Positions 1-53,509 of a stretch of DNA of 53,509 nt are shown in pieces. Location of the stretch: contig CAYMLW010000002.1 in the NCBI GenBank assembly GCA_964391035.1, forward strand, positions 1-53,509. The letters are read 5' to 3'. How positions within the stretch are numbered: position 1 is the first letter of the stretch; each line of letters opens with the position of its first letter. This stretch comes from an uncultured Gemmatimonadaceae bacterium (lineage in GTDB: Bacteria > Gemmatimonadota > Gemmatimonadetes > Longimicrobiales > RSA9). The position numbers were made by a program, and so were the translations under genes. The notes under the pieces were generated by a model that ran no database searches, was not told where the DNA came from, and saw nothing but the letters and a program-made list of their open reading frames with translations.

Positions 1-1
1 T

Positions 2-1198
2 GCCGGATTCGCCCTTACCGGCGTGATCGTGGCCGCGCTGATCCTGAAATACCCCTTCTTCGAGTTCGGGCCCCGCTATGCCGCGGCCACGGGCGAGAGC
101 CTGGTGGAGGGGTATGCGCGCGTCGGCCGGTGGGCGGTCTGGGTCTACTTCGTCATCACCCTGGCCACCGCCGTCATCGTGGACGGCGCGATCCTCCTCT
201 TCACCGCCTTCCTGCTGCTCTCCGTGGCAGGGCTGAACTGGCCGGTCTGGACGGCCGCCGGCGCCCTCTACGGGCTCTGTGCCGGCATTCTGTGGGTCGG
301 GCGGTACCGGCTCCTGGACCTGACCGTCAAGGCGATCCTGGTGCTGCTGGCGGTCTCGACGCTGGTGGCCGCGCTGGTCGCGCTGCCCCGGGCCGACCTC
401 GGGACCTTTGCCCTGATCCCCGAGACGCATCCGTCCGCGGCCGGGCCCGCCGTCCGGTTCGCGTTCCTCCTGGCGCTGATCGGCTGGATGCCTTCGGCGA
501 TCGACATCTCCGTGTGGAACTCGCTGTGGACGCTGGCGAAGGACGAGGCGGAGCGGGTCCAGACCAGCGTGCGCCACGCGCTGCTGGACTTCCGGATCGG
601 CTACATCGGCACCGGGGTCATGGCGTTCGCGTTCCTGACGCTGGGCGCCGCGGTCATGTACGGGAGCGGCGCGGGATTCAGCCCGGCCGGGACGGTCTTT
701 TCGCTTCAGCTCGTGGAGCTGTACGCGGAAACACTGGGAGCGTGGGCGCGGCCGTTCGTCCTGGCCGCGGTCCTGACCACGATGCTCTCGACGTCGCTCA
801 CGGTGGTGGACGGGTTCCCCCGGGGCCTGGCTCGCTCCGTCGAAGTGGTGCGCGGCGAGCGAGGCCCCCTCGGATCGAGAGCCGGAGCGGAGCGGGCCGG
901 TCCGGTTGCGCCGAGCGAGACCGGCGGGACCTACTGGGTGGCCCTCGTCCTCATCGGAATCGCGACGCCGCTGCTCCTGGCCTTCTTCGCGGGCTCGCTG
1001 ACGGGGATGGTCGATTTCGCCACGATCGTGACATTTCTGACGGCACCGCTCCTGGGCTACCTGAATCTCCGGGCGGTCACCCATGACGTGGTGGCCCCCG
1101 AGCACCGGCCCGGGGCGGCGCTCCGGGGCGTGGCCTGGGTCGCCATCGTCGCGGCCACCGTCCTCGGGTTCTTCTACCTCGCGTCGCTGGTCGGCTGA
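2..1198 (+). CDS. Nramp-like polytopic membrane transporter, 5' end cut by window edge
   Basis: The frame is open from base 2. There are many hydrophobic segments. The N-terminal 'KYPFFEFGPRYAAATGESLVEGY' resembles Nramp/MntH-related divalent-cation transporters. Family call is from memory only. Confidence 0.5.
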   Translation, partial: AGFALTGVIVAALILKYPFFEFGPRYAAATGESLVEGYARVGRWAVWVYFVITLATAVIVDGAILLFTAFLLLSVAGLNWPVWTAAGALYGLCAGILWVGRYRLLDLTVKAILVLLAVSTLVAALVALPRADLGTFALIPETHPSAAGPAVRFAFLLALIGWMPSAIDISVWNSLWTLAKDEAERVQTSVRHALLDFRIGYIGTGVMAFAFLTLGAAVMYGSGAGFSPAGTVFSLQLVELYAETLGAWARPFVLAAVLTTMLSTSLTVVDGFPRGLARSVEVVRGERGPLGSRAGAERAGPVAPSETGGTYWVALVLIGIATPLLLAFFAGSLTGMVDFATIVTFLTAPLLGYLNLRAVTHDVVAPEHRPGAALRGVAWVAIVAATVLGFFYLASLVG

Positions 1199-1389
1199 CG
1201 CGGGTCCACGCGCTGGAACACTTCCCGCCGGCCGTCCGCGGTGAACGCGATCACGTCATAGACCTCGGGGTTCGCCGCCGCCCGCTCCACCCGCGCGGCC
1301 ACCGAATCCGTCCCGTCCTCGGCGTCCGGGGTTCCGCAGCCCACCGGGAGGAGCAGAGCGAGGGCGACGGTCATGAGAATGGTCTTCAT
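1174..1389 (-). CDS. small putative lipoprotein (71 aa)
   Basis: ATG at 1389 (MKTILMTVALALLLPVGC) gives a signal peptide plus a lipobox-like LPVGC. The long 204-aa ORF-track extension is Arg/Pro-rich and looks non-coding. Confidence 0.45.
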   Translation of the reverse strand: MKTILMTVALALLLPVGCGTPDAEDGTDSVAARVERAAANPEVYDVIAFTADGRREVFQRVDPRQPTSDAR

Positions 1390-1496
1390 GCGCCCGACCT
1401 CGCGGGGTCGCGCCGGAGGGTAAAGGGGGCCGGTCCAACCGGGCGCACCGGGCGGCCGGGTCGCGGGCCGGGGATGGGGCGTGGCGGAGTGGGGAG

Positions 1497-2657
1497 TCAG
1501 GCGCCCGTGGTCCGGATCAGGGCATCGCGGAGGGCGTCGATATCGGCGTGTGTGTTGTACACGTTCGGCGCGACGCGGATGGCGGCACCGCGAAGGGAGA
1601 CGTAGACGCGGCGTCGCTCGAGCTCGGCGGCTAGGCGGTCGATGTCGAGTCCCGGGGGGGCGCGCAGGCCGAAGAGGTGAGGGCCACGGCCGTCGGGGTG
1701 ATCGGCCTCGAAGCCGTGATCCGCGATGGGCTCGAAGAGGTGGTCGGTGAGGTGGCGGCAGTAGTCCCGGATGGCCGGAACGGTCCATTCCAGGATCTGG
1801 TCCATGGCGGCAATGGCCATGGGGATCAGGACGAAGTTGCTGCGCCCCCCGACATCGTAGCGGGCGGCGGCGGGCCGGTACTCGTCGACGTATGCGACGA
1901 GGTTGCGGAAGTCGTCGCTGCCGGCCCGGGCGAGCCAGGCCTCCTCGAGGGGGACGCCTCGATCATATCGGGGCCCGAACCAACCGAAGGCCACGGAGTA
2001 GGGCCCGAGGAGCCACTTGTACGCGGCGCAGACCACGGCGTCGGCGCCGGTGCTGGCGAGGGCGAAGGGCATGGCGCCGACGGACTGGGTGCCGTCGACG
2101 ACGAATGCGGCGCCCACCTCCCGGCAGCGCTGTCCGATGGCGGCGAGCTGGAAGCGGGTGCCGTCGGTCCAGTGGACGGCGGCGAGGGCCACGGCGGCGG
2201 TGTCGGCGTCGATGGCTTCGAGGATGCGGGCATTCCACTCGCGGCTGCGACCCCGTGTGCGTTGCGGGGAGGGGATAGTGCGAACAGCGGCCCCGGCGTC
2301 GGCGGCGAGGCGTCGCCAGATCAGGGCATTGCTCGGGAACTGGCCTTCGGTGAGGACCACGTTCTGGCCGGCGGCGATGGGGGTGTTGCGGGCGGCGATG
2401 GCGATGCCGTAGGAGACGGCCGGGAGGACGGCGACGCGCTCGGGGTCGTCAGCGCCGATGAGTCGTGCATAGCGGTCGCGGGCGGTGTCGGGCGGGCCGA
2501 AGAAGTCGGGCGGGTGGATGTCGACCGGGAACCGCTTGGTCCGGATGGCGGCGATGCCGGCGTCCTCGACGGACCGGAGCAGCGGCGACATGTAGGCGCC
2601 GTTCAGGTAGTGAACGTGGTCGGGGAGGGCGAAGCGATCGGCCTGGCAATCGAGCAT
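1497..2657 (-). CDS. class-V (PLP-dependent) aminotransferase / cysteine-desulfurase-like enzyme
   Basis: 386 aa. 'VVCAAYKWLLGPYSVAFGW' is a typical PLP-lysine context of aminotransferase class V. The overall layout matches that fold type. Confidence 0.7.
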   Translation of the reverse strand: MLDCQADRFALPDHVHYLNGAYMSPLLRSVEDAGIAAIRTKRFPVDIHPPDFFGPPDTARDRYARLIGADDPERVAVLPAVSYGIAIAARNTPIAAGQNVVLTEGQFPSNALIWRRLAADAGAAVRTIPSPQRTRGRSREWNARILEAIDADTAAVALAAVHWTDGTRFQLAAIGQRCREVGAAFVVDGTQSVGAMPFALASTGADAVVCAAYKWLLGPYSVAFGWFGPRYDRGVPLEEAWLARAGSDDFRNLVAYVDEYRPAAARYDVGGRSNFVLIPMAIAAMDQILEWTVPAIRDYCRHLTDHLFEPIADHGFEADHPDGRGPHLFGLRAPPGLDIDRLAAELERRRVYVSLRGAAIRVAPNVYNTHADIDALRDALIRTTGA

Positions 2658-2733
2658 GGCATGTGGAGGCGAGGGTCCGGGGCACCACCCCCACCACGCT
2701 ATCCCGGGCTTCGGGGCCCGGCAACCGGCTGGC

Positions 2734-3414
2734 TCAACTCGCCTTGAAGATGTCGTCGGCCACGGCCTGCCGGTCCGCGGCGTCGGCGGTGGACGCGGCG
2801 GGATCGAACGCGCCGGCGGGGTGGCGGAATCCGTTGTCGCCCTTGCGGTCCTCGTCGTCGCGGAAGACGGACCTGGCGAAGATGCGGACCACGCGCCGGA
2901 GCTGGCTCTCGAGGTCGGCGATAATGGCCGAGGCGTGCTCGAGCTGCTGCGACGAGATGTCCTGGAACTGGAGGGCGACGACGAGGGCGTAGAGCTCCTC
3001 GCGGAGGGACTGGAAGTCGTCGTCGTCGCCGTCCTTCTCGATGCGGTCGACCAGCAGGAGGGCGCGGTCGACGCCGTCGAGCATGTTGGTGGCGGCGTGC
3101 TCGGTGGTGGACGAGACCTGCTGGAGCTTGGCCGTGGTGGTCTCGAGGTGGCTGAGCGCGGCTTCTTCGAGGAGGCCGCGGCTCTGGCGCACCTGGTAGA
3201 GGATCCGCTGGAGCTCGGCGTACATCCGGACGAAGGCGCGCTCGACGCTCCGGGTCTCGGAGCTGTGCTCGTTGAGCCGCTCGAGCATCCGAAGCAGCCC
3301 GGCGTTCAGGCGCTCCTCGTCCTCCGGCTCGCTGGCCAGCTCGGCCACGAGGTCATCCACGAGCCGGAGCGTGGCCGCGGAATCCTGGAGCTGTTCGTTC
3401 GTCAGACCGCCCAC
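2734..3414 (-). CDS. cheZ: CheZ-like CheY-P phosphatase
   Basis: Lies directly downstream of cheY. 'LQFQDISSQQLEH' matches the CheZ catalytic FQDLTGQ (D-x3-Q) motif. The acidic C-terminal 'QAVADDIFKAS' resembles the CheY-binding tail. GTG 3414 is preceded by GAGGAGGG. Confidence 0.6.
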   Translation of the reverse strand: MGGLTNEQLQDSAATLRLVDDLVAELASEPEDEERLNAGLLRMLERLNEHSSETRSVERAFVRMYAELQRILYQVRQSRGLLEEAALSHLETTTAKLQQVSSTTEHAATNMLDGVDRALLLVDRIEKDGDDDDFQSLREELYALVVALQFQDISSQQLEHASAIIADLESQLRRVVRIFARSVFRDDEDRKGDNGFRHPAGAFDPAASTADAADRQAVADDIFKAS

Positions 3415-3434
3415 GACACCCTCCTCGCCTCGAG

Positions 3435-3815
3435 TCAGGCCGCCGCTCCACCCACGGCGCTGAGGACCTGATCGATCTTCTCCTTCAGCACCTCGGGTGT
3501 GAACGGCTTGACCACGTAGTTGTTCACGCCGGCCTGGGCGGCGGCGACGATGTCCTCCCGGATGCTCCGGGTGGTGACCATGAGGATGGGAACGCTGCCG
3601 CCATCGGGGCGTGCCCGGAGCTCCTTCACAAGGTCGAGCCCACCCATGTTCGGCATGTTCCAGTCGGTGATGACGAAGTCGATGGAGTCATCGAAGACCT
3701 TCAGTGCGCGGAGCCCATCCTCGGCCTCGGCGAATTCGCTGTAGCCGATCCGACCCAGGGAGTTGGCGACGATGCGCCGCATGGTGGCCGAGTCGTCGAC
3801 GATCAGGAATTTCAT
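3435..3815 (-). CDS. cheY: chemotaxis response regulator CheY
   Basis: Single REC domain with 'KFLIVDDSATMRR', 'DFVITDWNMPNMGG' and 'YVVKPFT'. ATG 3815 is preceded by GAGG. The ORF-track GTG at 3833 would overlap flgM. Confidence 0.9.
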   Translation of the reverse strand: MKFLIVDDSATMRRIVANSLGRIGYSEFAEAEDGLRALKVFDDSIDFVITDWNMPNMGGLDLVKELRARPDGGSVPILMVTTRSIREDIVAAAQAGVNNYVVKPFTPEVLKEKIDQVLSAVGGAAA

Positions 3816-3822
3816 GACAGCC

Positions 3823-4101
3823 TCAGAACTCACCGAAGTCGATCATGCGGCGCGCGATGGATTCGATGACCTCGGGCGCGTCGTAGGCACCGGTCACGAT
3901 CCGGTGCCGGATCTCGGCGACCTGCTCGGCCGACAGGCCCGGGACGTTGTCGAGCTCCGCGGCCCGCTCCCTTGCCTCCCGGGAGATCTCGACGCGGTCG
4001 GCCGCGCGGGGCTGTTCGGTGCGCTTGCCCTCCGCCCCATCGCCCGTGGGGCCCGTCACCGGCTGGAAACGGGCAGGATTGTTTTCGATCGGTCCAATCA
4101 T
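3823..4101 (-). CDS. flgM: anti-sigma-28 factor FlgM
   Basis: The C-terminal 'AEIRHRIVTGAYDAPEVIESIARRM' is the FlgM signature. ATG 4101 lies 7 nt after GGAGGAGG, so the track start at 4140 was not used. Confidence 0.75.
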   Translation of the reverse strand: MIGPIENNPARFQPVTGPTGDGAEGKRTEQPRAADRVEISREARERAAELDNVPGLSAEQVAEIRHRIVTGAYDAPEVIESIARRMIDFGEF

Positions 4102-4130
4102 CGTATCTCCTCCTCCATGTCTACTGGAGG

Positions 4131-4157
4131 TTGTCGGCACTTCCGGAAATTACTTTA
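4131..4157 (-). promoter_or_regulatory. sigma-28 promoter candidate for flgM-cheY-cheZ
   Basis: Minus strand reads TAAA-GTAATTTCCGGAAGT(15)-GCCGACAA, against the consensus TAAA-N15-GCCGATAA. It lies about 30 nt upstream of the flgM ATG. Confidence 0.6.
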
Positions 4158-4161
4158 GCGG

Positions 4162-4584
4162 TCAGGAGGTCACGTCCACGCTACGACCCGTCGAGGGGGT
4201 CGAGCCGGCCAGGTACCCCATACGGCCGGGACGCCGGTCGTCCATGTCCTTGACCGCTCTGCCGACCTCCCCTCCCAGGGCCCCGAGCTTCTGGAGCACC
4301 GCCCGGTCGGTGGCGCCGATGGCCTGGAGTCTGTCCCGGAGCGACGGGTCCACCGACTTCGCGTCGTGTTCGCCGGAGTCCGGGTCGAGGGCATCGATCT
4401 CGCGAGCGACCGCCTCCCGCTCGTCCGCCAGCTCGTGGAACCGCTCCAGGTCGGGGGCCGGTGCGTCGAGGGCCGCCAGCTGCGCGGCCAGGATCCGGCC
4501 ATACCGGTCCCATGCGTCCAGCTGGGCTGGAGGGGCGCCGTTCCGGCGGCGTCGCGAATCCCTGGAGCCGGCGGGCTCGATCAT
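4162..4584 (-). CDS. hypothetical helical protein in the fliT position
   Basis: The ATG at 4584 overlaps the fliS stop (ATGA). 140 aa, Ala/Leu/Asp/Arg-rich and predicted helical. No motif recognised. Confidence 0.5.
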   Translation of the reverse strand: MIEPAGSRDSRRRRNGAPPAQLDAWDRYGRILAAQLAALDAPAPDLERFHELADEREAVAREIDALDPDSGEHDAKSVDPSLRDRLQAIGATDRAVLQKLGALGGEVGRAVKDMDDRRPGRMGYLAGSTPSTGRSVDVTS

Positions 4585-4967
4585 GCGGTGCCTCCGCGTT
4601 CGACCTGGCTCGCCGCCTCGTCCCACGCGGTGTGCAGGCCGTCGATCATCTCGACGAGCGAGTGGAGTCGGGCCGTGTCGAGGGACCGGCCGACATCCAG
4701 GATCTCGCGGGCGAAGTATCCGTACAGACCCGCGAGGCGGGAGGCGAGCTCGTCGCCGGCATCGAAGTCGAGAGAGCCGAGCAGCTCGTAGACGATATCC
4801 GATGCCTTCTGGAGACTTTCCGACTTGGCCTCGAGATCCCCGGCCTCCATCTGCCTACCGGCCCGGCGAAGGTTCTTGAGCAGCCCCTGATAGAGGAGCG
4901 GGACGAGCCGCTCCCGGGGTGCAGTGAGGATCTGATTGTCGAGGTACGCCGAGTGCCCGTACATCAT
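4581..4967 (-). CDS. fliS: flagellin export chaperone FliS
   Basis: 'MMYGHSAYLDNQILTAPRERLVPLLYQGLL...' is a typical FliS N-terminus and four-helix layout. ATG 4967 is preceded by GGAG. An alternative start at 4991 cannot be excluded. Confidence 0.85.
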   Translation of the reverse strand: MMYGHSAYLDNQILTAPRERLVPLLYQGLLKNLRRAGRQMEAGDLEAKSESLQKASDIVYELLGSLDFDAGDELASRLAGLYGYFAREILDVGRSLDTARLHSLVEMIDGLHTAWDEAASQVERGGTA

Positions 4968-5008
4968 GCCGCTCCGTAGTCGGTGCTCCATGACTCATGG
5001 TATCGACA

Positions 5009-8000
5009 CTACTCGTCAGTACTTGAGGCCGATCCGGGGAGAGCCCCGATCTGGGCCATCAGCCAGGCGGACTGGTTCTGGGCAATGGCCATCGCCTTCT
5101 CCATCGCGGTGAACTTGCGGATCAGGGTGTCCCTGCGCCGCTCGAGTCGCGCCTCCATGTCATCGATCCGGTCGTTCAGCGTCTCCACGCGGTCGTCGAG
5201 CCCGTCGAGGAGCCACTGGATCGAGCCGTCGGCGCTGTCGAGCATGGGCTCGATGGCCTGCTCGACCAGGGAGGCGATGCCGCGACTGAACGTGACCGAA
5301 CCTGTCGAGAAGCTCTCGCCCACGGACACCATGAGCCCCTCGACATCGGTGTCCGCGGCGCCGGTCAGAACGCGACCCGAGCCGGTGGCGGCCATGCCGC
5401 CGATGGTCCCGACCGCATCCGTACCGGCGTACTCCGTGGCGGTCGTCCCCCCGAGCCCCAGCTCCGTCTCGGTCCCGGCATTGGCATACTCGATCCGGAA
5501 GCCGGCGGTCGTACCGTAGTCCTGGTGCGCGAGGGCGAGGGCGCCGCCGACGAGGGACGCGTCGATCCGGGCGGCGGCCCGACCTTCCTGAGAGACCTCC
5601 GTGGCCAGCTGAAGCGTACCGCCCCCGAGGTTGTCGGAGCTCATCTCGACTTCCAGCAAGCTCGAGCCGGTTTCGGCGGCGGTGATCGAGAACGTGCCGT
5701 CGCCGGCCAACTCCACGGTGGCGTCGGTGCCCAGGGTGTTCTGGAGGAGGTCGCGCAGCTCGCCCAGTGTCTGAGTGGTCACGTCGGCAAGGGCCAGCGA
5801 TTCGCTGAACGAGGTGCCGTCGGCACGTCGGCCAGCGATCGTGATGGTGTCGCCGTTCTGGACTCCGGCGCTCGATCCGCCCTGGTGGATCTGGCTCCAG
5901 GTGGTGTCCGTGGTGGCGGCGGTGCCGCCGGAATCCGAATCGAGGGCGGTGGTGGTCGCGATGGTGTGGGCCCGGGCCGTCGCCAGCTCGGTCTGGACGT
6001 TCTGGAGGACGGTCTCGGCCGTCTGATTCGCCTCGAGGGCCACGCTGTAGCTGCTGCCGGTGCCCAGATCCGTGATGACCAGGGTGTCGGATGCGAAGGA
6101 GGCGTCGAGCCCGTCGGCCAGATTGGTGCTTCCCGTTACCGAAGCCGTCGTGGCCGCCGACGTGACCGCCACGGTGTACGTGCCCGGGACGGTGTCATCC
6201 CCCGCCCCGAGGTAGCGGAGCCCGCTCCCGCTGGCGGCGCCGTGCACGCCGAACAGTCGCTCCACGGCGGTCGGGTCCGCGGCCAGCGCGTCGCGCAGGG
6301 TGGCCTCGTCGAAGGAGAAGGTGCCGTCCTGCTGGATCTCGACCCCGACATCCGTGAGGCGGGTCCACGAGCCGGCCACGCCGGTCCCGAGTGCCGTCCG
6401 CATGGCCGCGAGGATCCGGGTCCGGAAGCTCCGGAGGGTGCCGTCAGCAGCCAGAGGTTTGTTCGAGCCCTCGCCGCCGGTGAACTGGTCGGTCACGAAG
6501 CTGGCGACATCGTTGTAGCCGTCGACCAGGGCCTTCACCGCTGTCACCGCGGCGTCCACGTCCCGGCCGAGGGTGAGGGTCGCGGCCTCCGTCGTGGTGC
6601 CGGTCAGACCGAGGATGACGCCGGGGACGGGACCGGTGACCGTGTTGCTGGAATGGGTCGAGTAGACCCCGTCCACGCGGACCGCGGCGTCGGCACCGGC
6701 GACGATCTCCCGGGACCGGCCCACCACGGCCGTCTCGAAGGCGCCGAAATCGAGGGTGCCTCCGCCCTCGTTGTGGCTGACGATGGAGACGGCCAGGCGG
6801 CTGGCCCCTCCGGTGGCGTCGGTGACCACGAGCCGGCCGCTACCGTCGATGGAGGCGGTGGCCGCACCGTCGTAGCCGCTGGCGCCCTCGAGGGCGTCGA
6901 GGATGCCCTGGAGGATGTCGCCGCTCTGGACCGTGTAGTCGAGCTCGAACGTGGTGCCGTCGCGCCGGGTCCCGGCCAGGGTCAGGGAATCTCCGACCTG
7001 GACGCCGGCCGAACCCGCCGCGGTCGCGAGGGCGGTGAGCTCGGTGGCGGCGGTCGCGGTGGCGGCCAGGTCGTCGAGGAACGCGGTGGCCGAGCGGACG
7101 GACTGGGCCACGTCGCCGCGCCCGCCCTCGAGTACGCCGAGGGTCTCGAGGACGCCGTTCGCGTCGGAAAAGGCGGTGGTCCCGCTGATGTCGAGGCGAT
7201 AGACGGTCCCACCGTCCACCGTCTCGGCGACGACGACGGCGGAGATCTGTTTGCCCTGGGCGGTGGCGGCGTCGTTGAGGGCCTGGGCGATGTCCTCCAG
7301 GTCGCCGGTCAGGTCGATGGCCACGTCCTGGACCCCGCCGATGTCGACGGTCCCCGTGGTGGTCCCCGTGATGCCCAGCATCGTGGACACGGCCGTGCTG
7401 CTGCTGGCGAAGGCGTCGCTCGTGGCGCCGTCCGAGGTGGCGTGCTTGATTGCGGACGTGCCGTCGGTGAAGCCGAGGGCGGCGGCGATTCCGTCGGCCC
7501 CGTCGGCCAGCGCGATGCCGGCCGCGCCCGTGCTGCGGGCGGAAAGGACGAGCTGGTCGCCGACGTCTGTGCTGACCACGGTCGCCGAGACCCCGGTGGC
7601 GTCGGTGCCGGTGTCGGCGGCATTGATCGCATAGGCGAGGTCGGCCAGGGTGTGGGCCGCGTCGATGGCGATGCGGGCGCCGTTGATCCAGAACTCGCCG
7701 GTGAGGCCGAGGGCGTCGCCGCTCGAGGCGACGAAGTCGCTCCCGATCTTCTCCGCGGTGGCCACCTGGAGCACCTCGACGGCGTAGGATCCCGGGGAAG
7801 CGGAGGCGCCGGCGCTGGCGGTGAAACCGCTGCCGGTGACGGTGGTCGTGACGCCGTCGAAGGACGAGCCGTCGGCCAGGACGCTGGCGGAGTCCTGGAG
7901 CGTGGTGATCCTGGACTGGAAGGTGAGCCAGGCAGCGGACCGGGACTGGATCCCGGTGATCTTCTGCTGCACGCGCTGCGCGGGTCGTTCCTCGATCTGC

Positions 8001-8071
8001 ATGAGCTGGTCGACCAGGTCCCGCCACTGCACCCCGCTGGCCAGCCCGCTGAACGTCGCGATGGGTTCCAT
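5009..8071 (-). CDS. fliD: filament cap protein FliD (HAP2), unusually long (1020 aa)
   Basis: The N-terminus 'FSGLASGVQWRDLVDQLMQIEERP' and C-terminus 'RLERRRDTLIRKFTAMEKAMAIAQNQSAWL' are canonical FliD coiled-coil ends. The central 'VKALVDGYNDV' is the FliD_C core. Confidence 0.9.
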   Translation of the reverse strand: MEPIATFSGLASGVQWRDLVDQLMQIEERPAQRVQQKITGIQSRSAAWLTFQSRITTLQDSASVLADGSSFDGVTTTVTGSGFTASAGASASPGSYAVEVLQVATAEKIGSDFVASSGDALGLTGEFWINGARIAIDAAHTLADLAYAINAADTGTDATGVSATVVSTDVGDQLVLSARSTGAAGIALADGADGIAAALGFTDGTSAIKHATSDGATSDAFASSSTAVSTMLGITGTTTGTVDIGGVQDVAIDLTGDLEDIAQALNDAATAQGKQISAVVVAETVDGGTVYRLDISGTTAFSDANGVLETLGVLEGGRGDVAQSVRSATAFLDDLAATATAATELTALATAAGSAGVQVGDSLTLAGTRRDGTTFELDYTVQSGDILQGILDALEGASGYDGAATASIDGSGRLVVTDATGGASRLAVSIVSHNEGGGTLDFGAFETAVVGRSREIVAGADAAVRVDGVYSTHSSNTVTGPVPGVILGLTGTTTEAATLTLGRDVDAAVTAVKALVDGYNDVASFVTDQFTGGEGSNKPLAADGTLRSFRTRILAAMRTALGTGVAGSWTRLTDVGVEIQQDGTFSFDEATLRDALAADPTAVERLFGVHGAASGSGLRYLGAGDDTVPGTYTVAVTSAATTASVTGSTNLADGLDASFASDTLVITDLGTGSSYSVALEANQTAETVLQNVQTELATARAHTIATTTALDSDSGGTAATTDTTWSQIHQGGSSAGVQNGDTITIAGRRADGTSFSESLALADVTTQTLGELRDLLQNTLGTDATVELAGDGTFSITAAETGSSLLEVEMSSDNLGGGTLQLATEVSQEGRAAARIDASLVGGALALAHQDYGTTAGFRIEYANAGTETELGLGGTTATEYAGTDAVGTIGGMAATGSGRVLTGAADTDVEGLMVSVGESFSTGSVTFSRGIASLVEQAIEPMLDSADGSIQWLLDGLDDRVETLNDRIDDMEARLERRRDTLIRKFTAMEKAMAIAQNQSAWLMAQIGALPGSASSTDE

Positions 8072-8125
8072 GTGTCCCTGCTGCTACGGGCGGCGTCCCG
8101 CCCTCGTGGATTCCGCTTGATTGAA

Positions 8126-8152
8126 GGATCGGCAAGGTGTGGGAAGACTTGA
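8126..8152 (-). promoter_or_regulatory. sigma-28 promoter candidate for fliD-fliS
   Basis: Minus strand reads TCAA-GTCTTCCCACACCTT(15)-GCCGATCC. It lies 55 nt upstream of the fliD ATG and immediately after the fliC terminator. Confidence 0.45.
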
Positions 8153-8160
8153 GGGGGCGT

Positions 8161-8202
8161 GAAAAGGAAGAAACCGACGCCGGGCACGAGGCCCGACGCC
8201 GG
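8161..8202 (-). terminator. rho-independent terminator of fliC
   Basis: Minus-strand RNA is CCGGCGUCGGGC-CUCGU-GCCCGGCGUCGG, a 12-bp stem with two G.U pairs, followed by UUUCUUCCUUUUC. Confidence 0.6.
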
Positions 8203-8243
8203 CTGCGGATCGACCCTCGGGGCCGAACCGAGCTTCCGTTCCT

Positions 8244-9377
8244 CTACCGCAGGAGCTGCAGAATCGACTGGGGCGCCTGGTTCGCCTGCGCCAGCATGGC
8301 CGTACCGGCCTGCTGCAGAATCTGCACGCGGCTGAGCTCCGTCATCTCCTTGGCCATGTCGGCGTCACGGATCGTGGACTCGGCCGCGGCCGTGTTCTCG
8401 ATCGTCGCCTGCACGTTCTGGAGGGCGTAGTCCAGCCGGTTCTGCGCCGCACCGATCTTACCGATCTCGCTGTTCAGCGTGACGATGGCCGCGTCCAGGT
8501 TGGTCAACGCCGTCTGGGCGTTGGCCGCCGTGAGGAGGTCATCGCCGTCGATGCCGAGCGTGCTCGCGTCCACGTCCACTGCGTTGATGGAGACGAGGTC
8601 GTTGCCGGCGTACTGCCCGCTCGAGCTGACCATGAAGGAGCCGCTCGCGGTGCCGCTGACGATGATCGTCGCGGTGTCCGCCGAGCCCGCCGTGTCGGTC
8701 CCGTTGGAGATCGTGAAGTCGTCGCCCAGCTTCAGCGTGATGCCGAACTGAGAGAAGCTCAGCGACTGCTTCCCGCTGGCCACGCCCGTCACGGTCTGGG
8801 AGTTCCCGCTGCCGTCGCTCAAGGTCACGCTGCCCCCATCGTCCGCATCGTTGGCGATGGTGTAGGTGGCGGCCGCGGTGCCGTTGAGGTCGACGTCGTA
8901 GACGCCCGTCGAGCCGCCGTCCCAGGTGCCGCCGGTCACGCTGGCGCCGAAGCCGCCGGCGAGGAGCGTCTGGCCGTTGAAGGTGGTGGTGTTGACGATC
9001 CGGTCCAGCTCGCCGAGGAGCGAGGAGAACTCGGAGTTCAGCTGCGTCTTGGCGTCGCCGTTGTCGGCGCCCGAGCTGGCGGAGTTCGCCTGCGTGGCCA
9101 GCTCCTTCATCCGATCGAGGATGCTGCTGATCTGGGTGGTCGCGCCCTCCATGACCTGCAGCATGGCTCCGCTCTGCTCGGCGTTCCGGCTGGCCTGCTC
9201 CAGCGCCCGGACGTCCGCCCGCAGGGTGTTCGCGATCCCGAGGCCGGCGGCGTCGTCCGCGGCCTTGTTGATCCGGAAGCCGGACGACAGCCGGCCGATC
9301 TGCTCGGCGGCCACCTTGTTGGTCTGGCCCAGGATCCGCTGAGTGTTCAGCGCTGAGACGTTCGTGTTGATCCGCAT
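8244..9377 (-). CDS. fliC: flagellin
   Basis: 'MRINTNVSALNTQRILGQTN...RLSSGFRINKAADDAAGL' and the C-terminal 'MLAQANQAPQSILQLLR' are the canonical flagellin D0/D1 ends. Confidence 0.95.
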   Translation of the reverse strand: MRINTNVSALNTQRILGQTNKVAAEQIGRLSSGFRINKAADDAAGLGIANTLRADVRALEQASRNAEQSGAMLQVMEGATTQISSILDRMKELATQANSASSGADNGDAKTQLNSEFSSLLGELDRIVNTTTFNGQTLLAGGFGASVTGGTWDGGSTGVYDVDLNGTAAATYTIANDADDGGSVTLSDGSGNSQTVTGVASGKQSLSFSQFGITLKLGDDFTISNGTDTAGSADTATIIVSGTASGSFMVSSSGQYAGNDLVSINAVDVDASTLGIDGDDLLTAANAQTALTNLDAAIVTLNSEIGKIGAAQNRLDYALQNVQATIENTAAAESTIRDADMAKEMTELSRVQILQQAGTAMLAQANQAPQSILQLLR

Positions 9378-9380
9378 GGT

Positions 9381-9422
9381 GCTTTCTCCATCCCTTGAGA
9401 GGTACCGGGGCTTCCCTGCCCC
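9381..9422 (-). promoter_or_regulatory. fliC 5' leader with two GGA-type CsrA-binding-site candidates
   Basis: The leader RNA contains hairpin GGGGC-AGGGAA-GCCCC (9407..9422) with GGA in the loop. It also contains CAAGGGAUGGAGAAAG, which overlaps the Shine-Dalgarno. csrA and fliW are both present in the window. Confidence 0.45.
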
Positions 9423-9459
9423 TTCTTTCCGACCGCTTGTTCGGCCGACTATGTCAGTG

Positions 9460-9485
9460 TATCGGCGGCCTTTCCCGGGACTTTA
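9460..9485 (-). promoter_or_regulatory. sigma-28 promoter of fliC
   Basis: Minus strand reads TAAA-GTCCCGGGAAAGGCC(15)-GCCGATAC, a near-perfect match to TAAA-N15-GCCGATAA. It lies 83 nt upstream of the fliC ATG. Confidence 0.7.
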
Positions 9486-9598
9486 GCGGCGCGTTCCGTC
9501 TGGCTGGCGAGATCGAGGGTCGAGACCCGGCTCCGAGAATCGAGGATTCGAGATCGAGACCGGGAGGCGAGGGGGGAGGAGCGAAGGCAGGTGTCGAA

Positions 9599-9627
9599 GG
9601 GCGAGGGAGGAGGGGTGGGAGGGGGGG
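9599..9627 (+). other. G-quadruplex-type G-run motif
   Basis: GGG-CGA-GGG-AGGA-GGGG-T-GGG-A-GGGGGGG on the plus strand. It sits inside a longer purine-rich tract between the EAL gene stop and the fliC promoter. Confidence 0.35.
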
Positions 9628-9686
9628 CGGCCCGGCGGTTGAGGCGGACGGGGGTGGCCGGGCCGGTGGGACCGTCGGGCGAGGGG

Positions 9687-10940
9687 TCAGAGGTTGAGGG
9701 CGCGGATATGGCGGTCGGCCTCGAAGAGGGCATCGAGGTAGACCTCCCGGAGGTCGAGAGAAGTGGCGTGTGCGCTCTTCACGAGGCCGGGCACTTCGAG
9801 CCAGTGGCCGCCTTCGTAGGCCTCGACGAGTGCGAGGACCGGGGCGAGGGGGCCGCGTCGGGCCGTGAGGGCCTGGTAGACTTCGGGCCGGAGGTCGATC
9901 CGGTCGAGGAGGTCGGCCATGGGAGCGCCCAGGAGGGCGTCGAGTCGTGAGAAGAGGCCGGTCATGTAGAGCGCGGGAGCGGCGCCCGAGTGTCCGGAGC
10001 CGAGTGCGATGCGCTCGCACATACCGGCCCGGAGCAGAGCGCTCTGGGCCAACTCGCCTCGGGGTCCGTGGGAGGCGCCGGAGGCGAGCATGAGTGCGAG
10101 CCACCGGTGGAGTGACTGACGCCCCAGCAGACGGAGGGCATGGCCGATGGAGACGATGCCGCGGCCGCCCATGGCCGCGGAGTTCACCATGCGGAGCAGC
10201 TTGTAGGAGAGGGACACGTCGCCCCGGAACACGCGCTCGACCTCGGGGTCGGAGGTTTCCGGGTCGTTCACGAGGTTGAGCAGTCGCATGACGTTCATCT
10301 GCTCGACGGTGAGGTCCCGTCGGGCGAGGGTCTGGGGCCGGCTGAAGTGGTAGCCCTGGAAGTACTCGAATCCGAGGTCCAGGGCGGCCTGGTGCGCGGC
10401 TTCGTCCTCGACCTTCTCTGCCAGGAGCGCGGCGCCGTACGGTCGCACCCGGTCGACCAGGGCCTCGAGCTGGTCCGGCGTATGCTGGAGGAGGTCGACT
10501 TTCACGACGGAGGCGAGGAGCAGGAAGGGCTCCGAGTCGGGGTGTACGACGAAGTCGTCCAGGGCGATCCTGTAGCCCAGCCCGGCGATCCGCTCGAGGG
10601 CCGGAATGGTCTCTTCATCGGGCCGAACGTCCTCGAGGACCTCGACCACGACCTGTTTCGGGTCGAACAGCTCGACGGCACCGTCCACGATCATGGGGCG
10701 GGTGACATTGAGGTACGCGGGTCGGCCGCCGGTCAGGTCCCCGAGTCCCATCCCGAGGAGCACGTCCACCACGACGCCCGGAGCCATGGCCTCGGCGAGG
10801 GAGCCGTCGCTCCCCTCCCCTGCCGTATCCGCCGTCGCGCTGCCCCGGTACAGCAGCTCGTAGCCGTGGACGTGGTTGGTCGCGTCGAAGATCGGCTGAC
10901 GCGCGACGAACACCTGCCGGGTCTCCTGTTGGACGCTCAT
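9687..10940 (-). CDS. EAL-domain plus HDOD-domain protein (c-di-GMP phosphodiesterase-like)
   Basis: 'VARQPIFDATNHVHGYELLYR', 'VVEVLEDV', 'IALDDF', 'LLAEKVED' and 'FQGYHFSRP' are EAL hallmarks. The C-terminal 'SYKLLRMVNSAAMG...IGHALRLLG' is HDOD-like. The ATG overlaps the motB stop (ATGA). Confidence 0.8.
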   Translation of the reverse strand: MSVQQETRQVFVARQPIFDATNHVHGYELLYRGSATADTAGEGSDGSLAEAMAPGVVVDVLLGMGLGDLTGGRPAYLNVTRPMIVDGAVELFDPKQVVVEVLEDVRPDEETIPALERIAGLGYRIALDDFVVHPDSEPFLLLASVVKVDLLQHTPDQLEALVDRVRPYGAALLAEKVEDEAAHQAALDLGFEYFQGYHFSRPQTLARRDLTVEQMNVMRLLNLVNDPETSDPEVERVFRGDVSLSYKLLRMVNSAAMGGRGIVSIGHALRLLGRQSLHRWLALMLASGASHGPRGELAQSALLRAGMCERIALGSGHSGAAPALYMTGLFSRLDALLGAPMADLLDRIDLRPEVYQALTARRGPLAPVLALVEAYEGGHWLEVPGLVKSAHATSLDLREVYLDALFEADRHIRALNL

Positions 10941-11800
10941 GATGCTCCGTAGAAGCTCAGGTTGCCAGGATCCGGTCTCTGTTCAGGCCCGATCTCGATT
11001 GCCGGGGTCGACGCGGGTCGGAACGGGATGAGCATGGTGATGCGCCGGTTGCGGGGATCGAAGGGTTCGTCGGGGATGCGGAGATCGCGGTCGGAGTAGC
11101 CGCGCACCTCGAGGACCTTCGCGCCCCTGTAGCCGCTCCGCTCGAGGGCGAGCCGTGCCGCGTGGGCCCGGTCGGTGGACAGCTCCCAGTTGGAGTACCC
11201 GCTCCGGCCGTAGGGCATGGCGTCGGTGTGGCCCTCGAGCACGATGCCGTTGTCGAGGGCGTCCAGCTCCGGCCCCATCAGCAGGATCAGGCGTTCCGCC
11301 GATGGCTTGAGCTGGGAGGAGGCCACCGGGAAGAAGGTCTCGCCGCCGGCATCCTCGATCAGCTCGATCCGCAGTCCTTCATCGGTGATCTCGAGCTCGA
11401 TCTGATCGGCCATCTCTTGCAGGTCCGGGCGAGTCTCCAGCTTGTCGAGGATCTCCTGTCGGACCGACTCGAACTGCCGCTGCTGCGCTTCCCTGGAAAG
11501 GAGCAGTAGCCGTTCCACGTTCATGTTCGCGGGCGAGTTGGCCACCGAGAGGATGTTCTTCCCGGCGGCGTGTGCCTTCTTGTACCCGATCGGGTTGTTG
11601 AAGTAGCCCTGGACCGCCTCCTTGACCCCCGCCTCCATGCCCATGATCCACATGACGAGGAAGAACGCCATCATGGCGGTGACGAAGTCGGCGTATGCCA
11701 CCTTCCAGGAACCGCCATGGTGGGCGGCGTGGTCCTTCTTCCGCTTCTTGACGACCCGGATGACGGTGGTCGTGTTCCTGGGGTCGTGCTCCGGAATCAT
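10937..11800 (-). CDS. motB: flagellar stator protein MotB
   Basis: 'WKVAYADFVTAMMAFFLVMWIM' is the plug/TM segment with the conserved Asp. There is a C-terminal OmpA-like peptidoglycan-binding domain ('LEGHTD...SNWELSTDRA'). Confidence 0.9.
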   Translation of the reverse strand: MIPEHDPRNTTTVIRVVKKRKKDHAAHHGGSWKVAYADFVTAMMAFFLVMWIMGMEAGVKEAVQGYFNNPIGYKKAHAAGKNILSVANSPANMNVERLLLLSREAQQRQFESVRQEILDKLETRPDLQEMADQIELEITDEGLRIELIEDAGGETFFPVASSQLKPSAERLILLMGPELDALDNGIVLEGHTDAMPYGRSGYSNWELSTDRAHAARLALERSGYRGAKVLEVRGYSDRDLRIPDEPFDPRNRRITMLIPFRPASTPAIEIGPEQRPDPGNLSFYGAS

Positions 11801-12651
11801 CGCCGCCTCCTGGTCATGTCCTCGAGCTCCGCGAAGGTCGGGCGGTCCTCCGGCTCGATGTTGCGCCGTGCGAACTCGACCGAGGTGATGGGGGGGTCAC
11901 CCCGGGCGAAGCTGAGAAGCGCGGTCCGGATGACCCCCATATACGACTCCTCGGCTCCGACCCGCGCGGCCAGGGCCTGACTCAGCGGCGCGAACACGCC
12001 GTACGCCAGGAGGACTCCGAGGAACGTCCCGACCAGGGCCGCCGCGATGGAGTGCCCGATCTCGGACGCGGCCCCGCCGATGTGGCCCATGGTGATGATC
12101 ACGCCCAGGACGGCGGCCACGATCCCGAAGCCGGGCATGGCATCGCCCACCTGGGCCAGGGCGATGGACGGCTTCATCGAGTGCTCGTGCTGGGTCTCCA
12201 TGTCCAGGTCGAGGATCTCGGCGAGGTGGTGGTCGGCCACGGCGCCGGTGAGAAGGACCTTCATGGTGTCGGAGAGGAAGCTGACGGCGTGGAGCTGCTT
12301 TCGTACGGTGGGGTAGTTGTTGAACAGCTCGCTGGACTCGGGCTCCTCGATGTGCTGCTCGATCCCGACCAGACCATCGCGCTTCGCGGCGTAGAAGAGG
12401 TCGTAGAGGACCTGGAGGAGCTCCTCGTATGAGGTCCGGGTGTACGGGGTCGGCTTCAGCAGGCCGAGGACCTCTCGGAAGATCCGCATGAGCTCAATGG
12501 GCCCGTTGCTGATGAGCATGGCGCCGAGACCCGCGCCGCCGATGATGATGATCTCGGAGATCTGCACGAGGACCATGATCTCGCCCCCGTGCAAGGTGAA
12601 GCCGAATACGATGCTGCCGAATACGACAGCGAAGCCGATGATCGTGAACAA
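11797..12651 (-). CDS. motA: flagellar stator protein MotA
   Basis: Four-TM layout. 'GIVAAVLGVIITMGHIGG' and 'ALVGTFLGVLLAYGVFAPL' are typical MotA/ExbB C-terminal helices. The stop overlaps the motB start (ATGA). The apparent start codon is TTG. Confidence 0.9.
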   Translation of the reverse strand: MFTIIGFAVVFGSIVFGFTLHGGEIMVLVQISEIIIIGGAGLGAMLISNGPIELMRIFREVLGLLKPTPYTRTSYEELLQVLYDLFYAAKRDGLVGIEQHIEEPESSELFNNYPTVRKQLHAVSFLSDTMKVLLTGAVADHHLAEILDLDMETQHEHSMKPSIALAQVGDAMPGFGIVAAVLGVIITMGHIGGAASEIGHSIAAALVGTFLGVLLAYGVFAPLSQALAARVGAEESYMGVIRTALLSFARGDPPITSVEFARRNIEPEDRPTFAELEDMTRRRR

Positions 12652-12698
12652 GACGACTCGCCCGAGCTGTGACTCTGTGTCCCCGTACGGTTGGGGAG

Positions 12699-12724
12699 TA
12701 TCGGCGGTCGTCGTCCGAACTGAA
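12699..12724 (-). promoter_or_regulatory. sigma-28 promoter candidate for motA-motB-EAL
   Basis: Minus strand reads TTCA-GTTCGGACGACGACC(15)-GCCGATAC. The -10 is strong and the -35 is weak. It lies 48 nt upstream of the motA start. Confidence 0.4.
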
Positions 12725-12781
12725 GGAAGGACCGTAACGAAGGAGGGCGTACCGAGGCGTGCGGGGGCCCGATCGACCGGC

Positions 12782-13006
12782 TCAGTCGGGGGCGAGCCGG
12801 TCGGCCCATGCCCGGGCCCGGTCGCCGGCCGTGGCCCGGCGGTTCTCGTCGGTGATCTCGGTCACGATCTCCTCCCGGACGATGCCCACGGAATCGGGTG
12901 CCTCGATCCCGAGCCGGACGGTACCGCCTTCCACGGCGAGAACCACCACACGGATGCCGCCATCGATGAGGATGGCGTCGCCCGGCCGGCGCCCGAGAAT
13001 CAGCAC
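12782..13006 (-). CDS. csrA: carbon storage regulator CsrA (flagellar-type)
   Basis: 'MLILGRRPGDAILIDGGIRVVVLAVEGGTVRLGIEAPDSVGIVREEI' is the CsrA fold signature. The GTG start overlaps the flgK stop by 1 nt. Confidence 0.9.
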   Translation of the reverse strand: MLILGRRPGDAILIDGGIRVVVLAVEGGTVRLGIEAPDSVGIVREEIVTEITDENRRATAGDRARAWADRLAPD

Positions 13007-14376
13007 TAGACCATTCCGAGGATGGTCTGGAGCATCTCGTCGACGCGGGAGACGATCCGGGCGGCGGCCCCGTAGGCGGCCTGCTGCTGTATCATGAGGG
13101 CCAGCTCCTCGTCGATGGCGACGCCGCTCACCTCGTCACGCCGGGTCTGGGCCTGGAGCGCCAGCGTGTCATGGACCTTCTCGGAGCTCTGGGCCGCGGA
13201 CAGTGCGGCGCCGCTCGAGGCCACCAGGTCGCCGTACGCGGCCGCGAGGTCGGGGTGGTCCCGCAGCGCGGACATGGCCAGGGCGATGTCGTTGGCTCCC
13301 GACTCGTACGCGCCGGAGCCGCTCGTCCCGGCGGCGATCGCGTCCCGCGGGTCCCGGAGCGGGTCGAGGCCGAGGAGGTCGTCGGTCAACTCGATGCGTC
13401 CGCCGTCGAGCTCCTTGAAGAAGAGCTCGCCCGTGACGCCGTCCGGTGTAGTGCCCGTGACGTGGAGGTCGTTCACGGCCGTGATGATGTCGCCGGCCAG
13501 CGTCTCCACACGCGTGCGCACGCTGTCGAGATCCCGGGCCATGGCGTGGATCAGCCCGCCGATCCTGCCGCCCGGGCGGGTCATGGGAGTGTGATCGCCG
13601 AACTGGAGGCCGGCCATGGCGCCGTCCGCCCCGTAGATGTCCACGGTCCGGGCCGTGACCCCGTCGACGAGAGCCTGGCCCTCGATGTAGACACCGACAC
13701 CGCCGAAGTCCCGCTCGATGACCTGGACGTCCACGAGCGCGGCCAGCTCGTCCAGCGCGGTGTCCCGCTGATCGCGGAGGTCCCCAGCCTCCGAGCCCCC
13801 CGCTTCGGCGGCCACGATCCGGCCGTTGGTCTCGGCGATGTGGGCGGCCAGCGCGTTGACCCGGCTGACCAGCTCGGTGACCCGCTGGCGTGCGAAGTGC
13901 TCGATATCGTCGAGCCCGCTGACCACCTGGTCGAACCGATCGCCCAACTCCATGGCCCGTTCCCGGATCACGGCCCGGGTCGCGCCGTCCAGCGGGTTGT
14001 TGGCCAGGTCGCTCCACGCATTCCAGAATGCATCGAGGGTGGCGAGGATTCCGGTCTCGGACGGCTCACCGAAGACCTGCTCCATCTCCCGGAGCTGGGT
14101 CGAGCGCTCTCCGTGGAAGGCCGACAACGCGCTCTCCCGCCGGTAGATCTCGTCCAGGAGCGGATCACGGAGCCGATCGATTCTGTCGATTTCGACGCCG
14201 CGTCCCACCATGCCCTCGGGCGTGATGAGCGGCTGCGTTGCCTTGAGGATCGCCCGCTGCCGGGAGTAGCCGTCCGTCTGGGCGTTGCTGATGTTGTGGG
14301 CGGTCACGGCCAGCGACTTCTGATGCGTGATGAGCGACCGGGCCGCGGCGGAGAGGATTCCGTTGATGCTCGACAT
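13006..14376 (-). CDS. flgK: hook-filament junction protein FlgK (HAP1)
   Basis: 'MSSINGILSAAARSLITHQKSLAVTAHNISNAQTDGYSRQ' is the N-terminal rod/hook motif. 'EELALMIQQQAAYGAAARIV' is the C-terminal helix. The ATG at 14376 overlaps the flgN stop. Confidence 0.9.
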   Translation of the reverse strand: MSSINGILSAAARSLITHQKSLAVTAHNISNAQTDGYSRQRAILKATQPLITPEGMVGRGVEIDRIDRLRDPLLDEIYRRESALSAFHGERSTQLREMEQVFGEPSETGILATLDAFWNAWSDLANNPLDGATRAVIRERAMELGDRFDQVVSGLDDIEHFARQRVTELVSRVNALAAHIAETNGRIVAAEAGGSEAGDLRDQRDTALDELAALVDVQVIERDFGGVGVYIEGQALVDGVTARTVDIYGADGAMAGLQFGDHTPMTRPGGRIGGLIHAMARDLDSVRTRVETLAGDIITAVNDLHVTGTTPDGVTGELFFKELDGGRIELTDDLLGLDPLRDPRDAIAAGTSGSGAYESGANDIALAMSALRDHPDLAAAYGDLVASSGAALSAAQSSEKVHDTLALQAQTRRDEVSGVAIDEELALMIQQQAAYGAAARIVSRVDEMLQTILGMV

Positions 14377-14885
14377 CAGACTCTCTGGTTGATGAGGGCT
14401 GGTTCCCGTCCCCCCGCGCCCCACGTCCCGTTCTCGCCATACCCGGCGGAGGTCGGGGTCATGAGTCGCTGGACGTACTCGTTGCCGGTGTCGATGGCCC
14501 GGGTCAGGACGGCCCGGTTCAGCGACACCTCCGCCGAGACCGCCCGGGCGACCTGGCCGAGTTCGCGGCTGCGCGCGGTGAGCTCCGGCGTCATGTGGGT
14601 GCCGAGGGCCTCGCCGAGTTCGTCGACCGGAACGTCCCTGCGGTCGGTCAGAAGGTGGACCAGAGTCTGGCGGCGATTGCGTGCCTCGCCCAGGGTCTGG
14701 AGGACCCGATGGGCGGCATGGACGGACTCGTCGACCTTCGCCACGTCGTTCTCAGCGACGCCTTCACGCTGTTCCCTGAGGATCGCCTCGAGCCGGCCGA
14801 GGAGCCGGCTCTCGGTGTCGAGGGACTCGGCCAGCGACCGGATCGTCCGGCCGATGGTGGCCGTGTCCAGGTGCGCGGCGCTCAC
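14376..14885 (-). CDS. flgN: FlgN-family export chaperone (putative)
   Basis: Helical 169-aa protein located between flgJ and flgK. 'LLGRLEAILREQREGVAENDVAKVDE...LQTLGEARNRR' fits the FlgN pattern. Confidence 0.6.
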   Translation of the reverse strand: MSAAHLDTATIGRTIRSLAESLDTESRLLGRLEAILREQREGVAENDVAKVDESVHAAHRVLQTLGEARNRRQTLVHLLTDRRDVPVDELGEALGTHMTPELTARSRELGQVARAVSAEVSLNRAVLTRAIDTGNEYVQRLMTPTSAGYGENGTWGAGGREPALINQRV

Positions 14886-15169
14886 GATCCCGTCCCCCGG
14901 ATGAGCTGGCGGTAGAGGGCATCCGCCAGCCCGCCACCCCCACGCCGGGCCGTGAGTCCGGCAACGTGTTCATCGAGGAGCGCCGTAAAGACCTCCTCCG
15001 AACGACCCGCATCCAGCAGCCCGCCTTCGGGAACCGTGGCTCGCATGGCCTTGAACATCTCCTGTACGAATACGGCTTCGAAATCCCGGGTCGCGGCCCG
15101 GAGCCGGTCGTCGTCGATTCGCGAGCGGGCCGCGTCGAGGGCGCCGCCCACGCCGTCGCCAACCTTCAT
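14882..15169 (-). CDS. flgJ: FlgJ rod-binding domain protein (no hydrolase domain)
   Basis: 95 aa only. 'RAATRDFEAVFVQEMFKAMR' and 'FTALLDEHVA' are the Rod_binding motif. There is no glucosaminidase or peptidase part. Confidence 0.7.
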   Translation of the reverse strand: MKVGDGVGGALDAARSRIDDDRLRAATRDFEAVFVQEMFKAMRATVPEGGLLDAGRSEEVFTALLDEHVAGLTARRGGGGLADALYRQLIRGTGS

Positions 15170-16197
15170 CGTACCACCACCTCTCCGTGGATCGCGCCAA
15201 CCTCCCGGAGCGACCGGAAGATCGCCGCGATGGCCGAGGGCGTGGCCGCGACCGCGTGGAGCGCGATGGCCACGTCCTGGACCGATGTCCCGACCGGGAC
15301 CCGAACGCTGCCCGGCGTGCCGTCCTCGACGGTCCCGCCGATGGCGAGGGTCAGCGCCCCGTGGCTGACCACCGCCTCGCCCACCGTGAGCCCCGCGCCC
15401 GCGACCACGGTCCCGTCCCTCGAGTCGATGACCACGCGGGCCACCCGCTCCGGGTCCACGGCCACCTCCTCGACCTGGCCGAGGAAGACCGGGAGCGACG
15501 CGTCGGTCGGCGGCTCGAGCCGGACGGAGCCGGGATCCTCCACGGTGGCCGTCTCGCTGCCCAGTGCGGCGTTCACCGCGCCGGCCACGCGCACGGCCGT
15601 GCCGAGGTCGGGCTCTCGCAGCAGGAGCCGGGTCGGCCCTTCGAAGGCCGGGGTCGCCATGCCGATCTGGAGCAGGCCGCCCGACGGGATGGTCGCCGCC
15701 GTCTCCACCCGGTATTCCCCCCGGACCGCCCTGCCCTCACTGATCACCACCGCGCCCTGTGCGGTAGCGAAGGGAGGGGCGTCGGGTCGGCTCAGGAGCG
15801 GAGCGGAGTAGAGCTGACCGCCGCGCAACGACACGGCGTCGCCCATGGAGGCCACGCTCACGTCGAATCGACCGCCAGGCCGGAGGTACGGCGACACCTC
15901 GGCCGTCACCAGGACGGCGGCCACGTTGCGGGTGCGGAGCAGCTCGGCCGGGACCTGGACGCCGAACCGGCGCAGCAGGTTGGTCACCGAGCGGACGGTC
16001 TGCGGCGATCCCCGGCCGCCCACGGCCCGGTCCCCGGTGCCGTCGAGGCCCACGACCAGGCCGTAGCCCATGAGCCGGACCGGCACATCACGCTCGACCG
16101 TGACGAGGTCCTTGACGCGCACGGACTGGGCCGCGGCGGACCCGGTCAGGCCGGCTGCCAGGGCCAGGAGAGCCAGAGTAGCGACGGGGCGGCTCAT
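15166..16197 (-). CDS. flgI: P-ring protein FlgI
   Basis: A signal peptide is followed by 'VRVKDLVTVERDVPVRLMGYGLVVGLDGTGD'. The rest is collinear with FlgI. Confidence 0.95.
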   Translation of the reverse strand: MSRPVATLALLALAAGLTGSAAAQSVRVKDLVTVERDVPVRLMGYGLVVGLDGTGDRAVGGRGSPQTVRSVTNLLRRFGVQVPAELLRTRNVAAVLVTAEVSPYLRPGGRFDVSVASMGDAVSLRGGQLYSAPLLSRPDAPPFATAQGAVVISEGRAVRGEYRVETAATIPSGGLLQIGMATPAFEGPTRLLLREPDLGTAVRVAGAVNAALGSETATVEDPGSVRLEPPTDASLPVFLGQVEEVAVDPERVARVVIDSRDGTVVAGAGLTVGEAVVSHGALTLAIGGTVEDGTPGSVRVPVGTSVQDVAIALHAVAATPSAIAAIFRSLREVGAIHGEVVVR

Positions 16198-16760
16198 GGC
16201 CAGATCCAGCCGATGATCCGGGTGATCAGCCCCTGCCGGGCCTTCCCCAGGTTACCGCTGGCCTCGTATTCGATGGTGGCGTCGGCCACGCGCCAGGACT
16301 CGATCACGTTGTGGGGCGGTACATCCTCGGGCCGCACCCAGCCCGTGAGCCGCAGCTCCTGCTCGTGGCCGTCGATCTGAAGGGCCTTGGTGCCCTCGAC
16401 CCGGAGCCGGCCGGCGGAATCGACCTCGACCACGCGGACGGTGATCTCGCCGGCGAGGCGGTCGTGGCGCGTCGCCTGACCCCGGTTCTCGGAGCGACCC
16501 GCCGTGCCCGTCTGGAGACCGGCGCTGCCGAGGGTCGTGCCGTCATACGACCCGGCCGCCGAGAGCGCCCGCGTCCGCTCTTCCTGGGCGCTCTCGTTCC
16601 GGTTCGCGGAGGCCAGGGTGTACTCGTCCAGGAGCACCGAGATCATGTCGCCCACCCGGAACACCTGGGCATCGGAGGTCCAGGAGACCGGGGCCTGGGC
16701 CCGGGCCGGTCCGGCGGCCAGGACCGCCGCTATCACGATGACATCTCTCCACGCCCTCAT
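16194..16760 (-). CDS. flgH: L-ring protein FlgH
   Basis: The ATG at 16760 overlaps the flgA stop (ATGA). 'FRVGDMISVLLDE', 'LAGEITVRVVEV...GRLRVEG', 'LTGWVRPEDV' and 'IEYEASG' are FlgH blocks. The 96-codon track extension is Arg/Gly-rich. Confidence 0.85.
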   Translation of the reverse strand: MRAWRDVIVIAAVLAAGPARAQAPVSWTSDAQVFRVGDMISVLLDEYTLASANRNESAQEERTRALSAAGSYDGTTLGSAGLQTGTAGRSENRGQATRHDRLAGEITVRVVEVDSAGRLRVEGTKALQIDGHEQELRLTGWVRPEDVPPHNVIESWRVADATIEYEASGNLGKARQGLITRIIGWIWP

Positions 16761-17443
16761 TGCCGGCTCCCTTCGATCTCTACGCGATCGGACGACACGG
16801 CCACTCCCCAGAGCCGGCGTCCGGATTCCGTCCTGACCGCGACCCGATCCCCCGCCGCGGCGGTCCCCACGGCGACGCCCCGGGTCGTCACTTCCAGTCC
16901 TCGCCCGCGCCAGACCAGCGTGATGACGCGTCCGGCCACCACGGCGGCGGGCGGGGCCACGGCCGGGCGGCCCAGCAGGCTGCCGGCCTGGAGGCGCCGG
17001 GCCGTCTTCCAGCCGACCTCGACGGGCGTCGGCTCGGCGGAGCCCCATACCACGGTGTCCCGGAACGCGAGGTCGTCCGGCCCGAGCGTGGTGGCGCGAG
17101 GCAGGTCCCGGGCGGCCACGGCCACCGTGCGCCGGACGCCGGCCCGGAGCCGGCGCCGCACGGCGCCGCTCGGGCCATCGACTTCCACGACGAAGGCGCC
17201 ACGGATGCCGGAGCCCAGAAGACTCACAGCGCCTTCAGGGAGGACGGGTCCGGGGCCCCACTCGAGATGGACCCGGCCGGGCTCGACGGCCCATCGGTGG
17301 GCGATGGCGGCGACGACGGCCGACGGGGCGCTGGCGGGCACGGGGGCCTCGCCGTCGGGCTCCGACGGGGACTGGGCGGCGGCCGGCCCGACGAGGGCCA
17401 GCCCCAGCCCGATCACGATCAGTCCACGCCGCGCCAGGTTCAT
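16757..17443 (-). CDS. flgA: P-ring assembly chaperone FlgA
   Basis: Signal peptide present. C-terminal SAF-like 'AGRVITLVWRGRGLEVTTRGVAVGTAAAGDRVAVR' is seen. Sits in the flgA position upstream of flgH. Confidence 0.8.
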   Translation of the reverse strand: MNLARRGLIVIGLGLALVGPAAAQSPSEPDGEAPVPASAPSAVVAAIAHRWAVEPGRVHLEWGPGPVLPEGAVSLLGSGIRGAFVVEVDGPSGAVRRRLRAGVRRTVAVAARDLPRATTLGPDDLAFRDTVVWGSAEPTPVEVGWKTARRLQAGSLLGRPAVAPPAAVVAGRVITLVWRGRGLEVTTRGVAVGTAAAGDRVAVRTESGRRLWGVAVSSDRVEIEGSRQ

Positions 17444-18225
17444 CGGACCATGTGGGTGGCCGTCTGGGCCATCTCTTCGCTGGTCTTGACCGCCTGCGAG
17501 TTGATCTCGTACGCCCGCAGCGCGGCGATCATGTCGACCATCTCGGTGACGATCTCGACATTGCTCGCTTCCAGATGCCCCTGGATCACGCGGCCGAAGC
17601 CCTCGTCCTTCGGGTAGCCGGCCAGGGGCGGTCCGGAGGCCGGCGTCTCGGCGAACAGGTTCTCCCCGAGGGCCTGGAGGCCGGGGACGTTCGCGAACCG
17701 GGCCAGCTCGAGGCGTCCGATCTCGATCACGTCCGCCGCCGACCGCATCTGCACCGTGACCGCGCCCATCGGCGAGATGCTGATACCCGTGGCCTCCTCG
17801 GGAATCGTGATGCCCGGGAAGACCTCGTAGCCGCCGTGGGTGACCAGCGTGCCGTCGGCCGAGATGGTCAGACTCCCGTCCCGGGAGTACGCCATCTCGC
17901 CATTCGGCATCCGGATCTGGAAGAGCCCCTCGCCCTCGATGGCGAGGTCGAGGGGACGGCCGGTGTTCTCCAGCGGCCCCTGCCCTTCCATCCGCTGGAC
18001 GGCCGCCAGCCGCGTCCCCCGCCCCACCTGGACCGGATCCGTGGTTCCCTGGCCGGCGCCACCCACCCCCGGACCTTCCATGGTCTGGTACAGGAGGTCC
18101 TCGAAGTGGGCCCGGCTGCGCTTGAACCCCGTCGTGTTGACGTTCGCCAGGTTGTTGGAGATCACCTCCACGCGACGCTGCTGCGCCGCCATCCCCGTGG
18201 CCGCCGTGCGAATCGACGGATCCAT
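17440..18225 (-). CDS. flgG: distal rod protein FlgG
   Basis: 'MDPSIRTAATGMAAQQRRVEVISNNLANVNTTGFKRSR' and the C-terminal 'HLEASNVEIVTEMVDMIAALRAYE'. ATG 18225 is preceded by GAGGAGGAG. Confidence 0.95.
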   Translation of the reverse strand: MDPSIRTAATGMAAQQRRVEVISNNLANVNTTGFKRSRAHFEDLLYQTMEGPGVGGAGQGTTDPVQVGRGTRLAAVQRMEGQGPLENTGRPLDLAIEGEGLFQIRMPNGEMAYSRDGSLTISADGTLVTHGGYEVFPGITIPEEATGISISPMGAVTVQMRSAADVIEIGRLELARFANVPGLQALGENLFAETPASGPPLAGYPKDEGFGRVIQGHLEASNVEIVTEMVDMIAALRAYEINSQAVKTSEEMAQTATHMVR

Positions 18226-18262
18226 GACTCCTCCTCGTTCCGTATTCCCTGTCCGCTCCCGG

Positions 18263-18949
18263 TCAGCCGACCCGGCCAATCCGGTTCGCGGCCGTATCCA
18301 TCACGCTGTCCAGCGTGGTCACGCCCTTCTGGATCGCCGCGTAGTTGCGCTGCACCTCGAGCATCTCGACCAGTCCGTCCAGCGCCTGGACGTTGCTCTC
18401 CTCCAGCGACCCGTGGTGCAGCATCACCCGCTCGGGCTCCAGCACGGTCCGGGCATCGCTCGCCCACAGCCCACCACCGACCCGCCGAAGCGAATCCGCC
18501 GGTGCGTCCTCCACCCGCAGTCGGGCGATCTCCGTCCCGTCCGCCCGGATCGTTCCATCCTGCTCGATCACGATCTCACCGGCCTCCGGCACGACCACGG
18601 CTCCGTCCTCGCCCAGGACCGCGTTCCCGGCGCCGTCCACCAGCACACCCGCGGCGTCCAGCGACAGCGATCCTCCGCGGCGAAGGAGCTCTCCGTCCGG
18701 CGTCTCGACAACCAGGAACCCGGCGCCCTCCAGCGCCACGTCCAGCGGTCGGCCGGTGGCCCGCAGAGCCCCCTGGTCCCAGTCGGTGCGGGAGACCGCC
18801 GCCGGGCCGTCGTCGAGCAGCTCGGCGAACACCCTCTCGCCCTTGAATCCCGGCGTCTCGGTGTTCGCCACGTTGTTCGACGTCACCTGCTGCCGGCGCT
18901 CCCAGTAGGCGAGGGCCCGGGCCGCGGTGCGAAGGGGGTCGATGCTCAT
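18263..18949 (-). CDS. flgF: proximal rod protein FlgF
   Basis: 'QQVTSNNVANTETPGFKGERV' and the C-terminal 'LEESNVQALDGLVEMLEVQRNYAA'. ATG 18949 is preceded by GGAG. Confidence 0.85.
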   Translation of the reverse strand: MSIDPLRTAARALAYWERRQQVTSNNVANTETPGFKGERVFAELLDDGPAAVSRTDWDQGALRATGRPLDVALEGAGFLVVETPDGELLRRGGSLSLDAAGVLVDGAGNAVLGEDGAVVVPEAGEIVIEQDGTIRADGTEIARLRVEDAPADSLRRVGGGLWASDARTVLEPERVMLHHGSLEESNVQALDGLVEMLEVQRNYAAIQKGVTTLDSVMDTAANRIGRVG

Positions 18950-18986
18950 CGTTGTCTCCTTCCGTGCCTTTCCGCTCGCTGACAGT

Positions 18987-19002
18987 GGCAACGCGCGTGC
19001 CC
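18987..19002 (-). promoter_or_regulatory. sigma-54 (-24/-12) promoter candidate for the flgF operon
   Basis: Minus strand reads GGGCACG-CGCG-TTGCC, with GG-N10-GC spacing exact against TGGCACG-N4-TTGCW. The -12 element ends about 38 nt upstream of the flgF ATG. Confidence 0.55.
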
Positions 19003-19082
19003 ATCCGGACCGGCTCTCGCAATCGTGTGCATCTGGCTTATTGCCAACATGTTACGACGCGTTCCCGGCGAATCCGCGGCCG

Positions 19083-19595
19083 TCACCGCGCGCCCATGCG
19101 GCGGAAGCTTCTTCCCCTACCGGCAACTCCATCCGGGCCAGAGACCCGGGCCAGGAGGGTGACGGCGTCCCGGGGGAGCGCCGTCTGGCGGGCGACGTCC
19201 AGGGCGAAGACGCCCTTGCGGGCCATGTCGCGGGCCTGGATGACGCGGCGGTCGGGGGTTCGCGTGCTGCGGCGAGGTTCCGGTGTCTGGGGGTCCCGGC
19301 GCAGGACGGCGGCGAGGCCGATGCCGACTCCGGCGGCGCAGATCACGATGATCAGCGATGCGGTCGGGGAGAGCGCGGCCCATGTGGCCACGTTCTCGAG
19401 GCCGGTGTCGATCCCGGCGACGGTCCGGAGGCGGGTGGCCTCCCACCCCAGGGCCCGAAGTCCGGCCTGGGCATCGTGGCTGAGGGCCTTGCCCGCCCGG
19501 TCCAGGGTCGAGGCGTCGGGGATCGGGAAGCGTGAGGCCACCAGTGCGACGGCCGCGCCGAGCCCAGCGGTGATGAACGTCTTGATTCTGTTCAT
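19083..19595 (-). CDS. hypothetical membrane protein translationally coupled to fliA
   Basis: The ATG at 19595 overlaps the fliA stop (ATGA). 170 aa with an N-terminal hydrophobic segment, a central TM 'LIIVICAAGVGIGLAAVL' and a basic C-terminal tail. No family recognised. Confidence 0.5.
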   Translation of the reverse strand: MNRIKTFITAGLGAAVALVASRFPIPDASTLDRAGKALSHDAQAGLRALGWEATRLRTVAGIDTGLENVATWAALSPTASLIIVICAAGVGIGLAAVLRRDPQTPEPRRSTRTPDRRVIQARDMARKGVFALDVARQTALPRDAVTLLARVSGPDGVAGRGRSFRRMGAR

Positions 19596-20356
19596 GCCGT
19601 GACCTCCCTGAGATGCCCGATTCGGGCTCGCAGTGTCTTGATGGTCTTGGACCGGATCTGCGAGATCCGGGACTCGGTGACACCGAGGATCTGGGCGATC
19701 TGGTGCATCTTGAGACCCTCGTGGTAGTAGAGCGCGAGGATGGTCCGCTCGCGTTCGGGCAGCTCGGCGATGGCTTCGGCGAGGATATCGACTTCCTCGT
19801 CGTGATTGAGGCGCTTTTCGGTTTCCTCCCCTACCGCACCGGGAATGACCTCGACGGTCGTGACCTGCCGCGTGCCGCCGGGGAGGGGTGCATCGAGGGC
19901 GACGTGCACCGCGTCGGCGGCATCGGATTCCCACCGACAGACCGTCTCGAGGTCCAGGTCGAGCTCCTCGGCGATCTCGACCCGGGTCGGCGCCCGTCCG
20001 AGCTGTGTGGCCAGCACCTCACGGGCCTGGGCCAGGGACCGCTGCTTGCGCCGGACCGAACGGGGCACGTGATCCCAGCGCCGGAGGTGATCGAGGATGG
20101 CGCCCCGGATCCGGGGGGTGGCGAAGGTACTGAATGCCAGGCCGCGGTCGGGGTCGAAGCCTTCGACGGCGTTGATCAGGCCCACAGTGCCGGCGCTGAC
20201 GAGGTCGTCGAGATCGAGCTTGCCGCGGATCCGCTTCCAGTGCTTTCGCGCCACGTACCGGACGAGGGGCAGGTGCTCCTCGACGAGTCGGTCCCGAGCC
20301 GTCGGGTCGCCGTCACTCTGATACGCTTGCCAGAGAGCTGTCTCAGTCATGATCAC
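19592..20356 (-). CDS. fliA: flagellar sigma factor sigma-28 (FliA/SigD)
   Basis: Region 2 'LVEEHLPLVRYVARK'. Region 4 HTH 'LKMHQIAQILGVTESRISQIRSK'. The start is GTG 20356 (GTGA overlap with flhG) or ATG 20350. Confidence 0.9.
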   Translation of the reverse strand: MIMTETALWQAYQSDGDPTARDRLVEEHLPLVRYVARKHWKRIRGKLDLDDLVSAGTVGLINAVEGFDPDRGLAFSTFATPRIRGAILDHLRRWDHVPRSVRRKQRSLAQAREVLATQLGRAPTRVEIAEELDLDLETVCRWESDAADAVHVALDAPLPGGTRQVTTVEVIPGAVGEETEKRLNHDEEVDILAEAIAELPERERTILALYYHEGLKMHQIAQILGVTESRISQIRSKTIKTLRARIGHLREVTA

Positions 20357-21129
20357 TTCATCAGGTGCAGAGTCGAAGGCCCGCCATTCCGGGCTGGCCG
20401 CAGCAGTCGGGCGGCGGCGGTGGCTGCGGCTTCCATCAAGGCCGGCTCGGCCTGGTCTAGGGCGGTCCAGAGCGGCTCGACCTCGAGGGTCGGTGCCGCC
20501 GGCAGGTGCCCGAGCCAGGAGACCGGTCGGTCGGTGAAGCGGCGCACGCCGGAGCGGAAGGCGTGCTGTACGAGGCCGGCCTGTTCCAGGTCGGCGGCGT
20601 TCGCGAGCCCGGCGACGGTGGTCTCCGGGCGGAGCCGCCAGGCGTACTTGGCCAGCGCGAAGCCGGCGGCCGGGGACACGCCGTCGGGCCCCATGACGGC
20701 GATCAGGCTGGCCCCGAAGTCGAGGAGTGCGCCGCCGATGGTGGCCGGCCGGGCGCCGGCATCGACGATCAGCGTGGTCCCCGGGTCGACGCGACCGGCG
20801 CGGCGCAGCGCGCTCCGTCGTTCGGCATCGGTGAGGCCCGGCAGGGTATCGATCAGGACCAGGTCCGGATCCAGTTCGGTTCGCCGGACGGGCTCGCCGT
20901 CCGGGTCGGGCCCGGCCAGGCCCAGCAGATGGGCGGGGCCACCGAATCCGCCCTGGGCGTCTATGAGGACCACGGGACCGAAGCGGCGCCCGGCGAAGGC
21001 CAGGAGGAGCGCTACGGAGGAGGTGCCCACGCCCCCCTTCCCGGCCGCTACCACGTGGCCGGTGCCCGGGACCCGTGGCGGCCTGGTTCGATCCACGAAG
21101 CGGCGGATCCCCTGCGCCTGAGTGCTCAT
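20353..21129 (-). CDS. flhG: FlhG/MinD-family flagellar number regulator with atypical Walker A
   Basis: Sits in the flhG position between flhF and fliA. The N-terminal 'TQAQGIRR' resembles the FlhF-activating DQAxxLR. The deviant Walker A reads GKGGVGTS (21019..21042; the codon is ACC, not Lys). Confidence 0.65.
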   Translation of the reverse strand: MSTQAQGIRRFVDRTRPPRVPGTGHVVAAGKGGVGTSSVALLLAFAGRRFGPVVLIDAQGGFGGPAHLLGLAGPDPDGEPVRRTELDPDLVLIDTLPGLTDAERRSALRRAGRVDPGTTLIVDAGARPATIGGALLDFGASLIAVMGPDGVSPAAGFALAKYAWRLRPETTVAGLANAADLEQAGLVQHAFRSGVRRFTDRPVSWLGHLPAAPTLEVEPLWTALDQAEPALMEAAATAAARLLRPARNGGPSTLHLMK

Positions 21130-21947
21130 CCTACCAGCCTCGTCCGAGCCGCTTCCGCGGCACGGGCTGCGGTGGTGAGCATGCCGACGCCACCCCGACG
21201 CAGGTCGTGGGGGACCTCCTGTCCGTCACAGGACCAGCGGACGGGCAGCCGGACGGCCTCCGCGACGGAGGCCGCGCCGTTGGCATCCGGCATCTCGTCG
21301 AGCTTGGTGACCAGGAGGTGCGTGAGGCCACAGTCCATATAGCCGTCGCGGTGGGCCTTCCCCACGCGGGGCTGGATCGTGGCCGGGAGCACCAGGTGCA
21401 CCTCATCGGGCTGCGTGCGGTCGAGAGCCACTCGCCACTGGGTGAAGCTGGTGCTTGTGGGGCTGCGACCCGGGGCATCGACGATCACGATGTCGCATTC
21501 GGCGAGGGCGGCCATGGCGGGCTCGACATCGCCGGCGTGGTACGCCGCCTCGAAGGGCGCGCCCATGATGTCTGCATACATCTGGAGCTGCTCGAGGGCG
21601 CCGACCCGGTAGGTGTCGAGGCTCAGGAACCCGACCCGGTTGTCGCCGTAGGCGTCGCCGTGGAGGGCCAGCTTGGCCGCGGTGGTGGTCTTGCCGGCGC
21701 CGGTCGGGCCGACCAGCGCGACCACGCGGGGCCGTCCCATGGGTCCGTTATCGCCGATCCGGATCGGCTCCGGCTCCACGCCCTCGAGGTCGAAGGGCAG
21801 CACGAGCTCGGCGGGCGCGGCCACGATCTCGACACTGTTGGCCGATCGCCGGGCCGTGTGGATGATCATCGCGTCTTCCCCGAGCGTCGCACGGACCCGA
21901 TCGAGGGCCGTGCTCATGTCGGGGCCGTGGAAGGTATCAAGTTCCAT
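21126..21947 (-). CDS. flhF: SRP-type GTPase FlhF (short form)
   Basis: G1 'GPTGAGKTTT', G2 'DTYRVGA', G3 'DAPGRS' and G4 'VTKLDE'. It is only 273 aa, so it has little or no basic N-terminal domain. Confidence 0.85.
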   Translation of the reverse strand: MELDTFHGPDMSTALDRVRATLGEDAMIIHTARRSANSVEIVAAPAELVLPFDLEGVEPEPIRIGDNGPMGRPRVVALVGPTGAGKTTTAAKLALHGDAYGDNRVGFLSLDTYRVGALEQLQMYADIMGAPFEAAYHAGDVEPAMAALAECDIVIVDAPGRSPTSTSFTQWRVALDRTQPDEVHLVLPATIQPRVGKAHRDGYMDCGLTHLLVTKLDEMPDANGAASVAEAVRLPVRWSCDGQEVPHDLRRGGVGMLTTAARAAEAARTRLVG

Positions 21948-24027
21948 GGTCCAGCTCCCAGACCGCTACGGTCGTAAGGGTCACATTCGTGGGCAGCTCG
22001 GCGAGGGAGACCACCGGGATCTTCGGCAGGACCGGCTCGAGGAGCCGACGCACGCCGACGCGCAGTCCCGGAGGCGTGACGATCGGCGGCGTGATGCCGT
22101 CGATGGTGTGCTCGCGTGTGATCCGATCCACCTCGCGCAGAGCGGTGGTCAGCGTGTCCGGTCGGAGCATGCTGTCCGGACGGCCCTGGCGGGGCGAGAA
22201 GAAGTTCATGAGCGCCGCTTCCAGGTGCGGTCCGACGGCCACACCGCGGACCTCGCCGTTCTGGTCGGCGTAAAGTTCGCCGATGACGTGGGTGAGGGCG
22301 CCGCGCACGTGCTCGGTCAGCGCTTCCGGGTCCTGGGTCCGTTCCGCCGCGTCGGCCAGACTCTCGAGAACGGTGATCAGGTCGCGGAGCGGGATCCGCT
22401 CCCGCAGCAGCCGCTGAAGCACCCGGTGGATCACACCGAGACTCAGGCGGTTCGGCACCACGTCCTCGACCAGCGCGGGGTGCGTCTCCTTGAGCCGGTC
22501 CAGCATCTCCCGCACGTCCTGGCGGCCCAGCAGGTCGGCGCTGTTGTCCTTCAGCGTCTCCATCAGGTGCGTGGCGACCACGGTCGGCGGCTCGACCACC
22601 ACGTAGCCGCTCGCCTCCGCCTCGCCGCGCACGGCCGGGGAGATCCAGCGCGCTGGCATGCCGAAGCTCGGATCGGCCGTCTCGATGCCATCGACGGGCT
22701 CGAGCACGCCGCCGGCGTCCAGTGCCAGGATGTGCCTCGGGACCAGCTGCCAGCGGGTCACCTCGGTGCCTCTTACCCGGACCACGTACTGAGACGGGTC
22801 CAGGCGCGCGTCGTCCCGGATCCGGATCGGCGGGATCAGCACGCCGAGCTCCTGGGCGGCCTGCTTGCGCAGGATACGGATCCGTTCCAGCAGGTCCCCG
22901 CCCTGCTCATGGTCGACCAGCCCGATCAGACCGTACCCCAGTTGGAGCTCGACCTTGTCCGTCTGGATCAGGTCCTGGACCGGGTCGTCCGGCGGGAGCG
23001 GCTGTTCCTGCCCACGGTGGAACTCGGCCTCCGCCTGCCGGGCCTCCGCTTTCCCCTGCCGGTCCATGCCCCAGGCCAGGCCGGCACCGCCGGCGGCCAG
23101 GGTGAGGAAGGGCAGGAGCGGGAGTCCGGGCACGAGGCCCAGGGTGCCCAGGAAGCCGGAGGCGATCCACATCGGCGTGGGGTGGCGGCCCACCTGCCTG
23201 AGCAGCGCCGCGCCCACACGGGCCTCGCCGGCCGAGTGGGTCACCATGATGCCGGCCGCGGTGCTGACGATGAGCGCCGGAATCTGGGTCACGAGGCCGT
23301 CGCCCACGGTGAGGAGCGTGTATTCCGTCAGCGCGGCCCCGGCGGGCATCCCCCGCTGGACCACGCCCACGAAGAGGCCGCCGAGGATGTTGATGGCCGT
23401 GATCAGCAGCCCGGCGATGGCGTCGCCGCGGACGAACTTGGCCGCGCCGTCCATGGCGCCGTAGAAGTCGGCCTCCCGGGAGATCTTCTCACGCTGGAGG
23501 CGGGCCTCGTCGTCATCGATGAGTCCGGCGCTCAGATCGGCGTCAATGCTCATCTGACGACCGGGCATGGCGTCCAGCGTGAAGCGCGCCGCCACCTCGG
23601 CCACGCGGCCGGCGCCTTTCGTGATGACAATGAAGTTGATGGCCACCAGGATCAGAAAGACCACGATCCCGACCGCGTAGTTCCCGCCAATGACGAACGC
23701 CCCGAAGGCCTCGATGACCCGGCCCGCGCTGCCGTCGCCGAGGATCAGGCGAGTGCTGCTCACGTTCAGCGCCAGGCGGTAGAGGGTCATGAGGAGAAGC
23801 ACCGCCGGGAACACGCTGAACTCGAGGGGATTGGTCGTGTTCAGCGAAACCAGCAGTACCAACAGCGAGGTCGCGATGCTGAGGGCCAGGAGGAGGTCCA
23901 GCAGCACCGGCGAGAGGGGCACGACGAGGAGGGCGACCACGGCCACGATGCCGATGATCACGCCCGCTTCGGCCGCGCTGCGCCAGCGCGGCTCGGCCAC
24001 CGCCAGGGCCCCCGCCACCGTGCTCAT
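21937..24027 (-). CDS. flhA: flagellar type III export gate protein FlhA
   Basis: 696 aa. 'FPAVLLLMTLYRLALNVSSTRLIL', 'FVIGGNYAVG', 'RFTLDAMPGRQMSIDADL' and 'FYGAMDGAAKFVRGDAIA' are FlhA hallmarks. Confidence 0.97.
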   Translation of the reverse strand: MSTVAGALAVAEPRWRSAAEAGVIIGIVAVVALLVVPLSPVLLDLLLALSIATSLLVLLVSLNTTNPLEFSVFPAVLLLMTLYRLALNVSSTRLILGDGSAGRVIEAFGAFVIGGNYAVGIVVFLILVAINFIVITKGAGRVAEVAARFTLDAMPGRQMSIDADLSAGLIDDDEARLQREKISREADFYGAMDGAAKFVRGDAIAGLLITAINILGGLFVGVVQRGMPAGAALTEYTLLTVGDGLVTQIPALIVSTAAGIMVTHSAGEARVGAALLRQVGRHPTPMWIASGFLGTLGLVPGLPLLPFLTLAAGGAGLAWGMDRQGKAEARQAEAEFHRGQEQPLPPDDPVQDLIQTDKVELQLGYGLIGLVDHEQGGDLLERIRILRKQAAQELGVLIPPIRIRDDARLDPSQYVVRVRGTEVTRWQLVPRHILALDAGGVLEPVDGIETADPSFGMPARWISPAVRGEAEASGYVVVEPPTVVATHLMETLKDNSADLLGRQDVREMLDRLKETHPALVEDVVPNRLSLGVIHRVLQRLLRERIPLRDLITVLESLADAAERTQDPEALTEHVRGALTHVIGELYADQNGEVRGVAVGPHLEAALMNFFSPRQGRPDSMLRPDTLTTALREVDRITREHTIDGITPPIVTPPGLRVGVRRLLEPVLPKIPVVSLAELPTNVTLTTVAVWELDHGT

Positions 24028-25109
24028 GCCACCACCTCATCCAGGCCGAGCGACCCGCGCTGGCGGATCACGTAGGCCAGCACCTCGGCCACGGCCACGT
24101 ACAGCTCCGTCGGGATCGGCTCGCCGACCCGGCCGGTGGCCAAGAGGGCCCGAGCCAGCGGCTTGTTCTCCATGATCGGGAGCCCGAGGTCCCGGGCGAT
24201 CTCCTTGATCCGTTCCGCCACCTTCCGCTCCCCCATGGCCACGATCACCGGCGCCGCTACCTCCTCCGGGCGGTAGCGTAGCGCCACGGCGACATGGGTC
24301 GGATTCGTGACCACCAGGTCGGCATCCGGTAGCCTGTCGAACATGCGCCGACGGGCCCGCTCCCGGCCGATGGTGCGACGCCGAGCCTTCAGGATCGCGT
24401 CGCCGTCCTGTTCCTTCTGCTCCCGTTTGATCTCCTCCTTGCTCATCTTGAGCTGCTTCTCGTGCTGCCAGACCTGATAGGCGTAGTCGGCCAGCGCGAC
24501 CACCAGGTAGGCGAGCCCTGCGGCGAGGAGCAGGCGGACGGCCTGGCTCTTGATCTGTACGGCCAGCGCGAGCGGCGACTTCGAGGCCAGGTCGCCCGCC
24601 GTCTCGAGGGCGCCGGTGATGATCGGGTAGAGAACGGCGCCGATGACGGCGAGCTTGAGGAGCGACTTGGCCAGGTCGGCCCATGGCTTGATCCCGTACA
24701 GCTTCTTGATGTTCTTGTGCGGAGCGATCCGCTCGAGCTTCGGTTCCAGCGGCTTGGCGCTCAGGACGCCCCGGGCCTGGAACCCCGCCACGAGGGCGGC
24801 GGTGGCGGTGAGGGCCATCAGGACGGGGATCAGGGCACCGGCCACGTGGCCCCCGACGTCGCCCAGGAGCCGGTCGAACCCCTCCACGGTCTCCGGCGCG
24901 GCGGGGCCCATGAGCATGAGGCGCTGGAAGGAGTCGATCAGCACCCCACCCAGGGAACCACCGGCCACGGCTATGGTCCCGGCCGCGGCCAGCAGCATGA
25001 TGGCGGTCGTGAGCTCCTGGCTCCTCGGGACCTGCCCCTCCTTCCGGGCGTCCTCACGGCGGCGCCGGGTCGGGGCCTCGGTCTTCTCCTGGAACGAGGC
25101 GTCCGACAT
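24024..25109 (-). CDS. flhB: flagellar export switch protein FlhB
   Basis: 'EKTEAPTRRRREDARKEGQVPRSQEL' at the N-terminus and the autocleavage site 'VVTNPTHVAVAL'. Confidence 0.95.
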   Translation of the reverse strand: MSDASFQEKTEAPTRRRREDARKEGQVPRSQELTTAIMLLAAAGTIAVAGGSLGGVLIDSFQRLMLMGPAAPETVEGFDRLLGDVGGHVAGALIPVLMALTATAALVAGFQARGVLSAKPLEPKLERIAPHKNIKKLYGIKPWADLAKSLLKLAVIGAVLYPIITGALETAGDLASKSPLALAVQIKSQAVRLLLAAGLAYLVVALADYAYQVWQHEKQLKMSKEEIKREQKEQDGDAILKARRRTIGRERARRRMFDRLPDADLVVTNPTHVAVALRYRPEEVAAPVIVAMGERKVAERIKEIARDLGLPIMENKPLARALLATGRVGEPIPTELYVAVAEVLAYVIRQRGSLGLDEVVA

Positions 25110-25864
25110 CAGCGGCCTCCTCCGAGTGAGCCGAGGGCGTTCTCGAGCCAGGCCAGGTAGCTGGCCGCCCAGTCGCTCTGGCCCACGGCGATGTATGGAA
25201 TGGTCAGCGCGAGGGTGGCCAGGCCGAGGGCGATCTGGAGGGGGAACGCCATCATCAGCACGTTCAGCTGCGGGACCGTCCGGGCCAGGATCCCCAGGCC
25301 GACGTTCGCCAGGGTCACCGCCGCCACGACCGGCGCCGCGAACTGGAGGCCCCGGGCGAACACGATGCTGCCCGCGGAGACCACGCTCGGGATCCCGCCC
25401 TCCAGGGCCAGCACCGCTCCGGGGGGGATCGCGAGGAAGCTCTCCCGGAGCGCATCGATCATGATCAGATGTCCGTTCATGGCCAGGAGCAGCATCACCA
25501 TGAAGAGCTGGGTGAGCTGCCCGAGGACCGGGAGGTGGACCTGATTGATCACGTCCAGCGTCGACGCGCCGGACAGCCCGACCTGGACCGCGAGCAGGTC
25601 GCCGGCGAACTCGGCCGCCGCGACTACGAGGGCCGCCCCGAGTCCGATGATCACGCCCACCACCAGCTCGCCGGCCAGCGCCCGAATCGAGGGCTCGACG
25701 GGTCGGACATGGGGTGCCAGAAAGACCGTCAGTGTCAGGATCACGCCCACCCGGACGGGGACGGGGATCGCCCGACTCGAGAACATCGGCGCGACCAGCA
25801 GGAGCCCGGTCACGCGCGTGGCCACGAGGGCGGCGCCGCCCAGTCCGAGTGTGAGAGCGTTCAC
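25109..25864 (-). CDS. fliR: flagellar export apparatus protein FliR
   Basis: The GTG at 25864 overlaps the fliQ stop (GTGA). 251 aa, polytopic. 'LVATRVTGLLLVAPMFSSRAIP' is a typical FliR N-terminus. The 473-aa track ORF is an upstream read-through. Confidence 0.9.
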   Translation of the reverse strand: MNALTLGLGGAALVATRVTGLLLVAPMFSSRAIPVPVRVGVILTLTVFLAPHVRPVEPSIRALAGELVVGVIIGLGAALVVAAAEFAGDLLAVQVGLSGASTLDVINQVHLPVLGQLTQLFMVMLLLAMNGHLIMIDALRESFLAIPPGAVLALEGGIPSVVSAGSIVFARGLQFAAPVVAAVTLANVGLGILARTVPQLNVLMMAFPLQIALGLATLALTIPYIAVGQSDWAASYLAWLENALGSLGGGR

Positions 25865-26130
25865 GAGGCCAGCCCCGGGATGCCGAGGAAGAGCTCGCGG
25901 GTGTAGCGCACGGCCGTGCTCAGCATCCAAGAGAAGAGGACCATGAAGGTGACCCCGACGGCCACGAGCTTGGGCACGAAGGTCAGCGTCTGCTCCTGGA
26001 TCTGGGTGACCGCCTGGATGATGGCGATCAGCAGCCCGACGCCCAGGGACACACCCAGCAGGGGCCCGGCGAGGAGCAGGGTCTGGAAGAGGGCGTCCCG
26101 CATGAGGTCGAGGACCAGCGTCACGGACAC
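25861..26130 (-). CDS. fliQ: flagellar export apparatus protein FliQ
   Basis: 89 aa. 'LLLAGPLLGVSLGVGLLIAIIQAVTQIQEQTLTFVPKL' is the FliQ signature. Confidence 0.95.
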   Translation of the reverse strand: MSVTLVLDLMRDALFQTLLLAGPLLGVSLGVGLLIAIIQAVTQIQEQTLTFVPKLVAVGVTFMVLFSWMLSTAVRYTRELFLGIPGLAS

Positions 26131-26139
26131 GTGCCCCCC

Positions 26140-27297
26140 TCAGCCGAAGCTCGCCACGACGCTGTGGACCACGAGGGCCCAGCCGTCGACCAGAACGAAG
26201 AGGAGCAGCTTGAACGGCAGCGAGACCATCACCGGGGGCAGCATGAACATCCCCAGGCTCATGAGGACGGCCGCCACCACCAGGTCGATGATCAGGAACG
26301 GCAGGAACAGCACGAACCCGATCTGGAACGCCGTGCGCAGCTCGCTGATGGCGAACGCGGAGACGAGGGTGATGAGCGGGACATCGTGGATGGTCTCCGG
26401 CGCCGGGCCGCCCCCCATGTCGATGAACGTGGCCAGGTCCGATTCCCGGACGTGGCTGGCCATGAACTCCCGGAACGGTCCCGCCGCGGTGCTCAGCATG
26501 GCGGCCTCGTCCATCTGCCCGTCCATCCACGGCTCCAGGGCGACCTCGTTGACCCGGCTCAGCGTCGGGGCCATGACGAAGGCCGTGAGCAGGAGGGCCA
26601 GCGCCGCGATGAGCTGGGCTGGAGGCGCCGTCTGGGTGCCCAGGGCCTGTCGCAGGAAATGGAGCACCACGAGCACGCGCGTGAAGCTCGTCATGAGCAG
26701 AAGCAGCGTGGGCAGCATGGTCAGGAGCCCGATGACCAGGACCGTCCCGACCGTGCCGGAGAGGCGGAGGCCGCCAGCATCCTCGTCGCCGACCTGGAGC
26801 TGGAGGTCGGGGAGCGCGTCACCGAACGCCGCGAGCGGGTCCTCCGTTTGCTGCTGCTGGACCGCGCCCACGGCAGCGCCCGGCGATGCGCCTGCCTGCG
26901 CCTGGGCCCCCGCCGCTGCCGGCGTCACCGCCTGGGCTCCGACGGCCAGCGATAGCGCCAGGACGGCGGCGCCCGCCGAGCGCAGGATCCTCTGCCACGA
27001 ACGGGGCCGTGGGCCGCGCGACGTGCGGTCGACGGCGACGGGCGGCGCCACGTCGTCGTCCAGCTCGCACACGGGATGCACGCCGCCCTCGCCCACCGAG
27101 ACCACCACGAGCCGGTCCGCGATCCGCACCGTGACCAGCCCTTGACGAGGACCGATCCCGAGGCGGCCGACGACCTCCATCGGCAGCTCGTTGGCGCCCA
27201 CGCCGTGGGTCCGCCCCTTCAGGAGCCGGACTCCCACGGCGATCACGCCGAGCACCAGACAGAGGGCGCCCATGACGGACGCGGCCAGGGAGATCAT
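26140..27297 (-). CDS. fliP: FliO-like domain fused in frame to FliP
   Basis: aa 1-85 have one TM plus 'MEVVGRLGIGPRQGLVTVRIADRLVVVSVGEGGV' (FliO-like). aa 101-122 'WQRILRSAGAAVLALSLAVGAQA' form a signal peptide. aa 180-385 carry FliP blocks ('MTSFTRVLVVLHFLRQALG', 'ISELRTAFQIGFVLFLPFLIIDLVV'). There is no stop codon between the two parts. Confidence 0.85.
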   Translation of the reverse strand: MISLAASVMGALCLVLGVIAVGVRLLKGRTHGVGANELPMEVVGRLGIGPRQGLVTVRIADRLVVVSVGEGGVHPVCELDDDVAPPVAVDRTSRGPRPRSWQRILRSAGAAVLALSLAVGAQAVTPAAAGAQAQAGASPGAAVGAVQQQQTEDPLAAFGDALPDLQLQVGDEDAGGLRLSGTVGTVLVIGLLTMLPTLLLLMTSFTRVLVVLHFLRQALGTQTAPPAQLIAALALLLTAFVMAPTLSRVNEVALEPWMDGQMDEAAMLSTAAGPFREFMASHVRESDLATFIDMGGGPAPETIHDVPLITLVSAFAISELRTAFQIGFVLFLPFLIIDLVVAAVLMSLGMFMLPPVMVSLPFKLLLFVLVDGWALVVHSVVASFG

Positions 27298-27656
27298 GCG
27301 GCGTCCGCGCGCGGCTCCTGGGCCAGGATGCGGGTGATCCGGATCCCGAACTGCTCTCCGATCACCACGACCTCGCCCTCCGCGAAGCGGCGGTCGCCCA
27401 CGTACACATCCATGGGCTCCCCGGCCAGGCGGTCCAGGTGGATGACCGACCCGCGCCCGAGCGTAAGGAGCTCCTGGACCGTCATCTTGGCCCGGCCGAG
27501 CTCGATCGCGATCGGCATGGTCAGATCGTACAGGCTCGAAAGCGGCGCTTCGGTGCCCGGCCCGGCCTGGTCCTCCAGCTCGGCGAACTCCGCCGCGGTT
27601 GCCGTCTCCTCGACGGCGGTGCCCGACTCGGTGGTCGGCTCGTTTGCATCACTCAT
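27294..27656 (-). CDS. fliN: C-ring protein FliN
   Basis: SpoA domain 'IAIELGRAKMTVQELLTLGRGSVIHLDRLAGEPMDVYVGDRRFAEGEVVV'. Confidence 0.9.
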   Translation of the reverse strand: MSDANEPTTESGTAVEETATAAEFAELEDQAGPGTEAPLSSLYDLTMPIAIELGRAKMTVQELLTLGRGSVIHLDRLAGEPMDVYVGDRRFAEGEVVVIGEQFGIRITRILAQEPRADAA

Positions 27657-28633
27657 GGTCGTTCCTCGTCAGTCTCCACTTCGTCCAGAATCTGGACGGC
27701 GAGCACATCGCTCATCATTCCCACGAACCCCGTGTACCGGGTCCGTCCACCGACCTCGACACGGGCCGGCGAGCTTCGTGGGATGCCGGTGACCAGCGTC
27801 CCTCCGGGGCGCAGCTCGGTGATCTCTCGGAAGGTCAGGTCGAAAAACGGCAACCGGACCGAGATCGGCACGTGCGCGCGCCGGACGTTGGTCGCGATGG
27901 CGTTGCGGTCCGCCGGGTCGCTCGCCCCCCGCTTGGTCCGGCCGCCCCCCGCGGTCGCGGCCGCGAAGAAGTCATCCAGGACGGCGAACGGGAGGCAGAT
28001 CAGGATCGAGCTCGTCAGGCCCTGGAACCGGGTCTCGAGGTTCGCGACGAGCATCGAGTCTTCCCGGTTGGCCGCCTGGAGCATGTCCGGGACGGCCTCG
28101 AAGCGGGCCAGCTCCAGATCCATGTCGGCGTGGTCCGCCCACATGTCCCGGATCTGGCCGGCCAGTCGCTCGGCGATGATCCGGACCACCCGGCGCTCGA
28201 GCACGGTCAGGGCCCGGCTCGGCACCTCCGACGCGCTGGCCGCGCCCAGGAACCGCTCCACCGCGTAGAACGCGAAGTCCCGTCCCAGATCGACCACTGC
28301 CTGTGGCCCGCCCGGCTCGCCCACGTTGAAGACGAACGACGTGCAGGGCTCCGGCAGCGAGAGCACGAACTCACCGAACGTCAGCTGCTCCACCCCCTTA
28401 AGGTGCACGTCGACCTGCGACCGCACCCGCCCCACGAGCCAGCCCTCCAGTGACTTCGCCAACGTGCCGTACATGCCCTCCAGCGTCCGCTGCCGGTCCT
28501 TCGAGACCCGGGCCGGACGCCGGAAGTCGTATAGACGCGCTTCCGGCTCGACCCGGTCCGCGACCGGTGCCGGCTCGGCGTCGCCCGTGAACAGGGCATC
28601 GATTTCTTCCTGAGAGAGCGCCTGGTTGCTCAT
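27653..28633 (-). CDS. fliM: C-ring switch protein FliM
   Basis: The N-terminal CheY-P binding peptide 'LSQEEIDALF'. The middle and SpoA-like C-terminal domains are collinear with FliM. Confidence 0.9.
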   Translation of the reverse strand: MSNQALSQEEIDALFTGDAEPAPVADRVEPEARLYDFRRPARVSKDRQRTLEGMYGTLAKSLEGWLVGRVRSQVDVHLKGVEQLTFGEFVLSLPEPCTSFVFNVGEPGGPQAVVDLGRDFAFYAVERFLGAASASEVPSRALTVLERRVVRIIAERLAGQIRDMWADHADMDLELARFEAVPDMLQAANREDSMLVANLETRFQGLTSSILICLPFAVLDDFFAAATAGGGRTKRGASDPADRNAIATNVRRAHVPISVRLPFFDLTFREITELRPGGTLVTGIPRSSPARVEVGGRTRYTGFVGMMSDVLAVQILDEVETDEERP

Positions 28634-28636
28634 GGG

Positions 28637-29155
28637 CTACTGGATCACGAAGGTCGGCAGATAGACCGTCACGATTCGCTGGGAGGGCAGGAGCTCGGAG
28701 AGCGCGGCCTGGATCTCCGACTTCAGCGCGTCACGGTGTCCCACGTCCGTCAGCTCATCCACCGTCTTGCCACCCAGAAGCAGCATCAGGTGGTCCCGGA
28801 TCTCCACGTCCCGCTCCTCGAGCGCTGCGGCGCTTCCTTCTCCCTTGACCGCCGCCACGATCGTGGCCATGAGGAAACGCGTCCCCTGGGTCTCGGCCGG
28901 GTTGAGGACCAGGTTCTCGACGGTAAAGGTCGTCACGGGCGACCCATCTTCTCCCCCCTCGTCCCCCTCGGCCACCGCCCCGGTGTGTGCCGGGGCCTGG
29001 AGTCGCTCCGCCGCGACCGGCCCCACCAGCCACAGGCCGATGGCCAGCCCCACGGCCAGCGCTGCCACCGTCCCGAGGATCGGGAGGATGCCGCGCGTGC
29101 GCCCGGACGCTTCGTCAGACTCGCCTTCGGCCTGCTGGACCTCTTCGTCCGCCAT
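28637..29155 (-). CDS. fliL: flagellar basal-body-associated protein FliL
   Basis: Single N-terminal TM. 'FTVENLVLNPAETQGTRFLMATIV' and the C-terminal 'VYLPTFVIQ' are typical FliL. Confidence 0.8.
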   Translation of the reverse strand: MADEEVQQAEGESDEASGRTRGILPILGTVAALAVGLAIGLWLVGPVAAERLQAPAHTGAVAEGDEGGEDGSPVTTFTVENLVLNPAETQGTRFLMATIVAAVKGEGSAAALEERDVEIRDHLMLLLGGKTVDELTDVGHRDALKSEIQAALSELLPSQRIVTVYLPTFVIQ

Positions 29156-29209
29156 TCTCTATTCGCCTGGTTGGTGCGACGCCGGGTGCCTGCCTCCGAC
29201 CGCTCCCAG

Positions 29210-29225
29210 GGCAGGGCGCGTGCCA
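29210..29225 (-). promoter_or_regulatory. sigma-54 (-24/-12) promoter candidate for the fliL operon
   Basis: Minus strand reads TGGCACG-CGCC-CTGCC, with a perfect -24 and exact GG-N10-GC spacing. The -12 element ends about 55 nt upstream of the fliL ATG. Confidence 0.5.
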
Positions 29226-29403
29226 CCTGGCCCGGATCGGTATAGGTGCCGTAAAACGCTGGTGTGCAACACGTTATGGATGTCGACCCGAAAGGGGGCT
29301 CCGACCTCCGATGCCCGGGGCGGGCGGGTACCGGAAGCATCTTCCCATTCCCGGCGGCTAGAGTTGCCGGGCCAGCGGAAGCGGAAGGAATTGCCGGGAA
29401 GAC

Positions 29404-29440
29404 GAAGGGGCCGGGCGTCGCGAGGACGCCCGGCCCCTTC
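29404..29440 (-). terminator. strong hairpin after flgE (terminator/attenuator)
   Basis: Perfect 16-bp inverted repeat GAAGGGGCCGGGCGTC-GCGAG-GACGCCCGGCCCCTTC, 26 nt after the flgE stop. On the minus strand it is followed by a U/C-rich tract but not a clean U-tract. Confidence 0.5.
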
Positions 29441-29465
29441 CCTGCTCGGAAGAGACGGGTCAGGC

Positions 29466-30875
29466 CTACCGCTTCAGGTTGACCAGCTCCTGGAGCATCT
29501 CGTCCGAGGAGGTGATGACGCGAGCGTTGGACTGGAATCCGCGCTGCGCGGTGATCATGCTGGTGAACTCCTGGGCGAGGTCCACATTGGACATCTCGAG
29601 TGCGCCGGAGGTGATCACCGACTGGGAGCCCTCGCCGGCGAAGCCGAGCACCGCCGCGCCGGAGTTGGCCGACGTGGTGTACATGTTGTCACCGGTGCGG
29701 ATGAGGCCGGTCGGGTTGTTGAAGTCGGCCAGGACCAGCTGCCCGAGGGTGAGGCTCACACCATTGGTGAACGAACCCGTGATGGTGCCGGTCAGGTCGA
29801 TCCCGATGCGCTCCAGCTGGCCCATGGTGTAGCCGTCCTGCTCCCGGGCCACGGCGGTGGAAGCGCCGGCGAACTGCGACAGGCCGTCGATGGCCATGGC
29901 CTCGCCGAAGTCGATCGCGATCTCCTGGCCGTTCATGGTCACGGTCTGGGTCACCGACTGACCGGTGATGGCGTCGGAGTCGAGTCCGTCGACGTAGGTC
30001 TGGAGTGCGCTGTGGTCGGTGGTGTTCAGCTGGCCGACCAGGCGACCCTCGCCGTCGAAGACGATCCGGCCGGTCTCGAGGCTGTCGGCGATGCCGTCGC
30101 CGTCGGTGTCCACCTCGACCTCGTACTCCCAGACGTTCCCCTGCTCGGTGACGCCATCGCCGTCGAGATCGAGGTCCACGTATCGCTCGTCGGTGCCCGC
30201 CGTGGCGGCGTCATCGGCGGCCCGCTCGAAGCGAACGGTCAGCTCGTACTCGACGCCCATCTCGTCATAGACGATCATGGTGGTCTCACGGGTGGACGGG
30301 TCCGTGGCGGTCGGATCGAAGACACCGGCGGCCTCGGCGTCCAGGTTTCCGCCCACGGAGACCATGCTCGTGGCCCGGGCGGAGGACTTCTGACCGAACG
30401 GCAGGACAATATCTCCGATGGTATCGGTGAGCTCGCCGTCCTGGGCGACCCGGCCCTGGATGACGTAGCCGTTGGTGGACGAGACCAGACGGCCATCGGC
30501 GTCCAGCTGGAGGTTGCCGGAGCGTGTGAAGTAGTTCCGGCGGCCGTCGGACGCGACGAAGAAGGCGTCGCCCTGGATCGCCAGGTCCGTGGTGACGCCC
30601 GTGTTCTCCAGGTTGCCCTGTGTAAAGAGCAGGTCGATGCTGCCGATATTCATCCCCAGGCCGACCTGAATGGGGTTCGTGCCGCCGCTCACGTTGGAGG
30701 CGGCGCCGGCGGGGCGGCTGGCGCCCTGGACCATCTGGGCGAAGGCCTCCTCGAAGGTGACGCGCGACGACTTGAACGCCACGGTGTTCACGTTGGCGAT
30801 GTTGTTGCCGATCACGTCCATCCGGACCTGGTGGTTCCGCAGACCGGAGACGCCGGCAAAAAGGGATCTCATCAT
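29466..30875 (-). CDS. flgE: flagellar hook protein FlgE
   Basis: 'MMRSLFAGVSGLRNHQVRMDVIGNNIANVNTVAFKSSR' and the C-terminal 'ALEMSNVDLAQEFTSMITAQRGFQSNARVI'. TAGGAGGAG lies upstream. Confidence 0.95.
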   Translation of the reverse strand: MMRSLFAGVSGLRNHQVRMDVIGNNIANVNTVAFKSSRVTFEEAFAQMVQGASRPAGAASNVSGGTNPIQVGLGMNIGSIDLLFTQGNLENTGVTTDLAIQGDAFFVASDGRRNYFTRSGNLQLDADGRLVSSTNGYVIQGRVAQDGELTDTIGDIVLPFGQKSSARATSMVSVGGNLDAEAAGVFDPTATDPSTRETTMIVYDEMGVEYELTVRFERAADDAATAGTDERYVDLDLDGDGVTEQGNVWEYEVEVDTDGDGIADSLETGRIVFDGEGRLVGQLNTTDHSALQTYVDGLDSDAITGQSVTQTVTMNGQEIAIDFGEAMAIDGLSQFAGASTAVAREQDGYTMGQLERIGIDLTGTITGSFTNGVSLTLGQLVLADFNNPTGLIRTGDNMYTTSANSGAAVLGFAGEGSQSVITSGALEMSNVDLAQEFTSMITAQRGFQSNARVITSSDEMLQELVNLKR

Positions 30876-30890
30876 GGTGCTTCTCTCCTC

Positions 30891-31544
30891 CTAGTTGGCG
30901 CTGACTTCCACGACAGCGCTAAGTGGTATCTCGATCGCTCCGATCATCAGAACCGGGCCCTCCATTGAGTACTTCACGCTGCTGACCGTGCCGCTCAGGT
31001 AGGTGGTCACGCCCACGGGCTCGCCGGCCGGGCTGGTGACCTCTACCTCGCAGCGGTACGTGCCGTCCTCCAGGTCGAGCGCGTCCAGCTCCAGCGTCTG
31101 GCGGCCGCCCTCGACGAAGCCGGCGTCGACCTCGGCCACGAGCTGGTTCCGGTCGTCATAGATCCGGACCGTGGCCGAGCCGCCGACCGCGCCGACCTCC
31201 ACCGGGATCCGGGCCGAGCCGGCGGCGACCTGGGTCCGATCGCCCACGGCCAACACCTGGCGACCGAGAACGCTGACGGCCGCGTCGCTGTTCATCGCCT
31301 GGGCGAGGGCGGCCGTGTACTGGGCCTGACCGATGAGGTTCTCGTTGACGTTGATCAGCTGCTCGACGCTCGAGAACTGGGCCAGCTGGGCCGCGAACTC
31401 CTGGCTCTCCATGGGGTTCATGGGGTCCTGGTTGCGCAGCTGTGCGACCAGGAGCTGGAGGAACTCCTCCTTCCCCAGGGCCCCTCCGGGCGGTGTCAAC
31501 ACCGACGAAGGAGGTGCACCCATCCCGCTGATTCCGTCCATCAT
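30891..31544 (-). CDS. flgD: hook capping protein FlgD
   Basis: 'LGKEEFLQLLVAQLRNQDPMNPMESQEFAAQLAQFSSVEQL' is the FlgD N-terminal signature. The ATG overlaps the fliK stop (ATGA). Confidence 0.9.
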   Translation of the reverse strand: MMDGISGMGAPPSSVLTPPGGALGKEEFLQLLVAQLRNQDPMNPMESQEFAAQLAQFSSVEQLINVNENLIGQAQYTAALAQAMNSDAAVSVLGRQVLAVGDRTQVAAGSARIPVEVGAVGGSATVRIYDDRNQLVAEVDAGFVEGGRQTLELDALDLEDGTYRCEVEVTSPAGEPVGVTTYLSGTVSSVKYSMEGPVLMIGAIEIPLSAVVEVSAN

Positions 31545-33793
31545 TCGTTCCCCTCCTGGTTGCGTTCCCTGCGCCGGTCCCGCCCCTCGTGGGCGTGGCG
31601 CTGGGTCCCGGTCTCGTCGTTCCGACCCGAGGAGCCGGGCTCCGTGGTCCGAACGGACTCGGCCACCTTCGGCGTGGCGATGTCCGCCACGATCCGCTCT
31701 CCCTGCCGTACCCGAAGTCCTTCCAGCTCCACGCCCTGGCGTCCGAGCGCCCGGGTCAGCTCCGGCAGCTCATGACCCATCTGGTGCGCCAGCCGGGAAG
31801 ACCGGGTATCCATCTCCGCACGGACGGCGTCGCCCTGGAGATCCACGCGGACCCGGGCTGCGTCCTGACCCTCCCCGACGCGGAGCGAGACACGCCGGAG
31901 CGGCTGTGCCTCGGAACGGGCGCGAACGCTGTCCACGGCCTCGACCCGGCTCGCCACGTCCGGACGCTCCATTGCGACGACGCCCTCCACCGGCCTGGCG
32001 GCCCGAAGCTGCCCGGACTCCACCGGGATTCGCGGCTCGGTGGGCCGGCCGGCCGTCGGCTCCATCGTCCGCGTCGTCAGGGGCTCGGGCCTCGTGGCCT
32101 CCCGGTCCGATGGGGCCGTGGACTCGGGGTCCGTGCTACGGGCGGCCTCGGCGGCGGCCCGTGGACCGGCCGCTCCGGGTGCGCGTCGGGTCACTTTGTA
32201 CTCGGCCGCAGCCCTGGCCGCTGCCCGTTGCCCCAGGCCGCGGGACTCCGTCCGAGTCGGGCCTCCGGCGGGACGGGCCCGGGCCTCGCCGCTACGGTCC
32301 GGCGCGCCGGGCGTGGTCTCCCCGGTACCGGGCCCCGTTCGCGTGGGGCGCGGCTGCCTGTCGCCGTCGACCGGGGCGGGAGCTCCGGGGATCTCCGACC
32401 GACCCCGTCGGAGCGCGGAGTCGCGACTGGCCGACGGATCGCGGCTCGGGGCCGCGTCCCGGTATGTGCCCGCGTCCCCGGTCCGGCTGCGAGCCCGGAC
32501 GTGGTCGACGATCTCCGCGGCCAACGAGGCCCGCTCCGCCGACCGGGGCTGTCGGGACTCGTGGGAGCCGTCCTCGGCCCGCTCGACCGCGGGCCGGGCG
32601 TCTGGCTGCAGCTGCGGCCCGGGCCGCAGGGGGCCCGATTGGGGTTGCGGCGCGGCAATCGGGGCCTTCGGGGTGCCGGATCCGGCCCGGGTTGGATCCG
32701 TCCCCACCCACCCGGCCGCCGGCGTCTCCGGGTCGGTACTCGAGCGCGCCCGCGCGGGAGCGGGTTCGAGCGAGGAAGGCGCTGGCGCGTCGTCCGGGCG
32801 ACGGGCCGTGTGCTCCATCACCGCGCGATACCGCAGGTCACCGCTCGTCGGCCCTGCCTCGACGGCCTCGCCTCCCAGGGCGACCTGGCCGTCCTGGTCG
32901 AGCGGCCGTGCCGCCTGGCCGCCCGGGTCCTGGCCAATGGCGGCAGCCCTCGGGTGGGCACGGCCGGCCACGGGCTCTTCCGCCGCTGCGACGATCGGCG
33001 GTCCGCCAGAGCCCTGGGCTGCTTCGGGACGCGGGGTCGAACGGGCTTCATGGGGGACGTCGGGCGCGCCCGCCACCGTGGACTTCGGGGCCGCCGATGT
33101 CGTCCCGGGGACGGCGATGCGCGCGACCCGGGCGACCGGCGCCAGACGCGCGACACCCGCCACCGTGGCGACTGTGGCGACTGTGGCGACTCTGGCGACC
33201 CGGGCCACCCCGGGCGCCGGGTCCTCCACCCGCGCCGGCAGGCTGCCGTCATGACCGGCGGCGTGCATGCGCGTGTCCCCGTGCCCCGTTGTGGCGGCCC
33301 CCTCGAGGCCCGGGAGCTCGACGTGGCCGGGATCCCGGAGCCCGAGGGTGACCAACCCTTCCTCGCGAGCGACCCGCTGGAGCGTGCGATACGCCTCGAG
33401 GTCGCCGTACCCGCCGTTCACCATGAGGTCGGCGGCGCGGCCGACCTCGTGGGCCGAATCCCGGGTCCAGGTCACGACGGGGCCGGGTCGCGTGCGGCCC
33501 TGTGTGAACAGGTGGTCCTGGCGGGCCGCGCTGCGCCAGCCCTCCACGACCTGGACATCGTGGCCGAATTCACCCCGCATGCGGCCGATCACCCGCTCGA
33601 GGCGCGCTCTGAGCTCCGGCGCCAGCCGGGCCATCTCCGGGTCCCGGACCGGTCTGTCCAGGGGCGGCCCCGGGGCTCGCCGCTCCGCTGACGACATCAC
33701 GCTCAGGAGCGCCGCGTCGAACCCGGCCGCGGCTTCCCTGCCCGTGGGCCGGATGTCCGGTCCGCCGAACAGGCTCAGGATCGCCTGGATCAC
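31541..33793 (-). CDS. fliK: FliK-like hook-length control protein with N-terminal M15/LAS peptidase-like domain
   Basis: Sits in the fliK position. The C-terminal region 'LRVGEGQDAARVRVDLQGDAVRAEMDTRSSRLAHQM...LTRALGRQGVEL' is Flg_hook-like. aa 60-160 'EGWRSAARQDHLFTQGRTRPGPVVTWTRDSAHEVGRAADL...DPGHVE' is a VanY/M15 zinc-peptidase signature. A long P/A/R/E-rich linker joins them. Confidence 0.75.
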   Translation of the reverse strand: MIQAILSLFGGPDIRPTGREAAAGFDAALLSVMSSAERRAPGPPLDRPVRDPEMARLAPELRARLERVIGRMRGEFGHDVQVVEGWRSAARQDHLFTQGRTRPGPVVTWTRDSAHEVGRAADLMVNGGYGDLEAYRTLQRVAREEGLVTLGLRDPGHVELPGLEGAATTGHGDTRMHAAGHDGSLPARVEDPAPGVARVARVATVATVATVAGVARLAPVARVARIAVPGTTSAAPKSTVAGAPDVPHEARSTPRPEAAQGSGGPPIVAAAEEPVAGRAHPRAAAIGQDPGGQAARPLDQDGQVALGGEAVEAGPTSGDLRYRAVMEHTARRPDDAPAPSSLEPAPARARSSTDPETPAAGWVGTDPTRAGSGTPKAPIAAPQPQSGPLRPGPQLQPDARPAVERAEDGSHESRQPRSAERASLAAEIVDHVRARSRTGDAGTYRDAAPSRDPSASRDSALRRGRSEIPGAPAPVDGDRQPRPTRTGPGTGETTPGAPDRSGEARARPAGGPTRTESRGLGQRAAARAAAEYKVTRRAPGAAGPRAAAEAARSTDPESTAPSDREATRPEPLTTRTMEPTAGRPTEPRIPVESGQLRAARPVEGVVAMERPDVASRVEAVDSVRARSEAQPLRRVSLRVGEGQDAARVRVDLQGDAVRAEMDTRSSRLAHQMGHELPELTRALGRQGVELEGLRVRQGERIVADIATPKVAESVRTTEPGSSGRNDETGTQRHAHEGRDRRRERNQEGNE
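33116..33208 (-). repeat. in-frame 9-bp tandem repeat array inside fliK
   Basis: Plus strand has GTGGCGACT x3 perfect (33165..33191) flanked by degenerate 9-mers. It encodes VARVARVATVATVATVAGVARLAPVARVARI. Confidence 0.7.
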
Positions 33794-34503
33794 GGGGCCC
33801 CTCCTCCCAGGACGGACCGGCTGAGGATGGCGGCCCGGTCCGGGTCCATCCGGCTGAGGATCGAGGCCGCCTGGCGCGGCTGGATGTGGCTGAGGATCGA
33901 CGTGATCTCGGCGTCGCTCATGTGGCCGAGCACCGCCGCGGCGTCGCGCGGCTGCATGGCCGCAAAGATCCGGGCGAGCTGTTTCGCGCCATCCACGGCC
34001 CGGGCCCTGAGCTGCTCGTCCCCGGCTCCGTTGTCCGTACCGTCGGCGATCGCCCCGCCGGTGGCCGGCCCGGATCCGGCAGAGCCGGCGCCGATCCCCG
34101 GCCGGTCCGTGGCCGGGGTCCGTGGGGCCCCCTCGTCCGGCGCGGCCGTCGGATCCGGCCGTGCGGTTGCCCCGGCGAGCGTGTCCTGCCCGGCGGGAGA
34201 GTCCGGCATTGCCAGGGCGTCCGGGGACGCGAGGGAGCCAGCCGGAGGAGCGGTCGCCGGATCGGGGGCGTCCCGGGGCGTATCCGGATCGAGATCGGGC
34301 GGATCGGTCCGTGGGACCTCGTCCGTCTCATGCGACGGGGCGTCGGGGGAATCCGCCGCGGGGTCCGTCCCCGGGGCCTCGGCCGCGTGGGCGACGTCGG
34401 TGGCCAGGACATCGACGGCCGCCTCCCAGGTGGTGACCGTCCATGCGGTCCCGACCACGATCCCGAGCAGCAGTGCCGCGAGCGGCAGGATCAGCGCTTT
34501 CAT
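33790..34503 (-). CDS. MotE/YlxF-like protein with MgtE-N-type domain
   Basis: N-terminal TM, a Pro/Asp-rich spacer and the C-terminal 'FAAMQPRDAAAVLGHMSDAEITSILSHIQPRQAASILSRMDPDRAA'. It sits between fliJ and fliK, as ylxF does in Bacillus. Confidence 0.6.
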   Translation of the reverse strand: MKALILPLAALLLGIVVGTAWTVTTWEAAVDVLATDVAHAAEAPGTDPAADSPDAPSHETDEVPRTDPPDLDPDTPRDAPDPATAPPAGSLASPDALAMPDSPAGQDTLAGATARPDPTAAPDEGAPRTPATDRPGIGAGSAGSGPATGGAIADGTDNGAGDEQLRARAVDGAKQLARIFAAMQPRDAAAVLGHMSDAEITSILSHIQPRQAASILSRMDPDRAAILSRSVLGGGAP

Positions 34504-34958
34504 GCGGCCCCGTGCCTTTCGCGACGCTGGAACCGGCCGATGGCGATGTCATCCATCCGCTTCGTTTCGGCTTCCCGGAGCGCGAGGCGCCACGCTTCGT
34601 GCTTCCTGTCCTTGAGCTGGTCCATCACGCGTCGGTCCTGCATGGCCGTCACGAACTCCGCGCGCGAGGACTTCACCGATTCCGCGGCCTCTTCGTACTT
34701 CTCCTCGGCCTCTACGAGCCGCGCCGAGAGCTGTTCGATCACCCGGCTCAGATTGCGGAGCTGGCCCACCGACCGACCTTCCGTGTGCGCCCGCATCAGC
34801 TTCTCGGCCTCTTCGGCCCGGATCTCCCGGAGCCGGTCCAGGCACCGACGCGCTTCGTCCGCCTGCCGCTGCGCCTCCGCCAGGGCCCGGGCCTGGTTCT
34901 TCTCCCGCTCTTCACGCAGCTCGAGGATCTTCTGGAGACCGAACCGGAACGAGCTCAT
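34500..34958 (-). CDS. fliJ: flagellar export stalk protein FliJ
   Basis: 152-aa coiled coil. 'FRFGLQKILELREEREKNQARALAEAQ' is a typical FliJ N-terminus. Sits in the position after fliI. Confidence 0.8.
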   Translation of the reverse strand: MSSFRFGLQKILELREEREKNQARALAEAQRQADEARRCLDRLREIRAEEAEKLMRAHTEGRSVGQLRNLSRVIEQLSARLVEAEEKYEEAAESVKSSRAEFVTAMQDRRVMDQLKDRKHEAWRLALREAETKRMDDIAIGRFQRRERHGAA

Positions 34959-36271
34959 GACTCACCCTCCCCCGCCACCAGCCTCAGGATCCGGTCCCGG
35001 GTCTCCCGGAAGGGCGTGTGGTCCCCGGCGTCCTGCCGCAGGAATCCGTTGATCGGGTCGCGCAGCGCGATCGCCCGGTCGAGGGCCGGGTCGGACCCCT
35101 CCTGGTACGCGCCGACGGAGATCAGGTCCTCCCGCTCCCGGTACGTGGCGATGTGGCCGGCGAGGTTGTCCGCCGCCCGCCGATGCTCGTCGTCGATGAC
35201 CGAGTTCCGCACGCGGCTCACGCTGCCCAGCACATCGACGGCCGGGTAGTGGCCCGCGGAGGCGAGGGAGCGGCTGAGGGAGATGTGGCCGTCGAGGATG
35301 GAGCGCGTCGCGTCGGCGACGGGCTCGTTGAAGTCATCGCCCTCGACCAGGACGGTGTAGATCCCGGTGATCCCGCCCACGCGACCGTTTCCAGCGCGCT
35401 CGAGGAGACGCGGGAGGTTGGCGAAAACCGATGGCGGATAGCCCTTGGTGGTCGGGGGCTCACCCACCGCCAGCCCGATCTCGCGCCATGCCGTGGCCAC
35501 CCGTGTGATGGAATCGACCATCAGCATCACGCTCTTACCCTGGTCGCGGAAGTACTCGGCGATGGCCGTCGCCACCAGAGCACCGCGGGCGCGGATCAGT
35601 GCGGCCTCATCGCCCGTGGCCACCACGACAACAGACCGGCTGAGGCCCGTGGCGCCGAGGGACTGGCTGAGGAACTCGCGCACCTCCCGGCCCCGCTCGC
35701 CGAGCAACGCGATCACGTTGACGTCCGCCGAGGTGTATCGGGCGATCATGCCCAACAGCGTGCTCTTTCCCACCCCGCTCCCCGAGAAGATGCCGACGCG
35801 CTGGCCCCGGCCGATGGTGGTCATGCCGTCTATGGCGCGGATCCCCGTCTCGATCGGGTCGCTGATCTCCCGCCGGTCGAGGGGGTTCGGCGGCTCGGCG
35901 GCCAGGGGCACCCGGGTGAGGGGTCCGACGGGGCCGCCGCCATCGATGGGCCGGCCCAGGCCGTCCACGACTCGGCCCAGCAGGCCGGGGCCCACGTCCA
36001 CGCCGAAGGACCGGCCGAGCGGCTCCACGGAGCTGCCGGGATGGACGCCGCCGATCTCGCCCAGGGGGAGCAGGAGGACGCCGCGCTCGTGGAACCCCGC
36101 CACCTCGGCCAGCAGCGTGTGGTCGTCGGTCAGGCTCTGGATCCGACACAGCTCGCCGACGCCGACGTTCAGGCCCGTGGCCTCGATCACCAGCCCTACG
36201 ACCCGGTTCACACGGCCGAGGCGCGTAAGCCGCTCGATTCCCTTCAACCGCTCGATCAACGCGTCAACCAT
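34955..36271 (-). CDS. fliI: flagellum-specific ATPase FliI
   Basis: Walker A 'GSGVGKST', Walker B 'VMLMVDSITR', and an F1-beta-like layout throughout. Confidence 0.97.
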   Translation of the reverse strand: MVDALIERLKGIERLTRLGRVNRVVGLVIEATGLNVGVGELCRIQSLTDDHTLLAEVAGFHERGVLLLPLGEIGGVHPGSSVEPLGRSFGVDVGPGLLGRVVDGLGRPIDGGGPVGPLTRVPLAAEPPNPLDRREISDPIETGIRAIDGMTTIGRGQRVGIFSGSGVGKSTLLGMIARYTSADVNVIALLGERGREVREFLSQSLGATGLSRSVVVVATGDEAALIRARGALVATAIAEYFRDQGKSVMLMVDSITRVATAWREIGLAVGEPPTTKGYPPSVFANLPRLLERAGNGRVGGITGIYTVLVEGDDFNEPVADATRSILDGHISLSRSLASAGHYPAVDVLGSVSRVRNSVIDDEHRRAADNLAGHIATYREREDLISVGAYQEGSDPALDRAIALRDPINGFLRQDAGDHTPFRETRDRILRLVAGEGES

Positions 36272-36929
36272 AGATCAGCTCGGTGTAGATGCGGTCCAGG
36301 GCCTTCTCGACCCGGCCATCGACAATGGCATCCGGCCCCTCCACTACGCAGCCGCCGATGGCGATGCCGGGGTCCGGGACCCAACGGACGTCCGGGCCCG
36401 TCTCGGTGCCGTCGCTGCCCCGGGGCGTGGAGATGGCCGTGAGGTCGGCGGGGTTGAGGCGGACCCGGAGCGACGTCGTGATCGGGAACTCGCTCACCGC
36501 CTCGCGGACCAGCGACTTCACGTCTTCCGCGCTTCCCTTCAGTTCCCGCCCGATGATCGCCCGGGCGATGGCCGTAGCCAGCGCGACGAGGTTCTTCTCG
36601 AGGTTCTCGATCCACCCCGGCGCCTCGTCCCGGACCTGGCCCATCAACGCCTCGCACGCCTGCACCGCGGAGGCCAACCGGTCGCCTTCCGTGGCCCGGC
36701 CCTCGGCCAGGCCCTTGTCGTAGCCCTCCTGGTAGGCCTGGTCGATCCGGGCCTGCCGCTCGTCCTCGGCGGAGGGCTCCGGCGCCGGCTCGGGCACCTC
36801 GGAGGTTGGGGCCCCGAAATCGCCGTTCGCGCGTTCCTTCGGGTCGATGGCGCTCGGCTCCCACGCGGCCACGCCGGACGTCTCATCCCCGATCGAGCCG
36901 CGACTGCGGGGCCTACTCGACCAGTACAT
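36264..36929 (-). CDS. fliH: flagellar export regulator FliH
   Basis: 'QAYQEGYDKGLAEGRA' repeat region and the C-terminal 'GGCVVEGPDAIVDGRVEKALDRI', typical of FliH. The start is uncertain (it overlaps the fliG end by 17 nt). Confidence 0.8.
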   Translation of the reverse strand: MYWSSRPRSRGSIGDETSGVAAWEPSAIDPKERANGDFGAPTSEVPEPAPEPSAEDERQARIDQAYQEGYDKGLAEGRATEGDRLASAVQACEALMGQVRDEAPGWIENLEKNLVALATAIARAIIGRELKGSAEDVKSLVREAVSEFPITTSLRVRLNPADLTAISTPRGSDGTETGPDVRWVPDPGIAIGGCVVEGPDAIVDGRVEKALDRIYTELIYG

Positions 36930-37953
36930 CGTCGTCTCCGGCGGAAATGACGATCTCGCCCGCTTCCTCGAGCCCGCGCGCGATCTTCACGATCTCGGCC
37001 TGCGCCGCCTCCACATCGCTCAGGCGGACCGGGCCGAGGAACTCCATCTCGTCCGTCAGCGTGGTGAGCGCACGCTGAGACATGGTCTCCTTGATCTTGT
37101 CCTTCAGATCCTCCGTGGCCGCCTTCAGCGCCAGCGCCAGCGTCTTGGTATCGACCTCCGACAGCAGCCGCTGCAGCGCCCGCGGGTCGAGTTTGACCAC
37201 GTCCTCGAAGACGAACATCAGATCCTTGATCTCGTCCGAGAGGTTCGCGTCGCGCTCCGCCAGACGCCCCATCAGCTCCTTCTCGAGGGTCCCGGCCAGA
37301 AGGTTCATCACGTGGGCGACGGCCGTGGGACCGCCCGCCGCGCTCAGCTCCTGGCTCAGCGCGAGCTCCGACGTCCCGCCCACGGTCGACTTGATCACGT
37401 CCAGGACCTCAGGGGAGACCTTGTCCATCCGGGCCATCCGGAAGATCACGTCCGCGCCCACGCCCGGGTCCAGATCCCGGATCACTTCCGCCGTCTGGCC
37501 GGCATCCAGATGGGCGAGGACCAGCGCGATGGCCTGGGGGTGCTCGCTCCGGAGCACGCTCGCGAGTTGTTGCGGGTCGACTTTGCGCAGGTCGTACAAC
37601 CCGCTCCGGTCCTTGAGCTGGGTCTCGATGCGCTCCAGCACCGACACCGCCCGGTCCTTCCCCAGGGCGGTCTCCAGGATCTCCTGGGCCACGCCCACGC
37701 CGCCCGTGGCCAGCGATGACGCGGCCCGCTCGGTCTCGTACCACTCTTCGAGGACGGCCTCCGCCACCTCCGGCGGAACGGCCTCCATCCGGGCCACCTC
37801 CAGGGTCACGGCCTCCAGCTCATCCGGAGACATGGCCTGGGTCAGGTGGACCGATGCCTGGGGTCCCAGCGCCATCAACAGGACGGCGACCTTTTCCCGA
37901 CCCGAGAGTTGGTCGACATTCAGGGCGCGCGTCTTCAGACCGGACGGGCTCAC
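36913..37953 (-). CDS. fliG: rotor switch protein FliG
   Basis: 'LSGREKVAVLLMALG', 'VLERIE', 'MFVFEDV' and 'ALKAATEDLKDKI' are FliG blocks. 346 aa. Confidence 0.95.
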   Translation of the reverse strand: MSPSGLKTRALNVDQLSGREKVAVLLMALGPQASVHLTQAMSPDELEAVTLEVARMEAVPPEVAEAVLEEWYETERAASSLATGGVGVAQEILETALGKDRAVSVLERIETQLKDRSGLYDLRKVDPQQLASVLRSEHPQAIALVLAHLDAGQTAEVIRDLDPGVGADVIFRMARMDKVSPEVLDVIKSTVGGTSELALSQELSAAGGPTAVAHVMNLLAGTLEKELMGRLAERDANLSDEIKDLMFVFEDVVKLDPRALQRLLSEVDTKTLALALKAATEDLKDKIKETMSQRALTTLTDEMEFLGPVRLSDVEAAQAEIVKIARGLEEAGEIVISAGDDDVLVE

Positions 37954-37957
37954 TGGA

Positions 37958-39451
37958 CTACTCCTTCAGCCAGGCTTGCATGACGCGGGCGGCCATGTCC
38001 GGCCGCTCCAGCACTCCTGACGTCACTTCCTGCATTCGTTCGGCCTGGACGGCGCTCAACTGCTTCCGCAGCCCCGCGCTCTTGTTCAAGGCGCGAACCG
38101 ACGCCGACGCGCCCCCGGACAGCGACTCGGCGGCCCCGGCCTCGAGCATCCGACCCGGTTCCTGGATCCCCTCACCCGCCGTGCGGACCAGCTTGAGCCC
38201 GAGGACGAAGGCCAGGATGAGCGCCAGCACCGTGAGAACCGGGCGCTGGAGCTGGTCCCATACCTCCCAGAGGCCGGGACCCGACGGGGGCGGCGGCAGC
38301 GACGCCGGCTCGCCGCCGAACGGCACCGCTACCACTGAGATGACGTCGCCTCGACCGGGGTCCATGCCTACCGCGGCCGCGACCAGGGTCTCGATCCGGA
38401 CGGGGTCCGGGGCCGGGGCACCTTCCGCGGCCGCGGCCTCGTTCACCAGGACCGCGACCGACAGGCGCTTCACGTCGCCGTAACCGCCCGAGAATCGTTC
38501 CACCGTGCGGGTGGTCTCGTAGTCCGTCTTGTAGGCCACCGAGCCGGCGCCCACGTCCTCCGGGCCCGGCGTGACCTCCGTCCGCTCCTCCCGCGTCACC
38601 AGCTGGTCTTCCGGGCTCACCGACTGGACGGTCCGGTCCACCCGGTCCAGGTCGAGCTCCGCCGCAACCCGGACCCGCACGTTTCCGGGTCCGACCACGT
38701 CGTTCACCAGCGCTTCCGCCTTCCCTTCCAGGTACCTCTCGACGCTCTCACGGAGCTCGAGCTGCCGGCTGGTCATGCTGAACCCCGTATCGCCCTCCAC
38801 CGACCGGGACAGGAGCCGGCCGGTGTGGTCCAGCACGCTCACGTGCTCGCTCGCGAGCTCGTCCACGCTGCTGGCCACCAGGAAGGTCACGCCCTCGACC
38901 AGGCTGTCCGTGGGACGCGCGCCGGAGCGCATTCGTACCACGACCGACGCCTCCGTGGGTCGGGAGCTGCGGCGGAGCACGGAGGCCTGCTGGAGGGCGA
39001 GATGGACCCGGGCGCTCTCCACGCTGTCCATCTCTCCGATCGTGCGCTCGAGCTCGCCCTCCAGGGCGCGCCGGTAGTTGATCCGCTGGGTGAAGTCGGT
39101 CATCCCCCAGGCCGGCTGATCGAAGAGCTCAAAGCCGGGTCCCGATTCGCCCGGCAGGCCGCGACTCGCGAGCTCGACCCGGGCCCGGGCGAGGTCGTCT
39201 TCTGCGACCTCGAGCCGGAGGCCGCCGGCCCCGAGCCGGTAGGCGATCCCGGCCTCGTCAAGCCCCTTCGTGACCTCGCCCACGGCATCGAGAGGGAGCC
39301 CCGTGGCCACCGGGACCCAGCGCGGACCGACGCCCCACGTCGCGATGAGTAGGAGCGCGACGATCAGCGCGACACCGGCCCCGAGGGCGAGAAGGCGTCG
39401 GCCGCCGAGCGCCGTGACCCGTTCCAGTATCAGATTGGCTCGCTCGCCCAC
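37958..39451 (-). CDS. fliF: MS-ring protein FliF
   Basis: N-terminal TM. 'YRLGAGGLRLEVAEDDLARARVELASRGLP', 'QRINYRRALEGELERTI' and 'ARVHL' are seen. There is a C-terminal TM and a FliG-binding tail. Confidence 0.9.
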   Translation of the reverse strand: MGERANLILERVTALGGRRLLALGAGVALIVALLLIATWGVGPRWVPVATGLPLDAVGEVTKGLDEAGIAYRLGAGGLRLEVAEDDLARARVELASRGLPGESGPGFELFDQPAWGMTDFTQRINYRRALEGELERTIGEMDSVESARVHLALQQASVLRRSSRPTEASVVVRMRSGARPTDSLVEGVTFLVASSVDELASEHVSVLDHTGRLLSRSVEGDTGFSMTSRQLELRESVERYLEGKAEALVNDVVGPGNVRVRVAAELDLDRVDRTVQSVSPEDQLVTREERTEVTPGPEDVGAGSVAYKTDYETTRTVERFSGGYGDVKRLSVAVLVNEAAAAEGAPAPDPVRIETLVAAAVGMDPGRGDVISVVAVPFGGEPASLPPPPSGPGLWEVWDQLQRPVLTVLALILAFVLGLKLVRTAGEGIQEPGRMLEAGAAESLSGGASASVRALNKSAGLRKQLSAVQAERMQEVTSGVLERPDMAARVMQAWLKE

Positions 39452-39455
39452 GGCC

Positions 39456-39758
39456 TCACCCCTGCATGTTGATCACCGAGCGATACGCCTCGGTGAGCTT
39501 GTTGCGGATTTCGATCAGCAGCTCCAGCGCGATCCCCGCCTCCTCCGTGGCGGCCATGACCTCGTGGAGTTCGACCGGCTCGCCTCGCAGGAACGCACCC
39601 ACGGCATCGCGGGCATTGTCCTGGAGCTGCGACACCTCCCCCAGCGCTTCCTTCAGCGCATCGCCGAACGAGCCGTCCGGCCGGGCCATCCCCTCGATGC
39701 TCTGACGCCCGGTGTCCAGACGCTGCGGCGCGACCTGGCCGATCCCCTGAATCGCCAT
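39456..39758 (-). CDS. fliE: basal-body protein FliE
   Basis: 100 aa. 'SFGDALKEALGEVSQLQDNA' and 'LHEVMAATEEAGIALELLIEIRNKLTEAYRSVINM' are the FliE signature. Confidence 0.85.
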   Translation of the reverse strand: MAIQGIGQVAPQRLDTGRQSIEGMARPDGSFGDALKEALGEVSQLQDNARDAVGAFLRGEPVELHEVMAATEEAGIALELLIEIRNKLTEAYRSVINMQG

Positions 39759-39759
39759 G

Positions 39760-40086
39760 TCAGATCCTCAGGTCGAGCCGGTGGCCCCGGGCGGGAGGCG
39801 TGGACGGCCCCTCCGCGCGTGGCCCGTACGTCACGCCGCCCATGGCCGCGAAGCGGGCGAAGTGGGCCCGCTCTTCGGTGGTGAGCAGGCTCCACAGCTC
39901 TGCGTCGACCCCTTCCGGGACCGACTCCAGCTCGCCCACCGCAGCCGGGACCTCCGGCACCACGGGCCGCGCCGTTTCCGTCTGGCCGGAGCGGGCCGGG
40001 CTCGTGCTGTCACTGTCGTCGGGACGGCGACCCGGCTCGCCTCGGAAGACGTCCGGGATCACCGGACCGATTCCTCGTACGCTCAT
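39760..40086 (-). CDS. hypothetical protein inserted between flgC and fliE
   Basis: 108 codons with strong GC3 bias. GAGGAG lies 8 nt before the ATG, and the stop lies 1 nt before the fliE ATG. The N-half is Pro-rich and the C-half reads 'ELWSLLTTEERAHFARFAAMGGVTYGP'. No family recognised. Confidence 0.55.
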   Translation of the reverse strand: MSVRGIGPVIPDVFRGEPGRRPDDSDSTSPARSGQTETARPVVPEVPAAVGELESVPEGVDAELWSLLTTEERAHFARFAAMGGVTYGPRAEGPSTPPARGHRLDLRI

Positions 40087-40097
40087 ACCGCTACTCC

Positions 40098-40583
40098 TCA
40101 GATCTCTGTGGCGCGTCGGAGCATGCTCTTGACGGCGTCGAACACGGTGGCATTCGCCTCGTACAGACGCCGGGCTTCCATCATCGTCACCAGTTCATCC
40201 GTGACCCGGACATTGGGGTACCGGACGTAGCCATCGGCATCGGCGTCGGGGTGCGACGGGTCATAGACCAGCGGACCCTCGCCCGCGGCTTCCTCGACCC
40301 CGTTCACCACCACTCCCGTCGCGTCCGCCTGGCCCGGCAGCTCGCCGGGTGGGATCGCGACCGGGGCCTCCCCCGCCGCAGGGGCGCGACCCGACCCGAC
40401 CGGGCCGGGCGAGAGGCTCACCCGCTTTGCCCGATACGGACCCCCCTCGGCCGTCCGCGTGGTCTCGGCGTTCGCGATGTTCGTCGCGGCCGCTTCGATC
40501 CGACGGCGCTGGGCCGACAGGCCGCTCGCCGCGATCCCCAGTCCACGGAACAGACGCGACCCCACCCCCCCGAGCTCCGACAT
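40098..40583 (-). CDS. flgC: proximal rod protein FlgC
   Basis: 'SGLSAQRRRIEAAATNIANAETTRTAEGGPYR' and the C-terminal 'YPNVRVTDELVTMMEARRLYEAN'. Confidence 0.9.
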   Translation of the reverse strand: MSELGGVGSRLFRGLGIAASGLSAQRRRIEAAATNIANAETTRTAEGGPYRAKRVSLSPGPVGSGRAPAAGEAPVAIPPGELPGQADATGVVVNGVEEAAGEGPLVYDPSHPDADADGYVRYPNVRVTDELVTMMEARRLYEANATVFDAVKSMLRRATEI

Positions 40584-40852
40584 CAGCGCTCCCTCACGCT
40601 CGCCCGGACCTGGGCATAGACTTTCTGGAGCAGTCGGGCGGTGGCCTCGTAGCGGAGCTGCTCGTCCGCGAGCGTCACCATCTCCCGCTCCACATCGATC
40701 GCCTCACCCGCAGCATCCAATTCCGCCGCGAAATCACCGCTCGACACATTGGCTACCCGGGTGGCAACCTCCCGAACGCGGCGACTGCTCGCACCCAGCC
40801 CCTCTTTCAGGAGCGCGGCAGTCGTATCGCCTCCGAGAATTCTGTTCAGCAT
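40583..40852 (-). CDS. flgB: proximal rod protein FlgB (short, divergent)
   Basis: Sits in the flgB position. 'REVATRVANVSSGDF' is a degenerate rod motif. The C-terminal 'EMVTLADEQLRYEATARLLQKVY' is typical FlgB. ATG 40852 is chosen because the sigma-54 promoter candidate lies inside the longer track ORF. Confidence 0.65.
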   Translation of the reverse strand: MLNRILGGDTTAALLKEGLGASSRRVREVATRVANVSSGDFAAELDAAGEAIDVEREMVTLADEQLRYEATARLLQKVYAQVRASVRER

Positions 40853-40906
40853 GGCCTCGTCACCGATTTCGTTGCGTTGGGTTGCGTCCGTGCACGGCCT
40901 GTCGAA

Positions 40907-40922
40907 GGCAACCCGTGTTCCA
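40907..40922 (-). promoter_or_regulatory. sigma-54 (-24/-12) promoter candidate for the flgB operon
   Basis: Minus strand reads TGGAACA-CGGG-TTGCC, with exact GG-N10-GC spacing. The -12 element ends about 55 nt upstream of the flgB ATG. Confidence 0.5.
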
Positions 40923-41108
40923 TGAGCGATCTTCGGGCGCCTCGATCTCATCGGCGTTGCCATAAGTACTTATGCCATACTGCTTTACGGCTGTATGTTA
41001 GGCGGGGCGTCGGGCCGGCAATGGAATTCTCGGTGGACGGCGGATGGGATCCGCGTCGCCGGAAGCGGAAGGAGTTTCCGGGCGGAGCGGGACGGCTTTG
41101 CCGGGTGG

Positions 41109-42461
41109 CTAGTCGGGTTGGTTGAGCTTGTTGCGGAGCGTTCGGACGCTGATCCCGAGGAGCTCGGCCGCCCGGGTCCGGTTCTGCTCGGTCTCCTCGA
41201 GGGCCCGCTCGATGAGGGCGGCCTCGGCCTCCTTGACGTCGAAGGAGTCGAGGGTGACCACGCCGCCGGTGGCCGGCCGGTGGTTGTTCGTGGCGCCGAG
41301 GAGCCCGAGCTGGAAGTCGCAGGGCTCGAGGACGGGCCCGGAGGCGAGGATGACGGCGCGCTCGACGGCGTGGGACAGCTCCCGGACGTTGCCGGGCCAG
41401 TCGTGGGAAAGGAGGAGATCGAGCGCGTCCTTGGACACGCCGGTGATCTCCTTGTCCGTGGATTCGGCGGCCCGGGCGGCGAAGCGCTGGGCGAGGGGCG
41501 GGATGTCGTCCTTGCGGTCCCGGAGCGGAGGGATCGTGACGGGTACGACGGCGAGGCGGTAGTACAGGTCTTCCCGGAGGCCGCCGTCCTGGACGGCCTC
41601 GGCCAGGTCCCGGTTCGACGTACCGACGATCCGCACATCCACGCGTATGGGCGTGCCCCCGCCCACCCGCTCGAACTCCTGCTCCTGGAGCACGCGCAGG
41701 AGCTTGGCCTGGAGCTCGGGCCGCATCTCGGTCACCTCGTCGAGGAGGAGGGTGCCCCTGTCGGCCCGCTCGAACGCGCCCTTGGTCATCCGGATGGCGC
41801 CGGTGAAGGCGCCCTTCTCGTGCCCGAACAGCGTGCTCTCGATGAGCGTCTCGGGGAGTGCGGCGCAGTTGACGGAGACGAAGGAGTTGTCGGCGCGGTC
41901 GCTCCAGTTGTGAACTGCCCGGGCGATGAGCTCCTTCCCGGTCCCGGACTCCCCCTGGACGAGGACGGTCGACCGGGTCGGTGCGACAGCCCGGACGAGG
42001 TCCAGCACTTTCTGCAGACCGGCGCTGTCGCCGACGATGGCGCGTTCACCGCGGATCTCCCGGACCTCGGCCTTGAGAGTGGCGTTCTCCCGGCGGAGCC
42101 TGGAAAGCTCCAGAGCCTGGTCGACGGCGATCGCGAGCTGCTGGATCCGGACCGGCTTGGCCAGGTAGTCGGTGGCGCCCGCCTTCATGGCCGAGACGGC
42201 GTGCTCGATGCTGCCGTGGCCGGTGACCATGATGAGCGGCAGGTCGTTCCCGTCGGCCCGGAGCTTCGTGACGAACTCGAGCCCGGTCATCCCGGGCATC
42301 CGGTAGTCGGTGATCACCAGGTCCACGCCGCCGCGGCCGAGAACGTTCAGCCCCGCCTCTCCGTTGGTCACCGGGATGACCCGGTGGTCGAGCTTTTCCA
42401 GAGCACTCTGGAACGTGTCCAGAATGACCCGGTCGTCGTCGACGCAGAGGATCGTGGCCAT
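41109..42461 (-). CDS. sigma-54-dependent response regulator (NtrC family; FlbD/FleR/FlrC-like)
   Basis: REC domain ('ILCVDDD', 'DLVITDYRMPGMTG'), AAA+ domain ('GESGTGKELIARAVH', 'GAFTGA', 'LLLDEV') and a Fis-type HTH ('RTRAAELLGISVRTLRNKL'). Confidence 0.9.
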   Translation of the reverse strand: MATILCVDDDRVILDTFQSALEKLDHRVIPVTNGEAGLNVLGRGGVDLVITDYRMPGMTGLEFVTKLRADGNDLPLIMVTGHGSIEHAVSAMKAGATDYLAKPVRIQQLAIAVDQALELSRLRRENATLKAEVREIRGERAIVGDSAGLQKVLDLVRAVAPTRSTVLVQGESGTGKELIARAVHNWSDRADNSFVSVNCAALPETLIESTLFGHEKGAFTGAIRMTKGAFERADRGTLLLDEVTEMRPELQAKLLRVLQEQEFERVGGGTPIRVDVRIVGTSNRDLAEAVQDGGLREDLYYRLAVVPVTIPPLRDRKDDIPPLAQRFAARAAESTDKEITGVSKDALDLLLSHDWPGNVRELSHAVERAVILASGPVLEPCDFQLGLLGATNNHRPATGGVVTLDSFDVKEAEAALIERALEETEQNRTRAAELLGISVRTLRNKLNQPD

Positions 42462-42478
42462 CTTTTTAGCGTGCCGGC

Positions 42479-42506
42479 TAAAGTCGCGCGGGGATGGTGC
42501 CGATAT
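42479..42506 (+). promoter_or_regulatory. sigma-28 promoter candidate for flgL-fliW
   Basis: Plus strand reads TAAA-GTCGCGCGGGGATGGT(16)-GCCGATAT. It lies about 70 nt upstream of the flgL GTG. Confidence 0.55.
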
Positions 42507-42574
42507 TGGGAGCGTATGATAACCATCGGCTGTCGGCCCGCAAAGGGGCGACGCGGGGTGCGGAGGGAAACGAC

Positions 42575-43453
42575 GTGAGAATTACCAGCAACGCGATCCA
42601 GCGAGAGTCGCTGGCCACGATCCAGGACAGCATGAGCGCGATCGCGGAAGCCCAGCGCCGCGTGACCACGGGCAAGCGGATCAATGCCCCGTCGGATGAC
42701 CCCGTGGCCGCGGACGCGCTGCTCCGTACCCGAAGACGCAGCCGTGCACTGACGCAGTACGCACGGAACATCGATCAGGCGGACGCGCGGCTCCGGACGG
42801 AGGAAATGGTCCTCGAGGGGGTGACGGACCTGCTGACCCGCGCGAAGGAGCTGGGCGTGTCGGCCATGGGCCCGGTCATTGGGGATGAGACCGCCCTGGA
42901 GGCCATGGCGGCGGAAGTGGACGCCCTCCTGGAAGCGGCGATCCAGTCGGCGAACACCCGCTTCGGCAGCGGCTACCTGTTCGGCGGCTCGAGTCCCGAC
43001 CTGGCGCCCGTCCTCGACGACGGGACGGTCCGACCGGAGGCCGAGGGCGCCCACCAGGTCGACATCGGCGCCTCGTCCTGGTTCCGGACGAACCACGACG
43101 GGCACGAGGTGTTCGAGGCGACGGGCGTGCTGACCGTTCTCTCCGACCTGGCGACGGCCCTGAGAGCCGGAGACACCGAGAGCATCACCACGGGCCTGAG
43201 CGAGATCGATACGGCATTCGGGGAGATCCAGTCCAAGGTGGCGGAGGTAGGCGCCCGCATGAACCGGCTGGAAGTGGCCCGCTCGAATGTCGAGGCCCTC
43301 GATCTCAATCTCCGGACCCTCCAGTCCGATCTCGAGGACGCGGATATCGAGAAGGCCGTCTCGGACCTCGTGGGTCGGCAGATGGCCTACCAGGCCGCGC
43401 TGCTGGCCACCTCGAAGATCCTGTCCACCACCCTGACCGACTACCTGCGATGA
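42575..43453 (+). CDS. flgL: hook-filament junction protein FlgL (HAP3)
   Basis: GTG 42575 lies 7 nt after GGAGGG. 'RITSNAIQRESLATIQ...RRVTTGKRINAPSDDPVAA' is the flagellin-N-like FlgL motif. The C-terminus reads 'QAALLATSKILSTTLTDYL'. Confidence 0.85.
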   Translation: MRITSNAIQRESLATIQDSMSAIAEAQRRVTTGKRINAPSDDPVAADALLRTRRRSRALTQYARNIDQADARLRTEEMVLEGVTDLLTRAKELGVSAMGPVIGDETALEAMAAEVDALLEAAIQSANTRFGSGYLFGGSSPDLAPVLDDGTVRPEAEGAHQVDIGASSWFRTNHDGHEVFEATGVLTVLSDLATALRAGDTESITTGLSEIDTAFGEIQSKVAEVGARMNRLEVARSNVEALDLNLRTLQSDLEDADIEKAVSDLVGRQMAYQAALLATSKILSTTLTDYLR

Positions 43454-43923
43454 GTCTGGCCGCGATCAAGTCTCCGACCCCGGACATGGTGAACGTACCC
43501 TCCGATGTGCTCGGCGAGCTGCGGCTCCCGCCGGACCAGCTGATCCATTTCCCCGCCGGGCTCCTCGGGTTCCCGGATACGCGCAGCTACGTGCTCGTGC
43601 CGACCCGCCGCGCAGGGTCCTACTGGCTGCAGTCCGCAGAGCACTCCTCGCTGATCTTCTTCGTCATCGACCCGTTCCAGCATTTCGAGGAATACGCCGT
43701 CGATCTGTCGGCTGGACAGGTCGAGGCCATCGGCGCCCGGACCCAGGACGACGTCGCGATCCTCGCCATCGTCACGCTTCCTTCCGGAGACGCGGCGCCG
43801 GCCACGGTAAACCTCCAGGGCCCGCTGGCCCTCAACATGGCCGACCGGGTGGGGTGTCAGGTGATCCTGCGGGACTCCGGACTGGGCGTCCGCCGGCCCT
43901 TGCCGATGGAGGATCTGGTCTGA
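43450..43923 (+). CDS. fliW: flagellar assembly factor FliW (CsrA antagonist)
   Basis: 'IHFPAGLLGFPDTRSYVLVP...YWLQSAEHSSLIFFVIDPF' and 'ATVNLQGPLALN' are FliW signatures. There is an ATGA overlap with flgL. Confidence 0.9.
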   Translation: MSLAAIKSPTPDMVNVPSDVLGELRLPPDQLIHFPAGLLGFPDTRSYVLVPTRRAGSYWLQSAEHSSLIFFVIDPFQHFEEYAVDLSAGQVEAIGARTQDDVAILAIVTLPSGDAAPATVNLQGPLALNMADRVGCQVILRDSGLGVRRPLPMEDLV

Positions 43924-43958
43924 TCGAGGGCGGGCATTCGGGGCCACCGCGAACAGGC

Positions 43959-44001
43959 CACGGCCCGGGGCGGCAGCCACGCCCCGGGCCGTGTTCGTTC
44001 C
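43959..44001. terminator. bidirectional hairpin terminator between fliW and cheB
   Basis: Perfect 13-bp stem CACGGCCCGGGGC-(9 nt)-GCCCCGGGCCGTG, followed by TTCGTTCC on the plus strand. It lies between convergent gene ends. Confidence 0.6.
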
Positions 44002-44019
44002 TCCCGCCGGCTGGATCGC

Positions 44020-45462
<1,443 letters not shown>

Positions 45463-45473
<11 letters not shown>

Positions 45474-45849
45474 CGGGTTCCTCCACCATGAGCCGGATCT
45501 GCTCGCCCAGCAGCTCCGGCGTGAACGGCTTGTGCACGAAACCTTCCACCTTCGGCGTGAGTCGCGCCAGCCGCGTTTCCCCGCGCTCGGTGGACACGAC
45601 CAGGACCGGCACGTCCTCGTGTCGGTGGTCGGCCCGCATCCGGTCGATCAGCTCCTCGCCGTCCATGACGGGCATGTTGATGTCCACCAGCGCCAGGTCG
45701 AACGGGTCGCTCTCGAGGGCCTCGAGGGCGACCGCACCGTTGCCGGCCTCCTCGACGTGACCCAGCTGCAGCCCCGTGAGCTCGAGGGTGCGCAGGATCA
45801 GCCGTCGCATGACCGCGCTGTCGTCCACCACAAGGACTCTGAGGGCCAT
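45463..45849 (-). CDS. cheY: CheY-like single-domain response regulator
   Basis: ATG 45849. '[14 protein letters not shown]', 'DLALVDINMPVMDG' and 'FVHKPFT'. Confidence 0.85.
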
Positions 45850-45863
45850 TCCGTGCCTCGTTC

Positions 45864-46349
45864 CTAGAGCGTGCGGTCCGAGCCCGCGGACCGCACGGTG
45901 ACGGTGCCCGTCGCCACGTCGTAGTGCAGGTCCCGACTTCCCTTCCCCCCCACATCGTGCCCCTGGATCAGGACGCCGTTCTTCCATAGCAGCTTGCGCA
46001 GCATCACCAGATTGCGTTTCCCGATCTGGAACGAGTCGGTGGCCTGGTCGACCCGGCCGGCCCCGCCGGCCACCTTCACCACGATTCGATCCTTCTTGGC
46101 GCCGGCCCGGCGACAGGCGTCGAACAGCATCGGGACTCCGGTGTCGACGAACATCCAGGGCGTCTGCTTCGCCTTCTCCTCGTTGATCCGGGAGCTGGGC
46201 AGCATGACATGCAGCATGCCTCCGATCCCCGCTACCGGGTCGTGGGCCACGATTCCGAGACAGCTTCCCAGGGCGTGCGTGACCAACAGGTCACCGGGTC
46301 GTCCGAGCTTCATGTCTGCGATCCCGACCACGATGCGCCTCCCGTTCAT
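45864..46349 (-). CDS. cheD: chemoreceptor glutamine deamidase CheD
   Basis: 'THALGSCLGIVAHDPVAGIGGMLHVMLP' contains the catalytic Cys/His context of CheD. Confidence 0.9.
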   Translation of the reverse strand: MNGRRIVVGIADMKLGRPGDLLVTHALGSCLGIVAHDPVAGIGGMLHVMLPSSRINEEKAKQTPWMFVDTGVPMLFDACRRAGAKKDRIVVKVAGGAGRVDQATDSFQIGKRNLVMLRKLLWKNGVLIQGHDVGGKGSRDLHYDVATGTVTVRSAGSDRTL

Positions 46350-47140
46350 CGGATGTACACGGCCGGCCGGACATACCGGAACGCGTGAGACAGGCCGGTC
46401 AGGCTCTCACTGTGACCCACGTACAGGTAGCCACCATCCTTGAGCATCCCGTGGAAGCGTTGTACGAGTCGCTCCCGGACCGCACGATCGAAGTAGATCA
46501 TGACATTGCGGCAGAAGATCACGTCGAACGGGCCGCGCATCGGCCAGTCCGCCATGAGGTTCAGGTGGGCGAAGGCCACCCGGGTCCGGATCCCTCGGGC
46601 CATCCGGATCCGTCCGGGGCCGGCGGCCTCGAAGTAGCGGACCCGAAACGCCACGGGCACGCCTTCGATGAGGGAATCCGCGTACTCGCCCGTCCGCGCG
46701 TGCGTCAACGACCGGGTCGAGATATCGGTGGCCAGGATCCGGGCGGCCTCGAGTCGCGCTTCGGCCAGGAGCATGGCCAGCGTGTAGGGCTCCTCCCCGG
46801 TCGCGCACCCGGCGCTCCACAACCGCGGTTCCCTTCCGAGAGCGGGCACGACCTCTTCGACCAGGTGGTCGAAATGGGCGGCCTCCCGGAAGAACGACGT
46901 CTTGTTCGTCGTGAGGGCGTCGACCATACACGCCAGCTCGCCGCCCGTCGCATCCTCGTCCACGAACCGCAGATACGACGGGAAGTCCGGCAGACCGAGA
47001 GCCCGGAGACGTTTCGTCAGCCGTGACCGTACGAGCATCTCCTTGCCCGGGGGGATGCGGATCCCCGCCACTTCCTGCATCGTCGCGCTGATCTGCTGGA
47101 ACGCCTTCGCGGGAAGCTCCAGCGGTGGATACCCGTTCAT
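46346..47140 (-). CDS. cheR: chemotaxis methyltransferase CheR
   Basis: ATG 47140. 'TTNKTSFFREAAHF', 'LWSAGCATGEEPYTLAM' and 'FDVIFCRNVMIYFD' are the SAM-MTase CheR blocks. Confidence 0.9.
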   Translation of the reverse strand: MNGYPPLELPAKAFQQISATMQEVAGIRIPPGKEMLVRSRLTKRLRALGLPDFPSYLRFVDEDATGGELACMVDALTTNKTSFFREAAHFDHLVEEVVPALGREPRLWSAGCATGEEPYTLAMLLAEARLEAARILATDISTRSLTHARTGEYADSLIEGVPVAFRVRYFEAAGPGRIRMARGIRTRVAFAHLNLMADWPMRGPFDVIFCRNVMIYFDRAVRERLVQRFHGMLKDGGYLYVGHSESLTGLSHAFRYVRPAVYIR

Positions 47141-47210
47141 CCGTCTAACCGTCGTGGAAGTCGACCGCTCTGTGGGTGTATTTTCGGCCGGCCGGCGGAC
47201 CGCCTTTAGC

Positions 47211-47660
47211 TCAGGACAGGGCGGCACGGCATGCGGTGAGGAGCCGCTCGCCGTTCAGGACGGCGAGGGGGAAGGGCTGGAGGGCGACGCCGATCAGCAG
47301 CTCGGCCGGGATCTCGAGAGCCCCGGCGACATCGTGGATGCCGCGGTCCGCCAGCTCGATGATCTCGCACGTGCGGTCGACCCGCAGCCCGTACCGACCA
47401 GGCCCGCCCTGGACGACGATCAGGGACTCGCTCCGGTCCAGGCTCCGGGCCGGGAGGCCGAGAAGGGCAGCGAAGTCGAGGACGGGGACCGTGGACCCGT
47501 CGACATCGATGCCGAGCCCCCCCCCACCGGTGGGACGGACGGCCGCCGTGCCACGAATGTGCTGGACCAACGACAGGGGAATGGCGAGGTCGTGAGGCGC
47601 CACGTGAACCTGGAGGTACTGCGCGACCTCCGGCCGGGGGTCCTGCCCGCTGTCCACCAT
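47211..47660 (-). CDS. cheW: coupling protein CheW
   Basis: A single CheW-like domain with 'YLQVHVAPHDLAIPLSLVQHI', 'VPVLDFAALLG' and 'YGLRVDRTCEIIEL'. Confidence 0.85.
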   Translation of the reverse strand: MVDSGQDPRPEVAQYLQVHVAPHDLAIPLSLVQHIRGTAAVRPTGGGGLGIDVDGSTVPVLDFAALLGLPARSLDRSESLIVVQGGPGRYGLRVDRTCEIIELADRGIHDVAGALEIPAELLIGVALQPFPLAVLNGERLLTACRAALS

Positions 47661-47728
47661 GGTCTCCCTCCTTCCTCCCTGTTCCTGATCAGGAATATCG
47701 GCGAGCCCGGAGGACGGCTCCTTAAGGA

Positions 47729-47747
47729 CGGATTAAGCTGGGATTAA
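47729..47747 (+). promoter_or_regulatory. direct repeat GGATTAAG x2 with 11-bp phasing (candidate regulator site)
   Basis: GGATTAAG occurs at 47729..47736 and 47740..47747. It lies in the AT-richest part of the divergent cheW / response-regulator intergenic region. Confidence 0.3.
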
Positions 47748-47755
47748 GAGACCAT

Positions 47756-47782
47756 TAAAACTCTCGCGCCGCCGTCCGATAC
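47756..47782 (+). promoter_or_regulatory. sigma-28-type promoter candidate for the OmpR-family regulator
   Basis: Plus strand reads TAAA-ACTCTCGCGCCGCCG(15)-TCCGATAC. It lies 32 nt upstream of ATG 47814, which is preceded by GAGGAGGAAG. Confidence 0.4.
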
Positions 47783-47813
47783 TCTTCGACAGCGAACCCA
47801 CAGAGGAGGAAGC

Positions 47814-48503
47814 ATGGCGGACAAGCGACCGATCCGCGCTCTCGTGGTCGACGACGATCCCGGGATCACTCTGCTGGTACGGAGGGCGCTCGAGGAGGAC
47901 GGTCTCGCCGTGGACATCGAGACCACCGGCCCGGCGGCCGAGGACAGGCTCCTGAGCGAGGACTACGACGTGGTCCTCCTGGACGTCGGGCTGCCGGGGA
48001 AGTCGGGGCTCGATGTCCTCCGGTCGGTACGTCGGGCGCGGCGTCGCACGTTGATCCTGATGCTGACCGTCCGCCACCGGGCCGACCAGGTGGTTCAGGG
48101 ACTGGACGCGGGCGCCGACGACTACCTCGGCAAGCCCTTCTCCATCGGCGAGCTCACGGCCCGGGTCCGGGCCCTGCTCCGGCGTCGCCAGCAGCCCCTC
48201 TGCTCCTCGCTGGAGTTCGCGGGCATCACCGTCGACCGGTCCCAACGCAAGGTCGAGGTCGGCGGCGATCCGGTCCGCCTCACCGCCCGGGAGTTCGACC
48301 TCCTCGAGTACCTCATGCGGCAGCCTCAACGGGTCGTCCCCCGGGAAGAGCTGCTGGACCGGGTCTGGTCCATGGACTTCGATCCCGGGACCAACGTGAT
48401 CGATGTCCACGTCTCGAATCTGCGGCGGAAGCTGAACCGGAGGCGTGCCGCCGCCCGGATCCGGACGGAACGTGGTGTCGGCTTCGCTCTGACCACCGGG
48501 TGA
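47814..48503 (+). CDS. OmpR/PhoB-family response regulator
   Basis: REC domain ('ALVVDDDPG', 'DVVLLDVGLPGKSG', 'DYLGKPF') plus a winged-helix domain ('LTAREFDLLEYLM', 'VIDVHVSNLRRKL', 'RGVGF'). Confidence 0.9.
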   Translation: MADKRPIRALVVDDDPGITLLVRRALEEDGLAVDIETTGPAAEDRLLSEDYDVVLLDVGLPGKSGLDVLRSVRRARRRTLILMLTVRHRADQVVQGLDAGADDYLGKPFSIGELTARVRALLRRRQQPLCSSLEFAGITVDRSQRKVEVGGDPVRLTAREFDLLEYLMRQPQRVVPREELLDRVWSMDFDPGTNVIDVHVSNLRRKLNRRRAAARIRTERGVGFALTTG

Positions 48504-48512
48504 CCGACCTCC

Positions 48513-50657
48513 TCAGCCCAGGTCCAGCACCTCCCGGACGGCCCGCTCGAGGCCTCGCCCCGTGTACGGCTTGGCCAGGAACGGGCCGTCCTTGACCCCA
48601 CACCGAGTCAGTTCCTCTCCGGGATACCCGGACACGAAGAGCACCGGGACCCGACCCAGGCGCGCTTCCAGCTCCCCGTGGAGGGCGGGACCCGTCAGGC
48701 CGGGCATCACGACGTCCGTCACGAGCAGGTCGATGGGGTCCGCGTACAGCCCGGCCATCCGCAGCGCATCCTCCCCGTTCGCGGCGGAAAGGACCACGTA
48801 GCCCCGATCTCGCAGGCTGCGGGCGGCCAGGGCCCGGAGACTCGTCTCGTCCTCGACCAGCAGAAGCGTCTCCCCCGAGGCCGGCGCCATCTCGGGGTCG
48901 GGTGCGACCTCATCCCCCACCTCGGCCTCGTGGCCCGGGAAGTAGGCCGAGAAGGTCGTGCCCTGGCCGGGCCGTGACTCGACCCGGATCCCTGCGCCGG
49001 CCTCCCGCACGATGCCGAAGACCGTGCTGAGGCCGAGGCCCGTGCCGCCAGCCTTGGTCGTGAAGAACGGGTCGAAGATGTGGTCGAGGGTGTCCTCCGG
49101 GACGCCCGCACCGGTGTCCGACACGGAGAGCCGTACGTACCGACCCGGCTCGATGTCTCCAAACCGACCGGGGATGGTCTCCACCACGTCGACATCCGCC
49201 GTTTCGAGACGGACCGTGCCGCCCCCGGGCATGGCGTCCCGTGCGTTGACCACCAGGTTGAGAATCACCTGCTCCAGGTGTCCGGGATCCGCTCGGATGG
49301 TCCACCGCCGGGCCGCGAGCTCGGTTTCCAGTCCCACCGTCTCCGGGAGCAGCCGCCGGACCAGGGCGTCCACCTCGCCGACCACCGTGTTCGCATCCAG
49401 GACCCTGGGCTGGAAGACCTCGCGGCGACTGAAGACCAGGAGCTGCCGGGTCAAGCGGGCGGCCCGGGCCACGGCATCCGTGATGCCGCCGGCCTCCGCC
49501 TGGAGGGGGTCGGTGACGGTGAGCCGCTTCCCCAGGTACTCGGCGTGACCGCCGATGACCGTCAGGATGTTGTTGAAGTCGTGGGCCACGCCGCCGGCGA
49601 GACGCCCGACGGCTTCCATCTTCTGAGCCTGGCGGAGCTCCGCCTCCTGGGCCCGCAACGCCTCCTCCATCGCGACCCGCTCCGAAACGTCCCGGGCGGT
49701 TACCACAATGCCCTCGACCGCCGGCGTCGCGAGGAGGTTGCGGACCGCGGCCTCCAGGTGACGGACCCCGCCGTCGGCGTGGCGCACCCTCAGACGCACC
49801 GAGACCACCTCGTCCGGCGATTCGAGGACCCGGCCGAACGTCTCGAGCGCCCGCGGGACGTCCGCCTCGACCACCACCTCGGCGAATGACGGGCCGTCCA
49901 GCGCCCCCGATCGGTAGCCCATGATCCGGGTGACCGACGGGCTGCCGTACCGGATGCGGCCATCCGGACGCAGGACGAGTACGATGTCCGAGCCGTTCTC
50001 GATCAGCGCGCGAAAGTACTCCTCGTTCCGCTTCAGGAGCCGCCGCGTCTGCTCCGCCTCCCAGAACCGCCGACTGAGCGACCGGTGGGCGCCCGCCATC
50101 TCCTCGGTCCGCTCGTCGACCCGTCGCTCCAGCTCGTCCCGCGCGGCGCATAGCCGCGTACGCAGCAGCTCCTGCTCCTCGAGAGCCATGACCACGGCCC
50201 GGATCGCGAGCGCCAGGAGCACGACCGTCGCCAGCCCGAGACCGACGGGCGGCCGCACCGGAGGGGCCTGCCCCCACCGCCCGAGGCCGCCTACCGCCAG
50301 CGCGGCCGGATAGCCCACGAGTGCCCACCCGATCCGGCGGGGGTAGAGCGCCCGCTTCGTGAACGCTCCGACCGCGAACGCCACCACTTCCTGCGTCACG
50401 CCCGCGCCCAGGCCGAGGGCGCCGAGGGTCAGGAACGCCGTGGCATCGGCGCTACTCGGGAGGCGACCGGGCCCAAGCGCCCTGGCCCACTGGATCAGGA
50501 CGAGGACGACGCCGAGACCCCCCGCAGCGCCGACGAGGTCGGGTCGGCCGGCCAGATCACGGAGCAGGACAAGGCCCAGCGCCGCGTTGACCAGGAGGAG
50601 CCCCAGGCGCAGCCTGCCCAGCGGGGATTCCAGGACCGCGAAGAGATGGCTCGTCAT
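48513..50657 (-). CDS. hybrid sensor histidine kinase (membrane, PAS, HisKA, HATPase, REC)
   Basis: H-box 'GGVAHDFNNILTVIGG', N/G boxes 'NLVVNARDAMPGGG' and 'DTGAGV...GTGLGLS', and a C-terminal REC 'LLLVEDETS...DLLVTDVVMPGLTG'. The start may be 50657 or 50732. Confidence 0.85.
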   Translation of the reverse strand: MTSHLFAVLESPLGRLRLGLLLVNAALGLVLLRDLAGRPDLVGAAGGLGVVLVLIQWARALGPGRLPSSADATAFLTLGALGLGAGVTQEVVAFAVGAFTKRALYPRRIGWALVGYPAALAVGGLGRWGQAPPVRPPVGLGLATVVLLALAIRAVVMALEEQELLRTRLCAARDELERRVDERTEEMAGAHRSLSRRFWEAEQTRRLLKRNEEYFRALIENGSDIVLVLRPDGRIRYGSPSVTRIMGYRSGALDGPSFAEVVVEADVPRALETFGRVLESPDEVVSVRLRVRHADGGVRHLEAAVRNLLATPAVEGIVVTARDVSERVAMEEALRAQEAELRQAQKMEAVGRLAGGVAHDFNNILTVIGGHAEYLGKRLTVTDPLQAEAGGITDAVARAARLTRQLLVFSRREVFQPRVLDANTVVGEVDALVRRLLPETVGLETELAARRWTIRADPGHLEQVILNLVVNARDAMPGGGTVRLETADVDVVETIPGRFGDIEPGRYVRLSVSDTGAGVPEDTLDHIFDPFFTTKAGGTGLGLSTVFGIVREAGAGIRVESRPGQGTTFSAYFPGHEAEVGDEVAPDPEMAPASGETLLLVEDETSLRALAARSLRDRGYVVLSAANGEDALRMAGLYADPIDLLVTDVVMPGLTGPALHGELEARLGRVPVLFVSGYPGEELTRCGVKDGPFLAKPYTGRGLERAVREVLDLG

Positions 50658-50785
50658 GGCACGCTCCCACGCCGTCGGGGATCCATGACCACGCCCACCA
50701 GGGCGACGTGTCCGGGTGGGCGCGGTGAGCATGGGTCATCCTGACCGGGCCGGTGCGGGACTCCCGCGCACCGGCCCTTCTGATC

Positions 50786-52948
50786 TCAGAACTCTCGCAG
50801 GACTGCGTCGTCGTCGAACGGGATCAGCTCTTCCGCCTTCCTGGAGCTCTTGCCCTTTCCCACGGCTCCGTTGCCGCCCCCCTTCGCGGCACCTGCCGCA
50901 CCGGCGGGCACCGGCTTGGGCGCGTCCGCCTTCCCCGCCGGCGCGGGCTTCGCCGTACTCCCGGACGCGACGCCGACGGAGCGCGCCTGGCTGTCCGTGC
51001 CATGGATCCGGAACGAGGCGATCAGCTCCCGGACCCGACCGGCCCGGCCCGTGAGTTCCTGGGCTACGCTCGCGCTCTCCTCCGCGCTCGCGGCCGTGTT
51101 CTGGGTCACGCCGTTCATCTCCTGCACGGCGCTGTTGATCTGGTCCACACCGTCGGTCTGTTGCTCGCTGGCCGCGGCGATCTCCGCCATGACCTCGCGC
51201 ACCCGACCTACACCGGACTCGATCTCCCGGAGCTGCTCGAGCACCTGCCCCTGCACTGCCACGCCCTCGTCGGCGTTCGTGACGCTGTCCTCGATCAGCT
51301 CGGATGTGTTCTTCGCGGCCTCCGCGCTCCGCATGGCCAGCGCCCGGACCTCCTCCGCCACGACCGCGAAGCCCTTGCCGGCCTCGCCGGCACGGGCCGC
51401 CTCCACGGCCGCGTTCAGCGCCAGAAGGTTGGTCTGGAAGGCGATCTCGTCGATGGTCTTCACGATCTTCGCCGTGGCGTCGCTGGACTCCTTGATCTTC
51501 TCCATGGCGTCGCTCAGGCGACCCATCCCCTCGACGCCCTTCCCCGTGCTGCCCGCGGCGCCTTCCGCCATGCTCCGGGCTTCCTGCGCGTTGCCCGTGT
51601 TCTGGCGGGCCATGCTGGCCATCTCCTGGAGCGAGCTCGACACCTCCTCCAGGCTCGACGCCTGCTCGCTCGAGCCCTGGGCCAGCGTCTGGCTGCTGCC
51701 GCTAATCTGGTCAGCCGCGGCGGCCACGTGCTCTGCGGCGCCCGCCACCTCGGCGAGGGCGGACTCGATGTTGTCGAGTGCGGCGTTGACGGACCGCTTG
51801 ATCTTCGCGTGGTCGCCATGGTAGTCGCCCTGGACCCGGACCGTGAGGTCCCGGGCCGCCACGTGCTCGAGGACATCGGCCGCCTCCTCGATCGGGTCGA
51901 GGACGGCATCGAGGGTCTCGTTGATCCCCTGGACCACGTCCCGGAACGCACCCTCCAGCCGGCCGCTGTCGGCGCGCTTCTTCAGGTCGCCTTCCTGTGC
52001 CGCCGTGGTCAGGCTGTTCGCCTGCTCGACGAGCGTCCGGAGCGATTCCCTCATGCGGATCATGACGGGCGAGATCTCGTCCTCGTCGTCCACGCGGTGC
52101 ACCTCCATGTCCACCTGGCCGCGGGACATGGCGTCGAACACCCCGAGCATGTGGACCTTCAGGTCGCTCGTGAAGCTGTCCAGGCTCCCCCCGAACTCGC
52201 CGATCTCGTCCTTCTGATCGAGCCCGACGCGCTCGCTGAGGTGCCCCTTGCCGACTTCCTTCATCACGGCGACCACCCGCTTCAACGGCTCGGTGATGCT
52301 CCGGGCCACCGCCCAGGCCAGCACGCCGGAAACCAGTAGCCCCAGAATCCCCAACAGGATCAGGAGGGTGCGACCGGACGCGTAGAACCCGTCGGCCGCG
52401 AGGCCTTCTGCTTCGACCTGAGACTCCTCGAAGTCGATGAAGGCCTGGGCCGCCGTGTGGAGCTTCTGGAGCGCCGGGGATACGTTGCGCTGGAGAGCGG
52501 CGCTGGCCTGCACGATGGAACCCTCGCCTTCCATGAGGCTGATCAGGCCGTCGAAGGCGGCCTTGAACTCGTCATCCGCCGCCACCACGGCTTCGAGCAT
52601 GGCCCGCTCGTCCGGGGCGTGGACCAGGCGCTCCAGCGAGTCCAGCGCAGCAGACTGGCGGGCCTGGCTGGCGGTGCGTCCGTCAATCAGCGCGGCCCGC
52701 TCCGAGGCGTCGGCGGCGAAGAACAGCCGGAACGCATTCAGTCCTTCGGCGCTGGCTTCGTCCTTGATGGCATTGGCGAGCTTGACCTTGATCCATGCCT
52801 CGTCGCTGATCGTGTTGGTGATGTCGTACAGCCCGCCGAGGCGGTTCAGCCCGATCCCGTACCCGACGGCCACCATCATGGCTAGGAGCCCGAAGGCCAG
52901 CGCGAGCCGACGGCCGATCTTCACGTCGTTGATCCACTTCATCTCCAA
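50786..52948 (-). CDS. methyl-accepting chemotaxis protein
   Basis: Two TM segments flank a four-helix sensor, followed by HAMP repeats. The signalling hairpin is 'IDEIAFQTNLLALNAAVEAARAGEAGKGFAVVAEEVRALA'. Confidence 0.92.
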   Translation of the reverse strand: MEMKWINDVKIGRRLALAFGLLAMMVAVGYGIGLNRLGGLYDITNTISDEAWIKVKLANAIKDEASAEGLNAFRLFFAADASERAALIDGRTASQARQSAALDSLERLVHAPDERAMLEAVVAADDEFKAAFDGLISLMEGEGSIVQASAALQRNVSPALQKLHTAAQAFIDFEESQVEAEGLAADGFYASGRTLLILLGILGLLVSGVLAWAVARSITEPLKRVVAVMKEVGKGHLSERVGLDQKDEIGEFGGSLDSFTSDLKVHMLGVFDAMSRGQVDMEVHRVDDEDEISPVMIRMRESLRTLVEQANSLTTAAQEGDLKKRADSGRLEGAFRDVVQGINETLDAVLDPIEEAADVLEHVAARDLTVRVQGDYHGDHAKIKRSVNAALDNIESALAEVAGAAEHVAAAADQISGSSQTLAQGSSEQASSLEEVSSSLQEMASMARQNTGNAQEARSMAEGAAGSTGKGVEGMGRLSDAMEKIKESSDATAKIVKTIDEIAFQTNLLALNAAVEAARAGEAGKGFAVVAEEVRALAMRSAEAAKNTSELIEDSVTNADEGVAVQGQVLEQLREIESGVGRVREVMAEIAAASEQQTDGVDQINSAVQEMNGVTQNTAASAEESASVAQELTGRAGRVRELIASFRIHGTDSQARSVGVASGSTAKPAPAGKADAPKPVPAGAAGAAKGGGNGAVGKGKSSRKAEELIPFDDDAVLREF

Positions 52949-52985
52949 CCTCCTGCTCCGGGAGCAGCCTCCGTTGGGGTACGCG

Positions 52986-53378
52986 TCAGCCGCTGGCGAA
53001 CACGATCGGGAAGATCACGCGGGTCCTCACGGCACTCCCGTCTACCATGCCGGGGACGAACTCGATGTTCGCGACGGCCGTGCGGGCGGCGTTGGCCAGC
53101 TCCTCGTTGTCCGCCGACTGTACGACGATCGAGGCCGCGTCCACCGATCCCGACGCCGTCAGCTCGAACTGGAGGGTGACCTTGCCCCCGACGCCCCTGC
53201 TCTGGAGACTGCGCGGGTACGCCTTCTGAATGGCCTGCTGTGCGGCCATCGGCGACGCGATCCGCGGCTTCTCGGTGAGTTGGCTCAGCTCGTACACCGT
53301 CTGGGCCGAGGACCCGGAAGCGAAGGTGAACGCGATTGCCACGAGGGCGATCATGGATGGAATCGTGCGTACAGACAT
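52986..53378 (-). CDS. secreted TonB-C-terminal-domain-like protein
   Basis: A signal peptide is followed by 'YPRSLQSRGVGGKVTLQFELTASGSV...VPGMVDGSAVRTRVIFPIVF', typical of the TonB_C fold. Confidence 0.6.
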   Translation of the reverse strand: MSVRTIPSMIALVAIAFTFASGSSAQTVYELSQLTEKPRIASPMAAQQAIQKAYPRSLQSRGVGGKVTLQFELTASGSVDAASIVVQSADNEELANAARTAVANIEFVPGMVDGSAVRTRVIFPIVFASG

Positions 53379-53427
53379 GGGTTCTGCCTCTCTTCTGCTC
53401 GTGGTCCCACAACCGGGTCATTCGGGA

Positions 53428-53454
53428 GTATCGGAGGGTGCACCGGGATCTTGA
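53428..53454 (-). promoter_or_regulatory. sigma-28 promoter candidate for TonB-like/MCP (and possibly the kinase)
   Basis: Minus strand reads TCAA-GATCCCGGTGCACCC(15)-TCCGATAC. It lies 50 nt upstream of ATG 53378. Confidence 0.45.
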
Positions 53455-53509
53455 ATCGGGTAGGGCGCGGCGGCTCAAGGCCGCCGCCGCCCTCCCACAC
53501 CACCGGACG

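Follow-up and report, generated by a model that had tools for sequence, protein, structure and literature searches.

The window, a 53,509-nucleotide stretch of DNA, covers a flagellar/chemotaxis supercluster in which fliI, fliJ, a motE-like gene, fliK, flgD, and flgE follow one another, an order that was kept in related loci. As the original prediction had stated, the gene in the fliK position (here called fliK-M15, Table 1) was one 750-codon ORF coupled to both of its neighbors, and the ORF listing as well as the two overlaps matched this description. Its start overlapped the stop codon of the upstream motE-like gene in a GTGA, with a GGAGG Shine-Dalgarno sequence upstream, while its stop codon overlapped the start of flgD in an ATGA, with a GGAGG preceding flgD. 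The motE-like gene, a homologue of which was also found upstream of the M15 ORF in related loci, gave a weak match to the NCBIfam model collar_FlbB and had an MgtE_N/FliG-like C terminus. In every related locus that was complete, the M15 ORF was followed by flgD, as it is here. Among the approximately 45 genes scanned in the 53-kb cluster, no second ORF with a Flg_hook domain was found. The cluster also encoded a MotB with an OmpA-type wall-binding domain, and it contained both flgH and flgI, indicating a diderm cell.

Table 1. Position and basis of the features of fliK-M15 and of the genes considered with it (window coordinates)
Feature	Residues (aa)	Nucleotides	Strand	Basis or remark
fliK-M15	1-750	31541..33793	-	Single 750-aa ORF, GTG start, fliK slot; stop codon 31541-31543
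N-terminal leader	1-55	33629..33793	-	Fxxxφ motif F25-D-A-A-L29 (nt 33707-33721); presumed signal for export by, or docking at, the flagellar T3SS
LAS/M15 zinc-peptidase domain (~105 residues)	56-162	33308..33628	-	PDB sequence, PHROG, and Foldseek matches; AF2
Linker (~450 residues)	163-610	31964..33307	-	Ala/Pro/Arg/Gly-rich, mostly disordered; presumed ruler segment
(V-A-x)11 triplet repeat, within linker	196-228	33110..33208	-	9-nt DNA tandem repeat at 33165-33199
FliK T3S4 (substrate-specificity switch) domain	611-706	31676..31963	-	Flg_hook, AF2, Foldseek
Basic, disordered C-terminal tail	707-750	31544..31675	-	AF2 pLDDT <50; Arg-rich consensus in orthologues
motE/FlbB-like gene		33790..34503	-	Translationally coupled upstream; Pfam MgtE_N E 2e-7, FliG_M E 1e-5
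flgD (hook cap)		30891..31544	-	Translationally coupled downstream; Pfam FlgD E 5e-22, NCBIfam FlgD E 1e-33
flgJ, single-domain, 95 aa		14882..15169	-	Between flgN and flgI; Pfam Rod-binding E 1.6e-14, no other domain

A Flg_hook-like C terminus had been predicted at aa ~630 to 700, and this was borne out by the relatives and by the fold, although the Pfam match of the window protein itself was sub-threshold. Flg_hook (PF02120) matched aa 648 to 699 with an E value of 2e-4 when the entire protein was searched and 2e-5 when only the piece was, corresponding to 21.5 to 24.7 bits against a cutoff of 29.8. When the ORFs of 74 relatives were included with that of the window, 65 of the 75 reached E ≤ 0.01 (best, 4.8e-10), and PF02120 was also precomputed on many database orthologues. 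The AF2 model of the domain (pLDDT 88 to 93) had the topology α-β-β-β-α-β-β, for which Foldseek returned the C terminus of FliK (2rrl; probability 0.98, E = 0.011) and the switch domain of PscP (5cuk; probability 0.95). A sequence profile of the C-terminal domain gave no match against the PDB. Furthermore, Pfam detected no Rod-binding domain in the 750-aa protein, and fliK-M15 is thus not a FlgJ.

In the leader, 38 of 47 orthologues had a motif of the F-[AS]-x-L-L type ahead of the M15 domain, with the consensus FxALLA. The Fxxxφ sequence is the FlhB-docking (gate-recognition) motif of early export substrates of the rod/hook class (PMC4183434), and the leader motif may have the same role in export here. 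The linker had a GC content of 77%, was open in several frames, and varied greatly in both length and sequence between orthologues. Its block mean pLDDT in the AF2 model was ~34 to 56 across most of residues 165 to 610, with one short helix at residues 420 to 435 (~71). In nearly all orthologues, the V-A-x repeat was present 35 to 55 aa past the M15 domain, with a pairwise identity of 0.53, and AF2 predicted no confident structure for it.

For aa ~60 to 160, the original prediction had reported the metal-ligand signature of M15 peptidases. The stretch reads as quoted there, and its similarity to these enzymes was well beyond chance in PDB, PHROG, and Foldseek searches. Using phmmer, fliK-M15 matched the PDB sequences of LysB4 (4e-6) and Ply500 (7e-6), and a profile of the relatives reached 1.4e-11 (Ply500) and 7e-11. 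Endolysin families of PHROG matched the domain with E values down to 1e-16, and the match to endolysin phrog_2649 spanned the whole domain, including D154-P-G-H157, which fits D/E-x-x-H. The domain was modeled by AF2 with a pLDDT of 85 to 98, and the top Foldseek matches exclusively had the LAS fold, in which helices pack against a central antiparallel sheet, led by Ply500 (E = 6.8e-7) and also comprising LysB4, LysECD7 (TM 0.61 on target), VanXY, LdcB, ChiX, T5 endolysin, and Hedgehog-N. An intact LAS zinc site is also present in the Hedgehog N-domains, and conserved ligands are therefore no proof of peptidase activity.

Profile and fold searches agreed on M15/LAS, with the Pfam models falling short of their gathering cutoffs (VanY, 13 to 16 bits versus 25; Peptidase_M15_3, 13.7 versus 23.2; Peptidase_M15_2, 13.6 versus 27). 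The sub-threshold E values for Pfam VanY/Peptidase_M15 on fliK-M15 were 0.009 to 0.08, some orthologues gave better Pfam M15 matches (best E, 2.6e-5), and NCBIfam returned vanXY alone, at 10.7 bits versus a cutoff of 250. The domain is a divergent subfamily of the LAS (MEROPS M15) peptidases, whose membership rests on the PDB, PHROG, and fold evidence.

The motifs present in fliK-M15 were R87-S-x3-Q92, Q98-G-R100, S113-x-H115-x6-D122, and D154-x-x-H157. Of these residues, H115 (nt 33449 to 33451), D122 (nt 33428 to 33430), and H157 (nt 33323 to 33325) are the predicted zinc ligands and D154 (nt 33332 to 33334) the predicted catalytic base, while R87, Q92, and S113 make up the conserved substrate-side motif. 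H115-x6-D122 aligned with the S-x-H-x6-D of Ply500 and LysB4, and, after correcting the numbering for a 12-residue tag on the deposited chain, we take H115 and D122 to be the counterparts of the Ply500 ligands H80 and D87. H157 would be the third ligand, an assignment made from motif and fold and not from residue-level superposition. Both in sequence and in structure, the best matches were phage L-Ala-D-Glu endolysins and CwlK (Ply500, LysB4, T5 endolysin, LysECD7, and ChiX), which share R-S-x3-Q ... QGRT-x-PG-x-VT ... S-x-H-x6-D ... D-x-x-H with fliK-M15. However, the peptidase domain of fliK-M15 is no stand-alone lysin: it comes with neither a cell-wall-binding domain nor a signal peptide and forms part of a predicted substrate of flagellar export.

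In species-representative genomes, 211 loci were found, and the best 80 of the 211 were almost all labeled Gemmatimonadota. The fusion was kept in related loci: in 74 of the 74 related Gemmatimonadota loci with a complete ORF (Gemmatimonadales and Longimicrobiales), the M15 frame ran unbroken to just before flgD. The same architecture was seen in >313 database proteins of 420 to 760 aa, among them a protein encoded in the complete genome of the cultured Gemmatimonas groenlandica. Clustering at 50% identity gave 464 clusters with E ≤ 1e-30, nearly all of them long proteins. The GC3 profile of fliK-M15 showed no frame switch. The FliK-M15 fusion is real and is conserved across Gemmatimonadota. 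The M15 domain was its most conserved segment, with a pairwise identity of 0.66 versus 0.40 for Flg_hook. E84, R87, R91, Q92, S113, H115, D122, D154, and H157 were invariant in 47 of 47 sequences, and R87, Q92, S113, H115, D122, D154, and H157 were also unchanged throughout an alignment of 75 (75/75). The domain had been called N-terminal, which is correct for the window protein and is a peculiarity of its lineage, but does not apply to most orthologues, where it is internal and starts at aa ~100 to 380, behind a longer leader.

We found no published description of a FliK-M15 fusion, and characterized FliK proteins are not known to have an enzymatic domain. The protein resembles FliK, of the T3S4 family with YscP/PscP, in its slot upstream of flgD, its C-terminal T3S4/Flg_hook domain (by profile and structure), its long disordered ruler region, and its N-terminal Fxxxφ-type motif. 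It differs by the folded zinc-peptidase domain and the (V-A-x)n repeat in its N-terminal half, and it is far longer than the FliK of Salmonella (405 aa).

The flgJ gene of the window had been described as encoding a protein of 95 aa reduced to its rod-binding domain. The size and the single Pfam domain were confirmed, but "reduced" is not the right word, since FlgJ usually has a single domain in bacteria other than beta/gamma-proteobacteria (PMC8517470). Lineages with this type of FlgJ need a separate wall-cutting enzyme (PMC8517470). The scan of approximately 45 genes in the cluster revealed no wall-lytic domain besides M15, be it SLT, GH73, M23, or any other; another flagellar lytic enzyme, e.g., a lytic transglycosylase, could be encoded outside the 53 kb.

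We favor the interpretation, with a probability of roughly 0.55, that fliK-M15 is the Gemmatimonadota FliK orthologue, into whose N-terminal "ruler" half a catalytically competent M15 domain, akin to phage L-Ala-D-Glu endolysins and CwlK, has been inserted and is delivered to cut the wall. With the peptidase built into its ruler, the flagellum would probably make its own opening in the wall as it grows. The original prediction had suggested that a wall-remodeling activity may be delivered within an exported ruler protein, and the checks run on it here (domain identity, conservation of the fusion, and apparent gene splits) came out in its favor, with none of its refuting conditions that were examined found to hold. 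In such a scheme, the N-terminal Fxxxφ motif would dock the protein on FlhB, and the flagellar type III apparatus would export it unfolded, as an early (rod/hook-class) substrate. Until the rod has grown through the outer membrane, the protein would emerge at the rod tip into the periplasm, where the M15 domain would fold, bind zinc, and cleave peptidoglycan stem peptides locally, and the widened mesh would let the rod pass, followed by the P/L rings and the hook. A wall-opening activity would thereby be supplied where the rod-binding-only FlgJ has none, while the C-terminal T3S4 domain would keep the normal switch function of FliK. In this scheme, export, action in the periplasm, the bond cleaved, and a part in getting the rod through the wall are all predicted properties.

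The timing had been considered puzzling at first, on the assumption that FliK is exported only after the rod has crossed the wall. However, FliK is secreted continuously through rod and hook assembly, and an engineered FliK-Bla gets into the periplasm and works there (PMC13344023), so that timing is no real obstacle. These FliK-β-lactamase reporters of the Hughes laboratory are, like the protein proposed here, FliK-fused enzymes exported by the flagellar T3SS during rod assembly, and they show in the laboratory that the proposed delivery route can work in principle (PMC13344023). They are artificial and their enzyme does not target the wall, whereas fliK-M15 is natural and phylum-wide. Against our main interpretation, it was noted that once the outer membrane has been penetrated, most FliK would exit the cell and not enter the periplasm.

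Dual-domain FlgJ of beta/gamma-proteobacteria, a rod cap with a GH73 glucosaminidase, likewise has a wall-degrading domain fused to an early flagellar T3SS substrate (PMC8517470, PMC13584718) and delivered at the nascent rod tip. The carrier is the rod cap there and the ruler FliK here, and the enzyme is a glycosidase of glycan strands there and a predicted metallopeptidase of stem peptides here. In 2006, Nambu et al. reportedly described, for some delta-proteobacteria, FlgJ variants that carry an M23 peptidase domain, which would be the nearest peptidase precedent. SltF (Rhodobacter), PleA (Caulobacter), and BB0259 (Borrelia) are separate, Sec-exported enzymes of the SLT family that bind FlgJ. 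They solve the same problem in combination with a rod-binding-only FlgJ (PMC8517470), whereas the enzyme is here part of a T3SS substrate and comes from a different superfamily. By its predicted role, fliK-M15 would extend the known wall hydrolases delivered by the flagellar T3SS with a new carrier.

Neither in Salmonella nor in B. subtilis does the rod strictly need a dedicated wall hydrolase to get through (PMC13584718), and the M15 domain may therefore be a mere efficiency factor or serve another purpose. It could be a non-catalytic or incidentally catalytic, zinc-stabilized module of the ruler, which refolds past the channel as a ratchet or stopper, or anchors to peptidoglycan or the cap, and in this way tunes FliK transit and the timing of the switch. 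The behavior of FliK depends on the exit speed of its N-terminal part (PMC13344023), within the N-terminal ruler half, the distance of the domain from the N terminus varies, and LAS folds with an intact zinc site occur in proteins that are not chiefly peptidases, the Hedgehog N-domains among the matches being examples. Nevertheless, we regard a purely structural module as rather unlikely, because the zinc ligands, the general-base position D154, and the R87/Q92/S113 motif of active endolysins all belong to the invariant residues, and the 66% pairwise identity, a constraint far above that on the rest of the protein, is more enzyme-like.

It is unlikely, too, that the peptidase serves not the rod but the remodeling of peptidoglycan around the basal body, for the P-ring site, for anchoring of the stator (MotB) or a collar, or for passage of the hook as in spirochaetes. 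In Borrelia, a wall-lytic enzyme is needed for the hook, and not the rod, to cross the wall (PMC8517470); in the window, the weak likeness of the upstream gene to the spirochaete collar protein FlbB and the wall-binding MotB of the cluster would fit such a role. The delivery route would nevertheless be identical to that of our main explanation, and the two cannot be separated by sequence analysis.

We consider it very unlikely that the domain is an extracellular bacteriolytic cargo, with FliK secreted past the hook attacking the exposed walls of neighbors, for competition or nutrients, and the flagellar T3SS acting as a general secretion route. FliK is indeed a secreted protein (PMC13344023), and the nearest relatives of the domain are phage endolysins, some of which lyse Gram-positives from without (Ply500 and LysB4). 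However, no cell-wall-binding module accompanies the M15 domain, and its strict, phylum-wide linkage to a T3S4 domain and the fliK slot favors a role in assembly. FliK is also a low-copy, infrequently secreted protein, which counts against such a cargo.

[quoted passage not shown] If this were true, fliK-M15 would be a natural enzyme-bearing T3SS ruler, possibly derived from a captured phage endolysin domain, and the conserved (V-A-x)n repeat could belong to a sensing or positioning device.

Finally, the reading of the ORF as two genes, a small M15 peptidase gene and fliK, fused in silico by a frameshift error of sequencing or assembly within the GC-rich linker, which could draw on a first homologue search that yielded only short proteins (147 to 300 aa), on the different frames of the M15 and Flg_hook domains in locus L001, and on the several open frames of the linker, is effectively refuted by the single frame in the 74 independently assembled loci, the >313 database proteins, and the GC3 profile, while the short homologues came mostly from contigs of ~1 to 3 kb or from L001 and L002, on whose contigs fliF, fliI, and flgE were broken up by frameshifts too. 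The "split" relatives, which would speak for two genes, were thus confined to frameshift-riddled contigs. In databases, the orthologues are named "M15 family metallopeptidase" or "hypothetical," and the automatic naming of JGI gives CwlK for some of them.

The FliK-M15 open reading frame (ORF), coding for a FliK-like protein of 750 aa with a LAS/M15 peptidase domain and a C-terminal T3S4/Flg_hook domain, belongs to a flagellar and chemotaxis supercluster that makes up approximately the whole window (GC content 67 to 77%). The supercluster contains motAB, csrA, flgK, flgN, flgJ, flgI, flgH, flgA, flgG, and flgF, followed by fliA, flhF, flhA, flhB, fliR, fliQ, fliOP, fliN, fliM, and fliL, by flgE, flgD, the FliK-M15 ORF, fliJ-fliE, and flgC, and by the flagellins, fliD, fliS, flgM, fliW, and che genes; flgH and flgI, both present, indicate that the envelope is diderm. 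The start codon of FliK-M15 shares a GTGA with the stop codon of the upstream gene, with a GGAGG Shine-Dalgarno sequence a few bases ahead of it, and its stop codon shares an ATGA with the start of flgD (Pfam FlgD, E = 5e-22; NCBIfam, E = 1e-33), which is also preceded by GGAGG. Beyond the motE-like gene on the 5' side are fliJ, fliI, fliH, fliG, and fliF. Since flgD lies downstream, and the motE-like gene and fliJ-fliF upstream, the ORF occupies the fliK slot. The uninterrupted 750-codon frame, its coupling on both sides and its fliK position were all found as the original prediction had described them. The product of the motE-like gene gave a weak NCBIfam match (E = 1.4e-3) to FlbB, a collar protein of spirochaete flagella, and has an N-terminal hydrophobic segment followed by a long Pro/Asp/Ala-rich region.

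Coordinates of FliK-M15, its internal repeat and associated genes in the window
Feature	Position	Strand	Description
FliK-M15 ORF	31541..33793	minus	single frame, 750 codons, GTG start
motE/FlbB-like gene, 5' of FliK-M15	33790..34503	minus	MgtE_N/FliG-like C-terminus, typical of MotE/FlbB-like proteins
(V-A-x)11 triplet repeat of FliK-M15, VARVARVATVATVATVAGVARLAPVARVARIAV	33110..33208 (aa 196-228)	minus	
flgJ	14882..15169	minus	95 aa, only Rod-binding domain, E 1.6e-14

When the N-terminal 183 aa were used to search for homologues, only short proteins, of 147 to 300 aa, were initially returned. A separate small M15 gene was nevertheless rejected, since most of these short homologues were on contigs of approximately 1 to 3 kb or on two fragmented loci, L001 and L002. 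The latter are longer contigs with the gene in the fliK slot, on which fliF, fliI, and flgE are also broken into pieces, and in L001 the M15 domain is followed by a Flg_hook domain that is in another frame; this combination of fragmented genes and frame change is the signature of indel-rich assemblies. Searches with tblastn were done with per-domain queries; a whole-protein query without composition correction gave mostly low-complexity matches. Across species-representative genomes, 211 loci were found to encode a relative, and the 80 best were fetched, 74 of them with a complete ORF. In every one of these 74, the M15 frame stays open for 1.0 to 1.5 kb, to within 30 to 150 nt of flgD, and the M15 ORF is preceded by a motE-like gene. 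A full-length search retrieved more than 313 proteins of 420 to 760 aa with the same layout, while an exhaustive profile search gave 464 clusters (50% identity, E ≤ 1e-30), the best 150 of which were nearly all 400 to 1000 aa with an internal M15 domain. Among the orthologues is WP_171225886.1 (715 aa), encoded in the complete genome of Gemmatimonas groenlandica, a cultured species. No frame switch was seen in the GC3 profile of the window ORF, and this, together with the single frame in all complete related loci, settled in favor of one gene the question of whether the ORF could be two. We, therefore, conclude that the M15-FliK fusion is real and older than the split between Gemmatimonadales and Longimicrobiales.

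Almost all of the 80 best loci were labelled as Gemmatimonadota, including Gemmatimonadaceae, Gemmatimonadales, and Longimicrobiales, which places the window in this phylum as well. A wider distribution, hinted at by a few loci with other labels (Kuenenia, Chloroflexales), was set aside, as these were apparently mis-binned. The contigs CALQGY020000005.1 ('Candidatus Kuenenia stuttgartiensis') and JBBSGA010000530.1 ('Chloroflexales') both have the motE-fliK(M15)-flgD synteny at 62 to 66% GC and are probably mis-binned Gemmatimonadota-type contigs in public MAGs; for the 'Kuenenia' contig, it is the 66% GC and the same synteny that make this probable.

AlphaFold2 (AF2) modeling with an alignment of 47 database orthologues gave only two confident domains, residues 55 to 162 (pLDDT 85 to 98) and 613 to 706 (pLDDT 88 to 93). 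Searched alone against PDB sequences, the first of these matched phage endolysins of known structure, LysB4 (E = 4e-6) and Ply500 (E = 7e-6), and a profile of its relatives did so more strongly (7e-11 and 1.4e-11, respectively). The domain also matched PHROG endolysin families (best E = 1e-16), with one match spanning its whole length. Foldseek returned LAS-fold proteins exclusively, namely, Ply500, LysB4, LysECD7, VanXY, LdcB, ChiX, the T5 and RB49 L-Ala-D-Glu peptidases, and Hedgehog N-domains. The S-x-H-x6-D zinc motif of Ply500 is aligned with H115 and D122, whose counterparts there we take to be H80 and D87, consistent after allowing for a 12-residue tag in the deposited chain, and D154-P-G-H157 conforms to the D/E-x-x-H motif holding the general base and third zinc ligand. 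The Pfam VanY and Peptidase_M15 models matched only below their gathering scores, showing that the domain represents a divergent subfamily, and annotation pipelines are inconsistent on FliK-M15 for this reason. Together, these results identify residues 55 to 162 as a LAS/M15 zinc peptidase domain.

The C-terminal domain gave a Pfam Flg_hook match at aa 648 to 699 (E = 2e-5 for the C-terminal piece alone), below threshold. Flg_hook was matched in 65 of 75 ORFs scanned (the window ORF and 74 relatives; best E = 4.8e-10), and the model matched the C-terminal domain of Salmonella FliK as solved by NMR (2rrl, probability 0.98) as well as the switch domain of PscP (5cuk, probability 0.95). Nothing significant was obtained when a sequence profile of this region was compared with PDB chains, and the FliK assignment, therefore, rests on the orthologue Pfam matches and the fold match. 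Residues 613 to 706 are thus the FliK T3S4 switch domain, and both the M15/LAS and the Flg_hook domain recognized in the original prediction were borne out.

Within the protein, conservation is highest in the M15 domain, with a mean pairwise identity of 0.66, compared to 0.40 for the T3S4 domain and 0.14 to 0.30 for the leader, the post-M15 spacer, the C-terminal tail, and the linker, whose value is a single-pair estimate. E84, R87, R91, Q92, S113, H115, D122, D154, and H157 were invariant in all 47 orthologues, and the same columns were invariant in the 75-sequence alignment. At the sequence level, this invariance and the high conservation argue for a working catalytic site. We regard a structural or ratchet role for the folded M15 domain as unlikely.

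The approximately 450 residues between the two domains form a mostly low-confidence linker rich in Ala, Pro, Arg, and Gly, with a lone, moderately confident helix midway (aa 420 to 435, pLDDT ~71; window ~32485..32535, minus strand). A 9-nt tandem repeat in the DNA (33165-33199) encodes part of its (V-A-x)11 repeat, and nearly all orthologues have a similar (V-A-x)5-11 run 35 to 55 aa past the M15 domain (pairwise identity 0.53). Formally, this run has the hexapeptide-repeat pattern, but it is too short for a β-helix and AF2 gave it no structure, and this assignment was rejected. Ahead of the M15 domain is F25-D-A-A-L29, with F-[AS]-x-L-L at the equivalent position in most orthologues; in the window, FlgD itself carries FLQLL at about the same place. 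The gate-recognition motif Fxxxφ docks rod- and hook-class subunits on FlhB (PMC4183434), and the FliK-M15 motifs conform to it in sequence.

FlgJ, as had been predicted, contains only a rod-binding domain, and among the approximately 45 genes scanned in the 53-kb cluster, we found no SLT, GH73, M23, or other wall-lytic domain that could have spoken against the proposal. Except in the beta- and gamma-proteobacteria, FlgJ normally has a single domain and recruits a separate lytic enzyme, such as SltF or BB0259; the structure that depends on a lytic enzyme for wall crossing in Borrelia is the hook (PMC8517470). The original prediction also carried the worry that FliK is exported too late to act on the wall. 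This is removed by work on a FliK-β-lactamase fusion, which the flagellar T3SS exports to the periplasm, where it gives ampicillin resistance, to some extent even in the wild type before outer-membrane penetration (PMC13344023).

The most economical reading, to which we give a probability of roughly 55%, is that FliK-M15 acts first on the wall and then on the hook. It would leave the cell interior as an early export substrate and appear at the rod tip, beneath the wall, where the M15 domain would refold with zinc and locally cut stem peptides, the bond probably being L-Ala-D-Glu, judging from its closest relatives; afterwards, the protein would still act as ruler and switch. With the same peptidase activity, the domain could remodel the wall for rings, stators, or the collar instead of for rod passage, which we consider slightly less probable than a structural role. 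Least probable of these alternatives is a bacteriolytic function outside the cell, once the hook has breached the outer membrane. For wall cutting at the rod tip, the mutant phenotype may be quantitative and not all-or-none, since in Salmonella dedicated hydrolysis enhances rod penetration without being strictly required (PMC13584718).

Dual-domain FlgJ already illustrates the principle of fusing a wall-degrading domain to a T3SS substrate exported early in flagellar assembly. However, the carrier here is the ruler FliK and not the rod cap, and the predicted chemistry is that of an endolysin-type LAS metallopeptidase and not of a glycosidase or lytic transglycosylase. How flagella cross the wall in the many lineages with a hydrolase-less FlgJ is only partly understood, and to our knowledge, the solutions described to date rely on enzymes that cut glycan and are part of FlgJ or brought in by it. 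FliK-M15 would represent a third solution, fixed phylum-wide, in which an endolysin-like metallopeptidase predicted to cut stem peptides resides inside another T3SS substrate, the hook-length ruler. Should the activity be confirmed, the range of flagellar wall-opening chemistries and their carriers would be wider than currently described, and nature would have produced in FliK-M15 a parallel to the engineered FliK-enzyme fusions of secretion studies. It would also point to the recruitment of a phage lysin module into the pathway of flagellar assembly and raise testable questions on the spatial and temporal confinement of cutting.

We found no published account of the fusion in full-text literature, a search covering few subscription journals, so that an earlier account is possible; in a broad review of how wall-hydrolase domains are combined, M15 is paired only with amidase, PG-binding, and SH3 domains, and FliK is not mentioned at all. 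In databases, hundreds of these proteins are named 'M15 family metallopeptidase', 'CwlK', 'YcbK (DUF882)', or 'hypothetical', and none of the names examined combined M15 and FliK, while Pfam Flg_hook is flagged on many of the orthologues. As a result of names such as "M15 family metallopeptidase" and "hypothetical", Gemmatimonadota genomes appear to lack fliK, and the annotation needs fixing.

Further observations concern other genes in or next to the cluster. The filament cap protein FliD (5009..8071, minus strand) has 1020 aa, with FliD_N at 12 to 106 and FliD_C from 459, while FliD is usually about half this length. One 385-aa ORF (26140..27297, minus strand) has both a FliO domain (aa 34 to 95) and a FliP domain (aa 189 to 379), suggesting a FliO-FliP fusion protein. 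Between fliE and flgC, an ORF of ~108 aa (39760..40086, minus strand) without a Pfam match has an unannotated 113-aa gene in the equivalent position of L001 (2843..3184) and may be a conserved lineage-specific flagellar gene. Four sizeable ORFs within or adjoining the flagellar cluster had no Pfam match at E ≤ 0.001 (19083..19934, 20353..21129, and 4162..4626, minus strand; 23..1198, plus strand), the second of which sits between flhF and fliA, the expected position of flhG.
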